From: Mobula birostris | Taxonomy: Eukaryota | NCBI RefSeq assembly: GCF_030028105.1 | Contig: NC_092382.1 | Location: 91,828,295-91,892,294 of the forward strand | DNA: 64,000 nucleotides | Direction: 5' to 3' | Part shown: positions 1 to 64,000 of the stretch, in pieces | Layout of the letters: each line of letters starts with the position of its first letter | Position numbering within the stretch: the stretch's first letter is position 1 | Notes under the pieces: model-generated | What the model was told of the DNA's origin: nothing | The model's database searches: none | Seen by the model: only the letters and a program-made list of their open reading frames with translations | Program-made: the position numbers and the translations under genes

Positions 1-1080
1 CATTAAGGTCGTCAGGAAGAGAAGTGCCACAGTTATTGATATTCCCAGCCTTTTTGTTGCACCCAGTGATCTCATTTAGACCCTGCCATAGTCTACTGGA
101 ATCCCTTTGGTTAGCCTGGGCTTCCAACTTGACTCTATATTGCTTCTTGGCCCCCTTAATGGCTTTCCGGAGTTCACCCCTGGATTCCGTGTAGCGACTG
201 GTATCTCCAGACCTAAAAGCCGCAGCTGTAGCCTTTAAAAGGGGCTTGACCTCATAATTCATCCAAGGTTTCCGGTTAGGGAATACCCGGATCGTCTTGC
301 GAGATACACAGTCCTTCGTGCATTTCCAAATAAAGTCTGTGACAGCTGAGGCATAATCATCGAGGTTAGCTGCCAAGTCCTTGAATACAAACCAGTCCAT
401 GATTCAAAGCAGTCATGGAGGACCTCATCCGTTTCCTCTGTCCAACGCAACACTACTTTTGACACCGTGACCTCCCGCTTCAGTTTCTGTTTGTAAGCCG
501 GGAGGAGGAGTACAGCCTGATGGTTCGATTTTCCGAAGTGAGGTCGTGGGACAGAATGGTAGGCATCCTTGACTGCTGTGTAGCAGTGGTCAAATATATT
601 CGGGGCAGGAGACATGTTGGTATAACTTTGGCAGCGCCTTTCCGAGGTTGGCCTGGTTAAAGTCCCCGGCTGTAATGAGCAAAGCCTCCAGATACCTGGT
701 CTCAAGTTCACTGATGTTGGCATACAGTATGTTCAGAGTACACTCCACTTCTGCCTGGGGGGGTGGAATGTAGACCGCTGTCAGTATGACCGAGGTGAAT
801 TCCCATGGCAGATAGAAGGGACAACAGTTCACCGACAGGTGTTCCAGGTCCGGGCTGCAGGAGTTTGTCAGTGCCTCTGTGTCTGCGCACCACGCAGTGT
901 TGATCAGTACGCAGACACCACCTCCCCTCGTCTTGCCCGAAGACGTCGTGCGGTCCATCGGATGGATTGAAAATCCCTCCGGTCAGATGGCACAGTCCGG
1001 GGTGACAGGGGAGAGCCAGGTCTTGGTGAAGCAGAATACACAACAGTTCTGCATCTCCCTGCAGTAGGTGTGTCTCCCTT
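1..1080 (-). mobile_element. Degraded Rex1/Babar-clade non-LTR retrotransposon, endonuclease region
   Basis: Frameshifted minus ORFs give GKTRGGGVCVLIN..WC, PFYLPWEFTSVILTAVYIPP, AGDFNQANL and HCYTAVKDAYHSVPRPHFGKSNH, motifs typical of the Rex1 AP-endonuclease. Confidence 0.8.
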
Positions 1081-1169
1081 TAAGATCATTAGGGACTAAT
1101 ACACATTTTTTTCATACTGTCGTAGCATTAGCAGTGTTCTGATTTGTCCGTATTTCATTTAAATACTCA

Positions 1170-1303
1170 ATTGTTAATCAGTTAAACAATAGTTTGTCTT
1201 TTTTAAACCTTATCCATGAAATTTCAGCTAACTGGGGCAGCCAATTAATTGGGCCAAAGTGAATTTGGGCCCAATGTGTCCCAATTAACCAGACCCGACT
1301 GTA
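1170..1303. mobile_element. Tc1/mariner- or pogo-type MITE end (related copy at ~18073-18330)
   Basis: TA-CAG..GGTTAATTG terminus plus a GGGGCAGCC motif, shared with 18073-18130 in the opposite orientation. Confidence 0.4.
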
Positions 1304-1405
1304 TTTGCACAGGCAGAGCCTGATGAGGGATAATCAAAATTTCTTTGTGCATAGTAGGTCATGTCTCACCAATCTTAAAGCTTTTTGAATAGTTCCCAAG
1401 TATTT

Positions 1406-3020
1406 TGCATCAGTCTTCACGGTGGAAGACACTAACAGTATGCTGGAAGTTCAAGTGTGTCAGGCTGAAGTGAGTGAAATTGTCGTTACTAAGGAGAAGG
1501 GGCTTGGGGAACAGAAAGGTCTGAAGGTACATACATCACCTGGACCAGATTGTCTACACCCCAGTTTTCTAAAAGTGGTGGCTGAAGAGGTTGTGGAGGC
1601 AAGAGTATTGATCTTTCAAGAATAAATATATTCTGCCATGGTTCCGGAGGGCTGGAAAATTACAAATTTCATTACACTCTTCAAGAAGGAGAAATGGCGA
1701 AGAAAGGAAATTATCAGCCAGTTCGTCTGATCTCAGTGGTTGCAAGATATTGGAGTCAATTGTTCAGGATGTGGTTAATGGCTCGAAAGCTCATGATAAC
1801 ATAGTCAGCATGGTTTCCTTAAGGGAAAATCTTGCCTGACAAATTGATTGGAATTCCATGCAGAAATAATACCCAGGATCAGCAAAGGAGAATCAGTGGA
1901 TGTTGTGTACTTGGATTTACAAAAGGCCTTTGACAAGGTGCCACACATGAGGCTGCTTAACACGTTAAGGGTCCCATGGTGTTAGAGGAAAGAATATAGC
2001 ATGGATAAAGCATTGGCTTATTGGCAGGAGTGAAATAGTGGGAATGAAGGGAGCCTTTTCTGTTTGGCTGCTGGTGACCATTGGTAATCCACGGGAGTCT
2101 GTGTTGGGACCGATTCTTTTTATATCGTAAAGTATGTCAGTGATTTCAGTGACGGAGTTAATGGCTTTGTGGCCAGGTTTTCGGACAACACAACATAGGT
2201 GGGAGGGGCAGCTGGTTTTGAGGAAGCAGGGAGTTTGCAGAAGATCCGAGACAGATCAGGAGAGTGAGTAAAGAAGTGGCAGGTGGAATACAGTGTCAAG
2301 AACTGTATGATCATGCACTTAGGTAGAAGAAATAAGAGTGCAGAGTGTTTTCTAAATGGAGGGAAAATTCAAACATCAGAGACACAAAGGGACTTGGGAG
2401 TTCTTGTGCAGGATTCCCTAAAGGTTAATTTGCAGGTTCATTTGGGGGCGAGGAAGGCAAACGCGACATTAGCATTTATTCCAAGACGACTCAAATATAA
2501 AACCAAGAATGTAAGGTTGAGGCTAGATAAGGCTCTGGTGAGGCTTCACTTGGAGTATTGCGAGAGGTTTGGGCTGTTATTTAAGAAGAGGGAGAGGGCT
2601 CAAAGGGGATTCACAAAAATGATTCCAGGAGTGAAATGCTCATCACATGAAGAGCGTTTGATGGCTCTGTGCCTGTTCTGTGTGGAGTTCAGGATAATGA
2701 GGGGAGATATCAGTAAACCTCTCAAATGTGAAAGGCCTCAACAGAGTGTATGTAGAGTGGATGTTTCCTCTGGTAGGGGCCTAAGACCAGAGGACACATC
2801 CTCAGGATAGATGGACGTCCATTTAAATGGAGATATGGAGGAATTTCTTTATCCACAGTGGTGAATCTGTGGAATTCGTCTTCACATTGGGTATATTTAA
2901 GGCAGAAGATGATAGATTCTTGATGGGACAGGAAGGCAGGATATTAGACTGAGAGGCAGAATAGACCCAATGGGCCAAATGGCCTAATTCTGCCCCGATA
3001 TCTAATGGTCCAAGATTATG
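1406..3020 (+). mobile_element. 5'-truncated, degraded CR1 LINE (RT region and 3' end)
   Basis: SPGPDCLHP, YLDLQKAFDKVPH-type region, QRDLGVLV..SLKV and KALVRLHLEYC; ends with the CR1 3' motif GGCCTAATTCTGC. Confidence 0.9.
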
Positions 3021-3395
3021 TCTGGAAGGCCCTGTGACATGTAAACTAGATGACACTTGGTCGCTAGATGATCCAGGTTGGGTGAGTAGGAGTGGGATAG
3101 AGCCGCCATGTTTGACCACCATGAGGAATTAATCATAAAACACACTCCACCTTTTCAAATGCCATAACAGCATGTCATATCCTGTATTGTCCATGGGTAT
3201 AGCTGTGGGGTTCAGGTGCAGCAGTCTAAAACGAGACTCTTGGATGATTACCATTGGAGCTACTTACAGGAGTCACCTTCTTAATGGAGCCCCGAAACAT
3301 GATGCTTTCACCACATGTGTAAAGAAATAAAAGGCATTGGATGCATTATACTGGTAAACACTATTTTTATTATGAATATAGATTGTTTTATTTAC

Positions 3396-4053
3396 ATAGA
3401 AATATAGAAACATAGAAAATAGGTTCAGGAGTAGGCCATTCAGCCCTTTGAGCCTGCACCGCCATTTATTATGATCATGGCTCATCATCCAACTCAGAAC
3501 ACCGCCCCAGCCTTCCCTCCATACCCCCTGATCCCCATAGCCACAAGGGCCATATCTAACTCCCTCTTAAATATAGCCAATGAACTGGCCTCAACTGTTT
3601 CCTGTGGCAAAGAATTCCACAGATTCACCACTCTCTGTGTGAAGAAGTTTTTCCTAATCTCAGTCCTAAAAGGCTTCCTCTTTATCCTCAAACTGTGGCC
3701 CCTCGTTCTGGACTTCCCCAACATCGAGAACAATCTTCCTGCATCTAGCCTGTCCAATCCCTTTAGGATTTTATACGTTTCAATCAGATCCCCCCTCAAT
3801 CTTCTAAATTCCAATGAGTACAAACCCAGTTCATCCAGTCTTTCTTCATATGAAAGTCTTGCCATCCCAGGAATCAATCTGGTGAACATTCTTTGTACTC
3901 CCTCTATGGCAAGGATGTCTTTCCTCAGATTAGGGGACCAAAACTGCACACAATACTCCAGGTGTGGTCTCACCAAGGCCTTGTACAACTGCAGTAGTAC
4001 CTCCCTGCTCCTGTATTCGAATCCTCTCACTATAAATGCCAGCATACTATTTG
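3396..4053 (-). mobile_element. CR1 LINE 3' fragment
   Basis: 189-aa ORF with LYKALVRPHLEYCVQFWSP...FFTQRVVNLWNSLP; short tandem-repeat tail at 3396-3420. Confidence 0.93.
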
Positions 4054-4119
4054 CAATCAACACACATCAAAGTTGCTGGTGAACGCAGCAGGCCAAGCAG
4101 CATCTGTAGGAAGAGGTGC

Positions 4120-4155
4120 AGTCGCCGTTTCAGGCCGAGACCCTTCGTCAGGACT
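4120..4155 (-). ncRNA. Second hammerhead copy, cleavage triplet mutated to GGC
   Basis: Reverse strand reads AGTCCTGACGAAGGGTCTCGGCCTGAAACGGCGACT. Confidence 0.65.
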
Positions 4156-4929
4156 AACTGAAGGAAGAGTGAATAAGGGATTTGAAAGTTGGAGGGGGAG
4201 GGAGAGATCCAAAATGATAGGAGAAGACAGGAGGGGGAGGGATAGAGCCAAGAGCTGGACAGGTGATAGGCAAAAGGGGATACGAGAGGATCATGGGACA
4301 GGAGGTCTGGGAAGAAAGACAAGGGGGGGGGGGACCCAGAGGTTGGGCAAGAGGTATATTCAGAGGGACAGAGGGAGAAAAAGGAGAGTGAGAGAAAGAA
4401 TGTGTGCATAAAAATGAGTATCAGATGGGGTACGAGGGGGAGGTGGGCCCTTAGCGGAAGTTAGAGAAGTCGATGTTCATGCCATCAGGTTGGAGGCTAC
4501 CCAGACAGAATATAAGGTGTTGTTCCTCCAACCTGAGTGTGGCTTCATCTTTACAGTAGAGGAGGCCGTGGATGGACATGTCAGAATGGGAATGGGATGT
4601 GGAATTAAAATGTGTGGCCACTGGGAGATCCTGCTTTCTCTGGCGGACAGAGCGTAAATGTTCAGCAAAGCGGTCTCCCAGTCTGCGTCGGGTCTCGCCA
4701 ATATATAAAAGGCCACATCGGGAGCACCGGACGCAGTATATCACCCCAGTCGACTCACAGGTGAAGTGTTGCCTCACTTGGAAGGACTGTTTGGGGCCCT
4801 GAATGGTGGTAAGGGAGGAAGTGTAAGGGCATGTGTAGCACTTGTTCCGCTTACACGGATAAGTGTATCATTTTGGATCTCCCCCTCCCCCTCCAACTTT
4901 CAAATCCCTTACTCACTCTTCCTTCAGTT

Positions 4930-4965
4930 AGTCCTGACGAAGGGTCTCGGCCTGAAACGTCGACT
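4930..4965 (+). ncRNA. Minimal type I hammerhead ribozyme motif (Penelope-type)
   Basis: AGTC-CTGACGA-AGG(GTCTCGG)CCT-GAAA-CGTC-GACT: CUGANGA/GAAA core, stem I AGTC:GACT, GUC site, palindromic ACGU in place of stem III. Confidence 0.8.
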
Positions 4966-5789
4966 GTACCTCTTCCTACAGATGCTGCTTGGCCTGCTGC
5001 GTTCACCAGCAACTTTGATGTGTGTTGCTTGAATTTCCAGCATCTGCAGAATTCCTGTTGTTTGCGTTTAAATACCATTTGCAATGCCAGCATACCATTT
5101 GAGAACGTTACTGGTATCCTCTTGGGAAACGAGACAGGACAGGTGACAGAGTGTGTGTAGGGGCACACTTTTGGTCTAGTGATCACAATTCAACTGAGAC
5201 CCTCTGTTGGTCGCTGTCTCCCATGGTGGTGCATCCTAGCTGTCTACATGATATGTGAGCCAGTCCACAACCAGGACTGTAGGATAAAGAGAGAAAGTTT
5301 TTGCCCATGTAGGAGGATCCCCTCTCCTCGAATCCAAAGCAACAGAGAAAATATAAAGTTTGGAACCAGCAGCATCTCAGGAATCTCCAGTCTGTGTAGA
5401 ACTCAACACAACATTGTCCTAGAGACTCCAGCTCCATATTATTCCTCAGGGTTTACTCCCAAAGCCATACACATGAGTGGGTATGGCCGCAAGACAGCGG
5501 AGGTTTGAGATCAGAGATATCCTTCTCCAGATAAACCACCAACAACGGATGACAAGTTCTGTCTGCCCGAAGCGACTGCTTTTAAGGCTCCAATAATCTG
5601 CCTTTGCCTCTTCTCCTGTCAGTAGAAACGGTTCCTCTGGGCATATTAGGTAAACCACACGGGGAAGCCAGGAGCTGAACTTGGTTGTCAGAGAGTATTT
5701 GATTCACACGCCATTGAGAGCATTCAATGGGTATTGGATTACTCCTACCACCTCCCCTCCCAATTCAATGACAACCTGAAGGAACCATT

Positions 5790-6740
5790 AGTTTCAAGAG
5801 AATTACGGAGAAGGAAAGGACTGCTCCTCGGACTGTGATGCTAAATTGGAGAAAGGCCAATTTTGGTGGCGTCTGAAGGGATCTGGCAGGTGTGGAATTG
5901 GGGGAAGTTGTTTTCTGGCAAAGAGATGCTTTGTAAGTGGGAGGTTTTCAAAAGTAAAATATTGAGAGCACAGAATTTGTATGTTGCACTTGGAGTAAAA
6001 GGCAAAGCTAACAGGTTTAGAGACCCAGGGTAGGAAAAGAAGGGAAGGTTAGGTTAGGATAGGATAAAATGAGGCACTTCAGGAGTATAAGAAATGCAAG
6101 AGACCCCTTAAGAGAGAAATCAGGATGGTAAAAGAGGACACGAGGTTACAGTGCTGTACAAGATGAAGGATTGCCTTAGTAGACAAGGTGAAGAAGAATC
6201 CTACATTATTTTAAGAGCAAAAGTTTTGAAAGGGACAAAAAAATTAGTCTTCTGGAAGATTAGAGTGGTATATGATGTGTGGTGCAAAAAGAGATGGGAA
6301 GAGCGTAAATTGATTTTTTTTTTCATTTGTATTTACTCAGGAGATGGACACAGAATCTATAAAAGTGAGGCAAAGCAGCAGTGAGGTCATGGATCCTATA
6401 CTGACTACCGAGGAGGAGGAGTTTGCTGACTTGAGGCAAATTAGAATGGATAATTCCCCGGGGCTTGTGCGAGGCAAGTGGAGAAATTGCGGGTGCCCTA
6501 GTGAAAGTATTTATATCAACCTTAGTGACAGGCGAGGTACTGGAGGATTGGAGGGTATCTAATGTTGTCCTGCTGTTTCAGCAAGACTCGAAATGTAAAC
6601 CAGGAATTATCGGCCGGTGAGCCTGACAACAGCAGTGGGAGGTTATTGGAAGGTATTCTAAGGGACTGATATATGAGTCGGACAGGTACATGGATTGGAA
6701 AGGTTCAGTGAGATACGTCCAAATTCAGGAAGATGGGACT
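5790..6740 (+). mobile_element. Highly degraded CR1 ORF2 fragment
   Basis: LNWRKANF-like sequence, [23 protein letters not shown]-like sequence. Confidence 0.75.
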
Positions 6741-9153
6741 GGCTCATGAGGATCCATCCTACCCCTTTTCCCCTCCACATCCATTAACACACTACCTCAG
6801 GGATATTTAAACCATCTGACAAAATTCACTCAAAGATGATGATGTCTTCCATTGGCTCATCTCCATCATCATCACGGATTGGCTGCTACCCAATAACCAC
6901 GCTGAGGATCCCCACAGGGTGACCTCATTGGCTTCACATCATTGGTCTCCAGCCCAACAGCTTCGTAAGGCAACACCAATAACCTCGTCACGATTCCCAG
7001 GCAACAGCCCCCACTGGCCCATCGATTGACACCAGGATGTCATCTCTCACAGGCTCGATGCCGGTATGCAAGTCCACATCAGGGGCAAAGGTCTCCGTGA
7101 GTCAGTTCATTGATCACAAGACCAGTGAGGCTTTGCTCAAATTTCATAACCGTTCGTCAGACAATAGCCGGATTCCTGCTCCCCCAAGCACAGGAAAGGG
7201 TTGGAGAAATTGTATGGAAACTCCACAAACGAGCTGGCCGGGAAGGGGTGTCCCAGATAAAAAGATAAACCAGAGAGCCTAGGGACAGAAGAGACGTCGA
7301 TAGTGGAATGATTAGACTGCATCACATTTTGACTGGAATAGATGGGGCGGACTGCAGGAAGATTTCCACCATAAATGTGGTGATTAAAACGAGGACATTT
7401 TCGGATAATTAGTAAGAAAATGATGGGATTTGAGGGGCAGTGAAACTGGTGAGTACCTGCAGGAAAAGTCCCGAGAGACTCTACAGGCTAAGCGCTGGAC
7501 AATGGAATTAACAGGGACGCAAGCCGAATGGCCGGCAGTGACGAGCGAGACAGAATATCGCGGGACTGCGCGACTGTGAATATGGAAAGATTATTGATCA
7601 GGTTCCAGTCAATGTGATCAATGAGAATGGGTCCTCGACTTTCCGCGTTAACGCGCTTGCCCAAAGATCCGCTTCTCTGCTCTACGACTCATTGAGCATG
7701 ACCAGAAACCGAGTGTGAAGTGGTGTTATTACGGATTAGATCCGGTGTTTGGAGACTAGACTGCAAGGGATGGAAGAGACTGTTCGTTCCGCTGTCACTA
7801 AACGGTTCTGGAAATTATGGCCCGAGATTCTGACTCGGCCGGTGGTGTCTGGGAGACGGGCCGTTTAATTCACAGGCGTGTGGACGGAAAGAGGAAAGAC
7901 ATACAATTAATACGAAGGACTGATGGAGAACAGTCACTCTAATGCGACGCACAAGCTGGGCTAACCGGGGAGTGGCATTTGTTGCAGGAATACGGGAAAT
8001 GGAGGGGTCTCCACTGCACTGAGACACTAAGAACAGAGGTGAGGGCAGTGGAGTAAACGGCGATAATGAAATGAAGTGTTTGGCGTGGAAGATGGCTTTA
8101 AGATGAATGAATCCGTGTCCTTATACCCGATGTAGATTAACTCCCTATTCCCAAGAATGGAGTGTGGATGTCAAGGACGTTGAGGAATATCAGAGGGACA
8201 TTATGTAAAGCTGCCGGAAAGTCGATCACCACAAAACTAATTCGTTTTCGGGATTATTCGATGTTTAATCGTTCGACTGTTACGACACCTGTAGCATCAT
8301 CCCGGAGCTTCGTCTGGTTACGCTACAGATTTCCCAGTAGAGGTGCCACAGTTATGTTAGTTGGGAAATTCAGACATCACTGGGATCCCTGAGCTCTTGC
8401 TCTATAATGCATAAAATGTATTGGACTGTCCTTAATTCTACCAGTCAGTGACATTTCGTAGCCGTGATTCCTCTCCTGTTTTGAACACCCTCTCCCTCTT
8501 CAAGGTTCCACACACCATAACTAATCTGTGCCTCCATTTATCCGTCATCGAGCCCGCAATATCTCATTACTTGAGGGTCTCTGCGATCTGGTTGATAATA
8601 TTCACCCTGAGGGAAACACGTTGTCTCTGCACTCTCACAATTTCACTTCCAAAGGAGTCTCACAACGGAAATGCAACTTCTTATTAAGCTCCCAGTCAAC
8701 CTTCCACGGGTGTTGTGGAATGATATTTAAATCAGACGGTCCAATTCAAACACATTTACCACAACTGCTTTGAAACTTCGTGGGTTATGGTTATTATCTG
8801 CAGAAGGATCGCCCATTGATACTTTTATCTATGAACTCCCATGAATAAGTCTTGCCCTATTGGACTGTATCCTTACTAACGGGCAATATTTTTTTGTGAT
8901 TGGGCTACAAAAATTCTACTCCGCTTGTTCTTTCATTGAATGAATGCAGAGCACTGTGGACGTAGGATAATAAGGTAAACTTTGGCGTATTTTCTAGTGT
9001 TCAGTTATGTCTCTTCCGCAACAAAGTCTTCGGTTGTCGATGCATGCATCTGAAAAGATTGACAAGTCATCGTCATAAAGAGAAAATTTACAACTGTTTC
9101 AGCCACACTGTCCATCAGTCATTTTGCAGGAATTCTGCGTCCATCATCTTTTA

Positions 9154-11092
9154 ATTCACTTTAGGAAGCAAGGATCAGATGGATCTATTGAGGAATATAG
9201 GGTAGCAAGAAAGGAGCTACAGAAGGAGCTGAGAAGAGCAAGAAGGGGGCATGAGAAGGCCATGGCGTGTAGGGTAAAGGAAAACCCCAAGGCATTCTTC
9301 AATTATGTGAAAAACAAAAGGATGACAGGAGTGAAGGTAGGACCGATTAGAGATAAAGGTGGGAAGATGTGCCTGGAGGCTGTGGAAGTGAGCGAGGTCC
9401 TCAATGAATACTTCTCTTCTGTTTGCACCAATGTGAGGGAACTTGATGACGGTGAGGACAATATGAGTGAAGTTGACGTTATGGAGCATGTTGATATTAA
9501 GGGAGAGGAGGTGTTGGAGTTGTTAAAATGCATTAGGACGGAGAAGTACTCGAGGCCTGATGGAATATTCCCCAGGCTGCTTCACGAGGCGTGGGATGAG
9601 ATGGCTGAGCCTCTGGCTGGGATCTTTATGGCCTCGGTGTCCACGGGAATGTTACCGGAGGATTAGAGAGAGGCAAAAGTTGTCCCCTTATTCAGAAAAG
9701 GTAGTAGCGATAGTCAGGGTAATTATAGACCAGTGAGCCTTACGTCTGTGGTGGGAAAGCTGTTGGAAAAGATTCTTAGAAATAGGATCTATGGGCAGTT
9801 AGAGAATCATGGTCTCATCAGGGACAGTCAGCATGGGTTTGTGAAGGACAGATCGTCTCTAACAAGCCTGACAGAGTTCTTTGAGGAGGTGACCAGGCAT
9901 ATAGATGAGGGTAGTGCAGTGGATGTGATCTATATGGATTTTAGTAAGGCATTTGACAAGGCTCCACATGGTAGGCTTATTCAGAAAGTCAAAAGGTATG
10001 GGATCCAGGAAAGTTTGGCCAGGTTGATTCAGAATTGGATTGCTTGCAGAAGGCAGAGGGTCGTGGTGGAGGGTGTACATTCGGATTGGAAGGTTGTGAC
10101 AAGTGGTGTCTCACAAGGATCGGTTCTAGGAGCTCTACTTTTCGTGATTTTTATTAACGACCTGGATGTGGGGGTAGAAGGTTGGGTTGACAAGTTTGCA
10201 GGCGACACAAAAGGTTGGTGGTGTTGTAGATAGTGTAGAGGATTATCGAAGAATGCAGAGAGACATTGATAGGATGCAGAAGAGGGCTGAAAAGTGGCAG
10301 ATGGAGTTCAACCCGGAGAAGTGTGAGGTGGTGCACTTTGGAAGGACAAACTCCAAGGCAGAGTACAAAGTAAATGGCAGGATACTTGGTAGTGTGGAGG
10401 AGCAGAGGGATCTGGGAGTACATGTCTACAGATCCCTGAAAGTTGCCTCACAGGTAGATAGGGTAATTAAGAAAGCTTATGGGGTGTTAGCTTTCATAAG
10501 TCGAGGGAAAGAGTTTAATAGTCGCGGGGTAATGATGCAGCTCTATAAAACTCTGGTTAGGCCACACTTAGAGTACAGTGTCCATTTCTGGTCGTCTCAC
10601 TATTGGAAGGATGTGGAAGCATTAGAAAGGGTACAGAGGAGATTTACCAGGATGCTGCCTGGTTTAGAGAATATGGATTATGATCAGAGATTAAGGGAGC
10701 TAGGGCTTTACTCTTTGGGGAGAAGGAGGATGAGAGGAGTCATGATAGAGGTATACAAGATTTTAAAAAGGAATAGATAGAGTGGATAGCCAGCACCTCT
10801 TCCCCGGGGTACCACTGCTCAATACAAGAGGACGTTGCTTTAAGGTAAGGGGTGGAAAGTTCAAGGGGGATATTAGAGGAAGGTGTTTTACTCAGAGAGT
10901 GGTTGGTGCGTGGAATGCACTGCCTGAGTCAGTGGTGGAGGCAGATGCACTGGTGAAATTTAAGAGACTACCAGACAGGTATATGGAGGAATTTAAGGTG
11001 GGGGGTTATATGGGAGGCAGGGTTTGAGGGTCAGCACAACATTGTGGGCCGAAGAGCCTGTACTGTGCTGTACTATTCTATGTTCTATGTTC
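9154..11092 (+). mobile_element. 5'-truncated CR1 LINE (RT and 3' end)
   Basis: [59 protein letters not shown]; (TTCTATG)n tail. Confidence 0.95.
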
Positions 11093-11659
11093 TACTTTCT
11101 AATGGAAATAAAGGCCTAATTTCTATTGAACCGTCGAGACGCGTATTGGGAATCTTGCAGGAAAGTGGAATATCCGAGGATCCCACTCCACCTCCGTTCA
11201 CATGGGGAATTTTGGAACTCGACACACAAACACCACCAGACAGCAGAATTCAACAGGGATCTTAGGCGCTGTAAGATAGTGGCTCTCTTACCGCGCGGTT
11301 ATGTTCCCACTTTGATGTAGAGCATACTATAAATATTTTTTATTCAAAACCTTGTCTCCATAAATTTGCTTCAAGTAACTTGTTTGTTACTAAACGCTGT
11401 ATAAACCATAGATTTTAAAACTCGCGGGTCTTCTAGTGCTCGGCGATTTCAGGATCATCTTTGCTAACTTATAGGAAGCAGCGTCACTCGGCTGTTTGGA
11501 TACAGAATTGCCTTTCCTATTGAAGACAGAGTGTAGTGGTCGTTAGATCTTACTCTGACTCAAACTTTACCTGGCGGTGTCCCTCAGGGACCCGGGTTGG
11601 TACCTCTATACATACTGCATGGGGCTTGGCTGAAACTTGGTAGAGTGTGTTTGTGATGT

Positions 11660-12450
11660 TGGTAATGACGCAAAGATTGTTGCCTTAATGGATAGCGTAG
11701 TGCTTTGCCGAATAACAGAGCACTGTCTATCTGATGTAGATATGGGCAAATGGAAGTTAATTCGGGCAAGTGTGAGGTGTTGTGCATTGGGAGGTCTGGA
11801 GTAAAGGGGAGGGACACAGTTAATGAATTTGCGATTAACAGCGTCGCTGCACAGAGGGACAATGGAACCATATCTCCATAAAAGGTAGTTTGGGCAGTAA
11901 GGAAGACAGCTCGATAAATCGCTGGTTCAGCCGCAATTGAAGCACAGTGCAGAATTCTTCTTCCCCCATTATGTGTTGTGGAGGCGCTGGGTGGGTGCCG
12001 AACGGGTTCAACAGAATGCTACCTGGATTAGAGGATAAGGGATTTAAAGAGAGGTTGTGCAAACTTGGTTTGTTTCCTCTACAGTTTTGGAGACTAAGGG
12101 AGAGACCTGTAAATCTTTTATAGAATTACGAGAGGCATCGATTGAAAACCGGCATCTTTTCCCCATGGCGGAAATGTCTAAGGCGAAAGCAAACGGTTTT
12201 AATGCTAAAATGGAGATGTACGGGTCGGGTGTTTCTACACGGAGAGTGGTGGGTGTCTGGACGCTCTGTAGCGGAGTAAATACGATACAGACGCTTGGAA
12301 TGCCGATAGATATGCAAATGAAGACGGTGGTTTCGACCAATGACAGGACAGAAGGGATCAGGCGTCATTAGCTTCGTCAGTTGGGCGGATCACGGTGAAC
12401 GAAGAGCTCCTTTGCTCTACCGTTTGATGTTCCATGAGCTACATTATCAC
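11660..12450 (+). mobile_element. Old degraded CR1 fragment, downstream of the Siglec-like stop codon
   Basis: Residual CR1 motifs: KCEVLCIGRS, TRRVVGVW. Confidence 0.65.
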
Positions 12451-12488
12451 CGGTGAGAAACTTCAGTCCAAAGCAGTTGCTGTACATT

Positions 12489-12578
12489 TCACTTCTGGAA
12501 CTTGATATCAGCATAGACGATCTCGTCTCTTTGAGTCGGCTGCGGGTCGCCAACACGACACGATTCCTGGGCGACGCC
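12489..12578 (-). CDS. Siglec/MAG-like receptor exon 8 (last; distal ITIM IVYADI; stop)
   Basis: Acceptor TGTTCTCTTGCAG, phase 0; encodes GVAQESCRVGDPQPTQRDEIVYADIKFQK*. Confidence 0.85.
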   Translation of the reverse strand, partial: GVAQESCRVGDPQPTQRDEIVYADIKFQK

Positions 12579-12684
12579 CTGCAAGAGAACATATTTGTAT
12601 TCCACATAAAGACAAAGCTTATATTTGGCTTGGAAGTGAAGAATGGACACAAGCGAAATCCGGATGAAAATCTTTTCAATTCTG

Positions 12685-12750
12685 GATGGGAGTTCCATTA
12701 TATTTTGATGGGAGTTCCATTATATTTTGATGGGAGTTCCATTATATTTT
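12685..12750. repeat. 22-bp tandem repeat x3
   Basis: (GATGGGAGTTCCATTATATTTT)3. Confidence 0.95.
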
Positions 12751-13405
12751 CTGAAGACAATAAGATAATTACGTTGAATTTTGGATTATCCCACCAACCA
12801 CCGCTCATTTACTCTTCACATCAGATCAGCCGTATTCCCCTCTGCTTTCTCTCCAAATCCAGACACCTTAACGTCTCTTTAGTCTGTCCACTCAAGCCAC
12901 GTTGATACATTTTTGTCACGGAGCTGCAAGTCGTTCCATTGTGACCTTTGACATTTAGGGTGGGTGTCGGGGATGGAACTCACGGGAAACCCACGATATA
13001 ACGAGAACACCGTGTAAACTTTATACCAATAGATTATGACCCCCTGATTGATGGTGGGTTACTAATTTCCCAAACGGCTGCAGAGCAGCAGCGTAATATT
13101 AAAACACTAAACCTAGTAGCTGATTCAATTCTTCTTATCAAGGCAACGAAAAAGAGAAAGCGTTTTTAGCAAATATCAAGGCAAGACCAAGCAAAAGAGC
13201 ATCGAAATGTGAAAGAAGATATTTGCCATTCCTTCAGTGTCCAGCGGCCCATCGGCTCCTCATTCCCACCAATACAGCCATCAGCACGGCCTCGCCAAGT
13301 ATCACAACACTATTTGCAACGACTCTCTTGCCTGTGAAGTATAACCGGCTGAATAAAAGCAAACTACGTTACATGAAAATGTCACTCCAGTTTGACGCTG
13401 CTTAC

Positions 13406-13484
13406 CATGAAATTTATTGAAGGCGTCACAGTACTGTAGACGATCGAAAACTCGGAAACAGCTGCAGCTTTCTGTCGTTGCTTC
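13406..13484 (-). CDS. Siglec/MAG-like receptor exon 7 (basic stop-transfer segment and proximal ITIM IVYSTV)
   Basis: GGTGCTTTAG acceptor, GTAAG donor, phase 2 to 0; encodes (R)KQRQKAAAVSEFSIVYSTVTPSINFM. Confidence 0.85.
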
Positions 13485-14008
13485 CTAAAGCACCAAACAG
13501 AGACGGGTTACAAATTGGTTGCAAACCATAGAAATGATTTGCAGCGGCACCGCGACGAGGAGCAATATTTCAATAACTGTGTCTCTTATGGTTTATCCCC
13601 CGGCATTCTCGTTCAGAATAGTTCGAGTGGAGCCGCCTTATCATGTCGCGCACAAAGTAAACGTGAGGGTTATTTATTGTACAGCCTTTAATGTTTGCCC
13701 AAATTAAAAACGGGTGAGCATGTTTACAGAGCGTGGTCGTTTAAAATACAAACAAAAATGTTCGAAGTTTTCGGAGTGAAAACACAAGGAAACATCGAAT
13801 TAAGTGGAACAACGTATGTAGAATTCATTGTTCAATCCCACGCTGTCTTAATTCGGCCTCTGAAATTGTCCTTCTAAATTCCAGTTTATTGCTCCTTTAA
13901 GGCAGATGGTCAGATTCTCCTTTGAGTGGCAATGAACGAAATTTGGATTATTTACCGAAACTGGTTGGCATTGGGCACTACCTCCCCTGGGTTACAAATC
14001 ATACATAC

Positions 14009-14102
14009 CGGCACACTGCAATCGTGCACAGGACGACAATCAGAATGACAAAGCCGGCTCCCACCCCGCCTGCTGTCAAGCAGATCGTCCGGAATTCTGT
14101 TC
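14009..14102 (-). CDS. Siglec/MAG-like receptor exon 6 (transmembrane)
   Basis: CCATTTCAG acceptor, GTATGT donor, phase 1 to 2; encodes GTEFRTICLTAGGVGAGFVILIVVLCTIAVCR. Confidence 0.88.
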
Positions 14103-15021
14103 CTGAAATGGCGAACAAGGGCACGGAATGAGCCATCAGAACTGATATTTTGATAACGTGCTTTCAGAATGCAGACCCATCCCCTAAAAAAGAATTCACC
14201 GCATGTTATGTCTACATGATTGTAATTTGCGATTCCTCCCGCAGCTCTCTTGTGAAATGTGAGCACAAAGACCACCCCTATTGCACGTTTTAAGAGACTA
14301 TTAGAGGCTCCGTGGTTTTATCTGGTATGTTACTCACTGGAAAACGTGGTGTGTATGAAAATCCTCTCACTGCACCGTACGTAAATGAAACTATGCGCAA
14401 ACTAGCCACAAAAAAGGAGCAGTTATCAAACATCATTGCAAATCACATAAAGGATTCAAAGAAGTTACGGCCATGATCACGCGCCAAAAGCTACTGACGT
14501 TAGCAGCTGGTTCTTCGAAAAGGCGAAGAAACTGGCGCAACAAGTTCAGTTATTACGACATTAATCCAGAAATCTAGGTTCATTCTGACCTCCAGTACTG
14601 TAGGTAGATTTTTGCCTTCTCTCGGTGACCGGCGGGTGTCCACCGGGTTCTACACCCAAACCCGAATTAATATCTCGAACAGAACACTACACCACAATTC
14701 ATCCCTTCAGACCCCGATGTTGTGCCGTCTTCTTCGCCGACTCTATTAACACGTAACACTTCTCTCTTATAGTCCATTTTCTACCATCCATCTGCCTACC
14801 CAAGTTTCTTCAATGTCGCCGATACGTCTGCGTCTGCAAGTACCCTCGCAGAGGTCCCGCGCACCTATCACTGTCTGTGGTAAATACTTCATTTTGACAT
14901 CTACCTACCACCCCCCCATACGTTAATCTCCTTAAAATTATTATCCTCTCGTATTAGCCATTTGCGCCCGTAGGGGAAAACTATGTGGCAATCCATGTCA
15001 CTTAACATTTGCTAAACATCT

Positions 15022-15180
15022 ATCGAGTCTCATCTCATGTCCCTTCCGTCCAAAGTGAAAAAATAAACTATCCAGTCGCCTCTCATGTCTCTTCAGTCCA
15101 AAGTGAAAAAAATAAACTATCCAGTCGCCTCTCATGTCTCTTCAGTCAACAGTGAAAAAAAATATCGAGTCTCCTCTCAT
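15022..15180. repeat. ~48-50 bp tandem repeat inside a minus-strand CR1 relic; the 4th unit is split by a solo LTR
   Basis: ATC(C/G)AGTC(G/T)C(C/A)TCTCATGTC(T/C)CTTCAGTCCAAAGTGAAAAA recurs; the unit resumes at 16245. Confidence 0.8.
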
Positions 15181-16244
15181 TTTCATGGGGGACGGGCCGC
15201 TGGGAGCGAACCCAAATGTAAGACACACACACACACTGAAGTACTAGGAACAGGACTAGGCGTGTCAAGTAAGCAAGGAAAGTGAGGAAGAAACGACGCT
15301 GGACAAGACACAGGCCCTGGACGAGGTTAGGATATTGTACAGGGCCTGGGCTAGGACTAGACTAGGAAACCGGGAAGTGGTCGAGGAAATAGGAACTTGG
15401 AACCTGTACAAAGACTCCGAGCCAGAGACTGGACAGCGGCCCGGAACCTGGGTCTTGACTCGGGCTCGGTCCCCGGATCTAGGCGAGGACAAAACGTGGC
15501 TACGGTACAAGGAGTGGCAACAGGACTGGACGTGAGACTCCTAGACAGGACGAGGGAACCCAGTACCGGGCAGAGCGAGGTATTCTTGGCCTGAGCGAGG
15601 CACATGGACAGGACGAGAACACGAAGCCTTGGCTTGGTCGAAGGAGAACAGGAACGCAGAGCCTTGGTCGAGGGAGAACAGGAACACAGAACGCAGATCC
15701 TTGGTCTTGAGAGCCAGGAACATGGAACACAGAGCCGGGACTCCTCCTTGGGAACAGGTCGTAGGGCCGGGTGTCATACACAGAATGCTGAAAACGACGA
15801 GACGGTTCCCAAAACAACGTAGTGGAAAACGGTGGGGCCTACCAAGCGAAGGTGTGGACACAGAGACAGTTTCAACTCAAGGTAGCGGCAAACGGCCGGA
15901 CCTACCTAGCGAAGGTGAGGACACAGTTCCAAACAACGAAAGACAGTTCCTTATCTAGACACAGCAAGGTCCCGATCTTGCCCTGGCAGTTGAACCTGAC
16001 GGCGTTACAGGCGAGGACACACGAGAAGGTAGCAGGCGAGACTTCAGAAGTAAGGGGAAGGGGAGGGAACAGTCCAGCACCTGAAGTTGAACCCAGGAGC
16101 TGTTTATGTAGCCAGCCCAAAATGAGAATCATGTGCCTCAATTAAGGGACACAACACGATAAGGGAAAACCAGAAAACCTGGAATAAGGAACGATGGACT
16201 GGACTGTGAACCAGAACGCGGACTTCATGGACCGAACCATAACA
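15181..16244 (-). mobile_element. Solo LTR (Gypsy-like) with 5-bp TSD CTCAT
   Basis: T(T)TCAT...ATAACA termini; CTCAT at 15176-15180 and 16245-16249; homologous to 55766-57325 and to the reverse of 28045-29790. Confidence 0.8.
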
Positions 16245-17299
16245 CTCATGTCCCTTCAGTCCAAAGTGAAAAGATAATCCCAATTCACTCAGTCTATTCT
16301 CATAAAACATGCTCACTCACCCGGACAGCACGCTGGGAAACCTATTTTGCTCCCTCTGTAAAGCTTCCACATTCCACCCTAAATTGACTCTAGTGTTCAT
16401 AACTGGTGGAATATGGGTTGTGGTAGGGGATGTTATGAGCATGTAGAGATAATTTAAAATTGGGTTAATGTCGGATGAGTGGAGAATTACGACCAGAACG
16501 AGCTTAATGGATCGAAACCGTGTTCCCACGTCATACGGCTCTAGAAAGACCTTTATCCGTAACCCACGTTCAGCCGCCTTTTGCGCGGTAAACTGAAGGT
16601 CCAAGACAAAATTCTCTTTGGGATCCAATCCTCTCTCCGCCAATGTCTGTCTGGAAATCACAGTCAATTTTAACTTCATGTCAAAGTTGACATATGATTT
16701 AATCACGAACGTCATTCGCATTGTCTTCTTTCAATAATTAATAAATTAGCTATTCCTAAACGTTCGACTTAGATATGTTTAAAATATAGTTTATATACAT
16801 TTACAGCATGTGGCCATTTGAAAGTCAGCTGTCAGGTGCCCATCGATGCTGTCGGGCACCAGGAATTCACGATGAATCGGCTGAGGTTATGCTCACTCAA
16901 TACCAAACTTCCTGGCAAGAATATTGGCCGGAGGAGCTCTGACCACCCGTTGCCACTGACCACAGTGCCTTTCTGACCACAGGGTATATGGACAGAGAGC
17001 GCAGATTTATCCTCATATCAAAGGTATGGAAAGCTGCAGGGCACGGGGTTAAGGCGAGGTGTAAAACAGTCGGAGGAGATTTGACGTATTTCTTCAGCCG
17101 GGGGTGGTTGGATTGTGAAATGCAGTAAGTGAGAAGTTAGTGAAGGAAACAGGAAATATCTCGTTGAGCCGTTAATTTGTAAGCGCATAGAAGTCTAAGA
17201 CAAATAGCAGATAAAATGATATTAGTATTGTAAATACTTGTTAGTCAACATGGATATGAAAAGCCGTCGGGTCTAATTCTGCTGGGCGCTACTCTGTGA

Positions 17300-17482
17300 T
17301 CACAAACAAGAGAAAATCTGCAGATGCTGGAAATCCAAGCAACACACACAAAATGCTGGAGGAGCTCAGCAGGAACTGAGCAGAAAACACTGGAGGACTG
17401 ATGAAAGGTCTCGGCACGAAACTGTGCGCTTTTCCACAGACGCTGCCTGACCTGCTGATTTCCTCCGGCATTTTATGTGTGT
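17300..17482 (+). mobile_element. Short Penelope-derived hairpin element carrying a hammerhead core
   Basis: Inverted arms ACACAAAATGCTGGAGGAGCTCAGCAGG / CCTGCTGATTTCCTCCGGCATTTTATGTGT around CTGATGAAAGGTCTCGGCACGAAAC; TSD-like TACT(C/G)TGTGA at 17290 and 17483. Confidence 0.8.
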
Positions 17483-17620
17483 TACTGTGTGACAGTCAGT
17501 CTTTAATCCAAATGGACTTTGCTTCATCTACTGACTTGATTTGGGTAAATTTGACTAAATAGGAGAAAATCTGGTTCACAATTCTCACTCCCTCAAATTA
17601 CTGATAGTTATAATATGCAC

Positions 17621-17902
17621 CCTCGGAACGGAGCGGGTATTCAGAGGCGCGGTAACCGTGGGTATTCCCTGCAGAGCATGAAATCGCATTTCCCATTCTA
17701 TCTGCACGGGTCAGATTCACTGAGCTCCGTATCACGTTCCCGTCCGTCTCCCAGACCGCGACCACATCCTCCGACCTGAGCTCCGCCAGGGCTTCCCCGT
17801 CGATGCTCCATGAAGCGTTTGCCGGAGGGTTGGCTCTGACCTTGCAAACACAGTTCGTCACGGTCCCAGTGCTGGTGCACGCCAGTTCAGTTTTGGGTCT
17901 GT
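17621..17902 (-). CDS. Siglec/MAG-like receptor exon 5 (membrane-proximal Ig domain)
   Basis: CATATCCAG acceptor, GTGCAT donor, phase 1-1; YRPKTELAC...CVCKVRANPPANASWS...ISCSAGNTHG. The CxC..NP pattern matches the membrane-proximal domain of MAG and fish Siglecs. Confidence 0.88.
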
Positions 17903-18675
17903 CTGGATATGGAACGACAAGCGAGAAACGAATGCTTACAACTGGTGACAAATTCACGCTGCGGAACACACTCTAAATGTAGATTGATTTTACTGAATTA
18001 TGTAAAAAAACTGCAAAACGGCAATTACTAGTTAATTATATATAATATTACCAAATATATAACGATAATTATATACAGCGGTTTCGGTTAATTGCGCGAT
18101 CGGTTATTCGGGGCAGCCGCTTAGATGGGACAACTCTTAAAGAACAAATCGAGAAAATACCCGGGGCTCCCTTCGTTTATCTGGGACACTGAGCCACTTC
18201 ATTGCGACGGGAGAGTGTTATAAAACACATTCTAACCTGCGTCAGACGTGAGCACTTGAGTGGCCATTAGGCACCGCACTGTTCTCAGTGCAAAAAGTTT
18301 TTAAATAGCGTCCGCTGCGTGTGATTTGTTCAGATAAGGTGACTTTTGTCACAGGAAGTTGGCGGGAAATTAGTAGTAAGACAATTCAGAACTCCTGTGT
18401 TCCTGCGTTTCATACATACACGCTGAGATATTCCAGTAAATTTAAGGTTGCCAGGAAAATCAATCAGATTTTGGGGATTTCGTAGCAAATTTAGGTATGA
18501 GTGGAAATCTAGGTGGTCATAGCGATAGAAATATATGGCAAATCCCCAGAGTCAGTAGCGGGGTTCAGGACTGAACCGGGATCGATTGAGCGTCAGGACT
18601 CATGTTTAACTGGCTACGTCAATAGAAGTGACAAGGGGGCGTAGAGGCGAGGGAAAAGCTTTCCATCGTCTGTAA

Positions 18676-18862
18676 CCCAGAAAAAAATGCTGGAGGAACT
18701 CAGCAGGCCAGGCAGCATTTGCGGAAAAGAGTACAGCCGACGTTTCGGGCCGAGGCCCTTCATCAGGATCCTTTCCGTAGATGCTTCCTGGCCTGCTGAG
18801 TTTCTCCAGCATTTTGTGTGTGTTGCTCGGATTTCCAGCATCTGCAGATTTTCTCTTGTTTG
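18676..18862 (-). mobile_element. Short Penelope-derived hairpin element with intact hammerhead core and 13-bp TSD
   Basis: ~44-bp inverted arms; minus-strand CTGATGAAGGGCCTCGGCCCGAAACGTC in the loop; CCATCGTCTGTAA at 18663-18675 and 18863-18875. Confidence 0.88.
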
Positions 18863-18884
18863 CCATCGTCTGTAAAGAGATTAT

Positions 18885-19045
18885 GCATCCTCCCCGTGAC
18901 CGGGAGCGTTTCCTGCCGGTGCTCCGCTTGCTTCTCATTCCAAAGACGTGCGCTTAGCGAGGGTGAGTAAACTGCGGGTGTGGTATGTAGGTCCTGGAAA
19001 CCAGCCGACACTTGCAGACTGCCCTCAGCTCACCTTTGAACTCTA
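18885..19045 (+). mobile_element. V-SINE-like fragment
   Basis: CCCCGTGACC..GTTTCCT.CCGGTGCTCCG..TTCCAAAGACGTGC resembles the V-SINE central domain (HE1/DANA type). Confidence 0.6.
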
Positions 19046-19188
19046 TTGACCCTGGAAACCAGCCGACACTTGCGATGGGGTGCGGTGCCGTGTCCTACTC
19101 TGCTAAAGAAGCGAACAAACCAGTGGGCCAAACTTGGACGCAGAGAGCGAGGAGGCGACTGCCTGAGTAGAATATCACCCACACTCAC

Positions 19189-19446
19189 ACTGAACGGAAA
19201 CGCTGGTAGAGCTGTTGGAGACGCCCACGTCGTTTACAGCCAAACACCAATATTTCCCCTCGTCTACTGATGTGACATCACGCAGAAGCACCTTCAATTC
19301 TCCGGTCGAAGATGCACCGATATCCTCTCCATTTCTCACCCAAAGTAAAGTGACGGGAATTGTCCCCCAGCTTCTGCAGTACAGTGAGATGGAGCTGCCT
19401 TCCAGCGCGACCACTGACCGATTGACGGTCGGTTTCTGAGGAAGTT
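19189..19446 (-). CDS. Siglec/MAG-like receptor exon 4 (C2-set Ig domain)
   Basis: TTTTATTTCAG acceptor, GTGAG donor, phase 1-1; EGSSISLYCRSWG..LLWVRNG..DEGKYWCLAVNDVG. Confidence 0.92.
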
Positions 19447-19719
19447 CTGAAATAAAACATAGAATAATAAATGTTCTCCTTCGAAAATCAAATCGATTTA
19501 AATTCAGTGTTCCATACTTAGTATTCATTAAAAATGTTTCCTTTCTGAAAACCTTTAAGCTATATCACTTTTACCCAACCACAACTATGACGAGGCGTCT
19601 TACAGTATGTGAAACCAACAATGGGCAGGAATTCTGTCTGCCCTGAAATACAGGAAACGATCGGAATTGTACTGAGCAGTCCAATGGCGTTAGTCTTCTG
19701 CCACGTGACTGGTAGCATA

Positions 19720-19792
19720 TAATAATAATAATAATAATACCACCAATAACAACAACAACAATAATCATAATAATAAAAATAATAATAATAAA
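19720..19792. repeat. (AAT)n/(AAC)n microsatellite
   Basis: Visible trinucleotide runs. Confidence 0.9.
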
Positions 19793-20095
19793 TCGGACGT
19801 GGTGTAACTGGGTTTTCTGGCTCCTTTGTTAATCCGGACTCTGACAATTCAGGAACACCGTTGGTTCCTCAAGCGTCTCACAAGGAATGTTTCCCGCCCT
19901 TTCCCGAAGCTCACCGGGCCCTCCGTTCCCGCGTTACTCTAATCAATAACGCCGTACGCTCTAATCAACAGGGATTATTTTACTGTGGGTATTTACACCA
20001 ATTGTGAATTCGAAGTGTGTCGGGGCACAATCAAGTGAAATTCACATCCAGTTGTCAGAAAAGCCTCCTACCCCTGCTCCATCAACATGGCGTTT

Positions 20096-20870
20096 CCATA
20101 AGACCATAAGACCATAAGACAAAGGAGCAGAAGTAGGCCATTCGGCCCATCGAGTCTGCTCCGCCATTTTATCATGAGCTGATCCATTTTCTCCTATTTA
20201 GTCCCACTGCCCCGCCTTCTCACCATAACCTTTGATGCCCTGGCTACTCAGATACCTATAAATCTCTGCCTTAAATACACCCAATGACTTGGCCTCCACT
20301 GCTGCCCGTGGCAACAAATTCCATAGATTCAACACCCTCTGATTAAAAAAATTTCTTCGTATTTCTGTCCTGAAAGGGCGCCCTTCAATCCTTAACTCAT
20401 GCCCTCTCGTACTAGACTCCCCCATCATGGGAAACAACTTTGCCACATCCGCTCTGTCCATGCCTTTTAACATTCGAAATGTTTCTATGAGGTCTCCCCT
20501 CATTCTTCTAAACTCCAAGGAATACAGTCCAAGAGCGGACTCATATGTTAACCCTCTCATTCCCGGAATCATTCTAGTGAATCTTCTCTCTACCCTCTCC
20601 AACGTCAGCACATCCTTTCTTAAATAAGGAGACCAAAACTGCCCACAGTACTCCAAGTGAGGTCTCACCAGCGCCTTATAGAGCCTCAACATCACATCCC
20701 TGCTCCTATACTCTATTCCTCTAGAAATGAATGCCAATATTGCATTCGCCTTCTTCACTACTGACTCAACCTGGAGGTTAACTTTAAGGGTATCCTGTAC
20801 GAGGACTCCCAAGTCTCGTTGCATCTCAGAACTTTGAATTCTTTCCCCATTTAAATAATAGTCTGTCCGT
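20096..20870 (-). mobile_element. CR1 LINE 3' fragment
   Basis: QRDLGVLVQDTLKV, LYKALVRPHLEYC, FFNQRVLNLWN; (CCATAAGA)n tail on the plus strand. Confidence 0.93.
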
Positions 20871-22137
20871 TTCGTTGCGATTGTCGGATTTTGCCGTGTT
20901 TCTGACAGCGACACGAGATAGGAAACGGGGCAGGAGCTGTCAGAAGTCACAATAAATGATTTCACGTACAGTACATTTAGAGAGGTTGAATGAGTCGGAA
21001 AGCACATGGCAGGAGCAGCTTCAGTTCGATAAATGTAAGTTATCGACTTGGGTTGGGAGAGTTTGCCCAAATGTTCGCAAATAAGTGTTCATTGGAAGCA
21101 AAGATAATAGGTGAGACAAAAATTAAAGGCAGCAAAATGTGCGTTGGTCCTTACTCCAAGAGGATTTGAAAATACGAGCCAACACATGACAATGGGTGTA
21201 TTTGTGGTGACAACACCGGGGACATTGGGCACTGTTCCCGTCTCAGGAAGAAAGACAGGGGGAACACAGGGATGCTCTTGGCTTCATGTTGCAATGGTCT
21301 GACTATCGCGTGAGGTTGAGTGCACGAGGCAGATGGCACAGATGGATTAACGTCTCGATGACGTGTGTGACATTGTGACGTCTCCATCCGCCGGGTATTT
21401 CCGTCCGCTGGATCTCGGGAAGAGGTTTATTCATACAGATGACACAGGATAAGATATTCATGACAGAGCGATACGATACTTATCCACTGGGAGAGGTGGA
21501 ACCGAGTAATTCCCAGCCACAGAGAAATGTGGGATCCGTGTCCCTCAATAGACGGGAGGACATGGGTAAAGATCGACATGGCAGAGAGATGAATAAGGTT
21601 AAGAACATAAATATGCGATATAAAAATGGGAAACATCAGAGAAAAATAACAGGATAATCAGCATAAATATAAAAATAAAATAATTAATCTTGCGGGGCTG
21701 AGATCAATCGGATATGAGAAAGAAGGCGAAACAGCTCCGGACATGTGACTGAAAGGGAGTGGGGAGGTAGTACTGGGAGGTAGCGAACAGTGGAACACTT
21801 TCCTATGATGGTGTCAAATATTTAACCATTAAATGTCGGTTAAGTCTACTGAATGAGGAATGTGTCGTTAATTTGTAAAGAGAATATAATCTTATCAATC
21901 TGACCGATGGGTCATGCGCAATAGGTCAGAAAATACAGTTGGAAGGTGAGGGAGACTGACCGACAAATACAACCTTTCATCAGACAAACAGCATGATCGA
22001 GGAGTCATCTATAACTGGGGAGATTAATATCAAGGCGGCTAACTGCAAGATTCGCAAACATTCCGTTCCTTAGGATTGCATTGGGTCTCTTTGTGACAGT
22101 GCGGAAGGTCACGGACGCGGGAGTAGGAGAGATAGTT

Positions 22138-22244
22138 AAAGTAGCGGGTAACGGGAAACTCAGCATTCTTCCCGCAGTCTCCAGTATTGCCGGGATAATT
22201 AAAGTAGCGGGTAACGGGAAACTCAGCATTCTTCCCGCAGTCTC
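22138..22244. repeat. 44-bp direct repeat at 63-bp spacing
   Basis: AAAGTAGCGGGTAACGGGAAACTCAGCATTCTTCCCGCAGTCTC at 22138 and 22201. Confidence 0.9.
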
Positions 22245-22630
22245 AGGTATTTCCCCGCAAAGCGAATGGGCGCTTGGTTCCTCCAGTGTAAGAGAGGCCA
22301 CAATGCGCAACCGATCCCGACTGTGCTAATGAGCAGAGCCGCCTATTCTGCCGCTATTTTCAGCCGTTCTGTTCAAACCTCGGTCCACTGATTAAAACTG
22401 GATCAAAATTGTATACTAACAGCATTTCACAGAACTACCAGCAAAGTGTTACTGAGTGAAATCTCAGTTTCGTAACTTGACCGCCCGTGTAGGGCAGCAG
22501 TGCGCCGTGTGTTTCGATTAATTTCGTGACAACACTGGACAGACACACCAGGAATTGATACACCTGAGGAGGCAGCAAACATTCATATATTTTCTCGTGT
22601 CCCGTTTCCTCTTTGAGAACACATGCTTAC

Positions 22631-22936
22631 CTTTAACGTCCATGGTAATAGTTTCCTTGGCCCTTTGGACGCCCTTCGCTAAAACAGCGCATCCCAGAGA
22701 TTCCCCGTGATGAGCGAGTGAGGGAGTGAACGTGAGCGCCGACGTCACCACCCGAGTGCCAGGACCTTCACTGACAACCTTCCCTTCCGCTTTGCTGTCC
22801 TGTGCCGTAACCACGTGATCTGAAACTATCCATTTTAATTCCAGTTTGTCTCTGGAACAGCTGTCGGGAATGGAGCAGGTCAAACGCGCCCTTTGTCCAG
22901 CGATCAGATCCTCACCAACCGAGATCCGGGGCTTTT
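22631..22936 (-). CDS. Siglec/MAG-like receptor exon 3 (Siglec domain-2-type C2 Ig)
   Basis: TTCTGTTCTAG acceptor, GTAAG donor, phase 1-1; EKPRISVGEDLIAGQRARLTCSIPDSC...SALTFTPSLAHHGESLGC, with the extra Cys used for the V-C2 interdomain disulfide. Confidence 0.92.
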
Positions 22937-24124
22937 CTAGAACAGAAGAACGCGTTCAGAAGGGTGTAAATTTCAATAATACAGATATAAGTAAAAGAAA
23001 CGTAGAAATCATGACACCTCGCTATTTCACTGTCTCCCTTCAGCACGGAGTTTTGCGTATGGTAATGGTCGGCCCGCCAGAGGAAGGTAGTGTGTGCTCC
23101 GGGGAGAGTGCAGCGGAGATTCACCAGGCCTTTGACTAGATTGGAGAGCTGGAGTTATGGGCAGAGATTGGGCAAACTGGTTTGTTTTCCAAGGAGCGGT
23201 GACCTGATGGAATTAGAGAAGAGGCCCGGGTTGGGGAGAGGGTGAAAATGCTATCCCATGGTAAGAGTGTGTAAAAATCAAGGCACGTGCGTTACAGAGA
23301 GACAGATTTTTAAAAGAGGACTGGGGGGCAGGTCTATGCAGAGAAAGACGTTACGTAAAACTGCCTAGTAATAACTATTTTACGATAAACTATGCCCCAC
23401 TTGACGTCTCCACCTCGCTCAGTGAGGTGCTTGAGGTATGGCCCTACTGCGGGAAAGCAAAATCGCGGCAGATGAGCGGAAATATCAGCGTGAACGCGGG
23501 GTGCCGAAGGTCCCGTTTCTGAGCTGTATGACAGTATAACGCCAAGAGTAGGACCATTCGCTCCATCTAATCTACGCTGTCCCCCAGTGCAATCGTCTGA
23601 ATTCCTTACCCTACTTGCTTCCCCGCAGCCTCCCTACTCTCAATCAACGAACCTGTTCTCTCGCTGGCGCTGAAAACATCGGTACGTATTTCAAACGAAC
23701 ACCTGGTGGTCTTTGTGTTTCGGGAGGGAGCTGCCGCATTAAGGCGGTAGTTGACCGAGGTGGAGACGTCAGCAGGGGCCCGTACAACCCCCAGATGAAA
23801 ACACACACGGCGTGTTTCTATATTCACTCGTGTTCTGTGCTTAACCAGTGAAGGAAAACATCGTTTTTGCCCTTTCGTGTGTAAATTGCCCGGAGAAGCG
23901 CGATGCTGGCCATGACAGATTGGCGTTATACCCAGATTATGAGATTATGAAGTTCAGTTAATTTAATAAAACTCTAGCATTCGGATATAACTGCACGTTA
24001 GTAATGAAAATGGATGGCGTGTGTAGTCACCAGTCTAGCAGCGTCCTCTCCTCGCCGACGTGACTTCACATCTACATGAAAGCACAATTGGAGAAAGTTT
24101 ACAAAACAAACTAGGACCACTCAC

Positions 24125-24499
24125 CCCAAACAGTGAGAAAGGATTGTGAGCTTCCGGGTCGATGGGTCGTAATGGGAAAGGTCGTGTAGATATCTACCGT
24201 GAATATATATGAACCTTCGTCTCTCTGCTTGGCATCATTTATTCGCAGAGAACAGTCTCCCTTTTCAGGTTTGCCGCTGAAATCTGCTCGGTCGATCGAG
24301 CTGCGACGGTAAAAAGTGAGACTACTGAAATTATATTCAAAGACGGCTTCAAGTCGGGTATTTCGAAATCTGGTTGTCAACCACTGTGCCCGCAGTCTGC
24401 TGGGAAAGTCGGGAATGCGAAAGGCGCAATCGATCTCGGCACAAGCTCCCACTACCGTCGAAACGTTTTGCTGCATCGTCATCGTCATTTGTGTAGAAA
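24125..24499 (-). CDS. Siglec/MAG-like receptor exon 2 (V-set Ig domain)
   Basis: TCTCATTTCCAG acceptor, GTGAG donor, phase 1-1; GACAEIDCAF...W...GDCSLRIND...DEGSYIFTV follows the Siglec-type cysteine pattern. Confidence 0.92.
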
Positions 24500-24646
24500 C
24501 TGGAAATGAGAAACAGGATCTGTAATTATTTCCTCCAGAAGCTCATTCAAAACCATTTCAAGTGTGGAAAATAACTGGTTGTGAGCTTTGTGGGCCCATT
24601 AATGTACAGTCGGCCACCATAATTATATACATTCAAAACTGATATC

Positions 24647-27600
24647 AATAGACAATAGACAGACAATAGACAATAGACATAGGTGCAGGAGTAGGCCATT
24701 CGGCCCTTCGAGCCAGCACCGCCATTCGCTGTGATCATGGTTGAATCATCCACAATCAGTATCCAGTTCCTGCCTTATCTCCATAACCTTTGATTCCGCT
24801 ATCTTTAGGAGCTCTATCCATCTCTTTCTTGAAAGCATCCAGAGACTTGGCCTCCACAGCCTTCTGGGGCAGAGCATTCCATAGATACACCACTCTCTGG
24901 GTGAAAACGTTTTTCCTCAACTCCGTTCTAAATGGCCTACCCCTTATTCTTAAACTGTGGCCTCTGGTTCTGGACTCACCCATCAGCGGGAACATGCGTC
25001 CTCCCTCCAGCCTGTCCAATCCCTTAATAATCTTATATGTTTCCATCAGATCCCCTCTCATCCTTCTAAATTCCAGTGTATACAAGCCCAATCGCTCCAA
25101 TCTTTCAACATATGACAGTCCCGCCATCCCGGGAATTAACCTTGTGAACCTACGCTGCACTGCCTCAATAGCTAGAATGTCCTTCCTCAAATTTGGAGAC
25201 CAAAACTACACGCAATACTCCAGGTGTGGTCTCACCAGGGCCTTGTATAGCTGCAGGAGGACCTCTTTGCTCGTATACTCAATTACCCTTGTTATGAAGG
25301 CCAGCATGCTATTAGCTTTCTTCACTGCCTGCTGTACTTGCATGTTTGCTTTCAGTGACTGATGTACAAGACCACCTAGATCTCGTTGTACTTCCCCTTT
25401 TCCTAACTTGACTCTATTTAGATAATAATCTGCCTTCCTGTTCTTACCACCAAAGCGGATAACCTCACATTTATCCACATTAAACTGCAACTGCCATGCA
25501 TCCGCCCACTCACCCAGGCTGTCCAGTTCACCCTGCATTCTCATAACGTCCTCCTCACATTTCACACTGCCACTTAGCTTTGTGTCATCTGCAAATTTGC
25601 TAATGTTACTTTTAATCCCTTCAACTAAATCATTTACAAAACAGCTGCGGTCCCAGCATCGAACCCTGCGGTACCCCACTGGTCACCGCCTGCCATTCCG
25701 AAAGGGACCCGTTAATCACTACTCTTTGTTTCCTCTCAGCCAGTCAATTTTCAATCCATGTCAATACTCTTTCCCCAATACCAAGTGCCCTAATTTTGCC
25801 CATTAATCTCCTATGTGGGGCTTAATCGAAGGCTTTCTGGAAGTCCAGGTACACAACATCCACTGGCTCTCCCTTGTCCATTTTCATAGTTACATACTCA
25901 AAAAATTCCAGAAGATTAGTCAAGCACTATTTCCCCTTCGTAAATCCATGCTGACTCAGACTGATCCTGTTATTGCTATCCAAATGTGTCGTAATTTCAT
26001 CTTTTATAATTGACTCCAGCATCTTTCTCACCACTGACGTCAGACTAACCAGTCTATAATTGTCTGTTTTCTGTCTCCCGCCTTTCTTGAAAAGTGGGAC
26101 AACATTAGCCACCCTCCAATCTACAGGAACTAATCCTGAATCCATCGAACATTGGAAAATGATTACCAATGCGTCCACGGTTTCTAAAGCCACCTCCTTA
26201 AGTACCCTGGGATACAGACCATCAGGTCCCGGGGACTTATCAGCCTTCAGACCCAAAAGTCTATCCAACACCGTTTCCTGCCTAATATAAATTTCCTTCA
26301 ATTCATCCATTCCCTTAGGTCCTTTGGTCACTATTATATCTGGGTGATTATTTCTGCCTTCCCTAGTGAAGACAGATCCAAAGTACCTGTTCAACTCGTC
26401 TGCCATTTCCTTGTTCCCCATAATAAGTTCATCCGTTTCTGTCTTCAAGGGCCCAATTTTGGTCTTAACTTTTTTTTTCATTTTCACATACCTAAAGAAG
26501 CTTTTACTATCCTCCTTTACATTCCTGGCTAGTTTACCTTCGTACCTCATTTTTTCTCTGCGTATTGCCTTTTTAGTTATCTTCTGTTGCTATTTAAAAG
26601 TTTCCTAATCCTCCGGCTTCCCACACATCTTTGCTATGTTATACTTATTCGCTTTCATTTTTATACTGTCCTTTATTTCCCTTGCCAGCCATGGCCTCCC
26701 CTTACTCCCTTTAGGATCTTTGTTCCTCTTTAGAATGAACTGATCCTGCACCTTCCGCATTATTCCCAGAAACACTTGCCATTGCTGTTCCACTGTCATC
26801 CCTGCTAGGGTATTGTTCCATTGAACTTTGGCCAGCTCTTCCCTCATAGCTCCATAGTTCCATTTGTTCAGCTGTAATACTAACACTTCCGATTTTCCCT
26901 TCTCCCTCTCAATTTGTAGATTAAAACTTATCATATTATGGTCACTACCTCCTATTGGCTCCTTTACCTCGAGGTCCCTGATCAAATCCGGTTCATTGCA
27001 CAACACTAAATCTAGAATTGCCTTCTCTCTGGTAGGCTCCAATACAAGCTTCTCGAAGAATCCATCTCAGAGGGGCTCCACAAACTCCCTTTCTTGGGGT
27101 CCTGTACCAACCTGATTCCTCCAGTCTACCTGCATGTTGAAGTCCCCCGTAATAACTGTAGCATTATCTTTGCGACATGCCAATTTTAATTCTTGATTCA
27201 ACTTACACCCTACATCCAGACTACTGTTTGGGGGCCTGTAGATAACTCCCGTTAGGGTCTTTCTACCCTTAGAATTTCTCAGTTCTTTCCATACTGACTC
27301 TACGTCTCCTGATTCTATATCCCCCCCTCACAAGGGACTGAGTATCGTTCCTCACCAACAGAGCAACCCCACCCCCTCTGCCCATCAGTCTGTCCTTTCG
27401 ATAGGACGTATATCCTTGAATATTCATTTCCCAGGCCCTGTCCACTTGAAGCCATGTCTCTGTTATTCCCACAACATCACACTTGCCAATTTCCAACTGT
27501 GCCTCAAACTCATCCACTTTATTTCTTGTACTTCGTGCATTCATATACAATACTTTTAATTCATTACTCCCCTCACCTCCCGTATCAGTTCCTATTTCAC

Positions 27601-27735
27601 TTGGCCATACTGTACGATCCCTTCTTGAGCTTTCTACTCCGTTGGTTCTGTTGTCTTTCTTAAATTTTCTTATTCTCTCTTTCCCTTTAAATCCATCCTT
27701 ATATTTCCAGTTAGTCCCCTCCACCCCCCTCACTA
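24647..27735 (-). mobile_element. Near-full ORF2 CR1 LINE (endonuclease and RT, frameshifted)
   Basis: LKVLYMNARS..GITETW, ILDLVL..GSDHN, SPGPDG..P, SQHGF, KFADDTK; (CAATAGA)n tail. Confidence 0.95.
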
Positions 27736-28044
27736 CTTAGTACCTCTAACTTTTCTGAGCTCAAGCTGGTAAAACGTGGGCTATGGGCATAAACACGCAC
27801 ACTCATTTCCCAATTGCTTGGAGCTTACGGACTATTCTAGTGATGTTTAGGATTGTGGATTTAGGGACATTTACATGAATATCGGTTTCCATATGTTCTG
27901 TGCGTTTGGAATGGCTGTATGTATTCAGTAAGTGGTCTTTGTTTGTTTATCCTGTGTTATTATGTCTGGGCGGGTATCCTGGATTGTCCTGTCTGCAATA
28001 ACGGATCTGTCGGAATACAATTTGCGGGACCCAGACTCGAAAAT

Positions 28045-29790
28045 TGTCATTGTCCGGATCGGGGTCCCTTTAAATTTACCTTGTTTATGTTACGATCCGG
28101 ACCGTTGATTCCCTGTTTTCCCGTGCCCCTCGACTTTGGTGATTAGAGGCAATTAACACTCGGCTGAACCGGTAGTTTATAGTCTCCGGCTTTCAGCCGT
28201 TCGGCGCGGGAGCGTCAGCAAAGTCATCCAAGGTACGGTATGCTGATGTCATCTGGCCGGAGCAAGCCTACTCTCTGCCGAAGCGAGTGCCGGTAATTCG
28301 CCTCTTCTCACCGGAGCAACCCTGTCCAGTTACCTCGCCAAAGCGAGCCTGCAAAGTTTCCTAACCGAGGTGGGACCGTCAGTTAACCTGACGGAGGGAA
28401 TCAAGAACCGCTGTCTACTGTTCCCGAGCCGAGTAGAGAGCTCGCCACTACTCGGAGGCTCCAAGCCAAGTCCTGGCTCTGGCAGCATTCAAGTTCCAAG
28501 CCAAGTCCTGGCTCCGACGGCATTCAAGTTCCAAGCCAAGTCCTGGCTCCGGCGGCATTCAAGTTCCAAACCAAGTCCTGGCTCCGGCGGCATTCGAGTT
28601 CCAAGCCAAGTCCTGGCTCCGGCAGCATTCAAGTTCCAAGCCAAGTCCTGGCTCCGGCGGCGTTCAAGTTCCAAGCCAAGTCCTGGATCCGGCGGCGTTC
28701 AAGTTCCAAACCAAGTCCTGGCTCTGGCGGCGTTCAAGCACCAAGCCAAGTCCTGGTCCCGGCGGCATTCAAGCACCAAGCCAAGTCCTGGTCCCGGCGG
28801 CATTCAAGCACCAAGCCAAGTCCTTGTCCCGGCGGCATTCAAGCGCCAAGCCAAGTCCTGGCCCTGGCGGCATTCAAGCACCAAGTCAAGGCCTGTCCCT
28901 GGCGGCATTGAAGCACCAAGTCAAGTCCTGACCCTGGCGGCATTGAAGCACCAAGTCAAGTCCTGGCCCTGGCGGCATTCAAGCACCAAGTCAAGTCCTG
29001 ATCCTGGCGGCATTCAAGCACCAAGTCCAGTCCTGATCCTCGCGGCATGCAAGCACCAAGTCAAGTCCTGGCCCTGGCGGTCTGTGATTCCTGTCCTACT
29101 CCCTTGTCTGAATCCCTTCTCTGCCCCTTTCGCCTCTAGCCCTCGTCTGCAGCTCCCGCCTGCACTTCGGTCTAGTTCCATCGCCAGGGCTAGATAGGTA
29201 CTGTCTGGTGTGCTTTGGTCTTGTCTTGTCTCGTCCTCGCCTCCGTGGGATAAGTCAGGCCGTCTTGCTGTTGCCCCGCGGGGGGTCATGAGTCCCGGCC
29301 CTATGTCTTGTACCCAAGGTGGGGTCCCGACTCTCTGTTCGGTGTGTGAATACCGGCCCTATGTCTTGTACCCAAGGAGGTGTCCCGACTCTGTGTTCTG
29401 TGTATGTGTCCACGGTTCCATGTACCTGCTCTCCCGAGACCGAGGCTCTGTTTTCCATGTTCCTCCTCTCCCTAGCCCATGTCATGTCCTTGCCTGGTTC
29501 TGGGGTCCGAGCCCGACGCAAGACCCAGGTACTGGGTCCTTGCCCAGTCTCGGGCTCGGAGTCCATACCCTAGCCTCTTCATGTCTCCTCCAGTTCTGGG
29601 AGCCGATTCTGAGTCCAAGCCCAGACCCTTGTTCCAGCCTAGTCGTAGTCCTGAGTCCTTGTCCAGTTCGCTATTTCCTGCTCGTGCCTTCCTCCCTTGG
29701 TATCGAACAATAAACTAAATCTAAGTAACCTCACAAGTTGTGTCATGCATTTGGGTCCACCCTTGCTCTCAATGCCCTGCCATTGTGACA
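28045..29790 (+). mobile_element. Solo LTR (Gypsy-like) with internal minisatellite
   Basis: TGTCA...TGACA termini, AAAAT/AAAAC flanks, AATAAA near 29708; shares sequence with the LTRs at 15181 and 55766. Confidence 0.75.
28461..29079. repeat. 35-bp minisatellite, ~17 copies
   Basis: Unit CCAAGCCAAGTCCTGGCTCCGGCGGCATTCAAGTT. Confidence 0.95.
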
Positions 29791-30349
29791 AAAACTGGAC
29801 CAGGCTTGTATTTGTAATGAGGTAGGGGATTTTTATGAGTTTGCATTTTAAAGGGAGATTGTGGTAAATAAGACTTTTTCCAGGTGATTGTGCCTATGCA
29901 AGTGATGAAATTCAGTTAAACTGCTGGAGGAAACTGAAATGTTTGTTTCTGGTTGTTTTCTCGGCATTTTCTGCATTAATAGTCTTCAGTTTATTGGTCT
30001 TTTATTCTGTTTTTGATACTTTTCAAGTTAGCCACGTGGTCCTGTGTCGGCACAAGGAGCCCGATTCTGGGCAGAAGTCTTCAACTCCTTGAACTCTTCC
30101 TTGAACGCCGAGGGAAACAGTCTGCCCAGATTGGGGGATGTCTACCAAGGAGGGTCACACTCTTCCCCTGGTCATTTTCTTTTCCTGTTGTACTGATCAT
30201 TTCCTCATTGTTTCTGGGTTATACTTCATTCAATCTTAGTAGTGTGTGCTTCTTAACAGAATGCATATGCTCGCGTGGAGTGCTGAATTTTCTTTTCAAT
30301 AATGAAAAAAAAAATCTTTGGAAGTTTCATCTGACAGTTGAGTAAATTT

Positions 30350-30980
30350 AGACCAGGATCAGAATGAGGTTTATTATCACCGGCATGTGTCGTGAAATTT
30401 GTTAACTTAGCAGCAGCAGTTCATTGCTATTTCATAATATAGAGGAAGAAATAATAATATTAACAACAACAAATAAATAAGTAAATCAATTGCAATGTAC
30501 GTGTATTGAATAGAATAAAAATCGTCAAAAACAAACATGATATATATTAAAAAAGGAGGTAGTGTTCACGGGTTCAATGACCATTTAGGAATCGGATGGC
30601 AGAGGGGAAGAAGCTGTTCCTGAATCGCTGAGTGTGTGCCTTCAAGCTTCTGTACCTCCGACCTGATGGTAACAGTGAGAAAATGGCACGCCCTGGGTGC
30701 TGGGGGTCCTTAATAATGGACGCTGCCTTTCTGAAACACTGCTCCCTGAAGATGTCCTGGGTACTTTGTAGGCTTGCACAAGATGGAGCTGACTAGATTT
30801 ACAACCATCTGCAGATTCTTTCGGTCCTGTGCAGTAGCCCCCTCCCTTCGCCCCCCCCCCCATACCAGACAGTGATCAGCCTGTCAGAATGCTCTCCACG
30901 GTGCATCTATAGACGTTTCTCAGTGTTTTTTGTTGACATACCAAATCTCTTCAAACTTCGAATGGAGTGCAGTCGCTGTC
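30350..30980 (-). mobile_element. Rex1/L2-type LINE 3' end fragment
   Basis: GATGGCAGAGGGGAAGAAGCTGTTCCTGAATCG and CTGATGGTAACAGTGAGAA (reverse: FSLLPSGRRYRS..T.RFRNSFFP); AATAAA-type tail. Confidence 0.65.
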
Positions 30981-30984
30981 TAAC

Positions 30985-31760
30985 TATAAGACCACCGCCG
31001 GATGCAAACTGAATTGCCGCCACTGTCCCTTGCCCCTGGGTCCGCTGTGTTGCGTTCCGCCGCTGCGGGCTGTGCTGCACTGTGGCGGGCCGCTGTGAGA
31101 CCGGTGGTAGTTATTGGTGCACCGCCTGGTATGCGTCCTGGAGCCGCCCTTCGGCGCCGGGGTAGAGTGTTGTCCCCGGTACAGCCACACGGGCCCCCGG
31201 CGGGACAGCAGGTCCAGGACAATGATGCAGGACTCGCGGATGTCGGCCAGCCACACCGCGTGATCCACTGTGTTTTTTCCCACTACGATGCGCAGTCACC
31301 TCTTCCCTCTCATCAGCGCACGGTCGCCAGCCGGACCACCGTCTTTAAGCACCCTGGCGCGGATGGCCGGTCCGTTTCCGAGGCATCTGCTGCCCTCCAC
31401 CACGCAGTCCGTGGACAAGCCTTGCTCTTCAGCCAAACGGTCCACCCGGAGAGGCGGCACCGGAGGGGTTCTGCTGGAGGTCTCAGGCGGCGCCGCCCGC
31501 TCGACGTTTCCCGGTGGCTGCGCTGGGCTGTGGCGTGGTGCAGTACCGGGCCAAATGGCCAGTCTCGCCACACCGGTAGCAGATATCAGTCCACGGCACG
31601 CTTCGGAGCCGTGTCCCCCAGGTTGGGGAGCTTGGGTACGCTCAACCCCGTCGGGGTTCTCTGGGACGGCCGGTTCATACGTTCTCCCACCGTGTCAGCG
31701 TCCCGCCTTGGATACCCGGCCCGCGAATGCGTGGGAGGGAAACTGCTCGGTCCCTCGACT
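30985..31760 (-). mobile_element. Gypsy LTR-retrotransposon gag-protease relic
   Basis: Minus-strand CCHC knuckle ICYRCGETGHLARYC (~31540-31584), then protease-like DCVVEG.RC and VGKNTVDHAVWLADIRESCIIVLDLL. Confidence 0.8.
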
Positions 31761-31869
31761 TGTATCAGATATCAGACCTGCCAGTCCACAACTGTGCTAC
31801 AAGTTCATCCACCTATCGTTGTAGACGGTGAAGTCAGAATTCACACCTGCAGTCCTGTATTCGTCACTC

Positions 31870-32990
31870 TTTTCCACTTTGTCCCCCTTTTACGTTTCAA
31901 CTCATCCCCTTGACTACGATGTTGCCCCATCATCAGGCTATTCTTGCTAGCGGTCTCACTACACACTGCTCCTATTTGCTTAACCAACTACCCCACCCTC
32001 AGCCCTATCATTCTGGTTCCTACCCCCCTGCCAATTTCGTTTGAACTCTCCAGAGGACCTCTAGCAGACTTGACCGCACAGATATTGGTCTCCTTCGGGA
32101 TCAGGTGTAACCCGTCCCATGTGTATAAGTCGTACCTTCCCCAGCAGAAATCTCAATCATCCAGATATTTGGTCCCCTGGCCCCTGCGCCAGTTCCTGGG
32201 CCACGTATTTATCTGCCAAATTCTCCTATTCTTACCATCACTGGCGAGAGGCTCTGGAGCAAACTAGTGTCCATCACCCTGTTGTCTTGCTTTTCAGCTT
32301 TCTACCACGCTCCCTGACATCTCTCTTCAGGACCTCCTCAATTAACCTGCCTATGTCATTGCTGCCAATTTGGGCCAAGACTTCGAGCTGTTCGCCTTCC
32401 CCTTCAGAAGGCCGTGAACCTGACCCGAGATATCCCTGACCCTGGTATCTGGGAGGCAAGACACCATTCGGGTGTTTCCATCGCGTCTACAGAATCTCGC
32501 CACTATTTCTCCATCCATGGACTCTCCTCTCAATATTGCAGTGCTCTTCACCTCTCCTCTCTTCCGACCCTGAGCACCAGAGACCCGGCGCTGCGGCTCC
32601 CCTCTGGTAGTTCGTCCTGCTCAACAGTATCTATAACAGTATACTCATTACTGAGGGAAACGGCACGGGAGTTCTCTGTACTGGCCACCCATTTCCATTC
32701 CTCCTTCTGACAACCATCCAGTAACCCGCCCACTGCAGCCGAGGGTGACGGCTTCCCTGTAGCTCCTATCTATCACTTCCTCAGTCTCCCGTGTGAGCCG
32801 AAGGAAATCGAGCTGGAGTTCCAGTTCCTGACCACATTCCCCGAGGAGTCGAGGTTCGGTGCACCTGGTGTAGATGGGATTATCCTGGAGGCTGGAATTC
32901 TCATAGAATTCCCACATCTCTCACACAGAACGCAACCCAGTCCCTGGACCATTCTCACTGCACTAACGGAGTACTCGCAGACCAGCGATG
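31870..32990 (-). mobile_element. CR1 5' part (ORF1 esterase region), degraded
   Basis: CLPDTRVRDIS..GEGEQLEVLAQIGSNDIG (SGNH-esterase ORF1 of CR1). Confidence 0.8.
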
Positions 32991-33329
32991 AGGAAAGGAG
33001 GAGGAGGAGGAGGAGATGGAGAAAGAGAAGAAAGAAGAAGAGACGTACTAGATACCTACCTCAACAAGCCTGATGAGCAAATAATTCTAATATTTGACTT
33101 AATTGTTTGCTTTACGATGAAGAAGCGTGAATTTTAAATCGCCAATTTGTAGAAGCCGGTGGCAATGTATAATTCGGTTGCTTATTTCTGATTTTATACT
33201 CTATTTTCTCCCGATTCTGTAAACGAGAGAGCGGGTTTAAAGCCGTACAAAACAATAGTGGGCTTAGAGAGTCGACCAGGAACGGCTCCATGTGATTTTG
33301 CAAACGGCGGTTGTTCTTTTACGGATATT

Positions 33330-33720
33330 AATAGATTATAGTGTCCCAATACTTCACCAGTTACTGTGGGAATTTCACAGGTATTGGGTGTAGCTTAGAT
33401 ATTTTAAGAGCTTCTATTAACCACGTGTGGGGCAGAATCAAGTGCTTTATGGCACTCAGTATAACAGCGTGAAAGATTTCTGCTTTTTGGCCGGACTTGA
33501 TTTAGAATTGAAGAATCTGCGCTTCTGTAAGTATATTATGGTAATCTAAGTGAGTGCTGAGTAGTTGCGAGATACATGGTGTTACAATTTTATATACAGT
33601 TTGTAAACAAGTAATAGGACGATATTTTGATGGGTTGTTTGTGATTTCTCCTTTTGGTAAGAGATATTTTTGTCTTATCAAACATTCGGGCACTTTCTCA
33701 GAATTTTAAGGAAAACGGTT
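33330..33720 (-). mobile_element. R4/Dong-type reverse transcriptase fragment
   Basis: LLPKGEITNNPSKYRPITCLQTVYKIVT..HNILTEAQ and ALDSAPHTWLIEAL. Confidence 0.75.
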
Positions 33721-33928
33721 GATATGTTTTGATAGGTACGGATCAATACAGATTATTACTATTATTATATTTAAAATAATTTATTCTTAGATAAGTGCGC
33801 TACCCACTAGACGCGCTTTTAAATGTGTAATGCAATAACTCTTCTTTCTAATTCACATAAATGTCATCTATCTTAGCGCAGAATATATTTTATAAGTTAA
33901 CCAACACCCGGTGAAAAGCGATAACAAC

Positions 33929-33929
33929 G

Positions 33930-33963
<34 letters not shown>

Positions 33964-34060
33964 TTTCTCCTCTATCTCTATTTCTATCTATTTCTCTCTT
34001 ACACACACACACTCTCAGACTCACTCTTTCTCTCTCACACACACTCACTCTCTCTCTTTC
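33929..34060. repeat. (CT)n/(CA)n compound microsatellite
   Basis: Visible dinucleotide runs. Confidence 0.9.
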
Positions 34061-34262
34061 TTTGTTTAGCAACAAATGATAACAGCACACCAACGTATTC
34101 AACTGTAATATGTCAACCCTAAACTTATGAAACACTCTGTGGATCATAATTATATCTTCTTTGCCCTGCTTCAAGCTTAGTAAAGATTTTTGCTCCCATT
34201 TCTCCGACATTTTCCCATGCGCTAGGTAACACCATTCACAAACTATGCTTAAATAATTTTAC

Positions 34263-34317
34263 CTTCGGGAAGCGTCAAGAGGAAAAGAACGAGAGAGCCG
34301 CACGTGGCCATGAACAT
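34263..34317 (-). CDS. Siglec/MAG-like receptor exon 1 (signal peptide)
   Basis: ATG..MFMATCGSLVLFLLTLPE, G|GTAAAA donor, phase 1, joining in frame to VSTQMTM of exon 2. The full 8-exon CDS is 1539 nt (512 aa). Confidence 0.78.
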
Positions 34318-34679
34318 TGCTGATCGCACTGGCCGATTCGGAAGTCGAATACTCGGTTTGTTTTCCCATCCGCCCGACCTGGGATGCCTTTGGTAATGGT
34401 TGTTCAGCTGATGGTCAACTCTCATTCCGCTCATCTACCCAGCCCTGCTGACTGTGATTGTCAAGACAGCCTGTTGGTGCTGTGTATTGTGAGATCCCCG
34501 CTCATACCGGCTGCTGGCACGTTAGTGATCAATAAGCTGTTGCTGGATATGCACACACCCAGGGAACACCCCAAAATAACTAAAGAGTTGTTTTCTCAAA
34601 CCAATACTGGTATGCTACTCACGCATCTTCCTTAACCTTTTCTTGTTGTGGTTAATGCATGCGAATCTACACCATATGC

Positions 34680-35250
34680 CCACCGCCCACACTTGCTGAG
34701 GCCTCACTCTTTCCGGAAGCGAATACAACACCGAAGACGTGGATGCCCTCACTGAACTTAGCTTGACCGCCATGTGTTGCGACCTGCGGTTCCTTATGGC
34801 CGCTGGTCTGAGTCAGGCTGGGCGCCTGTGACGTCACAGACGGCAGCAATGTCAGCCGCACGCGGCCCACGCCCTGTCGATGATCTTTCAGACAATTTAA
34901 TTAACGAGAAAGGTCGCATTTCTTTTTGCAGAAATTAAATATTTCGCTTCATTGTTGAAAACTTTTGCAGATATTAAATCGCTGATCCCCCTCATAAATT
35001 AAAGAAAGTTTCAAACAAAGAAAAATTAAATTAAGGAGATTCGGACCTTGTCATCAATTAAAATGCTAATTGATTGCGGAATTGGCGATATTTTGCAATA
35101 GTCTGTCTCGGATTTTGAAGGGTGTGGAAAATGCGGAGGTTTAAGTCCGAACAGTTTTGTTTTAACGTGTTTCTGCCGGCCTGCTGTCTCCTCAGACTAT
35201 TAGTTTGATTTGCCGTTGTAAATTGCACCAACTGCGCGCATGCGTGATGG
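34680..35250. promoter_or_regulatory. Candidate CpG-rich promoter of the Siglec-like gene
   Basis: ETS-like CCGGAAG (~34713), AP-1 TGAGTCA (34809-34815), CRE palindrome CTGTGACGTCACAG (34826-34839), NRF1-like GCGCATGCG (~35236). Confidence 0.45.
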
Positions 35251-36852
35251 AATCTCGGGCAGTTAATGGGAACATGGACAGGGGCAAAAAAGAACAGAAT
35301 TTGCCCGTTTAATGTGAGTTGCATCGAATTCTGTTTCGTTCCAAGACTCCGTGACGGGTTTATTTCGTCCGGCTTTCTGAGAACTCACTCAGAGTGAACA
35401 TGTCATTTTCAGCTGACTTGGGCAGGGGAGGTCGTGTTGTGCCGAAGGGCCCATTTCTGTCCATCACGGTCCTATGTATCTATCTCGGACTTTATTTATT
35501 CAATCCGGAGATCAGGTACACTTCTGTACTGCTCTTTCTTTACATGAGTGAAAATAACCTCTATCGGACAAGGTCAATGTGTGTTGTGTATAATAATCGA
35601 TGTGGAGAGAGATATTTATTCTCCATTCCCCACCCCGCACATCCCGATTGTTTTCCTGTACTTTGTGAACGTCTCGCAGCCTTCGCTTCTGTCACTATTG
35701 TTGCCGCTATTTATTCCGAGCGGTACATTTATGAAAATTCCCAGTTCATTACAGGAAAACTGATTCTTCTTCCTTCCCCATTAGCTAAACCAACAAAGGA
35801 GGTATCTAATGGGTTTCGGTGAGAAATGTTTATTGCTCTTTTGGGCGAAAGCAAACCATTTCTATGCATTGTCGACGTTTAGACCCAAGAACCTAAGTAA
35901 GGCAGCTGATGATCGTGGAGGGGTCGTACCGGCGATGTTTCGTGTTCCAGCTTTCCTGTTCTTCTGGGAGACTACAAAAATGACAGTTTTATGAAATAAT
36001 GAGTTATTCATTAATCGGGGATTTTCAAACCTTGCGGGCTGCTGGTAACTGTCACAATTCATCTTCAATAGAGTTAGAACCTAAACAGCACAACACGGCA
36101 TTTGGAATGGGGAGTACAACCGGAAATGCGGAAAGTTCTCCGGGTTTTAGCAGCACACAAGGAAACAGAAGCCGTAGGAATTTTTATCCAGGTCCCTGTG
36201 ACGATGAAGCATTGATAAAGAGTGAAGACAGGTTAGTTTTCAACAGCAGCGGCGATTGACGAAACGTGGATGGAACAAAGGATAAAAATAATAGGGTAAG
36301 TCAAAGTCAGAGTAGATGTATTATTAAAGTAATATATGTGTCGCCATGGATAACTTGAGATTAATTTCCTTGCAGACAATTGCAGGAACAACGAAATAAG
36401 ATGGAATTTTTTTAAAAAACTGTGCATCTATACGGACAATCAATGTACAAGGAAATACATATTGTGCAAATTTTAACAAATCATCGATTCTTCATTTTCC
36501 CCCTTTGGTTATCTATTGCAAATGGCAAGGCTGCACAACGGGCCAGAATACAGCGGTAGAAGGATAAACGCAGAGACCGTTTCACAGTTGGATGTTTGGC
36601 AAAAGTGTTTTTTTCTGTCGCGGACAGTTGTCCCACCACAGAAGTCTGTTATATGCTAAAAAGGGAAGATGAGACGTTGTTTTTCAAGCTGGAGTTGGGT
36701 CTTGCATTGCACCCGAATAGGTTATGGTCGCTAAGTCAAAGTATTCAACTCCCTGTGATGGTTGTTGACTATTCTCCTCTAATGCACCTGCTTAATCATG
36801 CACAAAACACTTTTATGCAGCGTCTTCATGACCATTTTCTCGAATCCAGAAG

Positions 36853-37500
36853 ACCATAAGACATAAGAACAGCGTTAGTCCATTCAGGCCATCGAGTCTG
36901 CTCCGCCATTCCATCATGGCTGATCCCGGACCCCACTCAACCCCATTCACCTGCCTTCTCGCCATATCCTTTTATGTCATGACCGATCACCATTCGCCTG
37001 AAATATATCCAAGGACTTGCCCTCCACCGCAGCCTGTGGCAGAACATTACACAGATTCCCGACTCTCTGGCTAAAACCATTTCTCTTTAACTCCGTTCTA
37101 AAGGGTCGCCCCTCAGTTTTGAGGCTGTGCCCTCTAGTTCCGGATACCCCCACCATAAGAAGCGTCCTCTCCACACCCCACCCCCCATCTAGTCCTTTCC
37201 ACACAATCCAAATATATATGACATGGATTGGCTTTCAGTTATTAAGTTGTATGTTTAATCCTCAAAGGTCAGCAGATTTCCTTACAGTATTCCTATTTTC
37301 CTTCATCTCCATTCTGCCTGATAGCTTCATGCACTTGCACACAACCTGGGATCATGTCACTAATAATGGGTTCACTGCCTTCCTAACAGAGAGTGCTAGA
37401 CATCCTCCTTTCTTCTATCGTTTCCAGTCCTCTGGAACATTTCCCAAATCTAGTGTGTGTTTTTTCGGTCGATTGCTATTTGCACACCTTAAATCTCTGC
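36853..37500 (-). mobile_element. CR1 fragments including a 3' end
   Basis: TRGHSLK.EGRPFRTE..FSQRVGNL; CCATAAGA tail. Confidence 0.8.
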
Positions 37501-37519
37501 AGCGACTCCCATTAGGATG

Positions 37520-63672: not shown

Positions 63673-64000
63673 CGGCAGCCAGGGTTTATTCCCAATGGCT
63701 CCAGACTGTGATGTGATACTTCACACCAGATATTGTGATCACTCGCTGAAAATAATGCCGATAGCGGGAGAGAATGTTAATTCAGCAGAGGCCATAATGT
63801 TAGATCGACAATTTCGCTGTTTGTGCTTTGGAGCAGTCACATTTCAAGATTCATGATTTAAGTTTCACGATTGAATGATGTCATCCTCTGTAGAAAAGTG
63901 TAATGACAACAAATATTTGTTACTCCAAATATGATGCAGCACCAAAAATCTTAAAATATAAAATAAACATCAGGATATAAGGATTTACCTCTCAGGAAGT

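Follow-up and report, generated by a model that had tools for sequence, protein, structure and literature searches.

Hammerhead-bearing hairpins in the genome of Mobula birostris as head-to-head stubs of a Penelope-like element

Introduction

Insertions of EN+ Penelope-like elements (PLEs), as set out in the parts of the literature on which we draw here and below, comprise an inverted, 5′-truncated copy and a 30–40-bp tail on one side only (Arkhipova et al., 2013, PMC3846280; Craig et al., 2021, PMC8557442), and Penelope promoters lie within the pseudo-LTR (PMC2377424; PMC3846280). A PLE protein studied in vitro cuts the two strands of its target and extends each of them; reverse transcription begins at two internal sites, one on each side of the tail, the protein is predicted to dimerize and ribozyme cleavage is not required (Frangieh, 2024, PMC11167929). 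The minimal hammerhead ribozymes of metazoan PLEs are found as opposite-strand motif pairs 100–700 bp apart and as many single motifs from truncated elements; they do not cleave as monomers and cleave weakly as dimers (Cervera and De la Pena, 2014, PMC4209133). The non-LTR retrozymes of animals, in turn, consist of units arrayed head-to-tail in tandem, each of which contains a complete ribozyme, and give rise to circular RNAs (Cervera and De la Pena, 2020, PMC7229834; Li et al., 2026, 10.64898/2026.07.22.740005).

In this paper, we analyze a small hairpin from Mobula birostris, located in a window of 64,000 nucleotides (RefSeq assembly GCF_030028105.1, contig NC_092382.1, positions 91,828,295 to 91,892,294 of the forward strand), and compare it with similar insertions across the genome. 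A preliminary description of the window had proposed that such hairpins could form a non-autonomous, retrozyme-like family of self-cleaving hairpin RNAs, mobilized by Penelope RT/GIY-YIG and not just random truncations. The sequence at 18676–18862 consists of two 3′ ends of an autonomous PLE (RT plus GIY-YIG) set head-to-head, with a tail of ~36 nt on only one of them. This inverted, one-sided-tail architecture is already published, and the hairpins are of a known kind, namely head-to-head Penelope stubs. They share with EN+ PLEs the head-to-head pseudo-LTRs, the tail at one end, duplications of 8–10 bp or longer and strong 5′ truncation; they differ from the insertions described in those accounts in that the halves often measure <140 bp, the whole insertion being a small hairpin, and in their very high copy number, and the pairing rule and the stop site quantified here go beyond those descriptions (PMC8557442; PMC3846280).

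Coordinates are those of the window. Positions within Penelope ends are signed and counted from the C of the CTGA core, which is taken as 0; for old copies, the inner ends were estimated from alignments and may be off by a few bases.

Structure of the Hairpin and Related Pieces in the Window

As first described, inverted arms and a hammerhead core lie within a perfect 13-bp direct repeat (18663–18675 and 18863–18875), which encloses 187 bp at 18676–18862. The core, CTGATGA..GGG/CCC..GAAA CGTC, runs on the minus strand from 18766 to 18739, and the RNA fold of the element has a z of −9.8 against 200 shuffles. The hairpin is made up as follows.

18663..18675, plus strand: left target-site duplication, 13 bp
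18676..18768, minus strand: untailed Penelope-like 3′ end, about +93 to −2, subfamily B1
18734..18768, minus strand: minimal type I hammerhead, core and stem II kept, stem I of 2 pairs
18769..18862, plus strand: second Penelope-like 3′ end, +38 to +131, ~36-nt tail at about 18827–18862
18863..18875, plus strand: right target-site duplication, 13 bp

The predicted cut of this hammerhead falls between 18739 and 18738. Further Penelope-derived pieces occur elsewhere in the window.

4035..5101: longer insertion on the same head-to-head plan, young subfamily A, 19-bp duplication with 1 mismatch
17290..17492, both strands: second head-to-head stub, 10-bp duplication with 1 mismatch
41331..41470, minus strand: single tailed arm, +134 to +13, 11-bp duplication with 1 mismatch
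43023..43131, minus strand: decayed single arm
43353..43542: third, older stub, arms +119 to +44 and −5 to +92, 13-nt filler
46349..46496: decayed two-armed stub, weak profile matches on both strands
47162..47261, plus strand: decayed single arm
57351..57449, plus strand: one arm only, paralogue of 43437–43542
60639..60721, plus strand: decayed single arm

The stub at 17290–17492 repeats the architecture seen at 18663, as had been noted for 17300–17482; a tailed arm on the minus strand (+131 to +61) is followed by a 24-nt filler and by an untailed arm on the plus strand (0 to +96). The junctions of the three window hairpins are three different ones. A search around the 43355 stub revealed no duplication of at least 7 bp. 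This stub and the sequence at 57350–57450 had both been counted as further copies of the hairpin: the former is indeed two-armed, but the latter is a single-arm paralogue that lies within an old 2-kb duplication and is therefore no independent copy of the 43355 hairpin. The two parts of this duplication (43430–45412 and 57343–59337) are 76% identical, and their sequence, the Penelope arm excepted, had no repeat copies in the blind sample described below. The single arm with its duplication reported at 41342 was recovered, as were the decayed cores at ~43100 (minus strand), ~46420, ~47164 and ~60630, all four as matches to a profile of the pseudo-LTR (pLTR) with E values of 2e-10 to 7e-5; the reversed window, used as a control, gave one match (E 0.017).

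The longer element at 4054–5082 combines a ~810-bp 3′ end on the minus strand, untailed and with an intact GIY-YIG C-terminus (domain at 4457–4855, above the Pfam cut-off), with a ~200-bp inverted, tailed end on the plus strand. The hairpin arms match it at 82–85%, which upholds the reported likeness to the pseudo-LTR at 4055–5070; the arms belong to another, older subfamily than the 4055 element (B1 for 18663, A for 4055).

The surroundings of these pieces are themselves repetitive. At least 14 kb of the window (4457–18876, including the 4055 and 18663 elements) are present in four copies on the same contig at >99% identity, which span about 2.3 Mb, two in each orientation. The 4055 Penelope insertion sits inside the 3′ part of a LINE-like RT fragment (3435–4066 and 5083 onward), presumably CR1-like, and further LINE-like RT fragments lie at 2268, 9079–10780, 20198 and 24787–26589. 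Two near-identical single-exon frames of 316 aa in opposite orientation (51770–52720, minus strand; 62722–63672, plus strand) read like what we take to be class A G-protein-coupled receptors, and tandem-repeat arrays with open frames occupy 28247–29197 and 55944–56471, their units being about 93 and 54 bp as judged from translation.

The Parent Element

RT and GIY-YIG are encoded together in two genomic copies of the parent element, whose near-full frames measure 898 and 909 aa; in these, Pfam recovers RVT_1 (E 1.8e-4) and GIY-YIG (E 9e-4), both below the curated cut-offs. The parent family is large and young; a first look at the genome gave 197,857 candidates, and the 150 that were scored are 98–100% identical. 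GIY-YIG coding sequence can be read upstream of each of four subfamily ends (A, B1, B2 and C), the parent of subfamily B1 being seen only as the GIY-YIG C-terminal coding end. Of 25 loci retrieved with the ORF 5′ region, 9 also have the pseudo-LTR, the ~200-bp end of the element, immediately upstream and in the same orientation, giving a partial tandem. The features of EN+ PLEs found in the family include an RT with a C-terminal GIY-YIG, a tandem pseudo-LTR with a hammerhead, an inverted truncated copy, a one-sided tail and a target-site duplication of variable length, and the Penelope pseudo-LTR origin of the hairpins and their mobilization by Penelope RT/GIY-YIG, both put forward in the preliminary description, are supported.

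A CxxxxCxxC-type linker motif before the GIY-YIG points to the Neptune/Nematis type (PMC8557442). The element resembles Poseidon of Anolis (PAc) in vitro in its two putative RT start sites, which bound the tail downstream of the ribozyme, and in the proposed cutting and extension of both strands, and is unlike PAc in having this type of linker (PMC11167929). In two near-full copies (L205 and L209), kilobase-scale inverted ORF pieces are joined at the 5′ side, the outcome of the same inversion process as the stubs on a larger scale.

Genome Samples

A genome search with 18663 as the query gave 4430 candidates, of which 40 were scored and 30 loci fetched. Three near-identical copies of 18663 were rejected as retrotransposed copies, as they have 3 kb of flank in common at 99.3–99.7% and are segmental duplicates; the other 26 fetched look-alikes have their outer ends in common and differ in their centres. 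Because this set had been picked for likeness across the junction, a blind sample was drawn from large contigs by taking 10-kb pieces at round coordinates; of 151 such stretches, 2 consisted wholly of N, and 1.49 Mb could be used. Searched with a profile for the terminal part of the pseudo-LTR, this sample gave 331 matches, or 330 after duplicate removal, and the reversed sample gave none. Arms with a score under 60 or falling short of +80 were dropped, leaving 252 of the 330, and 35 of 42 two-armed candidates of up to 360 bp were kept (of those dropped, 3 lay at the edge of a stretch and 4 had an outer end that did not reach +80). The 35 hairpins measure 126–329 bp, 11 of them 165–205 bp, and represent all four subfamilies. 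Their density in the blind sample, about 23 per Mb, extrapolates to an estimated 9 × 10^4 to about 10^5 stubs in the 4.0-Gb genome.

Outer Ends, Pairing and the Stop at the Ribozyme

The hairpins have two fixed outer ends. Among the 330 blind arms the outer ends are bimodal, at about +93 to +98 and +127 to +131 and about 35 nt apart, and a tailed arm is paired with an untailed one in 27 of the 35 blind hairpins. Where a clear duplication of 9–17 bp encloses the hairpin (22 of 35), this pairing rises to 20 of 22, against 49% expected (P 4.5e-5), and the same pairing holds in all five independent longer insertions of which both ends could be seen. The two arms also agree in lineage: in all 15 subfamily-A hairpins compared, they are nearer to each other than to the average arm of other A hairpins, from which it follows that both derive from one source lineage.

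The inner ends vary. Of the 252 arms, 78 end above 0, 63 at −8 to 0, 42 at −9 to −100, 24 at −101 to −390 and 45 further up, such that the ends at −8 to 0 form a strong pile-up (P 2e-21 against −40 to +25) at the 5′ edge of the ribozyme. Several single arms with perfect duplications begin exactly at −8 to −2. No pile-up was seen in this sample at the predicted ribozyme cut site (+28), where +26 to +30 holds 7 of the 67 ends in +1 to +60 (P 0.32). When both arms of a hairpin stop within −8 to 0, their combined length is about 230 bp, which accounts for the recurring size of ~180–230 bp, and the joints between arms show 0–4 nt of overlap, are blunt or contain filler. With outer ends at two fixed sites and inner ends piled up at the ribozyme edge, the ends of the insertions are, as had been suspected, not random.

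Origin of the Head-to-Head Arms

We regard the hairpins as very probably independent, dead-end insertions of two 5′-truncated Penelope 3′ ends, head-to-head, likely formed when both ends of a staggered cut prime RT. In such an insertion, GIY-YIG would cut both strands 9–17 nt apart; one 3′-OH would prime at the tail-distal start site (~+130) and the other at the tail-proximal site (~+95); and both cDNAs would head for the RNA 5′ end, often stopping at −8 to 0, where a transcript initiated within the pseudo-LTR probably has its 5′ end. The cDNA ends, truncated or run off, would then be end-joined with 0–4 nt of overlap or filler, and the hairpin and its ribozyme remnant would be by-products. 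Priming on both strands is in direct accord with the way the strands run in a head-to-head pair enclosed by a duplication. In L1 twin priming, both target ends prime and the inverted pieces, flanked by a duplication, come from different parts of the RNA. The stubs resemble its products as duplication-flanked inverted insertions for which both target ends would have served as primers, and are unlike them in that their two halves are copies of one and the same 3′ sequence, begun at two fixed sites. The account of PAc, in the parts cited here, describes no joined inverted products (PMC11167929). As a bolder proposal, which we put forward tentatively and would not yet back, the stubs may be an in vivo record of Penelope integration, in which both cut ends prime at the two start sites within one RNP, often on the pseudo-LTR at the extreme 5′ end of its own transcript, and the cDNA runs off at the hammerhead front in the manner of a strong-stop.

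The TCAGT/CCAGT at the stop site, which we take to be an initiator-like motif, and the location of Penelope promoters in the pseudo-LTR favor a transcript start at −8 to 0, but the same bases are presumably also splice-acceptor-like. A polypyrimidine tract and CAG precede the ribozyme in all four subfamilies. The pile-up could accordingly mark a block or a splice junction at a 3′ splice site and not the RNA 5′ end, the more so as the intron of D. virilis Penelope ends at helix I (PMC4209133). However, the 36 single arms that end at the stop site have no upstream exon in common, and no deletion ending at the ribozyme 5′ edge was found among the aligned arms; we therefore consider a splice site or block somewhat unlikely. 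Four putative-RNA contig sets compared with a subfamily-A pseudo-LTR/ORF junction showed no skip ending at this edge, but such sets cannot show starts, strand or level and were given no weight on either side.

The insertions could also be independent while the inverted arm stems from a single cDNA, or an antisense RNA, that folds back and primes itself or switches template. Self-priming on an antisense template has been put forward for Penelope copies that lie head-to-head and have palindromic junctions (PMC3846280), and an origin of this type would agree both with the single lineage of the two arms of a copy and with the several junctions that fall within the self-complementary stems of the ribozyme. 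At its outer end, however, a fold-back copy should not extend beyond its template, and fold-back alone would not lead one to expect outer ends at two exact sites with each insertion having one of either kind (20/22), nor do the many junctions that are blunt or contain filler favor it; we judge it improbable. Palindromes are prone to deletion, and near-perfect ones exist, both arms reaching the core in 6 of the 35 hairpins, such that the stubs could have been born as longer or perfect palindromes and later shortened by central deletion. Against this, single arms with perfect duplications stop at the same −8 to −2 site, which shows that the stop is set at insertion, and junctions are already varied in young copies, leaving central deletion very unlikely.

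Independence of the Copies

The copies are independent of each other. A family copied as units would have junctions and lengths in common, but the 35 blind hairpins, at 126–329 bp, have 34 distinct junctions; identical junctions occur in 1 of 595 pairs against 0.28 expected (P 0.25, arm permutation), and junctions within 1 nt in 2 pairs against 2.0 expected. Insertion lengths form a continuum from short hairpins to kilobase insertions. The picture differs among 27 copies selected for their likeness to 18663, in which 14 of 351 junction pairs lie within 1 nt against 4.8 expected (P 0.0004), 10 of the 27 having junctions at +35 to +41/−6 to −1. Although this set was chosen on the junction, its clustering counts against independence and, by count alone, may leave room for a small sub-family. 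The 10 copies with similar junctions, however, have 0.29 same-arm variants in common per pair, against 0.38 across arms and 0.34 with other copies, and L011, with a junction as in 18663, is among the most distant at 86.6% likeness to it, when copies with other junctions reach 91.8%; similar junctions thus recur without common descent. The separate clade envisaged for the hairpins does not appear, there being no arm-specific variants common to the similar-junction copies. The hallmarks of a master copy (SINE- or MITE-like) are likewise missing, with no common junction or length in the 35 blind copies and no clade-defining derived variants in the 27 selected ones.

State of the Ribozyme

The hairpins had been described as enclosing a hammerhead. 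The core motif is present at 18663, but none of the three window hairpins has an intact ribozyme: at 18663 the junction has removed the 5′ strand of stem I, leaving 2 pairs; the 17300 hairpin is missing the GTC cleavage triplet; and in the 43355 hairpin stem III is changed and stem I weak. Among 71 hairpins examined, a strict core with the usual spacing is found in 7, and none has more than 3 contiguous stem I pairs, where a minimal type I hammerhead would have 4–5. Ten of the 35 blind hairpins stop short of the core altogether. Among arms that reach −5, core and stem I are both kept in 20 of 42 in subfamily A, 0 of 14 in B1, 0 of 35 in B2 and 2 of 2 in C.

An Rfam scan of the window found no hammerhead family, as expected for minimal motifs, and monomer folds of four window ribozymes are no better than shuffles (z −0.1 to −1.3). 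The motifs resemble the minimal hammerheads of metazoan PLEs in their type I minimal core, palindromic helix III stub and extra base before stem II; unlike those, they are mostly broken in stem I in the hairpins (PMC4209133). Given the broken stem I and the lack of monomer cleavage in metazoan minimal hammerheads, a self-cleaving hairpin RNA from the stubs appears unlikely. In the B1 copies closest to 18663 (L005–L030), the majority line reads CTGC(T/C)GA in place of CTGANGA, and C at core position +3 occurs in 4 of the 14 B1 arms from the blind sample but in none of the 42 A arms. This C would mark a B1 sub-lineage with an altered catalytic core that has nonetheless spread.

The hairpins are like non-LTR retrozymes in being PLE-related, small, hammerhead-bearing and non-coding, and unlike them in being dispersed and head-to-head with at most one damaged ribozyme (PMC7229834; Li et al., 2026); all pairs are head-to-head where retrozyme units are head-to-tail, and the complete hammerhead expected in each unit compares with a strict core in 7 of 71. 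A non-autonomous, retrozyme-like family, in which Penelope RT copies a master hairpin RNA with a self-cleaving hammerhead as a unit, could draw on the many look-alikes of 165–205 bp (4430 candidates, 40 scored), the 10 of 27 selected copies with a junction near that of 18663 and the duplication that each copy has of its own, but with junction sharing at chance in the blind sample, a continuum of lengths, no clade by same-arm variants or by L011, hairpins in all subfamilies, a ribozyme mostly cut, no tandem arrangement and a long perfect hairpin that has no RT start site distinct from the parent's, it is extremely unlikely and already largely refuted. Copies with junctions of their own that arose as independent truncations, named beforehand in the preliminary description as what would refute such a family, are largely what was found.

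Implications

Small hammerhead hairpins in genomes of this kind are liable to be mis-called as retrozymes or MITEs, and caution is warranted in their annotation. The residual value of the stubs is mechanistic and concerns the origin of the inverted ends and the one-sided tail of Penelope, for which the strict pairing of tailed with untailed arms and the stop at the leading edge of the ribozyme provide two predictions that are testable in an existing in vitro system. If twin priming with run-off is true, both the joining chemistry and the start of the transcript could be read at single-base resolution from about 10^5 fossil insertions.
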